64,000 bases of DNA from an uncultured Candidatus Rokubacteria bacterium. GTDB lineage: Bacteria; Methylomirabilota; Methylomirabilia; Rokubacteriales; CSP1-6. The notes under the pieces were generated by a model. That model saw only the letters and a program-made list of their open reading frames with translations, was not told the DNA's origin and made no database searches. The stretch's first letter is position 1. Each line of letters starts with the position of its first letter. The position numbers were made by a program, and so were the translations under genes. The stretch spans positions 12,287-76,286 of the forward strand of contig CAVVEU010000028.1 of assembly GCA_963747235.1 (NCBI GenBank), read 5' to 3'. Shown here one piece after another: positions 1 to 64,000 of this stretch.

Positions 1-591
1 GATCGCGAGGTAGAGCGGCGGGCTCACCACCAGGGCCACGCAGGCCAGCATCCCGTCGTAGCGCACCATGATCACGAACATCCCGGTGAGCATGAGCGCC
101 GCGCTCACCAGCGGCAGCGCCCCGTTCATCACGATGCCCTGGATCGCGTAGGTATCGGCCATCACCCGGAAGAGCAGGTCGCCGGTCTGCTGCTTGTTGT
201 GGAACCGGAGCGAGAGCTTCTGCAGGTGGGTCCAGATCGCGATGCGCAGGTCGTTGACCATGCGCTGGCCCACGTCGATCGTGAGGTAGTTCGACAGCAT
301 CGTGATCATGCCGCGGCAGACCGCGATCACCACGATCGCCGCGGCGGCGAGGCCGAGCTGGGCCATCGCGTCGAGCTGCGCGAACCACGGCCCCAGGATG
401 GCGGGAGGCGGCTTGTTGCCGAGGATGCTGTCGAGGACGATGGCCAGCGGCAGCGGCTTGGCGAGGTCGAGGGCGATCCCGAGGGCGGAGAGCCCGAACC
501 CCAGCGCCATGGGCGCCCGGTGGGGGCGCGCGTACCGGGCGATGCGCGGGAGCAAGGCGAGGAGGCCGCGCGATCCGGCTCCGCCGGTCAT
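1..591 (-). CDS. ABC exporter, N-terminal transmembrane domain (MsbA/MdlB-like), runs off the window edge
   Basis: Manual minus-strand translation from ATG at 591: MTGGAGSRGLLALLPRIARYARPH...LDLAKPLPLAIVLD...GQRMVNDLR...LQKLSLRFH...GDLLFRV, typical of an ABC TM domain. Confidence 0.85.
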   Translation of the reverse strand, partial: MTGGAGSRGLLALLPRIARYARPHRAPMALGFGLSALGIALDLAKPLPLAIVLDSILGNKPPPAILGPWFAQLDAMAQLGLAAAAIVVIAVCRGMITMLSNYLTIDVGQRMVNDLRIAIWTHLQKLSLRFHNKQQTGDLLFRVMADTYAIQGIVMNGALPLVSAALMLTGMFVIMVRYDGMLACVALVVSPPLYLAI

Positions 592-694
592 AAAAGGGCC
601 CTGTGCTGACCGTGTCTCATTTGATGGTGTAACCCTGCGGCGGGCGATGGCGTTCCCCGCCCGATTCCCCAGGATTCTCGCACATTACCGCGAG

Positions 695-1033
695 TTACGG
701 GTAGATCTGCCGGTACGCCAGGCGCGCGCGGTCCCCCGCCCCGCCGAAGCGGGCATTGTAGTCCCGGGTCATGGCCCGCAGCGTGTCCGACCGGACGAAG
801 GCCTGCAGCGACGCCTCGGAGTCGAACTCGTAGCAGACCATGTACTGCCACGGCTCGGCGCCGGCGTGGTCGCTCTCGAGCGGCAGGGCCGCGTAGCGTC
901 GCATCCCGAGACAGCCCGGGACCTGGGCCGCCTCCGTCGAGCGGACCGTGTCGTACCAGTGGTTGAAGGCCGCCTCGAGCTCGGGGGTGATGGTGGCCTT
1001 GACGACGAAGAGCGCGGGACGGGTCATTGCCAT
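695..1033 (-). CDS. EthD/DUF4286-like dimeric alpha-beta barrel protein
   Basis: AGGAGG RBS before ATG 1033; EAAFNHWYD...VPG...RRY...YEFDS pattern. Confidence 0.7.
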   Translation of the reverse strand: MAMTRPALFVVKATITPELEAAFNHWYDTVRSTEAAQVPGCLGMRRYAALPLESDHAGAEPWQYMVCYEFDSEASLQAFVRSDTLRAMTRDYNARFGGAGDRARLAYRQIYP

Positions 1034-1072
1034 GAGCCTCCTGGCGCGCACGGTAGCAGGTCGCGGGGGACA

Positions 1073-1101
1073 TTGCCGAGCCCGCGATGCCGGGGTATAA
1101 C
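1073..1101 (+). promoter_or_regulatory. sigma70-type promoter, leaderless transcript
   Basis: TTGCCG-17 nt-TATAAC, ATG 7 nt downstream at 1109. Confidence 0.55.
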
Positions 1102-1108
1102 CTCGCCC

Positions 1109-2346
1109 ATGTCCCCGCTTCCTCGCGAAGGCCAGAGCTGGCCCGAGCTCGCGCAAGCGCTCCGGACCTCAAGCGCGACGACCTCGACTGGCGTCGCGGC
1201 CGTCACGCGGCCTTCGTCTGGCACGCCGACGACGCGGTGGAGCACGTGGCCCGCGAGGCCTACGGCCTCTTCATGACCGAGAACGGCCTCGGGCTCCGCG
1301 TCTTCCCGAGCCTGCGTCGCATGGAGGCCGACGTCGTCGGGATGGTCTGCCAGCTCCTGGGGGGCGACGCCGCCACCACCGGCCACCTCACGTCCGGCGG
1401 CACCGAGAGCATCTTCCTCGCCACCCACGCGGCCCGCCAGTGGGCGCGGCAACAGCGTCCCGGGATCACCGAGCCCGAGATCGTGGCCGCGTGGTCGGCG
1501 CATCCCGCGGTGAACAAGGCGGCCCACTACCTCGGCATGACGGTGCGCCGCGTGCCGGTCGGGGCCGGCTTCCGCGCCGACGTGGCCGCGATGGCGGCCG
1601 CGATCACCCCGCGCACCGTGATGCTCTACGGCTCGGCGCCCACCTATTCGCTCGGCGTCATCGATCCCATCGCGGAGCTGGCCGATCTGGCGCGGGCGCG
1701 CGATCTGTGGCTGCACGTGGACGCCTGCGTGGGCGGGATCCTCGGTCCGTTCGTGCGCGCGCTGGGGCACCCGGTGCCGGAGTTCGGCCTCGCGCTGCCC
1801 GGCGTCACCTCGATCTCGGCCGATCTCCACAAGTCGGGCTACGCGGCCAAGGGCGCCTCCGTGGTCCTGTTCCGGACCGCGGAGCACCAGGCGGCGGGGC
1901 GCTACGACTTCGACGACTGGCCCACCGGGCTCTACAGCGTCAACACCTTCACCGGCACGCGGCCCGGCGGCGCCGTCGCCGCCGCGTGGGCGGTCATGCA
2001 CTTCCTGGGCGAGGCGGGGTATCGCCGCATCGCGGCCACCGTCATGGAGGCGAAGGCGCGCCTCGTCGAGGGCCTCGCGCGCATCGGCGGGGGCCTGCAC
2101 GTCTGGGGCGCGCCCGAGCTGTGGGCGGTGGGCTTCGGCAGCGACGCCCACGATATCTTCACCGTCGCCGATCGGATGACGACCCGGGGCTGGTCGGTGG
2201 GGCGCATTCGCGAGCCGCGCGGGATCCACCTCATGGTGACGCCGGTGCACGCGCCGATCATCGACGGAGTACCTGGCGGACCTGGCCCACTCGGTGAACG
2301 AGGCGCGGCCGTCGCGGGCCCGTCGCCGACTCGCGCCGTCTACTGA
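1109..2346 (+). CDS. PLP-dependent group II decarboxylase / sphingosine-1-phosphate lyase-like (frameshifts near both ends)
   Basis: TSGGTESI, WLHVDACVGG, SISADLHKSGY (PLP Lys), GTRPGG. Confidence 0.85.
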
Positions 2347-3122
2347 GTGCGGGCCGGGGCCGCGCTCGCGGTTGCCGCGCTCCTCCTGCTGACCGGCTGC
2401 ACCGTGTGGCTCGACCGCTTCGTCTTCTTTCCCGACCGGCACGTCGGGCCGCCGCCCGCCGGCGTGGAGGAGCGCGAGATCACCACCCCGGACGGCGTGC
2501 GCCTGCACGCGTGGTACGTGACGCCGCGCGACGGCGGCCCCGTGCTCCTGTGGTCGCACGGCAACGCGGGGAACATCGACTCGCGCCGGGCGCTGCTGGC
2601 GGCGCTGGCCGCCCGCGGGCTCGGGGTGCTCGCCTACGACTACCGCGGCTACGGGCGCAGCGAGGGCTCGCCGAGCGAGCCGGGCGTCTACCTCGACGCG
2701 GCCGCCGCCTTCGACGACCTGGTGGCGCGCGGGACGGACCCGGCCACCATCGTGTGCTTCGGCGAGTCGCTCGGCGGGGCCGTCTCCATCGAGCTCGCCA
2801 CCCGGCGGCGCTGCGGCGCGGTCATCACGGTCTCGAGCTTCACGCGGCTGGCCGACGTCGCGCGCCGGCACTACGGCCCGCTCGGCTCGCTCGCGGGCAA
2901 CCGGTTCGACTCGCTGGCGCGCGTGCCGCGGGTGGCGGCGCCGGTGCTCATCGCCCACGGCGACCAGGACGAGATCGTCCCCTTCGAGCTGGGGGAGCGG
3001 CTGTTCGCGGCGGTCGCCGGGCCGAAGCGCTTCTTCCGCATCGCCGGCGCCGACCACAACGACGCCCTGGGCCGCCCCGCCCTGCTCGACGCCATCGCGG
3101 AGTTCGCCCGGCGCCGCGGTGA
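2347..3122 (+). CDS. alpha/beta hydrolase (ABHD13/Bem46-like), probable lipoprotein; true stop likely near 3122 after an indel
   Basis: LLTGC lipobox, HGNAGN, YDYRGYGRS, GESLG nucleophile elbow, HGDQD, HND. Confidence 0.85.
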
Positions 3123-3193
3123 CCGCCCGCCCGGCAAGCGGTCACGCTATAGGCGCACATTGTCTTTGACGCGCCCGCCGCTCGTCTCGCACG

Positions 3194-3404
3194 ATGCCGG
3201 ACGAGCCGAGCGGGCCGGGCTCCGGCCTGGTCCCGGGCGACTGGGGCTACTACCGCGACCACGCAAACGTGGACGACAAGGCTCGCTTTCGTGGCCGACC
3301 GCCGCATGAGCGCGGTCTTCTCCCGATTCTGGTCCGAGCAGCAGCCCCGCCTCCGGGCCGACCTGAAAGCCGCCCGGAACGAGCCGGCGGCACGGCACCG
3401 CTGA
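3194..3404 (+). CDS. small hypothetical protein (one frameshift)
   Basis: Joining frames at the TTT run near 3287 gives MPDEP...DKARFVADRRMSAVFSRFWSEQQPRLRADLKAARNEPAARHR*; TTGACG upstream. Confidence 0.35.
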
Positions 3405-3437
3405 TGGGCAGGCCCAACGGTGCTAAGCTGTGGCGCC

Positions 3438-3746
3438 ATGAGCGATCTTCTGGACAATGCGCGTGAGCTCCGGCAGAAGCTCCACCGCCTCGAGGTGCTG
3501 CTGGAGATCGAGAAGGGGGAACGACGTCGCAGCTGGTTCGCGGGCAAGACGCCTGAGGCGGCAGAACGGGGGGCCGCGATCAAGCGGCTCACCCAGACCG
3601 GCCTCGTCGAGGCCGCGGACCCTCCCGCCCCCTTCCGGCTGACTCCCGAAGGCCGGGAGTTCCTGCAGGACGTCCGGTCCAAGGTCGGGGCCGGCGACGC
3701 GCTGGACTGGACCCGCGCGGACGAGATCGACTTCTCGAAGCTCTGA
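3438..3746 (+). CDS. hypothetical protein, possible winged-helix fold
   Basis: Clean ORF; AIKRLTQTGLVE...FRLTPEGREFL resembles a wHTH wing; TAAGCT 8 nt upstream. Confidence 0.65.
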   Translation: MSDLLDNARELRQKLHRLEVLLEIEKGERRRSWFAGKTPEAAERGAAIKRLTQTGLVEAADPPAPFRLTPEGREFLQDVRSKVGAGDALDWTRADEIDFSKL

Positions 3747-3816
3747 GCCCGGAGTCCGCGCGCCGCTTCTCGGCCGTCCGTTGCGCCCCGGCTCCGCCCC
3801 GGTTAGCATCGGCCGC

Positions 3817-5001
3817 ATGACGACGACGCGCACCGCGGAGGTGGTGATCATCGGGGGCGGCGTGACCGGCGCCAGCACCGCGTTTCACCTGACCCGGCGC
3901 GGCATCACCGACGTGATCGTCGTGGACAAGGGCGCGATCGCCTCCGGGGGCACCGGGAAGAGCTCGGCGTGCGTGCGCCAGCACTATTCGACCTCGGAGA
4001 CCTGCCGGATGATCCGGTACTCGCTCGACTTCTTCCAGCGCTTCGCCGAGCACACCGACGGCGCCTCGTGCGGCTTCCGCCACACCGGCTACCTGCTCGG
4101 GGTGGACGCGAGGATGCGCACGCCCATGGAGGCGTCGGTCGCGCTCCAGCGCTCGGTCGGCATCGACACGCGGCTGGTCTCCCCCACCGACATGCGCGAG
4201 ATCGAGCCGCGCCTGCGCGCGGACGATCTGGTGGCCGGCTGCTACGAGCCGGCGTCCGGCTACTGCAACCCGGTCGAGACCGCCCAGGGCTTGGCGCGGG
4301 CCGCGCGCACCGCGGGCGCGCGCATCCTGGAGGACACCGCGGTGCTCGGGCTGCTCGTGGACGGCGACCGCGTCCGCGGCGTTCGCACCAGCGCGGGCGA
4401 CATCCACGCCCCGGTGGTCGTCAACGCGGCCGGCCTGTGGAGCGCCCGGGTGAGCGCGATGGCCGGCGTCGAGCTGCCGATCCACGTGTGCCGTCACAAG
4501 ATCAGCATCGTGGCCTGGCCCGAGGCCGATCGGCGGCCGCACCCGATGGTGTACGACTTCGTCACCAACATCTACACGCGCCCCGAGATGGGCGAGCACA
4601 TCCTGGTCGGCGGGCTCGACGCCGAGGAATCGCAGGCCAGCGCCGACCCCGACGCCTACCAGGAAGGCGTGAGCCTCGACGAGTCCACCGAGGCCCTCGC
4701 GCGCGTGAGCCACCGCTTCCCCGCGCTCGCCGACGGCCACATCGCCCGCGGCTACGCGGGCTGCTTCGACGTCTCCCCCGACTGGCATCCCATCCTCGAC
4801 CGCGTGGGCCCGGAGGGCTATCACGTGGCCGCGGGCTTCTCCGGCCACGGCTTCAAGCTGTCCCCCGCCGTGGGCCACATGATGGCGGCCCTCATCGCCG
4901 AGGGGTCGGGCGGGCATCCGGACCTGCCCACCTTCCGCCTGGCCCGGTTCGCGGAGGGCAAGCCGATCCGAGGAACCTATGGCGACTGGCTGATGTGCTA
5001 G
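3817..5001 (+). CDS. FAD-dependent oxidoreductase (DAO/sarcosine oxidase beta family)
   Basis: IIGGGVTG, VVNAAGLWS, SPDWHPI, GFSGHGFKLSPAVG. Confidence 0.9.
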   Translation: MTTTRTAEVVIIGGGVTGASTAFHLTRRGITDVIVVDKGAIASGGTGKSSACVRQHYSTSETCRMIRYSLDFFQRFAEHTDGASCGFRHTGYLLGVDARMRTPMEASVALQRSVGIDTRLVSPTDMREIEPRLRADDLVAGCYEPASGYCNPVETAQGLARAARTAGARILEDTAVLGLLVDGDRVRGVRTSAGDIHAPVVVNAAGLWSARVSAMAGVELPIHVCRHKISIVAWPEADRRPHPMVYDFVTNIYTRPEMGEHILVGGLDAEESQASADPDAYQEGVSLDESTEALARVSHRFPALADGHIARGYAGCFDVSPDWHPILDRVGPEGYHVAAGFSGHGFKLSPAVGHMMAALIAEGSGGHPDLPTFRLARFAEGKPIRGTYGDWLMC

Positions 5002-6215
5002 CGCGCCCACTGCATCCCTGGCGCATCCCTGGCTCGTCGTCGGCGCGGTCTGGGTCACGCTCGCGATCGCCTCCGGCCTCTACTTCTCGTTCCCGATCTT
5101 CTTCGTGGCGCTCCTGGATGAGTTCGGCTGGTCCCGCGGGGCGACCGCGGCCGCGTTCTCGATCTCGTCGATCGCGCAAGGCGTGCTCGCGCCGGTGGTC
5201 GGCATCCTCGTGGACCGCCTGGGGCCGCGCCGGGTCATGCTCGGGGGCGCGGGCGTGCTCGGGCTCGGGGTGCGCGCTGTCGAGCCGCGTGGACTCGCTG
5301 TGGTCGCTCTACCTGATCGTCGGCGTGCTGACCGCGGCCGGGGCGTGCGCGGTGAGCTGGGTGCCGGCGGGCGCGCTGATCGCGCGATGGTTCACCGAGG
5401 GGCGCGGCAGCGCGATGGGCGTGGCGTTCTCGGGCATGGGCGCCGGCGTGCTGACGGTGGGGCCGCTCGCCCAGTGGCTGATCGCCGGGTACGGCTGGCG
5501 CGCCGCCTATCTCGCCCTGGGCCTGGGCACGCTGGCCGTGCTCCTGCCCCTCATCTGGCTGGGCGTGCACGACGGGCCCGGCGTCACCGCGCCGGCGCGC
5601 GGCGCGAGCGGGGGCCCCCTCACCTGGGGCGCGGAGGTCGGCGACGCGCTGCGGACGCGCGCGTTCTGGGCCCTCTTCTTCGCGTACCTCTGCACGCCGC
5701 TGGCGGTCTTCTCGGTGGTCACGCACCAGGTGGCCTTCGCGGTGGACCACGGCTTCCCGCGGCTGTTCGTCGCCTCGATCTTCGGGCTCACCGGGCTGCT
5801 CTCGGTGGTCGGCCGCATCGGGTTCGGCATCGCGGCCGATCGGATCGGGCGTGCCCCCTCGGCCACCATCTCCTACGGCTGCACGGCGGTGGGCACGCTC
5901 TGCCTGCTCGGGCTCGAGGTCTGGCCGCACGTGGCGGCGCTCTACGCCTACGCGATCTTCTTCGGCCTGGGCTTCGGCGCCCGCGGCCCCATCATCACCG
6001 CGATGGCCTCCCAGCTCTTTCCCGGGCGCTTCGGCGCGATCTACGGCCTGCTCAGCGTCGGCAACGGCATCGGCGGCGGCGTGGCGCCGTGGTTCGGCGG
6101 CTACGTCCACGACCTCACCGGGAGCTACCGGATCGCGTTCCTGATCGCGGTCGCCTTCTGCGCGGTCGGCGCGGCGTGCTTCTGGCTCGCACGACCTCCG
6201 CGCGATGCGCTATGA
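4995..6215 (+). CDS. MFS transporter (frameshifted)
   Basis: FGWSRG, GILVDRLGPRRV motif A, ADRIGR; many TM segments spread over several frames. Confidence 0.85.
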   Translation: MLARPLHPWRIPGSSSARSGSRSRSPPASTSRSRSSSWRSWMSSAGPAGRPRPRSRSRRSRKACSRRWSASSWTAWGRAGSCSGARACSGSGCALSSRVDSLWSLYLIVGVLTAAGACAVSWVPAGALIARWFTEGRGSAMGVAFSGMGAGVLTVGPLAQWLIAGYGWRAAYLALGLGTLAVLLPLIWLGVHDGPGVTAPARGASGGPLTWGAEVGDALRTRAFWALFFAYLCTPLAVFSVVTHQVAFAVDHGFPRLFVASIFGLTGLLSVVGRIGFGIAADRIGRAPSATISYGCTAVGTLCLLGLEVWPHVAALYAYAIFFGLGFGARGPIITAMASQLFPGRFGAIYGLLSVGNGIGGGVAPWFGGYVHDLTGSYRIAFLIAVAFCAVGAACFWLARPPRDAL

Positions 6216-6223
6216 TCCGGCCG

Positions 6224-7021
6224 ATGCGCCTGGCGGGTCGTGTCGCGGCCATCACCGGAGGAGCGCTCGGGATCGGGCGCGCGACCGCGCGCATCTTCGC
6301 CGAGGAGGGCGCGACTCGTCGCGCTCGGCGACGTGCAGGTCGAGGCGGCGGAAGCGGTGGCGCAGGAGATCCGCGGGCGCGGCGGCAAGGCGATCGCGGT
6401 CGGCCTGGACGTGGGCGACGCGGCGCCGTGCAGGCCTTCGTCGACCGCGTGGTCGACGAGTTCGGCCGCCTCGACGTCATGTTCGCCAACGCGGGGATCG
6501 CGCACTCGGCGCCGTTCCTGGAGCACCCCGAGGCCCAGTGGCACCGGGTCCTGCGCGTCAACCTGACCGGCGTCTTCCTCTGCTGCCAGGCCGCCGCGCG
6601 TCAGATGGTCAAGCAGGGCGGCGGCCGGATCATCACCACCGCGTCGATCAATGGCTTCCGCGGCGTGGAGAACCTGGTCGGGTACAACGCGGCCAAGGCC
6701 GGCGTCATCGAGCTGACCCGCACCATGGCGGTCGAGCTGGCGCAGCATCGCATCGCGGTGAACGCGATCGCCCCCGCCCAGATCGACACCCGGCTCACGC
6801 GGAGCCTCCCCGAGGCCGCGCGGCGCCGGCGGGTGGAGCGCATCCCGATGGCGCGCTTCGGCGAGCCCGAGGAGGTGGCCCGGGTGGCGCTCTTCCTCGC
6901 CTCAGACGACGCCAGCTACGTCACCGGGCACACGCTCGCGGTGGATGGCGGCTACCTGGCCGGCGGCCTCTGGTCGGCGCGCGCCGGACGTCGCGGGCGC
7001 CCGGCGGCACGCCGGGACTAG
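6224..7021 (+). CDS. SDR family oxidoreductase (FabG-like, frameshifted)
   Basis: TGGALGIG, NAGI, YNAAK, VDGG. Confidence 0.9.
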   Translation: MRLAGRVAAITGGALGIGRATARIFAEEGATRRARRRAGRGGGSGGAGDPRARRQGDRGRPGRGRRGAVQAFVDRVVDEFGRLDVMFANAGIAHSAPFLEHPEAQWHRVLRVNLTGVFLCCQAAARQMVKQGGGRIITTASINGFRGVENLVGYNAAKAGVIELTRTMAVELAQHRIAVNAIAPAQIDTRLTRSLPEAARRRRVERIPMARFGEPEEVARVALFLASDDASYVTGHTLAVDGGYLAGGLWSARAGRRGRPAARRD

Positions 7022-7066
7022 CAGTCCGGCGCGGCCCGGCCGCCGGCCACCACCCACCGAGACGCG

Positions 7067-8275
7067 ATGGATCATGCCCTGAGCGACATCACCGTGATCG
7101 ACCTCGGCCAGGTCATCGCGATGCCCTTCTGCACGATGCTGCTCGCCGACCTCGGCGCGCGGGTGATCAAGGTCGAGTCGCCGGAGCGCGGGCGCGAGCG
7201 CGTGTCGCTCGGCGTGAGGCGCCGCCGCGACGGCGTCGAGGAGCGGGTGCCGGCCGCGCAGTACCGCGATCGCAACAAGCTCGGGGTCACGCTCGATCTG
7301 AAGACCCCGGCCGGCCTCGAGCTGTTCCGCGAGCTGGTGCAGCACGCCGACGTGGTCACCGAGAACTGGAGCGTCGGCACGATGGAGCGCCTCGGCCTCG
7401 GCTGCGAGGCGCTGCGCCGCATCAATCCGAGGCTCGTCTACGCCTCGATCACCGCGTTCGGCCAGACCGGGCCGTACGCGCCCCAGCGGGGCTACGACAT
7501 GCTCGCGCAGGCGATCAGCGGGTACATGAGCATCACCGGCGATCCGGACGGGCCGCCCACCCGGTCCGGCCAGTCGATCTCGGACTACTACGCGGGCATG
7601 CTGTGCGCGTTCAGCATCGTCTCCGCGCTGCACTACCGGCGAGCGCACCGGCCGAGGGCAGCGCATCGACCTGGCGCTGCTCGACAGCCTCCTGGTGGCG
7701 CTGGACAACCTCGGGGAGCGCTACACGGTCGGCGGCGAGATCCTCACCCGCGCCGGGAACGTCTCGTTCGCCGGCTCGGCCACCGGGATCTACGCGACGA
7801 CCGACGGCCACGTGGCGATCGCGGCCGCCGCGAGCAACGCGGTGTGGGCCCGCTTCTGCGCCGTCATCGGCCGGGACGAGCTGACGCGCGCCCCCGAGTT
7901 CGCCACCGCGGCGGCCCGGCGTGATCGCCGCGACGAGATCGCCGCGATCATCCAGCGGTGGACCGGGGCGCGCGGCAAGGCCGAGGTGGTGCGCGCCCTC
8001 GACCGACGGCCGGCGTCCCGGCCGCGCCGGTCAACAACGTGGCCGAGATGGTCGCCGATCCGCAGGTGCGGGCCCGCGAGATGTTCGTGGAGATCGACCA
8101 TCCCGTCTACGGTCCCCTGACGACGACCGGGACGCCGCTGAAGCTCTCGGAGACGCCCGGTCGGGTCCGCTGGCTGGCTCCAATGCCGGGGGAGCACAAC
8201 GACGAGGTCTTCGTCGATCTCCTGGGCCACTCGCCGGAGGAGCTCGAGCGCTGGCGCGCCGAGGGCGTGATCTGA
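7067..8275 (+). CDS. CaiB/BaiF class III CoA transferase (frameshifted)
   Basis: LADLGARVIKVE, RNKLGVTLDLK, ADVVTEN, GYDMLAQA, PMPGEHN. Confidence 0.9.
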
Positions 8276-8297
8276 CCGGCGCGACCGCTCGCCCGCG

Positions 8298-9476
8298 TCA
8301 CCCCATCGGGTCCACGTCGGGGAAGCCCAGCAGGATCTGGCCGAGGCGCTCGTAGGCCGAGTCGCTCACCATGAGGTGCTGCGCGCCCGCGTTGATGTCG
8401 CGGAGACAGCGCTGCAGCACCCCGGTGCGGTAGAGCGCGCCGCCGCCGGCCGCGCGGAAGAGGCCGGTCACGACCTCCACGGCGGTCTCGGTCGCGTAGG
8501 TGGCCACGCTGCGCAGCTCGGCCTGCTGGCGCCGCGTGAGGGTGCCGCCCGCGCCGACCGTCGCCCAGGCCGCCTCGAAGAGCTCGATGGCGCCCGCCCG
8601 CACCGCGCGGAGGCGGATCTCGCCCTCGCCGAGCCGCGCCTGGAAGGCGGCCCGCGCGGCCAGCGGCGACGCGGTGACGAGGCCGCGCGACTTCGATTGC
8701 GCCAGCTCGGCCGCGGCGCCGAGGGCGCGGCGCATGATGCCGAGCGCGAAGGCCACGTGCTCGTAGGCCACGAAGGCGGGCATGCCGAGCCGGAACAGCG
8801 CGCCGCCCCGGCGCGGCTTCGCGGTGGCGGGGTTCCAGGCGAAGGCGGCGGGCACGAAGCAATCGGTGACGGAGAAGTCGCTGCTGCCGGTGCCCTCGAG
8901 GCCGGCGACCTTCCAGTTGTCGTGGATCTCCGCGGCCGCGGCCGGGATGACCACGATGTGGCGCTCGCCCGGGTCCTGCGCGTCGCGGCGGACCATCGCG
9001 CCGGCGGTGAGCCACTCGGCGTGGCGCACGCCGCTGGCGAAGGGCCAGCGTCCGGTGAGCCGGTAGCCGCCGTCCACCGGCGTGGCGGTGCCGGTCGGCA
9101 GGATGGCGACGGCGGCGGGCGGAACACGGCCGCCCGCCAGGATCGTGGCGATCGCCTCGTCGGGGAGAAACCCGGCGGGCAGGCCCACCGCGGTGGTCGC
9201 GACCATGAGGCACCAGCCGGCCGAGGCGTCCACGTGCGTGAGCGCCTCGAGCACCTCGAGCTGGGTGACCGGATCCGCCTCGGCGCCGCCCAGCGACTCG
9301 GGGACCTTCAGCGCAAGGAGCCCCGAGTCGGCGAGCGCGCGCACGGTCGCCGGCGGCAAGGTCCGCAGGCGCTCGGCTTCCTCCGCGCCGGCCGCGACGA
9401 CGTCGCGGATGGCCTCCACCGCGGCGAGCAGGTGCGCGCGCTTCGCGGCACGCTCGCGAGGAAACCCCGGGCTCAT
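8298..9476 (-). CDS. acyl-CoA dehydrogenase-fold flavin-dependent monooxygenase (HsaA-like)
   Basis: GRWPFASG, NWKVAGLEGTGS, LQRCLRD...QH. Confidence 0.85.
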   Translation of the reverse strand: MSPGFPRERAAKRAHLLAAVEAIRDVVAAGAEEAERLRTLPPATVRALADSGLLALKVPESLGGAEADPVTQLEVLEALTHVDASAGWCLMVATTAVGLPAGFLPDEAIATILAGGRVPPAAVAILPTGTATPVDGGYRLTGRWPFASGVRHAEWLTAGAMVRRDAQDPGERHIVVIPAAAAEIHDNWKVAGLEGTGSSDFSVTDCFVPAAFAWNPATAKPRRGGALFRLGMPAFVAYEHVAFALGIMRRALGAAAELAQSKSRGLVTASPLAARAAFQARLGEGEIRLRAVRAGAIELFEAAWATVGAGGTLTRRQQAELRSVATYATETAVEVVTGLFRAAGGGALYRTGVLQRCLRDINAGAQHLMVSDSAYERLGQILLGFPDVDPMG

Positions 9477-9573
9477 AGGTGGGCGACCTTAGCCGGAGAC
9501 CCCGCGGAGGTCAAGGATCGCGGGACGCGCTTGACGCTGCTCCCACGCCCGCGTCAGTATCCCCCGAGTCCCC

Positions 9574-10746
9574 ATGACCTCCGCGTCCCCCTTCGTCCCC
9601 GGCCCCGCGGTCCGGATCGCCGGCGCCCCCGGCGGCCCGCTCGCCGGCCTGACCTTCGCGGCCAAGGATCTCTTCGACGTCGCGGGCCATCCGACCGGCG
9701 GCGGCAACCCGGACTGGGCGCGCTGGTACCCGGTGCCGACGCGGCACGCCTGGGCGGTGCAGCGCCTGCTCGACGCCGGCGCGACGCTGATCGGCAAGAC
9801 GATCACCGACGAGGTCTCGCTCGGCATCCTCGGGGAGAACGCCTTCGACGGCACGCCGCTGAATCCGAGCGCGCCCGACCGCGTGCCGGGCGGATCGTCC
9901 TCGGGCTCGGCCTCGGCGGTGGCCCAGGGCCTCTGCGACACCGCGCTCGGCACCGACACCGGCGGCTCGGTGCGGGTGCCGGCGAGCTTCTGCGGCCTCC
10001 ACGGCATCCGGCCCACGCACGGCCGCCTCGACCTCACCGGCATGCTGCCGCAGGCGCCCACCTCCGACACCACCGGCTGGTTCGCCCGCGACGCGCAGAC
10101 GTTCGCGCGGGTCAGCGCGGTGATGCTCGGCGAGCCGATCCCGGCCGCGCGGCCGGCGCGCCTCGTCGTCGCGCAGGACGCCTTCGGCCTGGCCGACGAG
10201 GAGACGGCCGCCGCGCTCCAGCCGATGGTGCGCCGCCTCGCCGCGCTGGTGGGCGAGAGCCGTGAAGAGATCATGGCGCCGCCCGGCCTCACCGCCTGGG
10301 CGCGGGCCCAGCGCACGCTGCAGCCGTGGGAGGCGTGGCTCACCTTCAAGGAGTGGATCGACCGCGACAACCCGCGGATGGCGTTCGGCGTGGCCCGCAA
10401 TCTCGCGCTCGGGAGCGCGATCCCGGAGAGCGAGCGGCAGTGGGCCGCGCTGGTGCGCGCCGAGGCCCGCGCCCGGCTCACCGCGCTCCTGCCGCCGGGG
10501 ACGATCCTCTGCCTGCCGACCACCCCGTTCCCCGCGCCGCTCCGGGGCCTGCCGCTCGCGACGCTCGAGCCGCTGCGCGCCCGCATCACGTGCCTGGCCG
10601 CGCACGGCGGCCTCGCCGGCCTGCCACAGGTGAGCCTGCCTGGCGCGCTCATGAACGGCCTGCCGGTGGGCCTGTCCATCCTGGGCGCGCGCGGCAGCGA
10701 CGCCATGCTGGTGGCGGTGGCGCAGGCCATGGAGGCCGCGCGATGA
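9574..10746 (+). CDS. amidase signature family protein
   Basis: AAKDLFD, GGSSSGSA, GTDTGGSVR. Confidence 0.9.
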   Translation: MTSASPFVPGPAVRIAGAPGGPLAGLTFAAKDLFDVAGHPTGGGNPDWARWYPVPTRHAWAVQRLLDAGATLIGKTITDEVSLGILGENAFDGTPLNPSAPDRVPGGSSSGSASAVAQGLCDTALGTDTGGSVRVPASFCGLHGIRPTHGRLDLTGMLPQAPTSDTTGWFARDAQTFARVSAVMLGEPIPAARPARLVVAQDAFGLADEETAAALQPMVRRLAALVGESREEIMAPPGLTAWARAQRTLQPWEAWLTFKEWIDRDNPRMAFGVARNLALGSAIPESERQWAALVRAEARARLTALLPPGTILCLPTTPFPAPLRGLPLATLEPLRARITCLAAHGGLAGLPQVSLPGALMNGLPVGLSILGARGSDAMLVAVAQAMEAAR

Positions 10747-11148
10747 CCGATCTCACGCCCAATCGCCCCGAGGTGGTGGCCGAGGTCCGCGCGCTGTTCG
10801 AGCGCTACGAGCAGGCGCTGATCGACAAGACGGTCGAGGTGCTCGACGCCACCTTCTGGGACAGCCCGCACACCATCCGCTACGCGCTCCACGAGAACGG
10901 CTACGGCTTCGACGCGATCCACGCCCATCGCGTGGCGCGCCCGCCGGGGCCCGGCATCAAGGAGCAGCGCCTGCGCCTCGAGATCCTCACGCTCGGCCGC
11001 GATCTCGCCACCGTGAACCTCGAGTTCAAGGTGCGCGGCCGCGACCTGGTCGGCCGCCAGAGCCAGACGTGGGTGCGCTTCCCCGGATCTCGGCTGGAAG
11101 GTCATCGCCGCGCACGTCTCCACGATGAACGCGGCGCCGCTCTGGTGA
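10743..11148 (+). CDS. AtzH/HpxZ-like (DUF3225) protein (frameshift near C-terminus)
   Basis: EVRALFERYEQAL, FWDSPHTIRY, ENGYG, GRQSQTWVRF, AAHVS. Confidence 0.85.
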
Positions 11149-12317
11149 GCCCGGCGCCACCCGCGCCCGCGGAGCGCCTGCTGGACTGCGTGCGGATCCT
11201 CGCCCCGCTGGTCGAGGCCGAGCGCCGGAGCCTGGACGCCGAGCGGAAGCTGTCGCCGAGCCTGCTCGAGGCGCTCCACACGTCCGGCCTCTTCCGGCTG
11301 TGGCTTCCCCGGCGCTTGCACGGCGCCGAGCTCGATCCCGTCTCGGGGCTCCGCGTGATCGCGGCCGTCTCCGCGCTCGACGGCTCGGTGGGCTGGAGCG
11401 TGATGGTGGCCGCGGCGTGGGGCTTCTTCGCGGGCCGCCTCCCCGCGCGCGCGGCCGCCCGGATCTTCGGCGACCGGCGAGCCGTGGTGGCCGGGCACCT
11501 GGCGCCCTTCGGGCGGGCCGAGGCGATCAGGGGCGGCTACCGCGCGAGTGGACGCTGGCCCTTCGGCAGCGGCAGCCAGCACGCCACGTGGTTCCTCGCC
11601 CACTGCGAGCTGCGGAAGGATGGGCGGGCGCGCCGGCGGCCCACCGGGCGCCCCAGGACGCGCTTGCTCTTCGTCCCGGCCGACCAGTGCCGGATCCACG
11701 ACACGTGGCACGTGACCGGCCTGCGCGGGACGGGCAGCCACGACTACTCGGTGAAGGACGTGACGGTGCCGGCCGCGCACAGCGTGGACGTCCTGGCCGA
11801 TCGGCTGACGCGGCGCGAGCGCCTGTACGCGTTCCCGCTCATCCCGTTCGTCGAGGCCGCCGTCGGGGCCGTGCCGATCGGGATCGCCCGCGCGGCTCTC
11901 GACGCGTTCACGGAGGTGGCGAAGACCAGGCGCGCGTACCGGTCACGTCGGTTGCTCCGCGCGGATCCATCCACGCAGCGGGAGATCGGCCGGGCGGAGC
12001 TGCACGTGCGCTCGGCGGAAGCGCTGCTCTTCACCGCCGTCGAGGACATGTGGCGCACGGTCCAGGCGGGCCGGCGGCCCACGCTCGAGCAGCGGGCCCA
12101 GCTCCGCGTGGGATGCGTGAACGCCGGGGTGAGCGCGGCCCTGGCGGTGGATATCGTGTACCGTCTCGGCGGCGCGGCCTCCATCTTCGAGGGCAACCGG
12201 ATCGAGCGGTGCTTCCGCGACGTCCATACCGCCGCCCAGCACAGCGCGCTGGCCCCGAGGACGCTCGAGCTGGTCGGGCAGGCGCGCCTGGGCGTGGACG
12301 CCCCGGGCCTTCTCTAG
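11145..12317 (+). CDS. acyl-CoA dehydrogenase-fold flavin-dependent monooxygenase
   Basis: GRWPFGSG, DTWHVTGLRGTGSHD, ERCFRDVH. Confidence 0.85.
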   Translation: MSPAPPAPAERLLDCVRILAPLVEAERRSLDAERKLSPSLLEALHTSGLFRLWLPRRLHGAELDPVSGLRVIAAVSALDGSVGWSVMVAAAWGFFAGRLPARAAARIFGDRRAVVAGHLAPFGRAEAIRGGYRASGRWPFGSGSQHATWFLAHCELRKDGRARRRPTGRPRTRLLFVPADQCRIHDTWHVTGLRGTGSHDYSVKDVTVPAAHSVDVLADRLTRRERLYAFPLIPFVEAAVGAVPIGIARAALDAFTEVAKTRRAYRSRRLLRADPSTQREIGRAELHVRSAEALLFTAVEDMWRTVQAGRRPTLEQRAQLRVGCVNAGVSAALAVDIVYRLGGAASIFEGNRIERCFRDVHTAAQHSALAPRTLELVGQARLGVDAPGLL

Positions 12318-12387
12318 TCGCCCCGTCCCCACGTTGACAGCATGACCGCCCGCCCTTATGGTGTGCGGGCACAAGGAGGCCCTACCC

Positions 12388-13257
12388 ATGCTGCAGCGCC
12401 AGGTCGGTGAGGTCGTCATCAACCGTGTCATCGAGTCCGAGCGGCCGGACTTCGACGCCGCCGGGTTCTTCCCGAAGGTCACGCCCGAGCAGTGGGCGCC
12501 CTACCGGCAGCGGCTCGCGGGCTGGGCCATGGACGTCGGCCTGAACAACCTCGTGTTCCCGATGCAGTCGTTCCTGCTCCGCACGCGGCACCACACCATC
12601 GTGGTGGACACCTGCGTGGGCGACCACAAGGAGCGGGCGCGGGCCAACTGGAACATGACGTCGAGCGGCGAGTACCTGAAGCGCTTCGCCGAGACCGGCG
12701 TCCGGCCCGAGCAGGTGGACTTCGTGATGACCACGCACTTCCACACCGACCACGTCGGCTGGAACACGCGCTGGGAGAACGGGCGCTGGGTGCCGACCTT
12801 CCCCAACGCGAAGTACGTCATGTCCGAGAAGGAGTGGACGTACTGGTCGGCCATGCACAAGGAGACCCCGCAGAACCAGATCGCGGACAGCGTGATCCCC
12901 ATCGTCGAGGCGGGCCGCGCCCAGCTCGTGCGCAACGACTTCGCGATCGACGACGAGGTCCGCTTCGAGTCCACCGCGGGGCACACGCCCGACCACATGA
13001 GCGTGCACGTCCAGTCCAACGGCCAGCACGCGGTGATCACCGGCGACCTGATCCACTCCCCGGTGCAGCTCCAGGAGACCGCGTGGGTGACGCGGCCCGA
13101 CTTCGACCCCCAGCAGGCCGCCGCGACCCGGCGCTCCTTCCTCGAGCGGTACTGCGAGCAGGACGTGCTCGTGTGCGCCTCACACTTCCCCTCGCCCTCC
13201 TTCGGCCGCGTCGTGCGCGAGGGCAACGGGTTCTGGTTCGAGTACGCGAAGGCCTGA
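12388..13257 (+). CDS. metallo-beta-lactamase fold hydrolase
   Basis: THFHTDHVGWN, GHTPDH, GDLIH, SHF; AGGAGG RBS; TTGACA/TATGGT promoter upstream. Confidence 0.9.
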   Translation: MLQRQVGEVVINRVIESERPDFDAAGFFPKVTPEQWAPYRQRLAGWAMDVGLNNLVFPMQSFLLRTRHHTIVVDTCVGDHKERARANWNMTSSGEYLKRFAETGVRPEQVDFVMTTHFHTDHVGWNTRWENGRWVPTFPNAKYVMSEKEWTYWSAMHKETPQNQIADSVIPIVEAGRAQLVRNDFAIDDEVRFESTAGHTPDHMSVHVQSNGQHAVITGDLIHSPVQLQETAWVTRPDFDPQQAAATRRSFLERYCEQDVLVCASHFPSPSFGRVVREGNGFWFEYAKA

Positions 13258-13283
13258 GCCGACCATCTCGACAGGAGACCATC

Positions 13284-14381
13284 ATGCGCATCACCGCCGC
13301 CGTGCTCCACGACGTCAACAAGCCCTATTCGATCGAGACCGTGGAGCTCGACCCGCCCCGGCGCGGCGAGGTCCTCGTCAAGGTGCGCGCGGCCGGCGTC
13401 TGCCGCAGTGACCTGCACTTCCAGAAGGGCGAGGCGACCATCGCCCTGCCCGCGGTGCTGGGCCACGAGGGCTCCGGCACCGTCTAGGCGGTGGGAGACG
13501 GCGTGACCCTGGTCAAGCCGGGCGATCGCGTCATCCTGAGCTTCGTGCCCAACTGCGGCCACTGCCCCTCGTGCGAGACCGGGCGGCCCTACCTCTGCGA
13601 CGAGCACGCGCGCACCACCGGCAAGCTCTTCGACAACACCTCGCGCCTGCACACCCTCGCCGGCCAGGACCTGGCCCACATGGGCAAGGTGGCGTGCTTC
13701 GCCGAGCACGCGGTGGTCCCCGAGGCGGGCTGCATCCCCGCGCCCGCCGGCCTCGACTTTCCCCAGATGGCGCTCATCGGCTGCAGCGTCACCACCGGCG
13801 TCGGCGCCGCGCTGTTCAACGCGGGCGTGCAGCCGGGCGACAGCGTGGCGGTCATCGGCTGCGGCGGCGTGGGTCTGAACGTCCTGCAGGGCGCGCGGCT
13901 CGCCGGGGCCACCACGATCGTGGCGGTGGACGTCAAGGGCGCGGCGCTCGACTTCGCGCGGAAGTTCGGCGCCACCCACATGGTGAACGCGCGCACCGAG
14001 AACGCGGTCGAGCGCGTGAAGGCGCTCACCGGCGGGGGCGCGCACTGGGCCTTCGAGGCCTACGGCAGCGGGGCCACCACCCGCATGGCGGTGGACATGG
14101 TGCGCAAGCGCGGCACCGCGGTCATCGTGGGCATCGCCCCGATCGGCGACGACGCGGTGATCGAGCCGGTGGTCATCACGCGGATGGAGAAGACGATCCG
14201 CGGCTGCTACTACGGCACCGCCCGGCCCCGCCAGGACATGCCGCGCATCGCGGACTGGTACGGCCGCGGCCTGCTCGACATCGACGGCCTGGTGACCCGG
14301 CGCTACCCGCTGGCCGACATCAACCGGGCCTACGAGGATCTCGACACCGACCTGGTGGGGCGCGGCGTCATCGTCTTCTGA
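13284..14381 (+). pseudogene. Zn-dependent alcohol dehydrogenase interrupted by an in-frame TAG at 13485-13487
   Basis: GVCRSD, GHEGSG, CGHCPSC...C, GCGGVG; same frame continues across TAG where Glu (GAG) is expected. Confidence 0.8.
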
Positions 14382-15411
14382 TGACTGTCCAGAAGAAGAA
14401 CGCACGACTGGCTCGCGCTGAACGGTCGAGGAGCCGATCGAGCCCGATCTGCCGATCTGCGACCCGCATCATCATCTGTGGGACGGTGAGACCGCCCGCG
14501 TGGTCCCGCGCTATCTCCTCGACGAGATCCTGGAGGACACGCGGGCCGGCCACAACATCGTCTCCACCGTGTTCATCGAGTGCGGCGCGATGTTCAAGCC
14601 CGACGGGCCGGAGGCCCTGCGCGCGGTCGGGGAGACCGAGTTCGTGAACGGCATCGCGGCGATGAGCGCCTCCGGCCTCTACGGCCCGACGCGCGTCGCC
14701 GCCGGCATCGTGGGCACCGCGCAGCTCCGCCTGGGCGCGGCCGCGGCGCCGGTGCTCGACGCGCAGATCGCGGCCGGGGGCGGGCGCTTCCGCGGCATCC
14801 GCCTGGGGGCGGCCTGGGATGCCGACCCGGCCGTGGGCAACCACCGCACCCGCCCGCCGCAGGGCATGCTCGGGCACGAGGACTTTCGCGCCGGCTTCGC
14901 GCTGCTGGCGCCGCGACGGCTCACGTTCGAGGCGTGGTGCTATCACCGCCAGATCCCCGACGTGACCGCGCTGGCCCGCGCCTTCCCCGACACCACGATC
15001 ATCCTCGACCACTTCGGCGGCCCGCCGGGTGTCGGCTCCTACGCGGGCCGGGCCAAGGAAGTCTACGCGGAGTGGCGCGGCTTCATCACCGAGCTCGCCA
15101 CCTGCCCCAACGTGGTGGCCAAGCTGGGCGGCATCAACATGGAGGTCAACGGCTTCGCCTGGCACGAGCGGCCCCGGCCGCCGTCCAGCCAGGAGCTGGC
15201 CGACGCGACGCGGCCCTACTACGAGTACACCATCGAGAAATTCGGCGTGGACCGCTGCATGTTCGAGTCCAACTTCCCGGTGGACGCGGTGAGCTGCAGC
15301 TACACCGTGCTCTGGAACTCGTTCAAGCGCCTCACCGCGAAGTACTCGGCGGCGGAGAAGGCGAAGCTGTACCACGATACCGCCGCGCGGGTGTACCGCC
15401 TCACCGGCTGA
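14381..15411 (+). CDS. amidohydrolase_2 family protein (frameshift near N-terminus)
   Basis: DPHHHLWD, LDHFGGP, KLGG, CMFESNFPVD. Confidence 0.85.
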
Positions 15412-15433
15412 TCCCGCCGGGCCGGATCGACGG

Positions 15434-15463
15434 TTGACAGGCCCGCCCGGCCCCTGCTACGGT
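15434..15463 (+). promoter_or_regulatory. sigma70 promoter with extended -10
   Basis: TTGACA-18 nt-(TGC)TACGGT. Confidence 0.65.
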
Positions 15464-15469
15464 CCGCGT

Positions 15470-15678
15470 GTTCGACCGTGGTAACCGTCCGAGACCGCTC
15501 CGGCCCATCCTGAGACGGCGCGAGCGCAGGTCGTCCGTGATCGGCTTCCCGGGGCGACGGGCCCGTCAGGCCCGGGGAAGCGTGTATGCCTCGAAGGCGA
15601 GGTCTTCCGGACGTTCATCCATCACGGGCTCATCCGGCCCAGAACCCTACCCTGTCCGACGCGTTCGGGAGGTGCCCC
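15470..15678 (+). ncRNA. candidate structured cis-regulatory leader RNA (family not recognised)
   Basis: Nested helices 15476-82/15621-27, 15486-91/15608-13 and 15492-96/15601-05 enclose three hairpins; lies between the promoter and the ABC SBP start. Confidence 0.55.
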
Positions 15679-17299
15679 ATGACCGCTCCCATCCGACGGC
15701 GCCCTCTCCTCGTTGCCCTGATGACGTTCACCATGCTCGCGGGCTCGCTGCTCGCGGCGACATCCGCCGTGGTCCAGGCAGCGGAGACGCCGCGCCGCGG
15801 CGGGGTCCTGCTGGCCGTGATCGGCGCGGATCCGCCGAGCCTCGACCCCCACCAGGAGAGCACCTTCGCCAACATCCAGCTGGTGGCGCCGCTGTACAAC
15901 ACGCTGCTCCATCTCGATCCCTACAACTATCCCGAAGATCATCGGCGACCTCGCCACCGAGTGGAAGATCTCGCCGGACGGGCTCACCTACACCTTCAAG
16001 ATCCATCCGGGCGTCAAGTTCCACGACGGCTCCCCGCTGACCGCGGCCGACGTCAAGGCCACCTACGACAAGATCATCTTCCCGCCGCAGGGCGTCCGCA
16101 GCGTGCGGCAGAACGCCTACACCGCGGTCGCCCAGGTCGAGGCGCCCGACGTCACCACGGTGGTGTTCAAGCTGAAATTCCCCTCCTCGTCGCTCCTGTC
16201 CAACCTGGCCTCGCCCTGGAACGTGATCTACCCGAAGAAGTACCTCGACCAGGACCCCAACTACTTCAAGACGCACGCGATCGGCTCCGGCCCCTTCAAG
16301 TTCAAGAGCTACACCCGGGGCGCCACGTTCGAAGGCGAGCGCAACCCGGGCTACTGGGTCAAGGACCGCCCCTACCTGGACGGGTACAAGTTCTTCATCA
16401 GCCCGGAGACCTCGGTGCGGGCGGCGGCCGTCCGCTCGGGGCGCGCCTACGTGGAGTTCCGGGACCTGCCCAGCGCGGAAGTGGACGCGATCCGCAAGCA
16501 GCTCGGCGACAAGGTCACGGTGCAGGAGACCGCGATGACCGGCCAGTGGGGCATCGCGATCAACAACACCGCGAAGCCGTTCAACGACGTGCGGGTGCGC
16601 AAGGCGCTCACCCTGGGGATCGATCGCTACACGATGGCCAGGGTGCTGCAGCCCCTCACCGGGCTCCGCTACGTGGGCGGCCTGATGCGCCCGGGCTCGG
16701 AGTGGGCGCTGGCGCCGGCCGAGCTGGAGAAGCTCCCCGGCTTCGGGCGCGACATGGACAAGAACCGGGCGGAGGCGCGCAAGCTCCTCGCCGAGGCCGG
16801 CTATCCCAACGGCCTCAAGGTCGTCCTGAAGAACCGCAACGTGAAGCTGCCCTACCAGGACTTCGCGGTGTTCCTCATCCAGGAATGGCGCAAGATCGGG
16901 GTCGAGGCCGAGAACCGGCCGCTCGAGACCGCGGCCTGGTTCAACGACGGGCAGAACACCGGGAACTTCGAATTGATCGTCGCCCCCACCGTGGAGTTCA
17001 TGGACGACCCCGATCAGTTCCTCGGCCGCTACGCGACCGGGAGCACCCAGAACTGGGGCCGCTTCTCCGACCCCCGGGTCGACGATCTCTTCTCGCGACA
17101 GGCCCGGTCGCTCGATCCGGCCGAGCGCAAGCGGCTCATCCACGAGATGGAGCAGCTCGTCCTGGAGAACGCCTACGCCATGCCCGGCCTCTGGTGGTCG
17201 CGCAACCTGGTGCACTGGACCAAGGTGAAGAACTACATCGCGCCGCCGACCCACTACACCAACCAGCGGCTCCAGGACGTCTGGCTCTCCGAGGACTGA
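15679..17299 (+). CDS. ABC transporter substrate-binding protein, peptide/nickel family 5 (frameshift near 15935)
   Basis: Signal peptide, DPPSLDPH, VKFHDGSPLTAADVKAT, GSGPFKF, PFNDVRVRKAL. Confidence 0.9.
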
Positions 17300-17320
17300 T
17301 CGGTCAGGGCCGAGGGCGGC

Positions 17321-18279
17321 ATGCGCACGTACCTGACCAAGCGCCTCCTGCTGATGATCCCGACCCTGCTCGGGGTGGCCGCGGTGGTGTTCGTCATCAT
17401 GCGCGTCATCCCGGGAGACGTGACGCTCCTCATCCTGGGCGGCGACCAGACCGGGCGGATCGATCCGAAGCAGGTGGCGGCGATGCGCCAGGAGCTCGGG
17501 CTGGATCAGGCGCTCGCGGTGCAGTTCGGCCAGTGGCTGTGGGGCGTGCTCCGCCTCGACTTCGGCAACTCGCTCTGGACGGGACAACCGGTCATCGAGG
17601 AGGTGCTCATCCGCCTGCCGCTGAGCCTCGAGGTGGCCATCCTGGCCACCATCGTGTCCGTGCTGCTGGCCATCCCGCTCGGCATGCTCGCGGCGGTGCG
17701 GCAGGATACGTGGGTGGACTACGTCATCCGGGTGCTGAGCATCGGGGGCCAGGCCATCCCGTCGTTCTGGGTCGGGATCCTCGTCATTCTCTTCCTGGTG
17801 ATCTACTTCGGCTGGGGCCCGCCGCTCGAGTTCACCCCGCCGTGGGTGGACCCGTGGGCCAACTTCCAGCAGCTCGTCTGGCCGGTGGCGACCATCGGCT
17901 ATCGCTACGCGGCGGTCACCACCCGGATGACGCGCTCCACCGTGCTCGAGGTGCTGCGCGAGGACTACATCCGCACCGCGTGGGCCAAGGGGCTGCGGAA
18001 GCGCGAGCGGTGGTCATCCGCCACGCGCTCAAGAACGCGATGCTACCGGTGATCACCCTGATCGGCACCGAGTTCGCCTTCCTCATCGGCGGCCTCGTGG
18101 TGACCGAGACCGTCTTCACCCTGAACGGGGTGGGCCGCTTCGTGGTGGACGCGGTCGCCCATCGCGACTACCCGGTGGTGCAGGCCCTCGTCTTCCTGAT
18201 CGCGCTCTGCTTCGTGGTCGTCAACCTCCTGATCGACCTCACCTACGCGTGGCTCGACCCGCGCATCCGGTACCACTGA
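17321..18279 (+). CDS. ABC permease DppB/OppB-like (frameshift near 18000)
   Basis: EDYIRTAWAKG, HALKNAMLP, YAWLDPRI. Confidence 0.9.
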
Positions 18280-18280
18280 G

Positions 18281-19184
18281 ATGAGCGTCGACAGCTCGCT
18301 CATCGGCGCCTCCGCGACCGCGCCCCTGGCCCCGCGGCTCACCTGGCCCGAGCAGGTGTGGACCTTCGCCCGGGCCAAGCCGCTCGGCGCGGCGGGGGCC
18401 TTCATCATCCTGGTCATGCTGCTCGTGGCCCTGCCTCGCTCCCGCGCTCGCGCCCTACGACCCGTACGTGCCCGACTACGCGGCCCAGTTCGCCCGGCCC
18501 TCCGCGGACCACTGGTTCGGGACCGACGAGTTCGGGCGCGACGTGCTGAGCCGCATCATGTACGGCGCGCGCATCGCGCTCTTCGTGGGTTTCGTCGCAT
18601 CCTTCGCGGGCTGCTCGCTCGGCGGGCTGCTGGGGGTCGTCAGCGCCTACTGCGGCGGCACGATGGACCTACTCCTCGAGCGGGTGATGGACGTGCTGCT
18701 CGCCTTCCCGCAGCTGATCCTGGCCCTCGCGGTGGCCTCGATCCTCGGGCCGGCGGTGCCCAACGTGGTGATCGCGGTGGCGATCCCGATCATCCCGCGG
18801 GCGGCCCGGGTGGTGCGGGCCACCGCGCTGTCCATCAAGGAGAACCAGTACGTGGAGGCGGCCCACGGCCTCGGGGCCTCGCACTACCGCGTGGTCGGGC
18901 AGCATCTCCTCCCGAACGTGTTCGCCCCCTACCTGATCATGCTGACCGCGCAGCTCGGCACCGCGATCCTCGCCGAGGCCGCGCTGTCCTACCTGGGGCT
19001 GGGCGCCGCGGAGCCGACGCCCTCGTGGGGGCTCATGCTCTCGGGCTCTGCGCCGTCCTACGCCGAGAAGGCGCCGTGGATCGGTCTCTTCCCCGGCATC
19101 GCGATCAGCCTCGCCGTCTTCGGCTTCAGCCTGTTCGGCGACTCCCTGCGGGACGCGCTCGATCCGAAGCTGCGCGGCAAGTAG
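18281..19184 (+). CDS. ABC permease DppC/OppC-like (frameshift)
   Basis: HWFGTDEFGRD, YVEAA, GDSLRDALDPK. Confidence 0.9.
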
Positions 19185-19192
19185 CCGACGAC

Positions 19193-19759
19193 CTAGCGCA
19201 CGCGGCGACCGATCCGGCTCCACCGCGTGTTCCCGCCGGAATCCGAGGACCAGTAGACCCAGGTCGCCAGGCCAATGATCTGGGTTTGCGCCAGCGGCCC
19301 CCAGTGGCGGCTGTCCTCTCCCGCGTTCCGGTTGTCGGCCATCACGAAGACGTGACCCGACGGGATCTCGAGTCGCTCCACGTCCTTGGCCGCGCGCACC
19401 TCGTCGGTGAAGTCCGCGTAGGGCTCGGCGAGCGGCCGGCACCCGTCCATCCGGGGCTCGCAGTTGATGTACACGTCGCGGCCCTGGACGACGATCTCCT
19501 CTCCGCCCAGGCCGACGATCCGCTTCACCAGCGTCTCGCTCGCGTCGCTCGGGTCGGTGAAGACGACGAGATCGCCCCGCTTCCGCCAGTGCGCGGCCTT
19601 GTCCATCATGACGTAGTCCCCCACCAGGAGGGTCGGGGCCATGGACGTGGACGGGATCCAGACGCCCTCGAAGCGGTGTCGCACGGCGAGGGGCAGCGCG
19701 ACGACGAGCGCGAGCACTCCGAGCATGACGACGATCCAGAAGACGCGGCCGATGGCCAT
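19193..19759 (-). CDS. lepB: signal peptidase I
   Basis: IPSTSMAPTL (Ser), LVKRIVG (Lys), DNRNAGEDSRHWG. Confidence 0.85.
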   Translation of the reverse strand: MAIGRVFWIVVMLGVLALVVALPLAVRHRFEGVWIPSTSMAPTLLVGDYVMMDKAAHWRKRGDLVVFTDPSDASETLVKRIVGLGGEEIVVQGRDVYINCEPRMDGCRPLAEPYADFTDEVRAAKDVERLEIPSGHVFVMADNRNAGEDSRHWGPLAQTQIIGLATWVYWSSDSGGNTRWSRIGRRVR

Positions 19760-19809
19760 GCGATCACTATAGACGGACAGCGGCCAGGAGAGGCATGCTT
19801 CATGGCGAG

Positions 19810-20661
19810 ATGAGCACTCCCGCCCTCGACGAGTCACGAGATCGCGTGCTGAAGACGGCCGGAGACGGCGGCATCGTCCTCGCCCACGCCACCGCGGCGC
19901 GGGCGGTGGCGGCCTGGACGCTGGCGCCGGCGCCCCGGGATCCGGCCCGCCATGTCGAGACGGCCCACACGCAGGCCCGCCGTCATCTCGCGCGTCTCAC
20001 CCGGCACGATCCCGCCCGCGACGTGCTGGCGGTCATGACCGACGAGCTCTTCTTCCGATTGACCGACGCCCGACCGGCGCCCCTCACCGCGCCCGCGAGT
20101 GTGAGCCGATTCACCTACACGCCGCGCAAGGCCCTGCGCCGCGTGCTCGATCACGCGCTGGATCATCTGAACCAGATCGACCAGTGGCTGGCGTGGCAGC
20201 ATCACGGGGTCGTCCCGGTGCCGACCGATGGATGGGTCCCGTCCACGGTGACCCTGCCCGATGATCGCCTGCCCCTGGCCCCGGCCGATCTCGACGCGTG
20301 GCTCTGGCGCATCGACCAGGCCACCCGGCTCGTCGTCCAGCGGGCGGCGGCGCTCAGCCGGGCCGAGCTGGATTGGCTGCCGCCCGATGGAGGCTGGCCT
20401 CTCCGGCGCGTGCTCCATCACCTGGCCCGGTCGGAGCGTCTCTACGCGGCCGCGCTCGACGAGGCGCTGCTGGACGACGATCCGGCGCGCCGCTACGAGG
20501 AGGCGAGCCGGCGCCTCGACGACGGCGTGCGCGCGGCCCGGGATCGCGGGCGGGACGAGTCGATCGTCTATGCCGGTCTCTACGGCGTGCTGCAGACGCC
20601 GGAAGAGGTGGTGGCCCTCGTGCTCACCATCGAGGGCGAGCTGCTGGCCCAGGCCCCTTGA
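19810..20661 (+). CDS. DinB-like superfamily protein
   Basis: YTPRKALRRVLDHALDH and GWPLRRVLHHL, two DinB-like repeats. Confidence 0.6.
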   Translation: MSTPALDESRDRVLKTAGDGGIVLAHATAARAVAAWTLAPAPRDPARHVETAHTQARRHLARLTRHDPARDVLAVMTDELFFRLTDARPAPLTAPASVSRFTYTPRKALRRVLDHALDHLNQIDQWLAWQHHGVVPVPTDGWVPSTVTLPDDRLPLAPADLDAWLWRIDQATRLVVQRAAALSRAELDWLPPDGGWPLRRVLHHLARSERLYAAALDEALLDDDPARRYEEASRRLDDGVRAARDRGRDESIVYAGLYGVLQTPEEVVALVLTIEGELLAQAP

Positions 20662-20666
20662 CCTCC

Positions 20667-21452
20667 ATGGTGACGACAGGACTTGTCGGCCTGATTCTGC
20701 TAGCATCTGGCGCCATGGCCGACATCACGCCCGCCGTCCGCGCCGATCTCGCTCCGACCGGGAAGCTCCGGGCCGCCATCAACTACGGCAACTTCATCCT
20801 CGCCACCAAGGACAAGGCCACCGGGGAGTCCCGGGGCGCGGCCGTGGACCTGACGCAGGAGATCGCGAAGCGGCTGGGCGTCCCGGTCGAGATCGTCGCG
20901 TACGACAGCGTGGCGATCATGGGCGACGCGGCGCCGAGCGGCGTGTGGGACATCGCCTTCCTCGGATCCGACCCGGCGCGCGAGAAGATCATGAGCTTCA
21001 CCGCCGCGTATCTCGAGATCGAGGCGACCTATCTCGTGTCCGGCGCGTCGCCGCTGCGCACCGCCGCGGAGGTCGATCGGGAGGGCGTGCGCGTGGCCGC
21101 GCCGGCCCGCGCGAACTACGAGCTCTACCTGAGCCGCAATCTCAAGCGCGCGCAGCTCGTGTCCGCGCCGAGCGCCGACGCGGCGTTCGAGCTGCTCGCC
21201 ACCGGCAAGGTGGACGCCCTGGCTGGCCTGACGCAGGGCCTGCTCGGCCTCGCCCCGAAGCTGCCGGGCTCGCGCCTGGTCGAGGGGCGATTCATGGGCG
21301 TGCAGCAGTCCATCGCGGTCCCGAAGGGCAAGGACGCCGGCCTGCTCTACCTGCGCGGCGTCGTCGAAGACGCCAAGAAGTCCGGCCTCGTGGCCCGCGC
21401 CATCGAGCGCACCGGCGCCAAGGGCGTCTCGGTGGCGCCGCTCGCACCGTAG
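20667..21452 (+). CDS. ABC substrate-binding protein, family 3 (alternative start 20715)
   Basis: LAPTGKLRAAINYGN, WDIAFL..DPAR. Confidence 0.8.
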   Translation: MVTTGLVGLILLASGAMADITPAVRADLAPTGKLRAAINYGNFILATKDKATGESRGAAVDLTQEIAKRLGVPVEIVAYDSVAIMGDAAPSGVWDIAFLGSDPAREKIMSFTAAYLEIEATYLVSGASPLRTAAEVDREGVRVAAPARANYELYLSRNLKRAQLVSAPSADAAFELLATGKVDALAGLTQGLLGLAPKLPGSRLVEGRFMGVQQSIAVPKGKDAGLLYLRGVVEDAKKSGLVARAIERTGAKGVSVAPLAP

Positions 21453-21484
21453 CGAACTGCACCCGACTCTCTGGAGGCCTCGCC

Positions 21485-22950
21485 ATGACCGACAACGGCC
21501 ACCTGGACGCCCGGACCCTTCACGCCCGCCTCAACCATCCCGTCATCGACGCCGACGGCCACTGGCTGGAGTACGGGCCGGTGATGCGCGAGGAGTTCCG
21601 CCGCATCGGCGGCGAGGCCGCGGTCGAGGGCCTGGCCCGGCCAGCCAGCGCGTGCCCAACTCGCTCAAGATGTCGGTGGCCGAGCGGGCGCGGCGCCGGG
21701 TCGGGCAGGAGGCGTTCTGGTCTTCCCCGTGCGAGAACACGCTCGACCGCGCGACCGCCATGATGCCGCGGCTCATGTACGAGCGCCTGGACGACCTCGG
21801 CATCGATTTCTCCGTGGTCTATCCGACCGCGGGGCTGAGCTATCACCGCATGCAGGACACGCGGATGCGCCGGGCCATCTGCCGCGCCTACAACGTCTTC
21901 GCGGCCGATCAGTTCCGCGGGCTCGAGGACCGCGTCATCCCGGCCGCGATCATCCCGATGTACACGCCCGAGGAGGCCATCGAGGAGATCGAGTTCGCGG
22001 CCACCCAGCTCGGCTACAAGGTCATCATGGTCGGCGGGATGATGCGGCGGCCGGTGCCCGCGCTGGCCGAGGAGCGGCCGGACGCGGCGGGCCTGGTCGA
22101 GTGGTACGACGTCGTCGGCCTCGACAGCCCGTACGACTACGACCCGGTGTGGCGCAAGTGCCAGGAGCTCAAGCTGGCCCCCACCTTCCACAACGGCGCC
22201 CGCTCCATCCTGCTGCGCAACTCGCCGTCGAACTTCTGCTACAACCACATCGGCCACTTCGCCTCCGCCGGCCACGCGGTGGCCAAGGCGCTCTTCTTCG
22301 GCGGCGTCACCCGCCGCTTCCCCGACCTCAACTTCGCGTTCCTCGAGGGCGGCGTGGGCTGGGCCTGCATGCTCTACGCGGACCTGATCGGCCACTGGGA
22401 GAAGCGCAACGGGCAGGCCATCCAGTCCACGCACCCGAGCAAGCTCGACCGGGGCCGGCTGCTGGAGCTGGCCCAGAAGTACGGGCGGCCCGAGGTCGTC
22501 GAGGCGGTGCGCCGCGGCGAGGGCCTGGAGGGCGACTCGAACTCCACGCTCACCGGCGGGGTGGAGGACGTGGACGACTACTTCCGCTGCAAGATCGAGC
22601 GGAAGCAGGACATCCGCGATCTCTTCGTGCCGCGCTTCTACTTCGGCTGCGAGGCCGACGATCCCGCCAATGCCTGGGCCTTCAACACCAAGGCCAATCC
22701 GATGCGCGCCCGCCTCAACGCGATCTTCAGCTCGGACATCGGCCACTTCGACGTGCCGGACATGACCGAGGTGGTCCCCGAGGCCTACGAGCTGGTCGAG
22801 CACGGGCTGCTCGACGACCGCGACTTCCGCGACTTCATGTTCGACAACGCGGTGCGCTTCTGGGGCGAGGTCAACCCGGACTTCTTCAAGGGCACCGACG
22901 TCGAGAAGGCCGCCGGCGCGGTGCTCGCGCAGGCGGGGGCGCGGCGCTGA
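21485..22950 (+). CDS. amidohydrolase family protein (frameshift near 21640)
   Basis: IDADGHWLE, FLEGGVGW, FGCEADD, SSDIGHFD. Confidence 0.85.
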
Positions 22951-22982
22951 CCGACATGCCGACGACGAGACAGGAGGCGACA

Positions 22983-23270
22983 ATGCGTGGAGCCACGGGT
23001 CTGGTGATCGGGCTGACGATGGTACCGCTCTTCTGGGGCAGCTCCGCTCTGGCGCAGGGCAAGCCGGCTTGCACCGCGCAGGGGAAGGTGAGCACGCCGC
23101 AGAAGGTGGACGGCGAGGTGGTGAAGGTCGATGCCGGGCTGGACAAGGTGACGGTCCGCGGCAAGGATGGCGCGGTGCACGAGTTCCAGGTCTCGAAGGA
23201 GACCCTGCGCGATCTCAAGGCGGGCGATCACATCGAGGCGACGCTGCGAGAAGCCCCGAAGTGTCCCTAG
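22983..23270 (+). CDS. small secreted OB-fold-like hypothetical protein
   Basis: AGGAGG RBS, signal peptide ending ALA-Q, GEVVKVD...LKAGDHI, two Cys. Confidence 0.7.
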   Translation: MRGATGLVIGLTMVPLFWGSSALAQGKPACTAQGKVSTPQKVDGEVVKVDAGLDKVTVRGKDGAVHEFQVSKETLRDLKAGDHIEATLREAPKCP

Positions 23271-23277
23271 CGCCGCA

Positions 23278-23706
23278 TCACGGGCGACCGGTCCCGCCCG
23301 GGGCGTGCGTGAAGGGGATCTTGGCGAACTTCACCCGGTCCACCTCGATGACGAGGGTGACCGCGTCGGGATTCCGCCACGGGAAGTCCTTCCCGGTGTA
23401 CTTCCGCGACGTGGCGTCCTTCACCACGAAGGACGGATCCGGCCGCCGATCGACCACCCGGCCCCGCACCTGGGCCTCGGTGTAGGGATCGTCGAAGTCC
23501 ACGATCGAGAGCGCGACCCGCGGATCGCGCCGGGTGTTCTTCGCCTTGAGCGAGCCCTCGCCGGTCCCGACGAGGATGCGGTCCCCTTCGCGCGTCACCC
23601 AGACCGGGGCCGATTGCGGGGAGCCATCGGGCATGATGGTCGCGAGGTGCGCGAAGTTGGGTCCGTCGATCAGCTTCTTGACGCCGTCGGGCAGGGCCAT
23701 GGCCAT
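23278..23706 (-). CDS. PPOX class F420-dependent oxidoreductase
   Basis: AHLATIMPDGSPQSAPVW, KAKNTRRDPRVALS. Confidence 0.85.
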   Translation of the reverse strand: MAMALPDGVKKLIDGPNFAHLATIMPDGSPQSAPVWVTREGDRILVGTGEGSLKAKNTRRDPRVALSIVDFDDPYTEAQVRGRVVDRRPDPSFVVKDATSRKYTGKDFPWRNPDAVTLVIEVDRVKFAKIPFTHAPGGTGRP

Positions 23707-23735
23707 GTGCGCCTCCTTGCCGCCATCATACCCGG

Positions 23736-24245
23736 ATGAAGCGCCTCGTCGACCGCCTCGGGCCGCGCCCGCGCATCCTCTTCGTGGGCATCAATCCGTC
23801 GCTGCGGTCGGCCGAGGTCGGCCATCACTTCGCCAGCCCGGGCAATCCGTTCTGGCGACTGCTCCACGCGGCCCGGTTGACCGAGACCGCCTTCACCTAC
23901 GAGGACGATGCGCGCCTGCCATCGTACGGCCTGGCGCTGACCAACATCGTGCCCCGCCCGACCCGGGCGGCCGCCGAGCTGACCCGCGCCGAGTACGCGG
24001 CCGGACGCGCGCGGCTCGCGCGGTTGATCACGCGGGTGAGGCCGCGGACCGTCGCCTTCGTCGGCGTCACCGTCTATCGGGCCTTCTTCGGCCCGGCCGC
24101 GAGCCCGGGCCCCGGGGCCAAGCCGGAGCGGATCGGCGACGCGCGGGTCTTCGTGCTGCCGAATCCGAGCGGGCTGAACGCGGCCTATCCCGGCTTCCGC
24201 GACAAGCTGATCTGGTTCAAGCGGCTCCGCCGTTACACGAAGTGA
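23736..24245 (+). CDS. mug: G:T/U mismatch-specific DNA glycosylase
   Basis: FVGINP, GHHFASPGNPFW, LPNPSGLNA. Confidence 0.85.
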   Translation: MKRLVDRLGPRPRILFVGINPSLRSAEVGHHFASPGNPFWRLLHAARLTETAFTYEDDARLPSYGLALTNIVPRPTRAAAELTRAEYAAGRARLARLITRVRPRTVAFVGVTVYRAFFGPAASPGPGAKPERIGDARVFVLPNPSGLNAAYPGFRDKLIWFKRLRRYTK

Positions 24246-24297
24246 TAGACTCGGGCCCATTTCACTCCGGTCCATCTGACTCAGAGGAGGATTCGCC

Positions 24298-25085
24298 ATG
24301 CGACTAGCCGGGAAGATCGGGATCGTGACCGCCGCCGCGTCGGGCATGGGACGGGCCGGCGCGCTGCGCTTCGCCGCCGAGGGCGCCCAGGTCGCGGTGG
24401 TGGACGTGGACGCGTCAGGCGTCCAGCGCGTCGTCGAGCGAGATCACCGGCGCGGGCGGCACCGCGCACGGGATCGTCGCCGATCTCACGAAGGACGAGG
24501 ACTCGCGCCGCATCGTGTGGGACACGGTCGAGCCGCTTCAAGGGCCTCGACTTCGTGTGGAACCACGTCGGCCACCCCGGGCCGGCCGCGGTCGAGGGCA
24601 TCGACATGACCGCCTTCGACCTCGCCATCGATCTCAATCTCCGCACGGTGCTGCTCACGACCGAGGCGGCCATTCCGGAGATGCGCCGGCGCGGGGGCGG
24701 CAGCCTGCTCTTCACCGCCTCGACCTCGGGGCTCCAGGGCTCGGCGTACAGCCCCGTCTACTCGATGTGCAAGTTCGGGGTGGTGGGCTTCGTCAAGAGC
24801 CTGTCGGTGCGGCTCGCTCCCGAGAAGATCCGCGTCAACGCGGTGTGCCCGGGCCCCATCGACACGCCGATGCTGCGCGTGTTCGTCGCGCGGCCCGATC
24901 AGAAGTCCACCGCCGGCCTGGACCCGGAGGACCTGGTGCGCCGGCGCGCGGCCGGGTCGGTCCCGCTCGGCCGCACCGGCCGGCCCGAGGAGATCGCCAA
25001 CGCCGCGCTCTTCCTGCTGTCCGACGAGGCGTCGTTCATCACCGGCGCGGCGCTACCCGTCGACGGTGGCGTGACCGCGGCCTGA
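24298..25085 (+). CDS. SDR family oxidoreductase (frameshifted)
   Basis: TAAASGMG, YSMCK, CPGPIDT, VDGG. Confidence 0.85.
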
Positions 25086-25110
25086 TCCGCCCCTCATCAA
25101 GGAGACCCCG

Positions 25111-25575
25111 ATGCCGACGCACACGCCCCTGGCGCCCCAGATCGAGCAGTTCATTCACGACAACCCGCAGGGCGTGCTGACGTCGTTCCGGCGGAACGGC
25201 CTGCCGCAGCTCAGCATCGTCACCGTCTACCCGCGCGACGGGGGCGTCGGCATCTCCATCACCGAGAACCGGATGAAGTTCAAGAACCTGCTGCGCGACC
25301 CGCGCTGCTCGCTGCTGGTCTCCCACGCCGACTGGTGGTCCGGGTTCCTGGTCTTCGAGGGCAAGGCCGAGCTCACCCACTCGGGCAACACCGATCCCGA
25401 GGCGCTCCGCGCGGCGCGCCGCCACATCTACAGCGCTACCACCCGGCGCCGCAGCCGGGACTGGGCCGAGTACGACCGCATCACGGAGGCGGACAAGCGC
25501 GTGGCGATGGTGCTGCGGCCCGAGCACGTCTACGGCAGCGCGCTGGCCAAGATGCGCGAGGCGCTGGCCAAGTAG
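25111..25575 (+). CDS. PPOX class F420-dependent oxidoreductase
   Basis: RRNGLPQLS, KFKNLLRDPRCSL. Confidence 0.8.
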   Translation: MPTHTPLAPQIEQFIHDNPQGVLTSFRRNGLPQLSIVTVYPRDGGVGISITENRMKFKNLLRDPRCSLLVSHADWWSGFLVFEGKAELTHSGNTDPEALRAARRHIYSATTRRRSRDWAEYDRITEADKRVAMVLRPEHVYGSALAKMREALAK

Positions 25576-25609
25576 GCCCCGCTTCCCCTCACCAGGCTCT
25601 CGGACGCCC

Positions 25610-27070
25610 ATGACGGAGACACCGTTCGGGGTCGTGCTCGGACGGCAGGCCCAGGCGGCGCCTCGCTTCCCCGCCCTCACGTGCGGGGACGTGACGATCT
25701 CCCGGGCGGAGCTCGAGGCGCGAACCAACCGGCTCGCCCGCGCCTACCGGGCGCTCGGCGTGACGCCCGACTCGCTCGTCACCATCGGGCTCCCGAACGG
25801 TATCGGCTTCTTCGAGGCCGCGGTCGCCGCCTGGAAACTGGGCGCCACGCCGCAACCCATCTCCTCGCGACTGCCGGCGGCGGAGCGCCGCGCCATCGTC
25901 GACCTGGCCAGCCCCTCGCTCGTCGTGGGGGTGGATCCCGCCGAGGTGCCCGGCCGGCCCACACTCCCCGCGGGCTTCGAGCCGGACGCGGCGCTGTCCG
26001 CCGATCCGCTCCCGCCGGCAGTGGCCGCCTCGTTCAAGGCTCCGACCTCGGGCGGGAGCACCGGACGGCCCAAGCTCATCGTCGCGACCCAGCCCGCGAT
26101 CTGGGAGGCCCTGGTCGACTACACGACGCTGCTGCGGATGACGCCGGACGGCGTGCACCTCGTCACCGGGCCGCTCTACCACAACGGCCCGTTCACGAGC
26201 GGGGCCCTCGCCCTGCTGCGGGGCAACCACCTCGTGGTGATGCCGCGCTTCGACGCCGCCGGCGCGCTCATGCTGATCGAGCGCCATCGCGTCGACTGGA
26301 TGTACGCGGTGCCGACGATGATGCACCGCATCTGGCGGCTGCCCGAGCGCGAGCGCACGCGGTACGACCTCTCGAGCCTGCGGGTGGTGTTCCACATGGC
26401 CGCGCCCTGCCCGCCGTGGCTCAAGGAGGCGTGGATCGGCTGGCTCGGCGGCGAGCGCATCCTCGAGCTGTACGGGGGCACGGAGGCCCAGGCCATCACG
26501 TTCATCACCGGGGACGAGTGGCTCGAGCACCGCGGATCGGTCGGGCGGGTCCTCCTCGGCGAGATGCGCGTGCTCGACCCGGACGGCCGGGAGCTGCCCG
26601 CCGGCCAGGTCGGGGAGATCTGGATGCGGCGGGGCCCGGACGCGCCGCCGTCCTACCGCTACGTCGGGGCCAGTGCCAAGTCGCGGCCGGGGAACTGGGA
26701 GTCGCTCGGCGACATGGGCTGGAAGGACGAGCAGGGCTACGTCTACCTGAGCGACCGCGAGACCGACATGATCCTGGTCGGCGGCAGCAACGTGTACCCC
26801 GCCGAGGTGGAGGCCGCGCTCGACGAGCACCCGCGGGTGGCGTCGTCGTGCGTGATCGGCCTGCCCGACGAGGAGTACGGCAGCGCGGTCCACGCGATCG
26901 TGCAGGCGGCCGGGCCCCTGACCGGCGCCGAGCTGGAGGCCTTCCTGGCCTCGCGCGTGGCCCGGTACAAGCGGCCGCGCACCTACGAGTTCGTGACCAT
27001 GCCGCTGCGGGGCGACGACGGGAAAGTCCGGCGCTCGGCGCTGCGAGCCGACCGCGTCGCCGGCCGGTAG
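25610..27070 (+). CDS. AMP-binding acyl-CoA ligase (bile acid-CoA ligase-like)
   Basis: TSGGSTGRPK, YGGTE, GDMG, NVYPAEVE. Confidence 0.9.
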   Translation: MTETPFGVVLGRQAQAAPRFPALTCGDVTISRAELEARTNRLARAYRALGVTPDSLVTIGLPNGIGFFEAAVAAWKLGATPQPISSRLPAAERRAIVDLASPSLVVGVDPAEVPGRPTLPAGFEPDAALSADPLPPAVAASFKAPTSGGSTGRPKLIVATQPAIWEALVDYTTLLRMTPDGVHLVTGPLYHNGPFTSGALALLRGNHLVVMPRFDAAGALMLIERHRVDWMYAVPTMMHRIWRLPERERTRYDLSSLRVVFHMAAPCPPWLKEAWIGWLGGERILELYGGTEAQAITFITGDEWLEHRGSVGRVLLGEMRVLDPDGRELPAGQVGEIWMRRGPDAPPSYRYVGASAKSRPGNWESLGDMGWKDEQGYVYLSDRETDMILVGGSNVYPAEVEAALDEHPRVASSCVIGLPDEEYGSAVHAIVQAAGPLTGAELEAFLASRVARYKRPRTYEFVTMPLRGDDGKVRRSALRADRVAGR

Positions 27071-27076
27071 GAAGCC

Positions 27077-27466
27077 CTAGGCCCGGCGCACGGGCACCTC
27101 GACCGGGACCTTCATCGCGCGGCTGATCCGGCAGCCCTCGGCCGCCTCCTGGAGCCGGGCGAGCTGGGCGTCATCGAACGTGCCCTCCACCACCAGCTCT
27201 CCCTCGACGCCGGTGATCTGCCCCTGGGCTTCCGTCGCGGTGAGGCGGGCCCGGAGGCCGCGCACCACCCACTGCTGGCGCTCGGCGAACCGCCGAACGT
27301 TGTTGATGCGTCAGGCGCCGATGGCGCCCAGGAGGAGCTCCGCGGGCGAGGGCGCGCCGTCCGCGCCCCCGGCCTCCGCCGGCGCGTCCATCTCCAGGCG
27401 GTGCGGGCCCGCCGCTCCCTCGACCTTCATGCCGGACACCCACTGCACCGTCACCGCTCTGCCCAT
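27077..27466 (-). CDS. OsmC-family peroxiredoxin-like selenoprotein (Sec at codon 52)
   Basis: MGRAVTVQW...PSPAELLLGAIGA-TGA-RINNVRRF...AEGCRISRAM; TGA at the conserved first OsmC Cys, frame continues, hairpin follows. Confidence 0.8.
27279..27299 (-). promoter_or_regulatory. putative bacterial SECIS element
   Basis: CGUUCGGCG-GUU-CGCCGAGCG 9-bp hairpin starting 12 nt after UGA. Confidence 0.65.
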
Positions 27467-27512
27467 AGGTCCGCGCCTCCCCAGCGCGTCACACCTCCGC
27501 CCCGGCGGGCCA

Positions 27513-28382
27513 TCAGCGGAACCGCGCGATCACGTCCTTGCCGTAGCGCAGGACGTCGTCGGGCGTCTTCACCTGCGCGGGCAGGCCCGCCGCGGCGCTG
27601 ACCGGCACCGCGACGCGCGCCACGCCCTGGCGGGCCAGCGCTTCGATCTCCGCCAGATCGGTGGGCGCCGCGACCGTGATCTCGATCGCCTTCGGGTCGC
27701 GCCCGGCGGCCTCGGCGGCGCGCCGCATCTCGTCCAGGAGCCCGGGCGACGGCGTCCGGGCGGGGAAATAGCCGTCGCCGAGCCGGCCGGCGCGCCGCGC
27801 GGCCGCCGCCGTGTCGCCGCCCACGATGATCGGGATCGACCGCGCAGGCGGCAGCGGCCGGCAGAACACCCGGTCGAACGAGATGAACTGCCCCTTGAAC
27901 GACGCGCACTCCTGGCTCCACAGCGCGCGCATCGCCTCCACGTACTCGTCGGTGCGCGGCCCGCGGTCCGCGAACGGCAGCCCGAGGGCGGCGAACTCCT
28001 CGGCGAGCCAGCCCACGCCGATGCCGAGCAGGACGCGGCCACCGCCGGCCAGGTGGTCGAGCGTCGCCACCGCCTTCGCGGTGACCACCGGGTTGCGCTG
28101 CGGCAGGATCAGGATCGCGGTGCCGAGCTTGATCGTGCGCGTGGCTCCCGCCACGTAGGCCAGCCAGATCAGCGGGTCCGGGATCGGGAAGTCCTCGAGC
28201 CCCGAGCCCATGCGCCCCGAGGCCGAGTACGGGTAGCGCGACTGGTAGCCGTGCGGCACCACCACGTGCTCGACCGTCCAGATGGACTCGAAGCCCGCCG
28301 CCTCGGCGGCCTGCGCCAGCTCCACCGCCGCCGGTCCGTTGCTGTAGCGTCCCAGGCTCGCGTAGCGAAGTCCGAATTTCAT
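27513..28382 (-). CDS. LLM class F420-dependent oxidoreductase
   Basis: GFESIWTVEHVV, AKAVATLD, LGIGVGWLAEEF, PIIVGG. Confidence 0.9.
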   Translation of the reverse strand: MKFGLRYASLGRYSNGPAAVELAQAAEAAGFESIWTVEHVVVPHGYQSRYPYSASGRMGSGLEDFPIPDPLIWLAYVAGATRTIKLGTAILILPQRNPVVTAKAVATLDHLAGGGRVLLGIGVGWLAEEFAALGLPFADRGPRTDEYVEAMRALWSQECASFKGQFISFDRVFCRPLPPARSIPIIVGGDTAAAARRAGRLGDGYFPARTPSPGLLDEMRRAAEAAGRDPKAIEITVAAPTDLAEIEALARQGVARVAVPVSAAAGLPAQVKTPDDVLRYGKDVIARFR

Positions 28383-29732
28383 GGCTGTCCTCCTTTGAAG
28401 GTCAGGGCCAGGAGCCCGTCGACGTCGGAGAGCGCGGGCAGGCGGCCGAGGGTCTCGAGGAGCCGCTCGACCTGCGCGGTGGGCAGCACGACCCCGGCGA
28501 GCCGGCGGAACTTCTCTTCGACTTCTGGCCGAGAAACGGGGTGGCCCGGGGTGCCCCGCGCGGCCCGCACCGTCTCGTCGAGCACGCGCCCGTCGCGGAG
28601 CCGGACCCGCATCCTCGCCTCGGGGATGCGGAGGGCGGGGTCGGCGACGGCCCGGATCCGGCCCGCCAGCGCGACGAGGCCCGGATCGGGCGCCGCGAAG
28701 TCCGACTCCGCGGCCGCGCCGCCGGTCAGCGCCAGCGCGGCGCAGTACGCGGCGCTGAACTTGGCCTCGAGCCCCGTCCGGGGCTCGGGGATCGCCGCGA
28801 CCTTCACCGCGAGCGGATGCACGTGGCACTCGACCTCCGCGATCGCCTCGGCGGTCGGCGCCGCGCGCTCGCGGATCGCGCGGCCGGCGTCGATCGCCGC
28901 GTGGAGCAGGTGGCACGCGGCGTAGAGCTTCGTGCTGTTGTCGAGGATCTCGAAGCGGGTACCGAGGTCCGCGAGCGCCGGAGTCAGATCGGTGACCCCG
29001 ACGAACGTGGCGGCGAACCCGTCGTGGCCGTCCAGGATGCCGGTCGGGCCCGTGAACCCCTCGCGCGCGAGCAGCGCGGCCAGGATGCCGTTCATCGCGG
29101 CCTTCCCGGGATGGAGCGGCTTGCTCATGGTGCCGAGCGACTGCTCGAGCCCCGCGGCCTGGGTCCCCGCGATCCCGAGCGCCCGCCCGAGCTGCTCGGC
29201 GGTGAGGCCCAGCAGCTTGCCGGCCGCCGCGACCGCGCCGAAGTGGCCGAGCATCGCGGTGACGTGCCAGCCGCGGTCGGCGAGCTTCGGGCCGATCACC
29301 CGCCCGATCCGCGTCTCGACCTCGAAGCCGGCGACGAAGGCCTCGACGACCGCGCGCCCCGGCCGGCGGCGCCACTCCGCGATCGCGAGCGCCGCGGGCG
29401 CCACCGGCGCCGAGCCGTGGACGATCGAGGCCAGGTGCGTGTCGTCGAAGTCGAGCGCGTGGCCCTGGGCGCCGTTGGCCAGCGCGGCCAGCAGCGCGCT
29501 CGTGCGCCGGCCCCGCCCGATGATCGTCGCCTGCGGGTCGCCGCCGGTCGCGCCCACCACCGCGTCGAGCGCGGCGGCGAGCGGCTCGGTCGAGCCGCGG
29601 ATGGCGACGCCGATCCAGTCGGTGAGGCAGAGGCCGCGCGGCCTCGGTGACCGCGGCGGGGAGCGACCGGAGCTCGAGCCCCAGCACGAACTCGACCAGC
29701 GCGTCCGCGACGGGCGTGCCTCGATCGTTCAT
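28379..29732 (-). CDS. MmgE/PrpD family protein (frameshift near N-terminus)
   Basis: HALDFDDTH, HGSAP, GWH, SKPLHPG, KLYAAC. Confidence 0.9.
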
Positions 29733-30400
29733 GGAGAGATCACGTGCTCGGTGGTGATGATGATCGGCAGCTCGCCGGGCGCGATGAAGTTCGGCTCGTC
29801 GGCCCGGACGCGCGCGTACTGCGCGGTCACGGCCGACGCGCGCATCGCCTGCGTGTCGTCGAACCACGTGATGGCCAGGCCGTCGTAGGCGGGGATCCGC
29901 CCGCGCTCGTAGGCGGACGGGCGCGTGGGGCTCTGCACGTAGCGGCGGATCATCGGGATCTGCGCGGCGAGCGGACCGTGGACCTCCTTCCAGTGGCGCC
30001 GGAACTCGTCCAGCGCGAGGCCGGGCTTGCGGACGACGAACTCGACGTTCTTCGCGGCCCCGGGCGGCACGGGATCGTCCTTGATCACGTGCTCGTCGGT
30101 GAGGATCACGCGCTTCGTCGCGGAGTCCATGAAGCGGGGCTCGTCGGCGTCGACCGCGGCCAGCGCGTCGGTGCCACGGAGAGCGTGCATCGCCTGGCTG
30201 TCGTCGAACCAGACCTCGGCGATGCCATCGTAGATCGGCTCGCCCTTCCGGTAGCCAGCCAGCCGCGTATGCGACTGCACGTAGCGCCGGATCCCCGGCA
30301 GCCGGACGACCACCGCGGGATGGCGCTCGCGCCAGTAGGCCTGGAACTCCTCCACCGCCATCCCGGCCTTCCGCTTCAGGCAGGTCACGACCTTGATCAC
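29729..30400 (-). CDS. tandem EthD-domain protein
   Basis: Two repeats of RK.G...EF..(Y/H)W...H...IRRYVQS...YDG. Confidence 0.85.
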   Translation of the reverse strand: MIKVVTCLKRKAGMAVEEFQAYWRERHPAVVVRLPGIRRYVQSHTRLAGYRKGEPIYDGIAEVWFDDSQAMHALRGTDALAAVDADEPRFMDSATKRVILTDEHVIKDDPVPPGAAKNVEFVVRKPGLALDEFRRHWKEVHGPLAAQIPMIRRYVQSPTRPSAYERGRIPAYDGLAITWFDDTQAMRASAVTAQYARVRADEPNFIAPGELPIIITTEHVISP

Positions 30401-30462
30401 GCGGGGACTATAGCAGCCGGCCGCGCCTTGACGCCACCGCGGCCCCCGTGCACTATCCGCCC

Positions 30463-31606
30463 ATGCCTCCCGCCGCCACGGGACGAGTCGTCGATGCCGA
30501 CGGTCACGTGCTGGAGCCCGCCGACACCTGGGTCCGGTACCTCGACCCGTCGTATCGGGATCGGGCCATCCGCATCGACACGGACGCGGACGGCTACGAG
30601 GTGCTCCTGATCGACGGCCGACCGCTGAAGACGTTGCGCGGCCAGCTCGGCTCGCTCGGCGGCATCGAGATGGACATGGAGCGCCTGCTCACCAGGGGGC
30701 AGGTGACCTACGCCGAAGGCAGCCCGGCCGGCGGCTACGATCCGCACGCGCGCCTTGCCGTGATGGATGCCGAGGGCATCGACAGCGTCCTGCTCTACCC
30801 GACGATCGGCATCTGCTGGGAAGGACACGTCACCGACGCCTCACTGGCCACCGCCTACACCCGGGCCTACAATCGCTGGCTGGTCGAGTTCTGCCAGGCC
30901 GATCCGAAGCGCCTGCACCCGGTCGCGCACATCTCCCTGCTGGACGCCGAGGGCGCCGTCGCGGAGACGCTGCGCGCCCGCGCGGAGGGGTGCGTGGGCG
31001 TCTTCCTCTCGCCGGACGTCGCGGCCCGGGGCGGCCGTCACTTCGACGACCCCGCGTTCGCCCGCTTCTGGGAGACGGTGCAGGATCTCGAGATGCCGGT
31101 CGCGTTCCACGTGGTCGTGCGCGACCACCAGTGGTTCCGTCCGTGGCAGCGGTACGATCCCTCGGACGGCCTGTTCGGCTTCGCCTTCCTGGCCATCGAC
31201 GTGATGGCGGCCTTCACCCAGATGCTCTGCTCCGGCATGTTCGAGCGATACCCGCGGCTGCAAGTGCGCGGTCCTGGAGGCGGGGTCGAACTGGATCGCC
31301 TCCTGGCTCGACCGGCTGGACCACAAGCACCGCGTGATGGCGCACCGCACGCCGATCCGCATGGCGCCGAGCGCGTACTTCTACCGCCAGTGCCTGATCT
31401 CGGCCGACCCGGACGAGTCCTTGACCGCCCAGATGGTCGAGCATCTGGGGGCCGACTACTTCATCTGGGCCTCGGACTATCCCCACATCGACGCGTCGAT
31501 GGGCGTCGTCCGGGAGCTGCGCGAGCGGCTCGCGCCCCTTCCCGCCGAGGCGCGCCGCAAGGTGCTGGGCGACAACGCCCTGCGGTTCTACAAGCTGGCC
31601 GGCTGA
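30463..31606 (+). CDS. amidohydrolase_2 family protein (frameshift near 31260)
   Basis: VDADGHVLEP, AYNRWL, WASDYPHID. Confidence 0.85.
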
Positions 31607-31881
31607 TCCCCCGGCCCGCTCACCTTTCCGAGCTGGGGCTGACCTGGGGCCCTGACGATGCTCTCGCCGGGTCGTCGCGCGATGAAGCGCGCCGCGACCA
31701 CCGAGACGATCACGAGGACGGACAGCGCCGGCCAGCGGAGCGCCAGGCGCAAGACGGTCGCGACGGCGAGACGGCTCATGAGCGCCCCGCCCGCGGTCCG
31801 GGGCGCGGGCCTGGCCACGTCAAGCGCCGCGTCGATGCGGTTCATCACCCGGCGCCGGATCGCGCGGGTGAGAATGTTCAT
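31588..31881 (-). CDS. small hypothetical membrane protein
   Basis: ATGA overlap with upstream gene; hydrophobic segment. Confidence 0.45.
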   Translation of the reverse strand: MNILTRAIRRRVMNRIDAALDVARPAPRTAGGALMSRLAVATVLRLALRWPALSVLVIVSVVAARFIARRPGESIVRAPGQPQLGKVSGPGDQPASL

Positions 31882-32129
31882 CCGGCGTTCCTCGATCCTT
31901 CTACGCGGCCGCCCGCGCGGACCCGTTCCCGAGCCGACTCGAGTCGCGACGACAGCTGCCCCTTCGCCTGATCGAGCAGCACCTCGGACTTCTCCTGCAC
32001 GGTCCGGAGCAGCCCGTCGATCGTGTCCCGCGCCGGAGCCGAGTTCCCGCTCACGTACTCACGGAGCGTGTCCCGGTATTTCCACATGACCATCCCACCC
32101 GCGATTGCTACGAGGACCCGTCCCAGCAT
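31878..32129 (-). CDS. small YtxH-like hypothetical protein
   Basis: AGGAGG RBS; N-terminal TM segment then amphipathic helix. Confidence 0.6.
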   Translation of the reverse strand: MLGRVLVAIAGGMVMWKYRDTLREYVSGNSAPARDTIDGLLRTVQEKSEVLLDQAKGQLSSRLESARERVRAGGRVEGSRNAG

Positions 32130-32161
32130 GTGTTATCCTCCTTGTGCCTGGAGGTCCGAGC

Positions 32162-32177
32162 AGCAAGGCCCGTGCCG
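32162..32177 (-). promoter_or_regulatory. sigma54 -24/-12 promoter
   Basis: CGGCAC-GGGCC-TTGCT on the minus strand, upstream of ATG 32129. Confidence 0.65.
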
Positions 32178-32322
32178 CGCCTGGAAATGGGCCTTGTTTC
32201 ACCTGATCCGAACGGTTCGGGGGAGATCGGACGCATCGGAGCTCCTCGTTCGGTAGGAAGGAGTCGGACCTTTCTACACGGTCACGCCCTGGAGTCGCGT
32301 GCGCGCGTCGCGATAGGGCCCG

Positions 32323-33087
32323 TCAGGCGTCCGGCGTGACGGTGCGATCCACCACGCTCAGGCCTTCCAGCGCGAGACCGTAGCCCAGGTAGTCGATGAG
32401 CTGCCGCTTGAGCGGCTGGGTGAACAGCACGCGCGTGTAGCGCAGGAGGAGGGCGGGCTGCCGCGCGATCTGCTCGGCCAGTGCCCAGGCGCGGGGCAGC
32501 AGCTCGGGACGCGGGAGCAGCTCGCTGACCAGGCCCAGCTCGAGCGCCTTCGCCGCGTCGAGGACCTGCCCGGTCAGCAGGAAGTACCGGCCGCGGTTCC
32601 AGCCCAGCAGCAGCGGGTAGATGATGTGCATGCCGTCGCCCGGCACCATCCCGTTCGGGAAATGGGCGGAGTCCTGGAACCGCACGTCATCGGCGGCCAG
32701 CACGATGTCGCAGAGCAGCGGGATCTCGGAGTGCCGCCACGCCGGCCCGTTGATGGCGCTGATCATCGGCACCTCGATGTCGAGCAGGCTCATCAGGAGG
32801 TGCTTGCCCTCCCAGTAGACGCGATCCCACTGGGCCGGCGTGCTGCGCATGCCGGTGCCCCCGGCCGCCTGGGGGCCGGAGAAGACGTCGCCGGTGCCGG
32901 TGAGGATGACGACCTTGTTCTCGGGATCGCCGCCCACGTCGCGGAACGCCTGAGGGAACTCGCCGTGGGGCAAGAGCCCCCACTGCAAGGGACCGCCGCC
33001 GGTGTGGAACGTCATCTGGAGGATGCCGTCGCGGCGCTCCATGCGGATGGTCTGGTACTTCGTCGCGTAGTCGTCGAATCGCGCCAT
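32323..33087 (-). CDS. crotonase/enoyl-CoA hydratase family (6-oxocamphor hydrolase-like)
   Basis: ILTGTG, ISAINGPA..HSE, DSAHF...VPGDG. Confidence 0.85.
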   Translation of the reverse strand: MARFDDYATKYQTIRMERRDGILQMTFHTGGGPLQWGLLPHGEFPQAFRDVGGDPENKVVILTGTGDVFSGPQAAGGTGMRSTPAQWDRVYWEGKHLLMSLLDIEVPMISAINGPAWRHSEIPLLCDIVLAADDVRFQDSAHFPNGMVPGDGMHIIYPLLLGWNRGRYFLLTGQVLDAAKALELGLVSELLPRPELLPRAWALAEQIARQPALLLRYTRVLFTQPLKRQLIDYLGYGLALEGLSVVDRTVTPDA

Positions 33088-33166
33088 CGGATGTCGTCTC
33101 CCTGGACCGGGAGATTACTCGAAACGCCAGCGCGGTGACAGCCGCTTCGCGTGATAGTCTCGCGCA

Positions 33167-34466
33167 ATGCCCCGATCTGGCCCGACCGCGCGCGCCGGCT
33201 GGCGGGCGCGACTCGGCGACCCGATGACGGGCGCGGTGCTCGCGCTCGGCATCACCCAGATCACCGCCTGGGGGACGAGCTACTACTGTCTCGGCGTGCT
33301 GGCGGGGCCGATCAGCCAGGACACCGGCTGGAGCCGCGGCTTCGTCTTCCTCGGCTTCACCGTCGCCCTGCTCGCCATGGGGCTCGTCTCGAGCACGGTG
33401 GGCCGGGCCATCGACCGGCACGGCGGACGCGCGGTGATGACGCTCGGCACCGTGCTCGTGTCCGCCGGCCTGTTCGCCCTCGCCCACGTCCACCGCGAGC
33501 CGGCTTATCTGGCGGTCTGGGTGTTCCTCGGCCTCGGCATGCGCATGTGCCTGTACGACGCCGCGTTCGCCGCGCTGGTGCAGGTCGCCCCCTCGCGTGG
33601 GCGGACGGCGATCTCCTACCTCACCCTGTTCGGGGCGTTCGCGTCGACGGTGTTCTGGGTGGTCGGCCACGCCCTGGAGGAGCAGGTCGGCTGGCGGCAG
33701 ACCCTCGTCCTGTTCGCCCTCATCAATCTGGTGGTGTGCCTGCCGCTGCACTGGCTGCGGCCTCGCCCGGCGCGAGGCCGGCGAGGGCGTGGCCGCCCCG
33801 ACGGGCAAGCCCGCGGCGTCCCCGGACGGCCCGCCGCTCGAAGGGCGCGCGCGCTCGGTCGCCATCGCGCTCTTCGCCCTCATCATGTCGCTCAACGGGT
33901 TCGTGTTCGGCGTCATCTCGGTGCAGCTCGTCCCGATGCTCGAGGCCGCGGGTCTGATGACGGCGGCCGCGGTCTGGGTCGCCTCGATGAAGGGCGTCGC
34001 CCAGTTCGGCGGGCGGGTGGTCGAGATCCTGTTCGCCCGCAACCTCCGGGCGATCACGGTGGGCCGCATCGCGGTCGGCATCCTGCCCCCGACGCTGCTC
34101 TTGCTGCTGTTCGGGACCGGGAGCCTGTCGATGGTCGTCGCGTTCACGCTGCTCATGGGCGCATCCCAGGGCGTCATCACGATCGTCCGGGGCGCGGTAC
34201 CGCTCGCGCTGTTCGGCGTGAAGGGGTATGGCGCCGTGCTCGGCGCCATCGCCACGCCGGTGCTCGTCGTCAACGCCGCCTCGCCCACCGCCTTCGCGTG
34301 GATCGTGGACCGCTGGGGCTGGGGGACGGCGCGCGTGGTGCTCCTGGTGAGCTGTTCCGCCGGGTGGCTCGCGATGGAGCTGATGTCGCGCTGGTACGAG
34401 CGCCAGCGGGAGGCCGTCGGTGGCGGCCCGGCGGCGCGGCCACCGGGCGCGCCACGCAAGACCTAG
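33167..34466 (+). CDS. MFS transporter (frameshift near 33760)
   Basis: QITAWGTSYY, GRAIDRHGGR, LYDAAFAAL. Confidence 0.85.
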
Positions 34467-34473
34467 AACGTCA

Positions 34474-34656
34474 TCACGACGCCTTCCGTTGGTTGGCCAG
34501 GGTGCGCGCCTCAGCGGAACGGACTCCGGCCCGGGCCTTCGCTTCTGCTTTGGCTTCCTTCTCTTGCTTCGCGCTCTTGCGGAGACGAGCGAAATGCGCG
34601 GCATCGGCGGCTTCGATCTTCTGGATGAGGGCGAGCATCCTGGGGCTGATTGCCAT
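34474..34656 (-). CDS. small basic hypothetical protein
   Basis: GGAGGGAG RBS; MAISPRMLALIQKIEAADAAHFARLRK... Confidence 0.45.
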   Translation of the reverse strand: MAISPRMLALIQKIEAADAAHFARLRKSAKQEKEAKAEAKARAGVRSAEARTLANQRKAS

Positions 34657-35157
34657 TGAGGCTCCCTCCCGCGGGGAACGGAATCGGCTCCAACAGAGAC
34701 ATAGTACCGCCACCCGGAGCGCGCCGCTGATCAAGTCACGGGGCAACGGGCGGTGAGGCGAGCGCGGGAGCGGGCCCCGCCTACGGAGCTGGCAAATACG
34801 CCGCGAGATCCCCCTCGGTCTGCTCGAGCCGGCGCGCGAGTTCCCGAATCCACGCTCGCCATCACTTCGATGACGAGGCGCTCCGCACTCTACGGCGCCT
34901 CGCGGCTCGGCGCGCCGGTCCAGATCCGTGGCCATCTGGTCAAGTCCTCTCTGCCAGGTTTCGCCCACCACCGTCGTGGACGCGCGCGAAGAACGGCAGG
35001 GAGGTGGACGATCACTTACGGCGGGCGCGCGATCCAGTTCTCGATGGCCGACCACTCCATGATCGCCCCATCGAGACGTCCGGCAAGCCCGGAATCGGAA
35101 CGGCCCAAGGTAGCGGGAGTGGCAGGACGCCACGCTTCGTCTAACCGAGTGATTGAT

Positions 35158-35235
35158 TGGCGGGCTCGACGGGATTTGAACCCGCGACCTCTGGATTGAC
35201 AGTCCAGTGTGCTAACCAGGCTGCACCACGAGCCC
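35158..35235 (-). tRNA. tRNA-Asp (GTC)
   Basis: GGGCTCG/CGAGCCC acceptor stem, CTGGA-CTGTCAA-TCCAG anticodon arm, GTTCAAATC T-loop, CCA end. Confidence 0.97.
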
Positions 35236-35284
35236 GAAGGATTACCGTAACCGTGTAGTTGTACCACGCGACCTCCCGGCCTGT

Positions 35285-35884
35285 CTATCCGCCCACCGCG
35301 GGGCGGCGCGGGGCGCACTCGAGGCCGGCGGTCCAGGCGAGCTGCCGGGGGTAGCGGCCCAGCAGGTCGGCGATCTCGTCGCACGGGGGCCGGTGGCCGA
35401 GCAGGTCCTCGCCGGGGGCCCGGAGCAGGCGGCGGTGGACGTTGAGCAGGTAGCTGTAGACCATGCGCAGGGACTGGTCCTCCGGCACCTGGCGCACCCA
35501 GGCCAGGATCTCCACCGCCTTGGCATTGGCGTCCAGCTCGCGCTGCTCGACCTCCCGCCGGCGGGCGTCGGTGGTGGCGCCGACCAGGGGCGCGTCGTGG
35601 CCCAGGACATAGTGGGCCAGCTCGTGCGCCACGATGGCGTCGCGGAACTCCGAGCCCAGCACCAGGCGGTTCACCGCGAAGAACCCGCGCCGATAGGACC
35701 CGACCGGGCTGTCCGGGTTGTGGCTCACCAGCACGTGGATGGGCTCCAGGCCGTAGCGGCGGGCGGTCTCGTCCGCGAAGGCGCGGACCTCGTCGAGGCT
35801 CCGGTCCTGGCCGGGGGTCAGCGTCGAGCAGGCGGCCGCCAGCGCCGCCGTCGCCACGAGCCCCGCCAGCCGCGACGCCCTCAT
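35285..35884 (-). CDS. lipoprotein with HExxH zincin motif (M48-like)
   Basis: LAAAC lipobox, AIVAHELAH, ELDAN, HRPPCDEI. Confidence 0.7.
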   Translation of the reverse strand: MRASRLAGLVATAALAAACSTLTPGQDRSLDEVRAFADETARRYGLEPIHVLVSHNPDSPVGSYRRGFFAVNRLVLGSEFRDAIVAHELAHYVLGHDAPLVGATTDARRREVEQRELDANAKAVEILAWVRQVPEDQSLRMVYSYLLNVHRRLLRAPGEDLLGHRPPCDEIADLLGRYPRQLAWTAGLECAPRRPAVGG

Positions 35885-35922
35885 GGCGGAAGTCTAGCAA
35901 ACAGGGCAGAATGTGGCTCGCC

Positions 35923-37683
35923 ATGACGACCCCGACGACGACCCCAACGACTCCATCAACGCTCCGCAGCCGCAACTGGTTCGCCCCCAAGAACCTCGAC
36001 GGCTTCATGCACCGCGCGTATCTGAAGGCCGAGGGCTTCAGCGACGCGGTCTTCGACGGCCGCCCGGTGATCGGGATCTGCAACTCGTGGTCCGAGCTGA
36101 ACAACTGCAACGCCCACCTGCGGCAGGTGGCGGAGGCGGTCAAGCGCGGGGTGTGGAGCGCGGGCGGCTTCCCGCTCGAGTTCCCGGTGATCTCGCTCGG
36201 CGAGATCCTGATGAAGCCCACCACGATGCTCTTCCGCAACCTGATGGCGATGGACGTGGAGGAGTGCATCCGCGCCTATCCCCTCGACTCGGTCGTGCTG
36301 CTCGCCGCCTGCGACAAGACCACGCCCGCCATGCTGATGGGCGCGGCCTCCGCGGACGTGCCCGCCATCATGGTGACGGGCGGGCCGATGCTCAAGGGCA
36401 TGTGGTGCAACCAGGAGCTCGGCTCGGGCACGGACGCGCGCAAGATGTGGGCGCAGCGCCGGGCCGGCGAGATCACCGACGAGGTGATGGCGGAGGTCGA
36501 GGCCTGCCTCTCGCGCTCCAGCGGGCACTGCATGGTGATGGGCACCGCGTCCACGATGGCCGCGATGGCCGAGACGCTCGGCCTGGCCCTGCCGGGCAAC
36601 GCGGCGATCCCCGCGGCGGACTCGCGGCGCCTGGCGCTGGCCGAGATGTCCGGCCGCCGCGCGGTGGAGATCGCGCTGGCGCGCGGGCCCAAGCCCTCCG
36701 AGATCCTGACCGCGGCGGCCTTCGACAACGCGATCCGCGCGGACATGGCCCTGGGCGGCTCCACCAACGCGATCGTGCACCTGGTGGCGCTCGCGGGGCG
36801 CGCGGGCGTGCCGCTGCCGATGCGCCGCTTCGACGAGCTGTCGCGCACCACGCCGCTGCTGGCCAACGTGCGGCCCTCGGGCAAGCACCTGATGGAGGAT
36901 TTCTACTATGCGGGCGGCGTGCCCGCGGTGCTGCGCGAGCTGCTGCCGATGCTGGACGGCAACGCCCTCTCGGTCAACGGCAAGACGCTGCGGGAGAACG
37001 TGGCGGACGCGCCCTGCCACGACTCCGACATCATCCGGCCGCTCTCGCTGCCGCTCCAGCCCGAGGGCGGCACCGTGATCCTGACCGGCAACCTCTGCCC
37101 GGGCGGCGCGGTCCTCAAGCAGTCCGCCGCCTCCCCGCACCTGATGGTCCATCGCGGCCGCGCGGTGGTCTTCGAGGACCATCTCGATCTCGAGCGGCGC
37201 ATCGACGACCCGTCGCTGCCCATCGACGAGAACTCCGTGCTGGTGCTCAAGCACGCCGGGCCCAAGGGCGGCCCCGGCATGCCCGAGTGGGGCGCCGCGC
37301 CGGTGCCCGCGCGCCTGCTGAAGGCGGGCGTGAAGGACCTGGTGCGCATCTCGGACGCGCGGATGAGCGGCACCTCCTACGGCACCGTGGTGCTGCACGT
37401 CACGCCGGAGTCCGCGGTGGGCGGCCCGCTGGCGCTGGTGCGGAATGGCGACGAGATCGAGCTGAACGTGCCGGAGCGCCGGCTGACCCTGCGCGTGCCC
37501 GACGAGGAGATCGCGCGGCGGCGCGCGGCGTGGAAGCCGCGGCCCGACGGCGTCACCAGCGGCTATCTCCGCATGTTCCTCGACCACGTGCTGCAGGCCG
37601 ACGAGGGCGTGGACTTCGACTTCCTGCGCGGCCGGCGCCCGGTGGTGGACGAGGACACCGCGCACGGCTCGAGGCTCGCCTGA
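35923..37683 (+). CDS. IlvD/Edd family dehydratase (sugar-acid dehydratase-like)
   Basis: NCN, CDKT, GHCMVMGTASTM, GGSTN, SDARMSGT. Confidence 0.9.
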   Translation: MTTPTTTPTTPSTLRSRNWFAPKNLDGFMHRAYLKAEGFSDAVFDGRPVIGICNSWSELNNCNAHLRQVAEAVKRGVWSAGGFPLEFPVISLGEILMKPTTMLFRNLMAMDVEECIRAYPLDSVVLLAACDKTTPAMLMGAASADVPAIMVTGGPMLKGMWCNQELGSGTDARKMWAQRRAGEITDEVMAEVEACLSRSSGHCMVMGTASTMAAMAETLGLALPGNAAIPAADSRRLALAEMSGRRAVEIALARGPKPSEILTAAAFDNAIRADMALGGSTNAIVHLVALAGRAGVPLPMRRFDELSRTTPLLANVRPSGKHLMEDFYYAGGVPAVLRELLPMLDGNALSVNGKTLRENVADAPCHDSDIIRPLSLPLQPEGGTVILTGNLCPGGAVLKQSAASPHLMVHRGRAVVFEDHLDLERRIDDPSLPIDENSVLVLKHAGPKGGPGMPEWGAAPVPARLLKAGVKDLVRISDARMSGTSYGTVVLHVTPESAVGGPLALVRNGDEIELNVPERRLTLRVPDEEIARRRAAWKPRPDGVTSGYLRMFLDHVLQADEGVDFDFLRGRRPVVDEDTAHGSRLA

Positions 37684-37684
37684 G

Positions 37685-38911
37685 ATGGCCCCCGAATCAA
37701 CAGTCGCCTCCACCGACGCGGTCGTCATCGGCTCGGGCGCCTTCGGCGCCTCCACCGCGTACCACCTGGCGAAGCGCGGCTTCAAGGTCACGCTGGTGGA
37801 CCAGCACGCGCTGGGCTCGCAGACGTCGCCGCGCGCGGCCGGGCTCACCAGCAAGGCCGACACGATGCCCACGATGGCGCGCCTGCGCCACGAGGCCTGC
37901 GAGGCCTTCGAGCGCTTCGAGAGCGAGATGGGGCGCACGGTGGACTTCCACCGCTCGGGCAGCCTGCGCGCGGCCTACACCGACGCGGCGGTGGAGCGCG
38001 TGCGCATCGCGCAGGAGACCGCGCGCGTCTGCGGCATCGAGGCGCGCCTGATCGACGCCGCGGAGGCCGAGCGGCTGGCGCCCCACTTCAAGCCGGGCGC
38101 GGCGCGCGCGATCCTGCACGTGCCGAGCGACGGCTGGGTGGATCCGGCCAGGGTCGCGATCGGCTTCGCCACCCGCGCGGGCGAGCTGGGCGTGCGCCTG
38201 CTCCCCTTCACGCCCGTGCAGGGCCTGCTGAGCGAGGGCGGCCGCGCCACCGGCGTCATGACCCCGCGCGGCGAGATCCGCGCGCCGGTGGTGGTGGACG
38301 CGGCCGGCGGCTGGACCGCGCGCGTGGCCGCGGGCGCCGGCATCCAGCTCCCGCTGATTCCCGTGCGCCATCAGCTCTTCATCACCGAGCCGATCGCCGG
38401 CGTGGAGCCGCTGCAGCCCATCGTGCGGCTGGTCGAGGCCAGCGTGTACGTGCGCTACGAGCAGGGCGGCCTGCTCTTCGGCGGCTACGAGGACGCCCCG
38501 CGCGTGCTCGGGCGCGAGGGCCTGCCGCCGGGCTTCCAGATCGCCGCGCTCGAGCTGGACCTGGGCGTCCTGCGCGCGCTGGTCAACGAGGTGGGCGCGC
38601 ACTTCCCGGCCCTGCGCGACGCGAAGATCGCGGTGCACCGGGGCGGCGCGCCGACCATGACGCCCGACGGCCGGCCCATCGTGGGCCGCGTGCCCGGGCT
38701 CGACGGACTCTACGTGGCCTCGGGCTGCTGCGTGGGCGGGCTCAGCCTCTCCCCCGCCGCCGGCCGCGCCCTGGCCGACCTGATCGTGGACGGCAAGAGC
38801 GATCCCGATCTGGCCCCGATCTCGGTCGAGCGCTTCGCCGACGGCCACCGCGATCCCGCCGCCCTCGAGGCGGCCTGCGTGGCGCAGTACGCGCGCCGCT
38901 ACACCCATTGA
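37685..38911 (+). CDS. FAD-dependent oxidoreductase (DAO/GcvT-N-like)
   Basis: IGSGAFG, VVDAAGGW, MTPDGRPIVG. Confidence 0.85.
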   Translation: MAPESTVASTDAVVIGSGAFGASTAYHLAKRGFKVTLVDQHALGSQTSPRAAGLTSKADTMPTMARLRHEACEAFERFESEMGRTVDFHRSGSLRAAYTDAAVERVRIAQETARVCGIEARLIDAAEAERLAPHFKPGAARAILHVPSDGWVDPARVAIGFATRAGELGVRLLPFTPVQGLLSEGGRATGVMTPRGEIRAPVVVDAAGGWTARVAAGAGIQLPLIPVRHQLFITEPIAGVEPLQPIVRLVEASVYVRYEQGGLLFGGYEDAPRVLGREGLPPGFQIAALELDLGVLRALVNEVGAHFPALRDAKIAVHRGGAPTMTPDGRPIVGRVPGLDGLYVASGCCVGGLSLSPAAGRALADLIVDGKSDPDLAPISVERFADGHRDPAALEAACVAQYARRYTH

Positions 38912-38922
38912 GGAGACATCCC

Positions 38923-39270
38923 ATGGCCCGAGTCGACTGGAGCTATCACCGCAACGGCTGAATGACCTGCGCCAAGACGCAAGGGTTCCTTGCCAAGCAC
39001 AAGGTCACGGTGGCGCAGCAAGCCGACGCGAAGAAAGCCACCATCAAGGGCGCGGCCGCGCTCGACGTGCTGGACGGCGTGGACGAGCTGTACGTGGCCA
39101 AGGGCAAGAAGATCGAGCACGTGGATCTGCGCAAGACCAGGCCGGATCGCGCCACGCTCCTGGCGCTGCTGCTGGGGCCGACCGGCAACCTGCGCGCGCC
39201 CACGCTGCGCAAGGGCCGCACGCTGATCGTCGGCTTCGAAGAGGCGACCTACAAGAAGGTGCTCGCGTAG
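38923..39270 (+). CDS. ArsC/Spx-like thioredoxin-fold selenoprotein (UxxC, Sec at codon 13)
   Basis: GAGGAG RBS, MARVDWSYHRNG-TGA-MTCAK..., C-terminal GNLRAPTL...LIVGF typical of the ArsC family. Confidence 0.85.
38979..38993 (+). promoter_or_regulatory. putative bacterial SECIS element
   Basis: GCAAGG-GUU-CCUUGC hairpin, loop beginning 24 nt after UGA. Confidence 0.6.
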
Positions 39271-39276
39271 AGCGGC

Positions 39277-39311
39277 CCCCTCACCCTGCCCTCTCCCCGA
39301 AGGGGAGAGGG
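39277..39311. repeat. REP-like palindromic element, copy 1
   Basis: CCCCTCACCCTGCCCTCTCCCCGAAGGGGAGAGGG between convergent genes. Confidence 0.8.
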
Positions 39312-39320
39312 TGATGGAGC

Positions 39321-40178
39321 CTAGCCCTTCACGCTCCCGGCGGTGAGGCCTTCCACCATGTACTTCTGCAGGTAGATGTAGGCCGCGATGACCGGCAAGG
39401 TCGTGAGCACCGCGCCGGCCATGAGGTAGCCCCAGCCGTAGACGTCGCCGGTGATGAAGGTGGAGAGGCCCACCGGCAGCGTGCGCAGCCTCACGTTGGT
39501 GATGAAGACCAGGGCGTAGAGGAACTCGTTCCAGGCCTGGGTGAACGCGTAGAGCCCGCTCGCGAGCAGACCGGGCGCGGCCAGGGGCAGGATCACGCGG
39601 CGGAAGGCGCCGAAGCGCGTGGCCCCGTCGATCATCGCGGACTCTTCCAGCTCGACCGGGATGGACTCGAAGTAGCCCATCAGCAGCCAGGTCACGAACG
39701 GCACCGTGAAGGACGGGTACGCCGCGATCAGGCCGGTGAGGCTGTCGGCCATGCCCAGGTTGCGGATCTGCGCGTAGAGCGGGATGAACAGGATGGACGG
39801 CGGCACCAGATACGTGATCAGCACGGTGCTGGCCATGAACGCGCGGCCGAGGAACTTGAGCCGGGCCAGCGCGTAGGCGCCGAGGGTCCCGATGGCGGTG
39901 GCCAGGAACGTGCTCGAGACCGACACGATGATGCTGTTCTTGTACCAGCTCACGAACTCGGTCTTGGCGAGCAGGTGCTCGTAGTTCTCGGTCACGAACG
40001 GGCTCGGCCAGAACATCGAGACCAGGCTGCGCATCTGGGTCTCGCCCTTGAAGGACGTGACGATCATCCAGTAGAACGGGAAGATCACGAACAGCAGGAA
40101 CGTGATCAGGATCGCGTACGACACCGCGGACTGCGTCCGCTCGATCTGGATCGTGCTGCGCCGCGTGCGAACGATCAC
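39321..40178 (-). CDS. carbohydrate ABC permease (MalG-like)
   Basis: ELEESAMIDGAT, AWNEFL, GLTAGSVKG. Confidence 0.9.
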   Translation of the reverse strand: MIVRTRRSTIQIERTQSAVSYAILITFLLFVIFPFYWMIVTSFKGETQMRSLVSMFWPSPFVTENYEHLLAKTEFVSWYKNSIIVSVSSTFLATAIGTLGAYALARLKFLGRAFMASTVLITYLVPPSILFIPLYAQIRNLGMADSLTGLIAAYPSFTVPFVTWLLMGYFESIPVELEESAMIDGATRFGAFRRVILPLAAPGLLASGLYAFTQAWNEFLYALVFITNVRLRTLPVGLSTFITGDVYGWGYLMAGAVLTTLPVIAAYIYLQKYMVEGLTAGSVKG

Positions 40179-41173
40179 CGGGTCCGGCCCTTCCTCATGT
40201 AGTTCGACAGCACGATGATCACGAAGGCGAGCGGGGGCAGCATGTAGAGCGCGACCGCGATGGCCTCGCCCAGCCGCTGGGCCCCGAAGGCGATCTCGTA
40301 GGTGAGCACCGGCAGGACCATGGTGGCGCCGCCCGGGCCGCCCTTGGTCAGGATGTAGATGATCGCGAAGTCGTTGAACGTCCAGATGGTGGAGAGCAGG
40401 ATCACGATCATCATGATGTTCCGGATGCCGGGGATCGTGACGTAGCGGAAGCGTTGCGCCACGGTGGCGCCGTCCACCGCCGCCGCCTCGTACAGCTCGC
40501 CCGGGATGGCCTTCATGCCGGCCAGGAAGCTGATGCCGAAGAACGGGAAGCCGCGCCACACGTTGACGCCGATGACCGAGGACATCGCGGTGTTCGGCTC
40601 GCTGAGCCAGCCCACGCCGCGCGACATGACGCCGAAGACGTGGACCAGCAGGTAGTTCAGCACGCCCAGGCTGTAGTCGAAGATCCACAGGAAGTTGAGC
40701 GCGGAGACCACGGTGGGGGCCACCCACGGGATCAGCAGCACGCCGGTCCAGAAGCTGCGGAAGCGGATCTTGGAGGTGAGCACGAGCGCCATGCCCATGC
40801 CCAGGACCAGCTTGATGGCCACCGAGGCGAACGTGAAGATGAAGCTGTTGACGACCGCGCGCTGGAAGAAGCCGTCGTAGGTGAGGCGGACGTAGTTCTC
40901 GAACCCGACCCACACCGGCGCCATGCCCACGTACTTGCGGGTCATGCTGAGGTAGACCGCGTAGCAGAACGGATACGCGACCAGCGCCAGCACCAGCACC
41001 ACGATGGGCGCCACGAACAGGAAGCCCATCCGGTAGTCCGGCCCGAAGACACGCCGGAGCGTGACCTCGAGCCGGGCGCGCGGCTTCGGAGCCGCTTCGG
41101 GGAGGAAACCACCCCTCACCCTGACCCTCTCCCCTGAGGGGAGAGGGGAGGGTGAGGGGGCTACGGTCGCCAT
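40175..41173 (-). CDS. carbohydrate ABC permease (MalF-like)
   Basis: LYEAAAVDGA, LTKGGPG. Confidence 0.9.
   Translation of the reverse strand: MATVAPSPSPLPSGERVRVRGGFLPEAAPKPRARLEVTLRRVFGPDYRMGFLFVAPIVVLVLALVAYPFCYAVYLSMTRKYVGMAPVWVGFENYVRLTYDGFFQRAVVNSFIFTFASVAIKLVLGMGMALVLTSKIRFRSFWTGVLLIPWVAPTVVSALNFLWIFDYSLGVLNYLLVHVFGVMSRGVGWLSEPNTAMSSVIGVNVWRGFPFFGISFLAGMKAIPGELYEAAAVDGATVAQRFRYVTIPGIRNIMMIVILLSTIWTFNDFAIIYILTKGGPGGATMVLPVLTYEIAFGAQRLGEAIAVALYMLPPLAFVIIVLSNYMRKGRTR
41112..41159. repeat. REP-like palindromic element, copy 2 (full length, inside CDS)
   Basis: CCCCTCACCCT-GAC-CCTCTCCCC-TGA-GGGGAGAGG-GG-AGGGTGAGGGG; encodes PSPSPLPSGERVRVRG on the minus strand. Confidence 0.8.
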
Positions 41174-41175
41174 GT

Positions 41176-42543
41176 CTAGGCCTTGCCGCGGATCTTGTGG
41201 ATCTCCTCGATCCGCGCGTGGGCTTCCTTCAGGGCCGCCTCGGGCGACAGCCCGCCCACCACCACGCGACCCGCCATGTCGGTGAGGATCTTCTGCCCCT
41301 GCACCTCGGCGGCGGCCGCCGTCATCGGACCCGGATAGCCGATGTTGACGCTCCGGAGGATGTTCTGCATCATCGCGTCGAAGTTCGGGTCCGACTTCCA
41401 GTAGGGGTTGTCGGCGCGACCCTTGTAGACCGGACCCGCCTGCCCGACCGAGACCTGCATGTACTCCGCGAAGCGCTTCTCGTCCTCGAGGTAGCGGATG
41501 AGATCCTCGGCGAGCTCCGCGCTTCTGGGCCTTCTGGAAGATGGCCCAGTTGTAGCAGGACGAGCCCACGAACGAGCCAGCGGGGCCGCCCGGCGTGAGG
41601 ACGCAGAGCGTCTTCGCGGCCAGCTCGTGCTTCTTGCTGACCATCGCGAAGTAGAGGCTGGCGCCGTTGTTGGTGGTCACCAGCTTGCCCGCCATGTAGG
41701 ACTCGTTGTTGGACACGTCGGTCCAGCCCATCACGCCCGGCGGCTGGATCCCGTGCTTCTTGATGGTGTCCACCGCGAACTGGAGCGCCGTCGTGTTCTG
41801 CTTGAGAACGGCGGTGCCGAGCGCGGGCTTGCCGTCCTTGTCCCACACGCCCCCGCCGTAGTTCCAGAGGATGTTGGACATGAAGCCGTCGCCGTCGTCC
41901 GATCGATTCAGGGTCTGGCCGAATCCGTACAGATCCTTGGCGGGGTCCTGGGCCTTCTTGGCAAACTCGACCACGTCCGGATCGTAGACCTTGGGCACCT
42001 TGAGCGCCCTTGGCCTCCATGATGTCCTTGCGGATGAAGAACACGGTGGTCATCGAGTAGCGGGCGACGCCGACGAACTTGCCGTCGGACCTTCATGACG
42101 CGCTCGGCGAAGGGCAGAAGTCCGCCCTTGCGCCGCGGCCGATCTCCGGCCAGCTTGCTCACGTCGCGCAGGGCCGGCCTTGTAGCGCATCGGCCCGTGA
42201 TGTTCATCTCGGCCATGTCGGGCGGGTTGCCCGCCTCGATCGCTGCCACGAACTTCTGCTCGCGGTCACCGAAGGTGGCCCAGTCCATCTCGACGTCGAC
42301 GTTCTTCTCCTTGGCCCACGCCTCGACCTGCTTGGCGACGACGTCGTTGCCCGCGGTGACGAAGCTCTTGAAGAGCCACACGCGCAGCTTCGTCTTCGGC
42401 TTGCGCGGCGGCCATCTGCCGCGGAGCGCGTGCAGGCCCGCCGCGGTGCCGCCGGTGATGACGGCCGCCTTGCGAAGGAACTCGCGGCGGGCGATGAGAC
42501 CTGCGTCGAGCTGCTCGGCCAGATTCTTGAGGCGATTGTCCAT
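41176..42543 (-). CDS. carbohydrate ABC substrate-binding protein with Tat signal (multiple frameshifts)
   Basis: AGGAGGAG RBS, ARREFLRK Tat motif, AIEAGNPPD, SPEAALKEA. Confidence 0.8.
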
Positions 42544-42596
42544 GAGAGGGCTCCTCCTTTGGAGCGCGTGGGGCAGAACCGGGAATGGCCCGAATG

Positions 42597-44934
42597 TTAA
42601 CCCGGAGCCGATCCGCGGGCAAGCAAACGGTTCGCGGCGAGCGCGATCGCGGCGGCGTCCACGCCGTAGTGGCGGTAGAGATCGCCCCGTGAGCCCGACT
42701 GACCGAAGTGATCCACGCCGAGCGGGATCTGCGGCACGCCGAGCGCGCCGCCCAGGAAGGCCAAGCCGTGGGAGTGGCCGTCGAGCACCGACACCACCGG
42801 CACCCCTTCCTCCTCCGCGGACACGAGATCGAGTACGTACGGGCCCGTAGTCCGCAGCCCGCGATGCAGCAGATCGGGGCTGGTCACCACGAACACGTTG
42901 GCGTGCACCCCGTCCGCCCCGAGCGCTCGGCTCGCGGCCACCGCTTCCGGCACCATCACGCCTGCCGCGAAGATGTGCACCGCATCGCCCTCTCGGTCGT
43001 AGCCGGGCCGCTCCCGCGCGTCGATCAGGCGGTAGCCGCCGCGGAGCACCGCGTCACGGTACGCGGGCGAGGGCGCGGGCGCGAGGGCCTGCTCGATGGG
43101 CTTGGTGGAGAGACGCAGGTAGAGGCTCTCGGCGTCTCCGCGCCGCGCGAGGCCACGCAGGCCCTCGAGCAGGATCCACTCGACCTCCTGCGCGAACGCG
43201 GGCTCGTAGTAGGTGATGGCGGGCAGCGCGATGCCGATGCCCGGCGTGATCACCGACTGGTGCGCGCCGCCCTCGGGCGAGAGGCTCACGCCGGACGGCG
43301 TCGCGGCCACGATGAAGCGCCCGCCCGCGTAGAGCGCGTGGTAGAGCGCGTCGAGCCCGCGCGTGACGAAGGGATCGTAGAGCGTGCCGATCGGCAGCAG
43401 CGTCGTCCCGGACAGCTCGTGCGTGAGGCCAAAGGCGCCCAGCGCGAGGAAGAGGTTGTGCTCGGCGATGCCGAGCTCGATGTGCTGCCCCGCCGGCGAT
43501 TCCTTCCACTGCACCGCCTGCGGCCCTTCCGCGGTGAAGCCGGGCTTGGCGCGCGGGAAGTAGACGCCCTTGCGATTGATCCATCCCGCGAGATGCGTGG
43601 TCACCGACACGTCGGCCGAGAACGTGACCACGCGGTCGCCGACGGGCAGGCGGCTCAGCCGGCCGAGGATGCGGCCGAACGCTTCCTGCGTCGAGCTCTG
43701 CGCGGGATAGGACTCCTCCAGCGCGTCCGGGCACGTCGAGCGCCGCGTCGCGCCGGAGCGCCGGCGGCGCGTAGGGCGCGGGCGCGCGGCGGATCAGCTC
43801 GGCCTCGGCGCTGCCCGGCGCGAATGCCGGCCCACTCCTCGCCGGGCCCGAGGCCGAGCGCGGCGCGCATCTCGTCGAGCTGGCCCTGGGTGGCCAGGGC
43901 GCTGTGGTTCATGGGATCGCCGCCGAAGGGATAGCCCCAGCCCTTGATCGTGTCGGCCAGGATGACGCAGGGCCCGCTCCGCTTCCGGCCCGCTTCCTCG
44001 TAGGCTTCCAGGATCGACGCGAGGTCGTGGCCGCCCACGTCGGCCACGAGCGCGTGCACCGCCTCGTCGGTGAGATCGGCGAGCAGCCGGTCCACCGCCG
44101 CGGTCCGTCTCCCCCGCCGCGGTGGCGATCACCGCCTTGCGCGCGCCCGCCGGCGGCATCCGCAGCAGCGACTGGTACTCCGCGTTGCCCATGCCCTCGA
44201 GCCGCGCGCGCAGCCGCTCGCCGCCGGGCCGGCCGAAGAACGCGCGCAGCCGGCGATCCCCAGCGCAGCTCGATGACGTGCCAGCCCGCGCCGCGGAACC
44301 ACTCGCGAAGCTGGCCCCGGCGCGCGTCGGGCACGATGCGGTCGAGGCTCTGGCGATTGAAGTCCACGACCCACATCAGATTATCGAGCTCGCGCACCGC
44401 CTCTTCCAGGAGCGCCTCCCACACATTGCCCTCGTCGAGCTCGGCGTCGCCCATCACGGCGATGAAGCGCGCGGGCATGGCCGGCCGCGCGTCCGCGCCC
44501 TCGTGCTGGTGCACGTAGCGCGCGGCGAGGGCGCCGAAGGCCGCGCTCACCGCGCCCAGCCCCATCGAGCCGGTGGAGAGATCCACGATCTCGGGATTCT
44601 TGCGCCGGCTCGGATAGGCCTGGAGCCCCCCGAGCGTGCGCAGGCCGCGGAGCTGGTCGGCGGTGAGGCGCCCGCGCAGGTACTCGATGGCGTAGAAGAC
44701 CGGCGAGGCGTGGGCCTTGGTGGCCACGATGTCGCCGGGCCGCAGCGCGTGGAAGTAGAGCGCGGTCATCAGGGAGACCACGGAGGACGCCGACGCCTGG
44801 TGGCCCCCCACCTTGGTCCCGTCCGGGTTCGGCCGGGTATTGGCGTGATGCACCAGGTGGGCGCTCAGCCAGAGGACGCGCTTCTGGATGGACTCGAGCT
44901 GGGCCAGCGGGGCGGCGGCGGCGCGCGGGGACAT
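42597..44934 (-). CDS. aceE: pyruvate dehydrogenase E1-like / transketolase-type ThDP enzyme (frameshifted)
   Basis: KVGGHQAS, STGSMGLG, GDAELDEG...NRQSLD ThDP motif, ELGIAE, EGGAHQS, FGQSG. Confidence 0.75.
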
Positions 44935-45095
44935 CGGCGCCCACCTTACCCCACGGGAGCGGTCCGAGGCCAGAGGGGGCCGCCACCGCGTCAGCCGGGC
45001 GACGGCCGAGAAGGTCCTACATGGTAGTTTCTTCTCCAGGCCCCGCCGGTCGGCGACGACCTCCCTCGAATCACCTACTTACAACCGGTGGCCCA

Positions 45096-45111
45096 TGGCA
45101 CAGCGCTTGCC
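45096..45111 (+). promoter_or_regulatory. sigma54 -24/-12 promoter
   Basis: TGGCAC-AGCGC-TTGCC. Confidence 0.65.
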
Positions 45112-45139
45112 CTTTCGTCGACCTGGGGAGGGCACGCTC

Positions 45140-45358
45140 ATGAACGCAGGGATCACGCGGCCCGTCGTCGTCGTGGGGATTCTCCTGGCAGCCGTAGGGT
45201 ACGCGGCGACCAAGGAATGGGAGTGGCAGGCAGACGCGGATCCGCTGCCGCTCCTGCGCGTCTCGCAGATCGAGCGAGGGGCTGCCGGCGGCCCGGGTGA
45301 TGCCACCTGGCGGACGGACGCGGAGACGGTACAGCCCGAGCAGATCTTCCAGGATTAG
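45140..45358 (+). CDS. small membrane-anchored hypothetical protein
   Basis: GGAGG RBS, N-terminal TM segment. Confidence 0.55.
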   Translation: MNAGITRPVVVVGILLAAVGYAATKEWEWQADADPLPLLRVSQIERGAAGGPGDATWRTDAETVQPEQIFQD

Positions 45359-45367
45359 CGCGCAGGC

Positions 45368-46990
45368 CTAGCGGGAAGCCGGGCTCTCGGCGTTGAAGGT
45401 GAACGTCGCGCTCACCGGGAGCGACGGCGACGGGATCTGCGCCGGCAGGGCCGCGAACGGCTGGGCCAGCCGCACCGCGCTCAGCACGTAGCGGTCGAGC
45501 AGCTCCGAGCCGGAAGAGCGCCGCAGCGCCGCGCACTCGACGCGGCCCGCGCGACCGATTCGGAACTCTACCTGCAGCTCGCCCCCGATCCTGGCCTCGG
45601 CGGCCCCCCGCGGATAGATCATGTGCGCGCGCAGGCGCTCGCGAACGCGGGCGATGTACCCGCGATGCGCCGAGTCGGGATTGTCCAGGTCCACGGTGGC
45701 GCCAGCCGCGTCCGCGCACGTCGGGGGGAGCGGCGGCGACGAGGGCAGCTTCTCGGTGAGCTGCTGCCAGAAGGCGGGCGCCACGTCCTCGCCGCGATCG
45801 TGCGCCTGCTCGGCCGCGCTCCAGGCCTCGACCGGCCGGTTGATCCGGTCGAGCAGCTCGGCCAGTCGCAGGTACGCGGGCCCGTGCGTGGGGTCCACCT
45901 GGATGGCCTGCTGGAAGGCGGTGATCGCCTCACCCATCCGCTCGCGCTTCGCCAGGATCATGCCGATCCCGACGTACGCGCGCGGGGCGCGGCGGTCGAT
46001 CCGCAGGACGTCGCGCAGCTCGACGAGGGCTTCGTCTTCCCGCCCGAGCCGGAGCAGCACGAACCCGAGCTCGGTCCGCGCCTCGGTTTCCCGGAAACTG
46101 ATCTTCTTGGCCGCGTCCAGCTCGCGGGCCGCGTCCTCGAGCCGGCCCTGCCGCAGGAACAGGAAGCCCAGTAGCGTGCGGGGACGCGCGCCGGTCGGGT
46201 CCAGCGCGATCGCCTCCTGGAGCAGGGCCACGCCCTCATCCACGCGGCCGGTCCGCCCCAGCTCGGCCCCCGCGCCCGAGAGCGCGCTGGCGAGTGGGTT
46301 CGGGTCGCGCGTGTGGCCCTCCGCGTAGATGGCGCTCCAGGCGCGGCGCACGTCGGGATCCAGGCCGAGGACGCCGCGCGGAAAGTCGTAGCCGCGCATG
46401 AGCCGGATCACCCGCGCCGCCTGGCTGTCGAAGCGATCGGCAGGCCCACCGCGCATCACGGTGTCCGAGCGCCCCGCCGCCGGGTGGAACGCGCCGAAGA
46501 GATGCGCGATCTCGTGCGAGAGCACCCCCTCCGGCGCGGTGTTGGTGAGCACGGCGGTGTCGAGACAGCCGGTCTGCACCATCGCGTAGCGGCCGAAGGT
46601 CTGCGCGAAGCCGTACTCGAGCTTCTCGCAGCGCTCCGCCGCGAACACCACGAGCACGTCGGCTGAGCCGGGGCCCACCTCCCCGCGCACGCGCCCCAGG
46701 ATGCGGGGAACCGGGACCGCCTGGCCGATGGTCCACGGCACGACGTCGCGGACCGCCAGGCGAATCTGGAACTGGCGTTCGTAGATGTCCGAGACCGTCT
46801 GGATGGTCCGCCGCAGCATCGCTTCCCAGCCGGGCTGGGCCCGGTACATCTCGTCGGCGACCGCGCGCAGGGTGAGGATGCGGATCTCGGAGGATGGAGC
46901 GGGCTGGGCGGGGGCGGGCCGGGCAGCGAGAGCACCGACCAGCGCGGTGACGGCCACCAGGAACCCGAGCATCGGGGCCCGCTTGACCAT
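45368..46990 (-). CDS. secreted metzincin-like peptidase + TPR repeats + TonB C-terminal domain
   Basis: Signal peptide; HEIAHLFGAFH and DTVM; several TPRs; YPRGAAEARIGG...FRI...G...SSGSELLD TonB_C. Confidence 0.75.
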   Translation of the reverse strand: MVKRAPMLGFLVAVTALVGALAARPAPAQPAPSSEIRILTLRAVADEMYRAQPGWEAMLRRTIQTVSDIYERQFQIRLAVRDVVPWTIGQAVPVPRILGRVRGEVGPGSADVLVVFAAERCEKLEYGFAQTFGRYAMVQTGCLDTAVLTNTAPEGVLSHEIAHLFGAFHPAAGRSDTVMRGGPADRFDSQAARVIRLMRGYDFPRGVLGLDPDVRRAWSAIYAEGHTRDPNPLASALSGAGAELGRTGRVDEGVALLQEAIALDPTGARPRTLLGFLFLRQGRLEDAARELDAAKKISFRETEARTELGFVLLRLGREDEALVELRDVLRIDRRAPRAYVGIGMILAKRERMGEAITAFQQAIQVDPTHGPAYLRLAELLDRINRPVEAWSAAEQAHDRGEDVAPAFWQQLTEKLPSSPPLPPTCADAAGATVDLDNPDSAHRGYIARVRERLRAHMIYPRGAAEARIGGELQVEFRIGRAGRVECAALRRSSGSELLDRYVLSAVRLAQPFAALPAQIPSPSLPVSATFTFNAESPASR

Positions 46991-46995
46991 GGCGC

Positions 46996-47631
46996 TCAGG
47001 CGAAGGGATCGTCTCCCGGGTCTTCGCGCCAGACGTATTCCATGAACCGCGCGGACTGGCGGGCCATGTCCATCCCGTGCAGGCGCGCCACCACCGACAG
47101 CGCCATGTCGATGCCCGCCGACACCCCCGACGAGGTGACGAGATCGCCGTCGTCCACCCAGCGCGCCTGCCGCTGCCACTTCACACGCGGGCCCTGCTGC
47201 ACCACCCAGTCCCACGCGACCTTGTTGGAGGTCGCGGGCCGGCCGTCCATGATGCCGGTGCGCGCCAGCAGCGCCGAGCCGGTGCACACGGTGGTGGTGA
47301 TCGCGGCGCGGCGACTGGCCGCGGTGAGGGCCAGGAGCAGCGGCGCGTTGTTGACCGCCTGGCGGGTGCCGAAGCCGCCGGGCACCAGCAGCACGTCGTA
47401 GGCGGGCGCGTCCGCGAAGGCGTGGTCCGCGTGCGTGGTCGGCCCCTCGCCGCTCTTGATCGGGCCGGCCTTCTCGGCCACCGTCACGATCTCGAAGAGC
47501 CGCTGGATCGAGCCGTCGGGGCGGGCCAGGCGGGCGGACGCGAAGGCCTGCACGGGACCGTAGACGTCGAGCACCGTGAAACCCTCGAAGAGGGCCACCG
47601 CGACCCGGCGGACCGTCTGAGTCTCGGCCAT
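46996..47631 (-). CDS. DJ-1/PfpI family protein (isonitrile hydratase-like)
   Basis: LDVYGP, LLVPGG, VCTGS, TSSGVSAGID. Confidence 0.9.
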   Translation of the reverse strand: MAETQTVRRVAVALFEGFTVLDVYGPVQAFASARLARPDGSIQRLFEIVTVAEKAGPIKSGEGPTTHADHAFADAPAYDVLLVPGGFGTRQAVNNAPLLLALTAASRRAAITTTVCTGSALLARTGIMDGRPATSNKVAWDWVVQQGPRVKWQRQARWVDDGDLVTSSGVSAGIDMALSVVARLHGMDMARQSARFMEYVWREDPGDDPFA

Positions 47632-47661
47632 GGTGTCGGGACTATATCACCCCCTATACCA

Positions 47662-47696
47662 CCCCTCACCCTGCCCTCTCCCCTGAGGGGAGAGGG
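47662..47696. repeat. REP-like palindromic element, copy 3
   Basis: CCCCTCACCCTGCCCTCTCCCCTGAGGGGAGAGGG in a divergent intergenic region. Confidence 0.8.
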
Positions 47697-47753
47697 GAAT
47701 GAGGAGGAAAAGCTCCTTGAGTGCGTTGACAAGGTGCCGGGGCGCGGGACACC

Positions 47754-48431
47754 ATGAGCGCCATGCGCGTGGTGGACCTGAGCTTCCCGATCGGCCCGCA
47801 CTTTCGCTGGACGGTGGCAAGCGAGCGGCGCTCGACCCACGAGGCGGGGGCGAACTTCCAGTCCACCGTCCTCACCGTGAGCTGCCACGCGTATACCCAC
47901 GTGGACGCGCCGGTGCACTTCCTGCCGGGCGACCGCGACATCGCCTCGATGCCGGTGGATCAGTGGATGGGCCCCGCCGCGGTGGTGGACCTCACCCACC
48001 TGGGCGAGAACGCGGAGGTGACCGGCGCCGATCTCGAGCGGCGGGCCGGCCACGTGCAGGCGGGCGACATCGTGCTGCTGCGCACGGACTGGCCGCTCAA
48101 GTGCCCGGTGGCGACCGAGCGGTTCTGGAAGGACGCGCCCTACACCGGGCGAAGCGCCTGCGAGTGGCTGGTGGCGCGCGGGGCGAAGGCGGTGGGCTAC
48201 GACTACCCGCCCGACTACTGCATCCGCACCTCGATCTTCTCGCCGGGCACGAAGATCACCCGCGAGGAGTGCACCACGCACCACATCTTCTTCCCGAAGG
48301 GCATCACGGTGATCGAGTACCTGACCAACCTCGACCAGATCGGCGCGGCGCGGTGCCGGGTCATCGCGCTGCCCCTCCGGGTGACGGGCGCCGACGGCTC
48401 GCCGGTGCGCGCGATCGCCCTGGTGGACTGA
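47754..48431 (+). CDS. cyclase family (kynurenine formamidase-like) metal hydrolase
   Basis: HAYTHVDAPVH, IEYL.NL, DGSPVRA. Confidence 0.85.
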   Translation: MSAMRVVDLSFPIGPHFRWTVASERRSTHEAGANFQSTVLTVSCHAYTHVDAPVHFLPGDRDIASMPVDQWMGPAAVVDLTHLGENAEVTGADLERRAGHVQAGDIVLLRTDWPLKCPVATERFWKDAPYTGRSACEWLVARGAKAVGYDYPPDYCIRTSIFSPGTKITREECTTHHIFFPKGITVIEYLTNLDQIGAARCRVIALPLRVTGADGSPVRAIALVD

Positions 48432-48441
48432 AAGGCTCTCC

Positions 48442-48690
48442 ATGGACGTGAAGAAGGCGATGGTCAAGCGGGTCGCGGTATGGACGATGCTGGGGATCTT
48501 GGGCGGCGGCGTGGCCGCCGACATGCTCTGGCGTCAGAAGGGTGCCCAGGAGCAGGCCAGCCTGCGCGGACAGCAGACCGAGGAGCTCCAGCGCCTGGAG
48601 GCGCAGCTCAAGTCGCTGACCGATCAGCTCGCCGCGGAGCGCCTTCGCCGGGAAGCCCTGGAGCGCTCGCTGAGCGAAGGCCGCAAGTAG
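48442..48690 (+). CDS. small TM-anchored coiled-coil protein
   Basis: Clean ORF, TM segment then heptad-rich helix. Confidence 0.6.
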   Translation: MDVKKAMVKRVAVWTMLGILGGGVAADMLWRQKGAQEQASLRGQQTEELQRLEAQLKSLTDQLAAERLRREALERSLSEGRK

Positions 48691-49440
48691 TGCCGCGAGC
48701 GGTCCGACGCCTTCTCCTCCCCGGCGCGCTCCTGCTCCTCCTGGTCGCGCCCACGTGGAGCCAGGAGCCGGGGCGGCCGCGTAGCCTGCCCGCCGCCGTC
48801 GTCAAGATCGTGAGCGGCGACACCATCCACGTCTTCGTCAACGGCGACGTCGAGCGCGTGCGTTACATCGGCGTGGCCGCGCCGGATCCAGGTGACGGCA
48901 GTCCCGACTCCGGCGACCCGCAGGGCCGTGAGGCGCTCCAGTTCAATCGCGGCCTGACGAACGCCAAGAACGTGCGGATCGAGCTCGACGTCCAGGAGCG
49001 GGACCCCGAGGGCCGGCTCCTGGCCTACGTCTGGCTCGGCGACGTGATGGTCAACGCGGAGCTGATCGGACACGGATTCGGCCAGGTGGTCACCGGCGGG
49101 CCCAATGTCCGGCACCAGGAGACGCTGCTGCGTCGCCAGGATCAGGCGCGGGCCGCGAAGGTCGGCATCTGGAAGACGGCGGGGCCGGCGGCGCGCCGCC
49201 GCGAAGAGCGCCCCCGCCGCGGCGCCAAGAGTCGCGCAGGCCCGGCCCGGCGTCCCGCCGAAGACGGGCTGGAGCTGCCCGCTGACGCATCCGATCAAGG
49301 CCGACTTCACGACGTATTCGTCGGAGCGCTGCATCTACTACGTGCCCGGCAGCGGCGCCTACGCGGAGAGCCGCACCGAGCGCTGCTACGCCACCGAGGA
49401 CGAGGCCCGCCAGGACGGCTGCCGGCGCTCCCGCCGCTAG
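48690..49440 (+). CDS. thermonuclease (SNase) family protein with C-terminal Cys-containing domain (frameshift near 49200)
   Basis: VSGDTI, VRYIGV.AP, D..GRLLAYV, GIW; C-terminal IYYVPG...YATEDEA..GCR. Confidence 0.8.
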
Positions 49441-49496
49441 GGCAGCGCTCCCGCGCGAATCTTGCTCCCGCGCGGGCGACCCGGTATCGTGCATGA

Positions 49497-49867
49497 GTGG
49501 ACGCGCACCTGATCCTGGCCGTGGACGAAGAAGCCGCCACGCGGCAGGCCCTCATCGACGTGCTGAGCCTGGACGGGCACGAGGTGGACGGCGCCGGCGA
49601 CGCCGACTCGGCGCTCCTGCTCCTCGACCAGCGCCGCTACGATCTCGTGATCGCCGACGTCCGCATGCCGAAGCTCGACGGTCCCGCGCTGCTCGACGCG
49701 CTCGCCGAGCGATTCGGCGCGGCTCCCCCCAGGTCGTCTTCCTCACGCGCGTCGCCTTCGATCCGCACTACGGGAGCTTCCTCGCCAATCTGCGGGCGCC
49801 CGTGCTCACGAAGCCGCTCAAGCCCGGCCGGGTGCTCGAGCTGGTGACCCGGATCTTCGCATCATGA
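49497..49867 (+). CDS. single-domain response regulator (frameshift)
   Basis: ILAVDEE, DLVIADVRMP..DG, LTKP. Confidence 0.8.
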
Positions 49868-49882
49868 GCCGGCGGTAGTCGC

Positions 49883-50260
49883 ATGGCCACGCGCCCGCGG
49901 TTGATCCTGGTGGTGGAGGACGAGAGCAGTCTCCGCGAGCTCATCGCCAACATCCTGCTGCTCGACCACCACGAGGTCGACACCGTCCACGACGGCGCCG
50001 AGGCCCTCTACCGCATCGAGCAGCGCAGCTACGACCTCATCATCAGCGACCTGCAGATGCCGAACCTCGACGGCCCGGGCCTCTACACCGCCCTGCGCAA
50101 GCGATTCGGCGAGGCCCTGCCCCGCGTGATCTTCGTCACCGGCCACGCGGACGCCGAGAAGTTCATCCCGTTCCTGGCCGAGACCGGCGACCCCGTCCTG
50201 ACCAAGCCCTTCTCGGTGGAGGACCTCCGCACGCTCGTGCAGTGGGTGCTCGAGACTTGA
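49883..50260 (+). CDS. single-domain response regulator
   Basis: LVVEDE, DLIISDLQMP.LDG, VTG, KPF. Confidence 0.9.
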   Translation: MATRPRLILVVEDESSLRELIANILLLDHHEVDTVHDGAEALYRIEQRSYDLIISDLQMPNLDGPGLYTALRKRFGEALPRVIFVTGHADAEKFIPFLAETGDPVLTKPFSVEDLRTLVQWVLET

Positions 50261-53200
50261 TCAGAAGCTGACGCTGCCCGGGCGGCCGCTCGGTCCCGGC
50301 GCGGTGCTCGAGTCGAGGTGCAGCCGCTCGAGCCAGAACGTCATCCCCATCTCCTCGAAGAGCGCGCGCGCCTCGCCCAGATGCTTGTCCGCGCCCGCCA
50401 CGTCGCCGGTGCGGCGCGCGAGCCGGCCGAGCCCGAGGTGGCAGCGCGCGGCCAGCGTCCGCATCCCCAGCTCGCCCGCCAGCGCCAGCGCCTCCCCGTG
50501 GTGGCCGCGCGCCCGCTCGAGGTCGGGCGGCTGCTTCTCGGCCGCGGCGAGGCCCAGCAGCCGGAGCGCGTAGACCATGTTGCCGCGCTCCTTGTGGGCC
50601 TCCGCGAGCGCGAGCGCCCGCCGCCCGTCCGCCTCCGCCGCCTCGGGGTGCCCGGTGAGCAGGCGCACCTCGCCCAGATGCGTGGCGATCAGCGAGAGCC
50701 GGCCCAGGCGCCGCATGCCCTGCGCCTCGCGCACCGCCCGCTCGGCCAGGTCGAGCGCCTCCGCGCCCCGCCCGGTGAGCGCGTAGACGACGGCGAGATC
50801 GCCCGCGAAGGGCGGGAAGAACGCGGGCATCTCGGCAGCAAGCCCGATGCCGCGCTCGAGCACGCCCTTGGCCTCCCACATCAGGCCGCGCCGCACCAGC
50901 GTGCCGCCCAGCCCGAGCAGCGCGTAGGGCAGGCTGTAGGCATCGCGCCGCGCTTCCGCGAGCCGCACGCCTTCCTGCGCGGCCTCCATCGCCTCGTCGA
51001 ACCGGCCCAGCTCGGCCAGCGTCCACGCCAGGTGCGCGCGCGTGAGGACCGCCGCGATGCCGGGCAGGCCGAAGGTCTCGCCGCTCGCGTGCGGCGGCAG
51101 GAGGGCCAGGTTGCGCCGCAGGACCGTCAGGGCCTGGCGGTAGTCGCCGAGGGCGCGGCGGCCGGAGCCCACGTTGAAGGTGCCGACGACCTGCAGGCCC
51201 AGGTCCCGCGTCTCCTCGGCGATGGCGAGCGCGCGCTCGCCCACGCGCGCCGCCTCGTCGGCCTCGCCGAGCTCCCAGTGCACGTTGCTCTCGAACGAGA
51301 GCGCGCGGGCCAGCCGCGGCCGGTCGTCCAGGGTCTCGGCGAGCGCGGCCGCTTCGCGCAGCACCGCGACGCTGCGCGCGTGCTGGCCCAGCGGGACCAG
51401 CGCGTTGTGCAGGTCGCAGCGGAGGTCCACGCCGGTGGCGCGCGCCACCGCGTCCGCCGGCCGGTGGGCGAGCGCGGCGAGGGCCCGCTCGAAGAAGGAC
51501 ACGCTCTCCCAGCTCGCCATCCGCGCCAGCGTCCGGCCGCCGGCCTGGCGGCAGTAGCCCACCGCGCGCTCCCACGCCTCGCCGAGGAAGGCGTGGTGGG
51601 CGAGCCGCTCGGTCTGCTCGGCCAGCCGGCCGCCCTCGTAGGATCGCTCGATGGCCTCCAGGATGCGCGCGTGCAGCGTCCGCCGCCGCTCGTGCAGCAG
51701 GCTCTCGTAGGCCACGTCGTGCACCAGCGCGTGGCGGAAGCCGTACTCGAGATCGGGGAAGAGCGCGCGCTGGTCGAGCAGGCCCGCGGCGTGGAGCTGG
51801 TCGAGCCCGCGGCGCACCTCGTCGCCCGGCACGTCGGCGACGGTCTCGAGCAGGCGCACCGGGACCGCGTCGCCGATGACCGAGGCGGCCTGCAGCAGCC
51901 GCTTGTCCTCGTACCGCAGGCGGTCGATGCGCGAGGCGATGGTCGCCCGCACGGTGGCCGGGACCTCGAGCGCGAGGACGGGGCGCGTCAGGCGGTAGGC
52001 TCCGCGCTCGCCCGCGAGCGCGCCGGTCTCCACGAGGGTCGTCACGCACTCCTCGAGGAAGAGCGGGTTGCCGTTCGCGCGCTCGGCCACCAGCCGCTTG
52101 AGCGGCGTGAGCCCGGACTCGTCGCCCAGCAGCCCGTCGAGCATGTCGCCGGTGGCGGGCGGCTCGAGCGCGTCCACGCGCACCTGCGTGTAGCCCGGAT
52201 GGCGGCTCCAGCGGTCCACGTACTCGGGCCGGTAGGTCGAGGCCACGAGCGTGTAGGGCGGCAGCGCCTCCACCAGCGCGTCCATCGCGGCGTGGGTCTC
52301 GGAATCCACCCACTGCATGTCCTCGAGGATCATCACGAAGGGCTGCTGCCGCCCCTGGCGCGTGACGAGCCGGTGCACCGTGCGCATCACCTGGCGGCGC
52401 CGACGGTCGGGATCCATGTCGCTCACCGCGCCGTCCTGCGGCACGCCGAGCACCCAGAGGATGGCGGACACGCCCTCCTCGAGGTCCGGATCGAGCGCGC
52501 GCAGGCGCGCGGCGACCTTGTCGCGGACCGTCGCCGCGTCGTCGCCGCTCTCCACCTGGAAATACCGGCGGTGCAGCTCCACGCCCGGCCGGTAGCCGGC
52601 GGCGCGCCCGTAGGAGACCGCGGGCGCCTCGATGACGAGACAGCCCCGGGCCCGGCAGCGCCGGGCGAACTCGAGGCAGAGGCGCGACTTGCCCACCCCC
52701 ACGTCGCCCACCATGGACACGACCTGGCCGGTGCCCGCCAGCATCGCGTCGATCGCCTCGTCGAGCCGCGCCAGCTCCATCTCGCGCCCCACGAGCGGCG
52801 AGCGCGCGCGCGGCGAGGCGGCGTCGAGGCGCGAGCGGATCGGCACCGCCCCGCTGATCTCGTGCACCTCGACCGGCGCCTGGAGGCCCCGCACCGGCAC
52901 CGGCCCGAGGGCGCGCGTGGCCACGCGGCCCCGCACCAGCGCGACGGTGTGCTCGGTGGCCAGGATCGAGGCGGGCTTGGCCATCTGCTCCATGCGCGCG
53001 GCCAGGTGCACGGTCTGGCCCACCGCGGTGTAGGTGAACGAGAGATCGCTGCCGATGGAGCGCGCCACCACCTCGCCCGAGTTGAGGCCCACCCGGATCT
53101 GGAGCGGCAGGCCGAGGGAGCGCTGCAGCTCGTCGCCGAGGGCGAGCATCTGCGCCTGCATGCGGAGCGCCGCGTAGCAGGCGCGCACCGCGTGGTCCTC

Positions 53201-53575
53201 GTTGGCGAGCGGCGCGCCGAAGAGCGCCATGATCCCGTCGCCCACCACCTGGTTGACGGTGCCCTCGTAGCGGTGCACCGCCTCCATCATCAGCTCGCGC
53301 ACCTGGTCGATGACCGGCCCGATCTCCTCGGGATCGCGGTCGCCGACCGCCTCGATCATGCCGTGGATGTCCGCGAAGAGCACGGTCACCTGCTTGCGCT
53401 CGCCCTCGAGCGCCTCGCGCGAGTCGAGGATGCGCTGGGCCAGATGCGGCGGGGTGTAGACGCCCGGCGAGGCGAAGCGCGCGGAGTCGCCCGCGCCGAG
53501 CCGGCTGCCGCACGCGGGACAGAATCGCGCGCCGTCGGGGGCGGCGTTCGCGCAGCGGGGGCACGGCTGGCTCAT
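50261..53575 (-). CDS. Zn-ribbon + class III nucleotide cyclase + AAA ATPase + TPR protein
   Basis: CPRC/CPAC, VLFADI, GDGIMALFG, RVGLNSG, GDVGVGKS Walker A, LEDMQW, GNPLFLEE, TPR tail. Confidence 0.9.
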   Translation of the reverse strand: MSQPCPRCANAAPDGARFCPACGSRLGAGDSARFASPGVYTPPHLAQRILDSREALEGERKQVTVLFADIHGMIEAVGDRDPEEIGPVIDQVRELMMEAVHRYEGTVNQVVGDGIMALFGAPLANEDHAVRACYAALRMQAQMLALGDELQRSLGLPLQIRVGLNSGEVVARSIGSDLSFTYTAVGQTVHLAARMEQMAKPASILATEHTVALVRGRVATRALGPVPVRGLQAPVEVHEISGAVPIRSRLDAASPRARSPLVGREMELARLDEAIDAMLAGTGQVVSMVGDVGVGKSRLCLEFARRCRARGCLVIEAPAVSYGRAAGYRPGVELHRRYFQVESGDDAATVRDKVAARLRALDPDLEEGVSAILWVLGVPQDGAVSDMDPDRRRRQVMRTVHRLVTRQGRQQPFVMILEDMQWVDSETHAAMDALVEALPPYTLVASTYRPEYVDRWSRHPGYTQVRVDALEPPATGDMLDGLLGDESGLTPLKRLVAERANGNPLFLEECVTTLVETGALAGERGAYRLTRPVLALEVPATVRATIASRIDRLRYEDKRLLQAASVIGDAVPVRLLETVADVPGDEVRRGLDQLHAAGLLDQRALFPDLEYGFRHALVHDVAYESLLHERRRTLHARILEAIERSYEGGRLAEQTERLAHHAFLGEAWERAVGYCRQAGGRTLARMASWESVSFFERALAALAHRPADAVARATGVDLRCDLHNALVPLGQHARSVAVLREAAALAETLDDRPRLARALSFESNVHWELGEADEAARVGERALAIAEETRDLGLQVVGTFNVGSGRRALGDYRQALTVLRRNLALLPPHASGETFGLPGIAAVLTRAHLAWTLAELGRFDEAMEAAQEGVRLAEARRDAYSLPYALLGLGGTLVRRGLMWEAKGVLERGIGLAAEMPAFFPPFAGDLAVVYALTGRGAEALDLAERAVREAQGMRRLGRLSLIATHLGEVRLLTGHPEAAEADGRRALALAEAHKERGNMVYALRLLGLAAAEKQPPDLERARGHHGEALALAGELGMRTLAARCHLGLGRLARRTGDVAGADKHLGEARALFEEMGMTFWLERLHLDSSTAPGPSGRPGSVSF

Positions 53576-53607
53576 CGCGATCACCGCAGTCTACCATCGG
53601 GCCCGGA

Positions 53608-53719
53608 GGCTATCGTCGCATCGCCTCCGTGAGTGGCGCTGACGGGTTCGTGAACAAGTCGCTGATCCACACCGGCCTGCTCCCGGCGATCCGCGAGGTC
53701 ATCGTCCGGCCGCCGCTTG
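53608..53719 (+). pseudogene. remnant of a response-regulator receiver C-terminus
   Basis: Translates GYRRIASVSGADGFVNKSLIHTGLLPAIREV; no start codon or N-terminal half. Confidence 0.4.
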
Positions 53720-53752
53720 ACACTCCCGGGCCGCGCCTCTAGAGTGCGCGCC

Positions 53753-54337
53753 ATGTCGCGACGGATTCTCGCGATCCTGGCCGTCCTGCTCGTGTCCGCC
53801 GGCTGTGCCGGGCGCGACTTCAAGCGCCCCGCGATGGAGAGCCTCGCGGTCGGGCAGGCGACGGAGGCGGAGATCCGCCAGCGGTTCGGAACACCGTACC
53901 GCGAAGGCACCGTGCTGAAGAACAACGAGACGATGAAGACGTTGGCCTACGCCTACGCCACGACCGCGTCGTCAGCACCGGGCGGGGTAGTCCCCTCACG
54001 GGGCCAGGGCTTCTACTTCTGGCGTGACGTCCTGGTGGGGCACGACTTCACCAGCTCCTTCGCGGAGGACAAGACAGACTTCGACGCAACAAAAGCGCAA
54101 CAGATCCATAAGGGCGAGACCACGGAGTCCCAGGTCGTGGCCCTGCTCGGCACGCCGCATGGGATCTATACCTATCCGCTCATCAACGACAGGGACGCCC
54201 GGGCCGTCGTGTATCTCTATCAGGAGACCAAGGGCACCGCGTTCAATCTCAAGTTCTACAACCAGATCCTGGTCGTGCAGTTCAACCCCACGGGCGTGGT
54301 CACGGAGGTCGAGTTCACCGCCACCGGCCAGCGCTAA
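53753..54337 (+). CDS. lipoprotein with two SmpA/BamE-like repeats
   Basis: SAGC lipobox; GQATEAEIRQRFGTP and GETTESQVVALLGTP; TTGACA-17-TAGAGT promoter. Confidence 0.75.
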   Translation: MSRRILAILAVLLVSAGCAGRDFKRPAMESLAVGQATEAEIRQRFGTPYREGTVLKNNETMKTLAYAYATTASSAPGGVVPSRGQGFYFWRDVLVGHDFTSSFAEDKTDFDATKAQQIHKGETTESQVVALLGTPHGIYTYPLINDRDARAVVYLYQETKGTAFNLKFYNQILVVQFNPTGVVTEVEFTATGQR

Positions 54338-55566
54338 CGCCGGTAGATGACCGGGGAGCGGACGTGCTCGGGGCGGATGCCGACGCCGACGAGGCGGGCG
54401 GGCAGGCGCTGGAGCAGCGGGTAGCGCGCGAGCAGCTTGATCGCGAGCGGCGGGACGAGCCGGGCCTGGCCGCCCTGCAGCGCGCGGGTGATCACTCGCC
54501 GCTGCACCAGGACCTGCAGCCGCTGCGTCACGCGGGTCGGCCACTGCCGGCGCGCCTGCACGCGGCGGAGCTGGGCGAGGGTCGGCCGGCCCGCGCGCAG
54601 CGGCTCCCAGAGCAGGTTCGCGGTGGCCACCGCGTCCTGGATCGCCAGGTTGATGCCGACGCCGCCGACCGGCGACATGGCGTGCGCGGCGTCGCCGATG
54701 CAGAGCAGGCCCGGCCGGTACCACTGCCGCAGGCGATCCACCTTGACGGTGAGCAGCTTGACGTCGTCCCAGTCGCGGATCTCGCCCATCCGATCGGCGG
54801 CCCACGGCGCCAGATGCGCCACCTCGGCGCGGAAGGCCTCGAGGCCGCGCCGGCGGACGTCCTCCGCGGAGCCCTTCGGGATCACGTAGCCGCACTGCCA
54901 GTGCTCGCCGCGGTTGATGAGGACGAAGATGCGGCCGATGTCGAAGCGGCCCATGGTGGCCGCCGGGTCCGCCGGCCGCCGCGAGAGCCGGAACCAGAAC
55001 ACGTCCATGGGCGCCCCCAGGTCCTCCACCGAGAGCCCTGCCCGCTCCCGGAGCACGGAGGAGCGCCCGTCCGCGGCGACCACCAGGTCGGCCCGCACCT
55101 CGAGCGGGCCCGCCGGCGTGATGGCGCGGACTCCGGCCACCCGGCCCGCGTCCTCGATCAGCTCGGTGGCCTCGGCCCGCATCTCGAGCTGGAAGGTCGG
55201 AAAAATCTTCGCGCGGCGGACCAGGAAGGCGAGGAAGTCCCACTGCGGCATCATCGCGATGAACTTGCAGCGGGTCGCCAGGTGCGCGAAGTCGGCGATC
55301 GTGACCGGAAAGTCCCCGAACTGGGCGGCCAGCCGCGTGACCTCCTGATGCGGCAGCCGCAGGAACTCCTCCAGGATCCCGAGCTCGTGCATCAGCTCGA
55401 GCGTGGAGGGGTGGATGGTATCGCCGCGGAAGTCGCGCAGGAAGTCCGCGTGCTTCTCCAGCACCAGCACGGACACCCCGGCCCGGGCCAGGAGCAGGCC
55501 CAGCATCATGCCGGCGGGCCCGCCGCCCACGATGCAGCACCGGACCGTCCTCGACACGGAGGCCAT
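54334..55566 (-). CDS. FAD-dependent monooxygenase/oxidoreductase (UbiH-like)
   Basis: GGGPAG, RDFRGDT, ADG, GDAAHAMSPVGGVGINLA. Confidence 0.9.
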   Translation of the reverse strand: MASVSRTVRCCIVGGGPAGMMLGLLLARAGVSVLVLEKHADFLRDFRGDTIHPSTLELMHELGILEEFLRLPHQEVTRLAAQFGDFPVTIADFAHLATRCKFIAMMPQWDFLAFLVRRAKIFPTFQLEMRAEATELIEDAGRVAGVRAITPAGPLEVRADLVVAADGRSSVLRERAGLSVEDLGAPMDVFWFRLSRRPADPAATMGRFDIGRIFVLINRGEHWQCGYVIPKGSAEDVRRRGLEAFRAEVAHLAPWAADRMGEIRDWDDVKLLTVKVDRLRQWYRPGLLCIGDAAHAMSPVGGVGINLAIQDAVATANLLWEPLRAGRPTLAQLRRVQARRQWPTRVTQRLQVLVQRRVITRALQGGQARLVPPLAIKLLARYPLLQRLPARLVGVGIRPEHVRSPVIYRR

Positions 55567-55646
55567 GCCGCCCCGATGTTACACTCCCCCGGCCCGGGAG
55601 CCCGGAACACGGGGCGAACGACGGCAATTTAGGTTAGGATTCTGGA

Positions 55647-56684
55647 ATGACCAACCCGAACGCATCGCAGGTCAGAGTATATCGCGCCGCCGACGCGCCG
55701 CCCGGCGCGCTCGCGGGCGAATCCGTCGCGGTGCTGGGCTACGGCCATCTCGGCCGCACCGCCGCGCTCAACCTGCGCGACTCCGGCGCGAAGGTGCGCA
55801 TCGGCAATCGCGACGACGAGTACGCCGAGCAGGCGCGCGCCGAGGGCTTCGAGGTGGTCTCGATCGCCACCGCGGCGGCCGACGACGTGGTGTACGTGCT
55901 GCTGCCCGACGAGGTCATCCCGACCGTCTTCGACGCGGAGATCGCGCCCACGCTGCGGGCGGGCAGCGCCATCGCGTTCGGCTCGGGCTACAGCCTGGCC
56001 TTCGGCCTCATCCGCCCGCCCGAGACGATCGACGTGCTGCTGGTGGCCCCGCGCATGGCCGGGACCACCGCGCGCAATCGCTATCTCGAAGGCCACGGGT
56101 TCTGGGCGTGCGTGGGCGTGGAGGCCAACCGCAGCGGCCGGGCCGAGCAGCGGATGCTCGGGCTGGCCGACGGCATGGGCGTGCTCCGCAAGGGCGCGGT
56201 CCAGATGACCGCCAAGGTCGAGGCCACGCTCGATCTCTTCATCGAGCAGACGGTGGGCTCGATGCTCGGCATGGCGATCATGATGGCCTTCGAGGTCGCG
56301 CGCGACGCCGGGATGCCGAGCGAGGCGCTGGTGCTCGAGATGTACATGTCGGGCGAGATGGAGGCGGTCTTCCAGTCCTTCCGCGAGACCGGCTTCTTCC
56401 GCGCCTCCGAGGATCATGGGCCCACCGCGGTGTTCGGTGGCATCACCCGCTCGCTCGAGATGGACCGCGAAGCCATGGCGGAGAGCTTCCGCAAGACCCT
56501 CGAGGACATCAAGAGCGGGGGCTTCGCGCAGCGCTTCCAGGAAGAGGCCCGGAACGGCTATCCGATGCTGGAGTTCGCGCGGGCCATGATGCACGGCGGC
56601 TCGCCGATCACCGAGGCGGAGGACCGCATCCGGCACCTGACGTCCCCCGACTCGTCCGGCGCCAGCCCAGGAGGATCAGCATGA
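55647..56684 (+). CDS. ketol-acid reductoisomerase-like protein (divergent IlvC homologue)
   Basis: GYGHLG..ALNLRDSG, LLPDE, DLFIEQ, DIKSGGFA. Confidence 0.8.
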   Translation: MTNPNASQVRVYRAADAPPGALAGESVAVLGYGHLGRTAALNLRDSGAKVRIGNRDDEYAEQARAEGFEVVSIATAAADDVVYVLLPDEVIPTVFDAEIAPTLRAGSAIAFGSGYSLAFGLIRPPETIDVLLVAPRMAGTTARNRYLEGHGFWACVGVEANRSGRAEQRMLGLADGMGVLRKGAVQMTAKVEATLDLFIEQTVGSMLGMAIMMAFEVARDAGMPSEALVLEMYMSGEMEAVFQSFRETGFFRASEDHGPTAVFGGITRSLEMDREAMAESFRKTLEDIKSGGFAQRFQEEARNGYPMLEFARAMMHGGSPITEAEDRIRHLTSPDSSGASPGGSA

Positions 56685-56827
56685 GCTTCGCCCTGCGCGT
56701 GCTTGCCGTCATCGCGTTCGTCGTGGCCACGATCGGCGTCGCCAGCCCGGTGCTCATGACGCCGCTCGGGCTCGCCCTCTGGTGCGCCTCCACCCTGCCC
56801 CTGGGGGGCGGCGGTCGCTTGAGCTGA
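56681..56827 (+). CDS. small hydrophobic protein
   Basis: GGAGGA RBS, ATGA overlap, 48 aa with two hydrophobic segments. Confidence 0.5.
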   Translation: MSFALRVLAVIAFVVATIGVASPVLMTPLGLALWCASTLPLGGGGRLS

Positions 56828-56855
56828 GTCACCCGCGCCTCCGGGCGCGGCCGCG

Positions 56856-57485
56856 TCAGGGCTGAAGCCGCGTCCCCCGCCAGGCGCCGCCGGTGAAGCC
56901 CGCCTCGGCCGGCTCGAGCGCCCGCGACCACACCGCGCGATCGTGGGCGCGCCCCGGCTGCCCCGCCCACAGCTCCACCCGCTCCGCCCACACGCGATAC
57001 CCGCCCCAGCGCTTGGGCCGCGGCACGTCCGCGCCGTGCGTCTGCTTCGTCGCCGCGATCTTCTCGAGGAACGCCCGGCGCGAGGCGATGGGCCGGCTCT
57101 GGTCGCTCGCCGCCGCGGCCACCCGCGCGTCCAGCGGCCGCGTGCTCCAGTAGCGGTCGGAGTCGGCCTCGGGCGCGTGCGTGACGGGCCCTTCCACGCG
57201 GATCTGGCGCTCGAACACGTCCCAGTGGAAGACGAGCGCGGCGCGCGGATTCGCGGCCAGGGCCAGGCCCTTGGTGCTCTCGCGATCCGAGTAGAAGACG
57301 AGCCAGCCCAGCCTCACGTCGAAGCCCCGGCAGATGACCATGCGCACCGTCGGACGGCCGTCGGCGTCCACGGTGGCCAGCGCCATCGCGGTCGGGCTCT
57401 TCATCGCGGGCCGCGCCTCCTCGAGCCATTGCGCGAGCAGCGGGAGGGGATCGGCGGGCAGGATCTCGGGGAGCGGCTCACTCAT
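56856..57485 (-). CDS. pdxH: pyridoxamine 5'-phosphate oxidase
   Basis: AMALAT, RQIRVEG, YWSTRP, SDQS, WGGYR, VELW, HDR. Confidence 0.9.
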   Translation of the reverse strand: MSEPLPEILPADPLPLLAQWLEEARPAMKSPTAMALATVDADGRPTVRMVICRGFDVRLGWLVFYSDRESTKGLALAANPRAALVFHWDVFERQIRVEGPVTHAPEADSDRYWSTRPLDARVAAAASDQSRPIASRRAFLEKIAATKQTHGADVPRPKRWGGYRVWAERVELWAGQPGRAHDRAVWSRALEPAEAGFTGGAWRGTRLQP

Positions 57486-57511
57486 GATCGTGTCCTCTGA
57501 TCGTCAGGGGG

Positions 57512-57955
57512 TCAGCGGGCGGGCGGCGCGGCCGCCGGGGGCATGCGCACGCGCCACCACATGTTCAGCACGAACAGCGCGGTCCCCGCGAGCTGGCCGA
57601 GCCCGCCCAGCGCGATGAGCCACCGCAGGCCGAGCGCGCCCGCCAGCCCCACGCTGATCTCGGCGGCCGCCCGGATCGCGGTCGAGGCCGTCATCACCCA
57701 GTAGACCGCCTCGGCCAGCTCGGGCCGGTAGCGCGGATCGTCGCGCGCCGGGCGCGGGAACATCCAGGTGGCGACGCCCATGACCATCATCAGCATGAAG
57801 CCGACGAGGAGCAGGTGGGCGTGCGCCGTGATGAGCAGGCGGGGCGGATACGCGTCGAGCACGAACTGGCCGACCACGATGTAGGCGCCGATCAGGAGCC
57901 CCACCAGGAGGAAGACGAAGCTGGTCTTGATGTACCGGCGGACGAGCGGGGTCAT
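57512..57955 (-). CDS. four-helix membrane protein with conserved His (HAH), heme-copper oxidase subunit I-like fragment family
   Basis: TAHAHLLLVGF, GVATWMFPR. Confidence 0.7.
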   Translation of the reverse strand: MTPLVRRYIKTSFVFLLVGLLIGAYIVVGQFVLDAYPPRLLITAHAHLLLVGFMLMMVMGVATWMFPRPARDDPRYRPELAEAVYWVMTASTAIRAAAEISVGLAGALGLRWLIALGGLGQLAGTALFVLNMWWRVRMPPAAAPPAR

Positions 57956-57956
57956 G

Positions 57957-58658
57957 CTAGCCGGCCTCGCCTTCGGCCAGCGCGCCGAGTCCTTCCGGGT
58001 CGGTGAGGACGAGCCGGCCGCCGGCGTCCTCGAGCAGGCCGTCCCGGAGCCAGCGGCTCAGGATCCGGATCGCGGTCTCGACCGTGGTGCCGGTCATGTC
58101 GGCCAGGCTCTGCCGGGTGAGGTGAAACGGCAGCGTGACGCCCTTGTCGCTTCGCGTCCCCTCCCGCTTCGCGAGCCGGAGCAGGGTCGCGGCCAGGCGC
58201 GCCTCGACGGGATCCACCGCGAGCGACGCGACCGAGTCGTGGGCGGCGCGGAGCCGCCGGCCGATCATGAGCGCCATCTCCTTGATGAACGCGGGGTGCC
58301 GCTCGGCGAGCGCGATCACGGGTTCGGCCGGGATCTTCAGCACCACCGTGGGCTCGGTGGCCTGGGCGCTCGCCGGGTAGGGCCGCTTCTCGATCACCGC
58401 CACGCCGCCGAAGATCTCGCCCGGCCCGAGGAGCTCGAGGACCACGTCCTTCCCCGTCCTGGAATGCCTCACGATCTTCACGTGGCCCGATCGCACGAGG
58501 TAGAACCAGCGCGCGGCGTCGCCTTCCATGAAGATCTCGCCGCGGGCTCGATGCGACTCCTCCCGCGCGACTCGCGCCAGGGTCTCGAGCTCGCGCGCGG
58601 GGATGCCCGCGAACACCAGGTTCCCACCCAGGAACGCGGCGATCTCCTTGGCGGGCAT
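57957..58658 (-). CDS. Crp/Fnr family regulator (DNR/NnrR-like, no Fe-S Cys)
   Basis: IFMEGD, GEIFG, YPASA, TRQSLADMTGTTVETAIR HTH. Confidence 0.92.
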   Translation of the reverse strand: MPAKEIAAFLGGNLVFAGIPARELETLARVAREESHRARGEIFMEGDAARWFYLVRSGHVKIVRHSRTGKDVVLELLGPGEIFGGVAVIEKRPYPASAQATEPTVVLKIPAEPVIALAERHPAFIKEMALMIGRRLRAAHDSVASLAVDPVEARLAATLLRLAKREGTRSDKGVTLPFHLTRQSLADMTGTTVETAIRILSRWLRDGLLEDAGGRLVLTDPEGLGALAEGEAG

Positions 58659-58773
58659 CGGCGGCAGGATAGCACGAGGCACCTGTCGCGAGATTGCCGC
58701 GGATGCGGCGCCGCCGCCTCACCGGGCCGGGAGCGACGCGTCCCCAAGTGCCCGGATTCGCGACCGTCTCCGC

Positions 58774-58789
58774 TGGCACCGCGTGTGCA
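58774..58789 (+). promoter_or_regulatory. sigma54-like promoter
   Basis: TGGCAC-CGCGT-GTGCA. Confidence 0.55.
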
Positions 58790-58829
58790 CACCCACGTGG
58801 GCACAGGGACAGGCCAAGGAGGACGAGCG

Positions 58830-59303
58830 ATGCGCGGACTCGCGGAGTTGTTGCTGCTCGGGTTGCTGGCGGGGACGCCGGAGGGGGCGGGAACCACGCC
58901 GATCATCGACGGGCCCACCGTGCTCCAGCGGTCGCCGGCCGCGATCCAGGCGAGCCTGGGGCGGCCCATCCGCACCAAGGCGGTGCCCTCGGGCGACGTC
59001 CACCTGCCCGACGGCGGCACCTCGCGCGTCTACGGCGGGCCGGGAACGCGGATCGACATCGATTTCGAGAAGGAGCGCAGCACCACGGTCGTCATCGTCT
59101 TTCCCGACGTCACGGCGGCGCCCAGGACGTATGAAGCCGCCCTCGAAGCGGTCAATCTCCCGTCCGGCGCACGGCCCGATCTGATCAGGCGGGATCGCCG
59201 CGAGTGGCACAACCTCGACGGATACTTCGTGCGGGTGATCGCCGCGTACCCGACGCTCGACCACATCGACACGATCGTGCTCAGCGTCCACCCGCTCCCC
59301 TAG
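58830..59303 (+). CDS. exported hypothetical protein
   Basis: AAGGAGG RBS, hydrophobic N-terminus, clean 157-aa frame. Confidence 0.65.
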   Translation: MRGLAELLLLGLLAGTPEGAGTTPIIDGPTVLQRSPAAIQASLGRPIRTKAVPSGDVHLPDGGTSRVYGGPGTRIDIDFEKERSTTVVIVFPDVTAAPRTYEAALEAVNLPSGARPDLIRRDRREWHNLDGYFVRVIAAYPTLDHIDTIVLSVHPLP

Positions 59304-59319
59304 CCCGCCGTTCGTCGGC

Positions 59320-59335
59320 TATGACCGCCGTCATA
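59320..59335. promoter_or_regulatory. Crp/Fnr-type operator palindrome
   Basis: TATGAC-CGCC-GTCATA, 22 nt before -10-like TAGCGT. Confidence 0.7.
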
Positions 59336-59382
59336 GGAGGCGGGGCCGTCCGGCGGGTAGCGTGGGGGCCAGGAGGAACGAC

Positions 59383-59641
59383 ATGGCACACGAATGCGGC
59401 TGCCGCCACGATTCACCGCGTCTCGGTCGACCACACCCGTCCGCCCGTCCGCGGCGATCAGACCGTGGCCGAGGTCGCGCGGAGCACCGGGCCCGGGGGC
59501 GCTCGGAAACCATGAAGGCGATGGGCAATCAACCACTGCTGCGGGGCCCATCTCACCCTGCACGAGGCCGCCGCGGCGGCGGGCATCTCCCTCGACGCGC
59601 TGCTCGCGGCGCTGAACGAGCCGCGCCGGACGCCGGCATGA
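59383..59641 (+). CDS. stand-alone DUF542/ScdA_N-like protein (frameshifted)
   Basis: AGGAGG RBS; DQTVAEV...MG(I)NHCCG.HLTLHEAAAAAGISLDALLAALN. Confidence 0.7.
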
Positions 59642-60151
59642 TACCCGGCCGGATCCCGGTGGCACAGGTGCACCTCGACGTGCGCGAGGACATCCGGCGC
59701 GGTCAGGCCGCCCTTCGCGCGCATCATCGCCGCCGCCACGGCGCTCGCCGACGACCAGGCGCTGGTCCTCCGCGCACCGTTCGAGCCGATCCCGCTCTAC
59801 GACGTGCTCGGCAAGCGCGGCTTCGCGCACTGGACCGAGCGCCGCGCGGCCGACGACTGGTCGGTCGGCTTCTACCGTGACGCCGCGGCGCGCGGCGAGC
59901 CGACCACGACCCCCGCGACTCCCGCGAGCGATCGCGCGGTGCTGGACGTCCGGGGCCTCGAGCCGCCGCAGCCGATGCAGCGGGTGCTCGAGGAGATCGA
60001 GCGGCTCGGCCCCGGCGCCGAGCTGGAGGTGCGTCACGACCGCCGCCCCGTGTTCCTCTATCCCCAGCTCGACGAGCGGGGCTTCGTCCACGAGACGGAC
60101 GAGCCGGAGCCGGGGCTGGTGCGCATCCTCATCCGGAGGGGAGCGGCGTGA
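59638..60151 (+). CDS. tandem DUF2249 protein (frameshift)
   Basis: LDVREDIRRG...PFEPIPLY; LDVRGLEPPQPM...RRPVFLYPQL. Confidence 0.8.
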
Positions 60152-61494
60152 GTCCGCCGGCGCGGCCACGGCCCGGGAGCGGCCTCTCGCCGCTCGTCCC
60201 GCTCGCCTATCTGGTCTGCGCCGCGGTCGCCTTCCTGGCGGCCTCGCTGAGCGTCGCGTGGCTCGCGCCCGAGCTGACGGGCCACTACTACCACCCGCGG
60301 CTGCTCGCCCTCACCCACACCGTCACGCTCGGGTGGATCACGCTCGCGATCATGGGCGCCAGCTACCAGCTCATCCCGATCGTGCTCGAGCGTGACCGAT
60401 CTGGAGCGAGCGGCTCGCGCGCTGGCAGCTCGCCATCCTCGCCGTCGCGGTGACGGGCATGGTCGCTCATTTCCAGCTCGGCACCTGGCCCGGGCTGGCG
60501 GCGGCCGCCGGCCTGCTGGCCGTCGGCATCGCGCTCCATCTGCTGCAATGTCGGGATGAGCCTCCGGGGCTTCACCCGGTGGACGTTCACCGCCCGCCTG
60601 GTCGTCCTGGCGTACGGCGGACTCGCGCTGACGACCGTGTTCGGCCTGGCCCTGGCGGCCAACCGCGTGTGGCCGTTCCTTCCCGGCGAGCTCTTCCCGA
60701 CGCTGCACGCGCACGTGCACCTGGCCCTCCTCGGCTGGGTGGCGCCGATGATCCTCGCGGTCGCCGCGCGCGTGTACCCGATGTTCTTCCTCGCGCCCGC
60801 GCCGCGGCGCTGGCACGCCTTCCTGCAGCTGTGGGGCCTGGCCGCGGGCGTGCCGGCGGTGGTGCTGGGCTTGCTCGGCGTGCCCGGCCTGCTCGTCGCC
60901 GGGGCGCTGGCGGTGGCGGCGGCGGCGGGAGCGCATGTGGCCTGGATGTGCGAGATGGCGTGGGGGCGGAAGCGGCCCGGCCTCGACTGGGGCCTCCGCT
61001 TCGTCCTCACCGCCACCGCGTTCCTCGCGCCGGCCGCCGTGCTCGGCGTGGCGATGGCGGCGGATCGCCTGGCGGGGCCGCGCGTGGCGCTCGCCTATGC
61101 CGTCGTCATGCTCGGCGGCTGGATCTCGCTCACCATCGTCGGGATGATGCTCAAGATCGTCCCGTTCCTGGTCTGGTACCGCGTGTACAGCCCGCGGGCG
61201 GGCCGCGAGCCGGTGCCGACGCTCGCGCAGCTCTCCTGGCCGCGCGCGGAGGGGCTCGCCTACGTGCTCCTCACCGGCGGCGTCGTGCTGCTGGCCGCGA
61301 CGGTGCTCGTGGGCGAGGCGGCCTGGATCCGCGCCGCGGGGGCGCTGCTGGCGCTGGGCTCGCTCGCCTTCGCGGCGGCGCTCGCGCGGGTCCTTGGATG
61401 CTTGTATGCGGGGGCGCAGATATGGCCTCCGCACGCCCCCGACGTACGGTCGTCCCGCGAACGGGCCGCGATGCCCGCGGGGCGGGACGCATGA
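60148..61494 (+). CDS. polytopic membrane protein with conserved His, associated with DUF2249 clusters (frameshifted)
   Basis: LTHTVTLGW, HAHVHLALLGW, GMMLKIVPFLVW. Confidence 0.75.
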
Positions 61495-61778
61495 GCGTCG
61501 CGCGCGAGCAAGTCCTGGAGGCCCTGCGCGCGGTCCTCGACCCCGAGCTCGGCCTGCTCGGTCGTGGACCTGGGCCTGATCTACGGGGTGGAGATCGAAG
61601 CCGGCCGAGTCAGCATCACCATGACCCTGACCTCCCAGGGGTGCCCCCTCCACGAGACCCTCGTCGAGTGGGTCCGCCGGGCAGTCAGCGAGGTCCCCGG
61701 CGTGGACACCGTGCAGGTCGCCGTGACCTTCGATCCGCCCTGGACCCCACTCGCATCGTCCGCGCCCCGAGCGGCTAG
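61491..61778 (+). CDS. DUF59/PaaD-like metal-sulfur cluster assembly factor (frameshifted)
   Basis: DPELG..VVDLGLIY, MTLTSQGCP, FDPPW. Confidence 0.85.
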   Translation: MSVAREQVLEALRAVLDPELGLLGRGPGPDLRGGDRSRPSQHHHDPDLPGVPPPRDPRRVGPPGSQRGPRRGHRAGRRDLRSALDPTRIVRAPSG

Positions 61779-61844
61779 ATCTCGCCCGGTGGGGTCCGGC
61801 GGTCCCATGCGGGGCGCCGTCGCCTCTCCATGGTGGTTGGCCGC

Positions 61845-61860
61845 TATGACCGGCGTCATA
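61845..61860. promoter_or_regulatory. Crp/Fnr-type operator palindrome
   Basis: TATGAC-CGGC-GTCATA, 22 nt before -10-like CATCCT. Confidence 0.7.
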
Positions 61861-61924
61861 CCGGGGGGTGGCCAACTGGCCGCATCCTCACGTCATGGCG
61901 GCGGTCCGGCGGCCCCGCGGCTTC

Positions 61925-61940
61925 CGGCACCAGCGTTGCA
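61925..61940 (+). promoter_or_regulatory. sigma54 -24/-12 promoter of nirK
   Basis: CGGCAC-CAGCG-TTGCA. Confidence 0.6.
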
Positions 61941-61982
61941 CACCGACACGGACGAGGGCGAGAGTCCCAAGGAGGACGAGCG

Positions 61983-63051
61983 ATGAGACGAGGACTGGTG
62001 GTGGTGGCGGGCGTGGTGGTGGCCGGACTGCTGATCGGCGGCGTGCAGCTCTGGCAGAGCCAGGCGCGGGCGAAGGTGACGAGGGCCACGGGGGATCTGC
62101 CGGAGGTCAAGGCGATCCTCACCTCGGCGCCGGCGGTGCCGCCACCGGTGGACCGGCCGGGCAACGCGAAGGTGATCGTCGCCCTCGAGACCACCGAGGT
62201 GAAGGGCACGCTGGCCGATGGCGTGCAGTACACGTTCTGGACGTTCGGCGGGACCGTGCCCGGACCGTTCGTGCGCGTGCGCGTGGGCGACGTGGTGCAG
62301 ATCCGGCTCAAGAACGCCGCGAAGAGCATGCACCCGCATTCGATCGATCTGCACGCGGTGACCGGGCCGGGCGGCGGCGCGGCGGTCACGCAGCTCGGAC
62401 CGGGCCAGGAAGGCGCTTTCGAGTTCAAGGCGCTGAACCCCGGGCTCTACGTCTATCACTGCGCGACCCCGAGCGTGCCCGAGCACATCGCCAACGGCAT
62501 GTACGGGCTGATCCTGGTGGAGCCCGAGAAGGGCCTGCCGCGCGTGGACCGCGAGTACTACGTCATGCAGGGCGAGTTCTACACCAAGGGCAAGACGCTC
62601 GCGCCCGGGCTCCAGGCGATCGATCCGGCCAAGCTGACCGCGGAGCGGCCCGAGTACGTGGTGTTCAACGGCCGGATGGGCGCGCTGCTCGACGACGGCG
62701 CGGTCAAGGCCAACGTGGGCGAGACCGTGCGGTTCTTCGTGGGCAACGGCGGGCCGAACCTGATCTCCTCCTTCCACGTGATCGGCGAGATCTTCGACAC
62801 CGTCTACACGGAAGGCGCGGTGGGCGGCGGGACGCCGGCCAGGAACGTGCAGACCACGCTGGTCCCGGCGGGCGGCGCGGCGATCGTCGAGATGACAGGT
62901 GCAGGTGCCGGGGCGCTTCCTGCTCGTGGACCACAGCATCGTGCGGGCGATGGAGAAGGGCGCGCTCGGAGTCCTGGAGGTGGCGGGCGCCGAGCAGCCC
63001 GGCATCTTCAGGACGCTGGTGCCGGGCACCCACGGGACGGGCGGGCACTAG
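61983..63051 (+). CDS. nirK: copper-containing nitrite reductase (AniA-like; frameshift near 62897)
   Basis: [43 protein letters not shown]; all Cu ligands and catalytic Asp/His present. Confidence 0.93.
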
Positions 63052-63078
63052 GCAGGCAACTTCACCTCCTCACTCACC

Positions 63079-63106
63079 ACCCGCTCCCCCGACAGGGGGA
63101 GCGGGT
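63079..63106 (+). other. 12-bp GC hairpin between nirK and the cytochrome c gene
   Basis: ACCCGCTCCCCC-GACA-GGGGGAGCGGGT; no U-tract. Confidence 0.5.
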
Positions 63107-63121
63107 TGCAGGAGGAGATCG

Positions 63122-63529
63122 ATGATGTCACCGCTCCGTCGCCGCGCGACTCGCGGTGGCCGTGAGCCTGGGTTTCGCGCTCGCGGCGTGCGGCGCCGCG
63201 GCCCAGACCCCGTGGGCTGGCTCCCGCAGTCGGAGAAGAACAAGAAGAGCCCGGTCGCGGCCGGCCCCAAGGTCGTCGAGCAGGGCAAGAAGGTCGCGCA
63301 GGTCAACTGCGTGTCGTGCCACGGGAGCACCGGCAAGGGCAACGGCCCGGCCGCGATGGCGCTCAGCCCCAAGCCCGCCGACTGGACCTCGAAGAAGGTT
63401 CAGGACGAGACGGACGGCGAGATCTTCTGGAAGATCACGACCGGCCGGGGCGCGATGCCGTCGTGGAAGCACCTGCCCGAGAACGACCGCTGGGCGCTCG
63501 TGCAGCACATCCGCTCGCTCAAGAAGTAG
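63122..63529 (+). CDS. monoheme cytochrome c (frameshifted in the signal region)
   Basis: GGAGGAG RBS; CVSCHG..GKG, GAMP axial Met. Confidence 0.85.
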
Positions 63530-63950
63530 CGCGGCGTGCCGGCGTGGTCGTGCGCACGAACGCCCTGACGATATCCGTCTCGGTGATGATCCCGATCAGA
63601 TGGCCGTCGTCCAGGACCGGCAGGGCGCCGATCCGGTGCGCCAGCATGAGCTGGGCGCCATCCCGGGCCGGGCGGTCCGGACCGATCGTGATGACCGGCC
63701 GGGTCATGATCTCCGCGACCGGCAGCTTGCTGAGCAGATGGGTGATCTCCTGCGCCGCCAGGCTCGTGGCCCGGGACGGAAGGTTGAGGCGGATGTCGCG
63801 GTCGGTCACGATCCCGGCCAACACCCCGCCCGGGCCGATGACCGGCAGGTGCCGGATGTTCTCCTTGGCCAGGAGATCCCGGGCCTCCTGAACCGAGGTC
63901 TCGGGGCGCACCGTGATCAGCCCACCGGTCATCAGCTCGCGGATCGTCAT
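63519..63950 (-). CDS. CBS domain protein (AcuB-like)
   Basis: IRHLPV, GIVTDRD, IGALPV, GIITETD. Confidence 0.9.
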   Translation of the reverse strand: MTIRELMTGGLITVRPETSVQEARDLLAKENIRHLPVIGPGGVLAGIVTDRDIRLNLPSRATSLAAQEITHLLSKLPVAEIMTRPVITIGPDRPARDGAQLMLAHRIGALPVLDDGHLIGIITETDIVRAFVRTTTPARRATS

Positions 63951-64000
63951 GGCGTCCTCCTATCGGGGCGGTGGCGACGACTCAGGGCTTCCGCGTGGCG

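Follow-up and report, generated by a model that had tools for sequence, protein, structure and literature searches.

The non-coding gap upstream of an ABC importer operon in the window, i.e., the 64,000-nt stretch of Rokubacteria DNA analyzed here, holds a previously undescribed cis-regulatory leader of narrow distribution, which probably controls the operon. Its conservation, its linkage to a single operon, the pairings kept among relatives and a constraint on the reading frame of a short upstream open reading frame (uORF) are directly supported. We lean towards a lineage-restricted leader that combines a conserved RNA domain of about 115 nt with a translated uORF coupled to the start of the gene for the family-5 solute-binding protein (SBP).

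The window has a GC content of 71.8% and its parent genome comprises 5.57 Mb in 42 contigs at 88% completeness. The gap covers 267 nt (15412-15678) between the end of an Amidohydro_2 gene (15411) and the start ATG of the SBP (15679), and GC3 gives no coding signal within it. The non-coding stretch that the original prediction placed upstream of the transporter is thus confirmed by reading, while its remark that most gaps here are tiny is only roughly true, since neighboring gaps range from about 1 to about 230 nt in the ORF list. The features considered in the following are:

15434-15463, plus strand: promoter (TTGACA 15434-39, 18-nt spacer, TG 15455-56, TACGGT 15458-63)
15470-15485, plus strand: H1, an inverted repeat with consensus GUUCG-N6-CGAAC, degenerate in the window (GTTCG...GTAAC)
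15495-15503, plus strand: 5' strand of P2 (CCGCUCCGG), a 9-bp long-range helix with its partner at 15549-15557
15514-15535, plus strand: P3 hairpin (GACGGC 15514-19, 10-nt loop, GUCGUC 15530-35)
15544-15581, plus strand: D hairpin, an inverted repeat from the repeat search with outer stem GCUUCCC 15544-50/GGGAAGC 15575-81
15586-15678, plus strand: uORF, AUG CCU CGA AGG CGA GGU... (M-P-R-R-R-G), of which the first 6 codons alone are conserved
15655-15682, plus strand: Shine-Dalgarno (SD) and start region (UCCGA 15655-59/UCGGG 15665-69 overlapping the SD GGGAGG 15667-72; AUG 15679; UGA 15680-82)
15679-17299, plus strand: SBP_bac_5 protein (Pfam)
17321-18279, plus strand: permease 1 (Pfam)
about 18282-19184, plus strand: permease 2 (Pfam)
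19193-19837, minus strand: Peptidase_S26, the convergent next gene (Pfam)

The operon is without ATPase genes. Intact orthologues at locus L271 encode an SBP of 539 aa and permeases of 320 and 300 aa; the window copy shows frame breaks near 15931 (SBP) and 17997 (permease). In two soil runs, the leader is covered by DNA contigs of about 98-99% likeness, which have, compared to the window, 1 nt less at 15931, 2 nt less at 17997 and 1 nt less at 15622, the last of which results in a spacer of 92 nt, i.e., in the AUGA-coupled class introduced below. Since the differences at 15931 and 17997 fall exactly at the frame breaks, the window assembly probably carries indel errors or strain-specific lesions. 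On the RNA level, one metatranscriptome contig (X17) spans 15435-15911 and bridges the leader and the SBP start. It begins upstream of the predicted transcription start and is therefore a weak hint only, which may reflect DNA carry-over or read-through. RNA run X15 has almost no cover over 15414-15948, and contigs from RNA libraries cannot show transcript ends, strand or level. With regard to the substrate, none of the NCBIfam equivalogs reaches its cut-off for the SBP, for which reason we rejected a ligand assignment based on the SBP family. The closest solved relatives of the SBP, i.e., AgaA (1.2e-46), GsiB/YliB-like proteins and DppA, bind unrelated ligands.

That the leader upstream of this peptide/nickel-type (SBP_bac_5) importer belongs to no recognized family, as had been proposed, is borne out by the Rfam searches. 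At the gathering score, the sole Rfam 15 match of the window is a tRNA (35161-35235) far from the leader, and none of the TPP, FMN, SAM, cobalamin, glycine, c-di-AMP, ykkC-type and T-box families reaches this score. When relaxing the threshold to E<=10 over 15350-15760, three chance-level matches are found, the best of which has an E-value of 0.64 and 17 bits versus a gathering score of 59. Among 14 homologous loci (43,412 bases), Rfam gives one unrelated match (E 5.5), which is located outside the leader. In literature searches, we found no description of the leader, no RNA regulator described from Rokubacteria/Methylomirabilota, no Rokubacteria riboswitch and no relevant Methylomirabilota noncoding RNA.

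Conservation in relatives had been named as a check in the original prediction, and here the leader core proves to be under purifying selection. A BLAST search of 15300-16100 against 41 related genomes yields 11 same-genus loci, with matches beginning at the intergenic region. Within these, the leader (15466-15603) shows 82-87% pairwise identity, while the flanks show 35-40%. The mean pairwise identities per region, computed over the 11 same-genus genomes, are:

Upstream of the promoter: 0.35
Promoter: 0.74
Leader core (15466-15585): 0.82
uORF head (15586-15603): 0.87
Spacer (15604-15660): 0.40
SD and start: 0.76
Signal-peptide codons: 0.69
Mature SBP codons: 0.90

Upstream of the promoter, similarity is gone in most of the 11 loci. 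That is, synteny breaks at the promoter and the leader thus travels with the operon. In five additional orthologous loci, promoter type and SBP are shared, but the leader is 60-80 nt long and without the element, which is therefore dispensable.

A sequence-only covariance model (R1) matches 12/21 genomes of the genus, once each, and three other genera (G044, G085, G042) among 151 genomes of the order, where the G042 copy is truncated after about 85 nt. A structured model (R2) gives nothing credible beyond R1 in 151 family genomes. Scanning metagenome and genome contigs with a pattern, followed by nhmmer, leaves 38 true copies out of 213 loci and adds 18 new sequences; in the true copies, the SD and the SBP start come next wherever the locus extends far enough. 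The leader is thereby found in four genera of one family (Candidatus Methylomirabilota/Rokubacteria) and in soil metagenomes, is single-copy, and is always located before one three-gene operon (SBP and two permeases). We discarded the R1 matches L035 and L039, which show no leader-like context on reading, as well as match L284, which sits within a 433-aa ORF, and took the order-wide R1 matches at E 0.002-0.05 per genome as noise. A repeated or mobile element was also rejected, given a single copy in the own genome and one match per genome elsewhere.

The promoter, originally called strong, has a perfect -35 element (TTGACA) and a TG-extended -10 and is conserved, while its strength is not reflected in an E. 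coli-type promoter scan, which gives 0 sites owing to a -10 match at only 3/6 positions. GTTGACA together with TGnTAnnnT, i.e., TGnTA(C/G)GGT, is common to 11/11 same-genus leaders and the 5 leaderless orthologous loci. Based on this arrangement, transcription is predicted to start near 15469-15471. A terminator scan finds 0 terminator-like sites in 15300-15800.

To count pairings, we used an alignment (A3) of 31 sequences with a mean column identity of 82%, which leaves out one partial match (L130) and one truncated copy (L038). Note, 17/31 sequences came from a pattern fixing TCCCG, GGCCCGGGGA and C-CG-A. The H1 pairs are each kept in 26-28/31 sequences, with H1 absent in L060. No other genomic copy of the H1 palindrome at <=1 mismatch is found in 5 genomes. 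It is therefore not a regulon operator, and we rejected this reading of the 5' palindrome.

For P2, 96.8% of the cells are paired. The full helix (9/9) forms in 24/31 sequences, using 16 distinct strand combinations, e.g., CCACUUCGG/CCGAGGUGG as well as a series from U.G via U-A to C-G; in the window itself, 8/9 are paired. The 5' strand of P2 has an alternative in the local hairpin GACCG-CUC-CGGCC (15493-15505). For the 3' strand, a G-to-A change at 15552/15553 retains a U-A pair in P2 and yields A.C in the rival local pairing in 11-13/31 sequences. The 'D mid' pairing 15552-55/15570-73 is broken in 11-13/31 and was rejected. P3 shows 96.1% paired cells and is nearly invariant, such that it provides no covariation; its GACGG alternatively pairs with CCGUC 15485-89.

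The outer stem of the D hairpin is obtained for nearly all of the 22 distinct sequences when these are folded singly, and it shows matched substitution/indel variants (GCUUCCC/GGGAAGC, GCUCUCCC/GGGGGAGC, CUCCC/GGGAG). Its inner hairpin is formed by GGGCC 15559-63/GGCCC 15569-73, and its 5' bulge CCGGGGCGA (15549-57) equals the 3' strand of P2. Since this strand is the 5' bulge of D in single-sequence folds, P2 and D would together make a pseudoknot. Structures with P2 have 93.6% of the cells paired versus 31-52% with slid partners. The 3' arm of D contains GGGGAAG (15574-80), which is conserved as GGGG(A)AG, is Shine-Dalgarno-like (a weak SD only) and ends 5 nt before the AUG at 15586. The conserved stem GCUUCCC/GGGAAGC thus covers an SD-like element upstream of the uORF start and may mask it. 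A CCUCCC anti-SD in 15504-15510 was discarded, as it is not kept among the aligned leaders.

Covariation in relatives, the second comparative check of the original prediction, turns out modest: covariation score and both-sided changes speak for it, the alignment folding energy does not. The covariation score is 0.139 vs 0.121 for shuffled alignments (reached by 4/500 shuffles; 31 close sequences) and both-sided changes are observed for 6 pairs vs 3.0 expected (18/500 shuffles), where it has to be noted that related sequences can beat shuffles even without any structure. Some of the both-sided H1 changes stem from rows with non-homologous 5' ends (L060, L076). When these two are left out, the RNAalifold energy of the remaining 29 aligned leaders is not significantly lower than for column-shuffled alignments (z -0.6 to -1.3; 17-52/200 shuffles as good). 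The closeness of the sequences leaves little covariation and, together with the 17 pattern-selected rows, whose 3' half is partly fixed, results in low power.

The arms of the hand fold that led to the original prediction are indeed present. Reading and repeat search recover CCGTGAT 15535-41/ATCACGG 15621-27, CGTCCG at 15486 and 15532 with CGGACG 15608, GCTTCCCGGGGC 15544-55/GCCCGGGGAAGC 15570-81, as well as TCCGA 15655-59/TCGGG 15665-69 by the SD GGGAGG. The comparison of folding energies with shuffles, also set as a check, failed, i.e., the MFE of 15462-15690 is -94.2 kcal/mol vs -99.7 ± 4.9 for dinucleotide shuffles (z +1.12). Among the shuffles, 174/200 fold as well as or better than 15462-15690, and the minus strand gives z +0.15. 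That is, the complementary segments are not confirmed beyond chance.

The proposed long closing arm (15476/15621, 15486/15608, 15492/15601) has its 3' half within 15604-15660, a stretch with a mean pairwise identity of 40% that is deleted in L008, L012, L013 and L014. The arm and the competing GGUCGUCCGUGAU segment, which pairs with the 3' region, are specific to the window and not conserved. We thus dropped the closing arm and its competing 3' partners, which are variable or deleted among relatives. What survives the comparison is the local element GCUUCCC/GGGAAGC and the short hairpin at the SD, for which the YCCG...CGGGAGG arrangement is seen again in relatives (read from aligned loci). For the GCC-UCGAA-GGC 'hairpin', the opening codons of the uORF are the better reading. 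As a hairpin, it is broken by AGG-to-AGA in 5 rows and by CCU-to-CCC in 2 rows without compensation. In a shifted register, the out-genus rows have a single flip from C-G to G-C, but 25/31 sequences show an A.A mismatch, and this register was rejected as well. Hand-folded helices in a sequence of 72% GC are unreliable, as is evident from the window-specific closing arm that disappeared on comparison.

The uORF has a start codon in all 31 sequences of A3 (ATG 25, GTG 5, TTG 1). In the window, it is in frame with the SBP ORF and runs into it; it ends at the UGA of an AUGA overlap in 20/29 relatives and stops earlier in L036. The most informative feature is the uORF-to-SBP distance modulo 3, which is 0 in 8, 2 in 21 and 1 in 0 out of 29 sequences (leaving out L013, which lacks the motif, and L139, where the locus ends), spread over 14 distinct lengths. 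When the spacer is left out of the tree, Fitch parsimony requires at least 16 length changes, with 7 being multiples of three and 9 not, and none of these at least 16 changes enters the third frame. By our own estimate, the chance of no such entry is roughly 0.002. The third frame itself shows no stop in 25/29 sequences as far as read (31-103 codons past the SBP start) and a stop after 42-79 codons in the other 4/29. We infer from the frame constraint that the uORF is translated. The fact that the uORF is free of stops was rejected as evidence by a frame control: stop-free sequences number 28, 27 and 29 of 29 for the three frames, i.e., all frames are open in 27-29/29, and a stop-free uORF thus carries no weight.

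Within the uORF head, codons 3, 4 and 5 encode Arg in 30, 27 and 25 of the 31 rows. Same-genus rows read R-R-R, while two out-genus leaders (L036, L037) read M-A-R-I-P-S-P. The codons are rare when related to the 30 ORFs of the window (9862 codons), i.e., CCU, CGA, AGG and GGU make up 2.3%, 3.6%, 2.4% and 1.9% of their synonymous sets, respectively. Variation in the head is found at third positions (CCU/CCC, CGA/CGC, AGG/AGA). Two of the varying third positions were left free by the fishing pattern and the third-position signal is therefore weak; pattern-fixed columns are invariable in the fished rows, such that ascertainment accounts for part of the every-third-base variation of codons 2-3. 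When considering only the 12 same-genus rows free of this bias, 3/4 variable sites in codons 2-5 are third-position sites (own binomial p about 0.11). With its start codons in 31/31 and frame classes of 8/0/21, the leader shows the short ORF of a leader-peptide attenuator; antiterminator/terminator hairpins with a U-tract were not found.

All 29 sequences have a spacer between uORF head and SD that is rich in C and poor in G (on average C 0.45, G 0.24), even though its identity is only 40%. Equally C-skewed 60-nt windows make up only 1% of the 64-kb window. The genome encodes rho (710.6 bits vs a cut-off of 509), such that the two features of speF-orf34-type leaders, i.e., a C-rich, G-poor stretch and Rho in the genome, are both present. 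Spacer, rho gene and the lack of an intrinsic terminator match the type of leader where a Rho loading site is protected by translation of a uORF.

For the leader we favor, we propose the following mechanism, which together with the architecture is slightly more likely than not. The conserved promoter would give rise to a transcript whose first about 115 nt (about 15470-15585) are a conserved non-coding RNA. Therein, the D outer stem may bury the SD-like GGGGAAG while the D bulge pairs with 15495-15503 to form a pseudoknot, and the fold of this 5' domain would set how frequently the uORF is initiated. Translation of the uORF would cross the C-rich, G-poor spacer and stop at the AUGA overlap or continue in frame into the SBP. 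This could raise operon expression by termination-reinitiation together with the opening of the small hairpin at the SBP SD, and additionally by shielding the C-rich spacer from Rho. The trigger may be a metabolite, the supply of arginyl-tRNA or a protein.

Parts of such an arrangement are found in known systems. The Salmonella mgtA leader combines an Mg2+-responsive RNA with the proline-rich uORF mgtL and Rho-dependent termination. As proposed here, its structured leader serves as a sensor and is joined to a short uORF, the translation of which determines which of the alternative folds forms and whether Rho gains access. It differs in gene class and organisms, there is no sequence or Rfam match, and the present uORF appears coupled to the start of the main ORF. 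SAM-II, preQ1-II and guanidine-III are pseudoknot riboswitches that sequester the SD. Here, too, a purine-rich, putative ribosome-binding strand provides the 3' side of a helix, which would be tied to an upstream strand by a pseudoknot; in contrast, no Rfam model of any class scores even at E<=10, the present domain is larger, and the masked site would serve the uORF instead of the main gene. Classical ribosome-dependent attenuators such as trpL, hisL and pheL share the short leader ORF with a run of codons for one amino acid upstream of an operon. Unlike these, the present leader has neither a terminator/antiterminator pair after the ORF nor a U-tract, and its conserved RNA precedes the regulatory codons instead of following them.

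A further such system is speF of Salmonella, which has a long leader with a short uORF, orf34, whose two consecutive Arg codons sense arginine (PMC6386406). When orf34 is translated, Rho-dependent termination at a CU-rich stretch is blocked, and a structure that hides the speF RBS is opened (PMC6386406). The leader studied here likewise is long and has a short predicted uORF with consecutive (rare) Arg codons; it shows the R-R-R head, a C-rich spacer, a rho gene, a small SD hairpin and no intrinsic terminator. There is no sequence relation between the two, and the present case is known from sequence alone. Furthermore, the uORF considered here follows a conserved domain of about 115 nt rather than being placed close to the 5' end. 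It either terminates at a stop codon overlapping the start of the main gene or shares the frame of the latter, its conservation is confined to the first 6 codons, and the Arg run is missing in the out-genus copies.

The same data allow for other explanations. The RNA domain could be a metabolite-binding riboswitch, i.e., an aptamer of about 115 nt for the importer substrate or a related metabolite, where the ligand would lock the pseudoknot and the hairpin by which the RBS of the uORF is masked. The long, near-invariant and apparently unpaired runs (e.g., AACCGUCCGAGACC and GACGGCG) exceed what SD masking needs, the topology is pseudoknot-like with a purine-rich 3' strand, and the element is self-contained, i.e., the operon is not accompanied by a regulator gene and has an upstream context that varies among genomes. 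Lacking an Rfam match, such a riboswitch would be new. We nevertheless consider it possible but doubtful, since the leader serves one gene family only in four genera without a second gene context pointing to a ligand, the structural statistics are weak (single-sequence z of +1.12, alifold not significant), and the SBP has no specific equivalog, with its best solved relatives binding unrelated ligands. An arginine-supply sensor of the leader-peptide type, in which the ribosome slows at CGA AGG CGA when charged tRNA-Arg is scarce and thereby alters RNA folding or Rho access, seems unlikely. The M-P-R-R-R head of the same-genus leaders with its Arg counts, the rarity of CGA and AGG among the Arg codons of the window ORFs, the Arg-synonymous substitutions (CGA/CGC and AGG/AGA) and the frame constraint, which argues for uORF translation, are in accordance with it, and orf34 provides a precedent (PMC6386406). 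But the out-genus leaders L036 and L037 have a single Arg only, and rare codons are expected of any non-coding frame in this genome. A ribosome stalled at codons 3-5 would moreover mostly block its own start site, no alternative hairpins are found 3' of these codons, where the spacer is variable and no terminator is present, and the conserved 115 nt upstream would be left unexplained.

Conservation could also act on the DNA level or via a partner, i.e., reflect operators of a transcription factor (GTTCG-N6-CGAAC) or an RNA whose binding partner is a protein or sRNA rather than a metabolite. The palindrome overlaps the predicted transcription start, a classic repressor position, and both the weak folding statistics and a sequence conservation far stronger than the covariation fit this view. 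We regard it as quite unlikely nonetheless, given that 140 nt downstream of the -10 far exceed the needs of an operator and that, with the remainder of the element retained, the window has only a degenerate palindrome and L060 none at all. There is also no further copy at <=1 mismatch in 5 genomes. Furthermore, the kept helices use G.U pairs, which exist on the plus-strand RNA only, and the frame constraint of the spacer is a signature of translation and not of DNA binding. The original prediction had alternatively suggested an independent sRNA, which is unlikely as no terminator-like site is present and the element is always fused to one operon. Such an sRNA gene, or else a non-functional relic conserved through recent descent, would be in line with the narrow distribution and the loss or truncation in some orthologous loci. 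We deem either highly improbable: the leader and the SBP are not separated by a terminator-like site and are bridged, though this is weak evidence, by an RNA-library contig, orientation and distance pattern to the SBP start are constant, and the core is far more conserved (0.82) than the adjacent spacer (0.40) in the same genomes.

A riboswitch class that is new and limited to Rokubacteria/Methylomirabilota, i.e., a pseudoknotted aptamer for the importer substrate that gates an AUGA-coupled uORF, is a rather improbable outcome. If true, it would feature a two-stage expression platform in which the uORF is gated rather than the main gene directly. For the coupled leader favored here, the frame statistics provide evidence for uORF translation from sequence only in a lineage derived from metagenomes, an approach that is applicable to other cases as well. 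Orphan family-5 ABC importers are very numerous in Rokubacteria/Methylomirabilota, which are uncultured bacteria of soils. A self-contained leader tied to one importer operon offers a handle on the control of this operon, and its ligand, if found, would indicate the cargo of the importer.

The family-5 solute-binding protein (SBP) gene that follows the leader RNA forms an operon with two permease genes. The respective coordinates, along with a tRNA gene found elsewhere in the window, are:

15679-19184 (window): operon, SBP and two permeases
4676-8164 (L271, a homologous locus): operon, SBP and two permeases
35161-35235 (window), minus strand: tRNA gene, 72.1 bits

Neither of the two operon spans contains a gene for an ATP-binding subunit, and the genes that follow are unrelated. 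In the window, the next gene encodes a signal peptidase and is convergent; in L271, it encodes an MFS transporter.

Within the window, the reading frame changes in both the SBP gene (at 15931) and the permease 1 gene (at 17997), as seen in the GC3 plot and from Pfam domain halves that fall into different frames. Soil DNA contigs from two runs carry 1 nt fewer than the window at 15931 and 2 nt fewer at 17997; with these differences, both genes would be back in frame. The orthologues of both genes are intact. Indel errors in the assembly, or lesions specific to the strain, probably account for the frame breaks of the window. The same soil contigs also lack 1 nt at spacer position 15622. This reduces the distance from the upstream ORF (uORF, AUG at 15586) to the SBP start from 93 nt (in frame) to 92 nt, such that the uORF would end at the stop codon within AUGA. 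The in-frame uORF of the window may itself be an indel error.

An RNA-seq library contig of 490 nt spans 15435-15911 and so includes the leader. It begins at the -35 box, i.e., some 35 nt before the predicted start. The contig could stem from carried-over DNA, from transcription reading through from the upstream gene, or from a start site other than the predicted one.

We also observe an exact 9-nt direct repeat (GACCGCTCC) at 15493-15501, the 5' strand of the long-range helix, and at 15681-15689, i.e., SBP codons 2-4 immediately past the ATG. Given this second copy, the bulge strand of the hairpin at 15544-15581, which provides the 3' strand of that helix, could on sequence grounds alternatively pair with the SBP start region. 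Past the SBP ATG, ACCGCTCC is conserved in some relatives only.

Across other genomes, the leader copy of L239, whose record is titled Verrucomicrobiia bacterium, is identical to copies under Methylomirabilota titles; the title may reflect a binning or labelling error. Five orthologous loci (L015-L019) share the promoter type and the SBP and have a leader of 60-80 nt without the element, with a CCGAGAC remnant retained in L015. Of the leader, L038 keeps only the first ~85 nt, and the 5' palindrome is absent from L060. This pattern suggests that the leader was lost or has decayed repeatedly.
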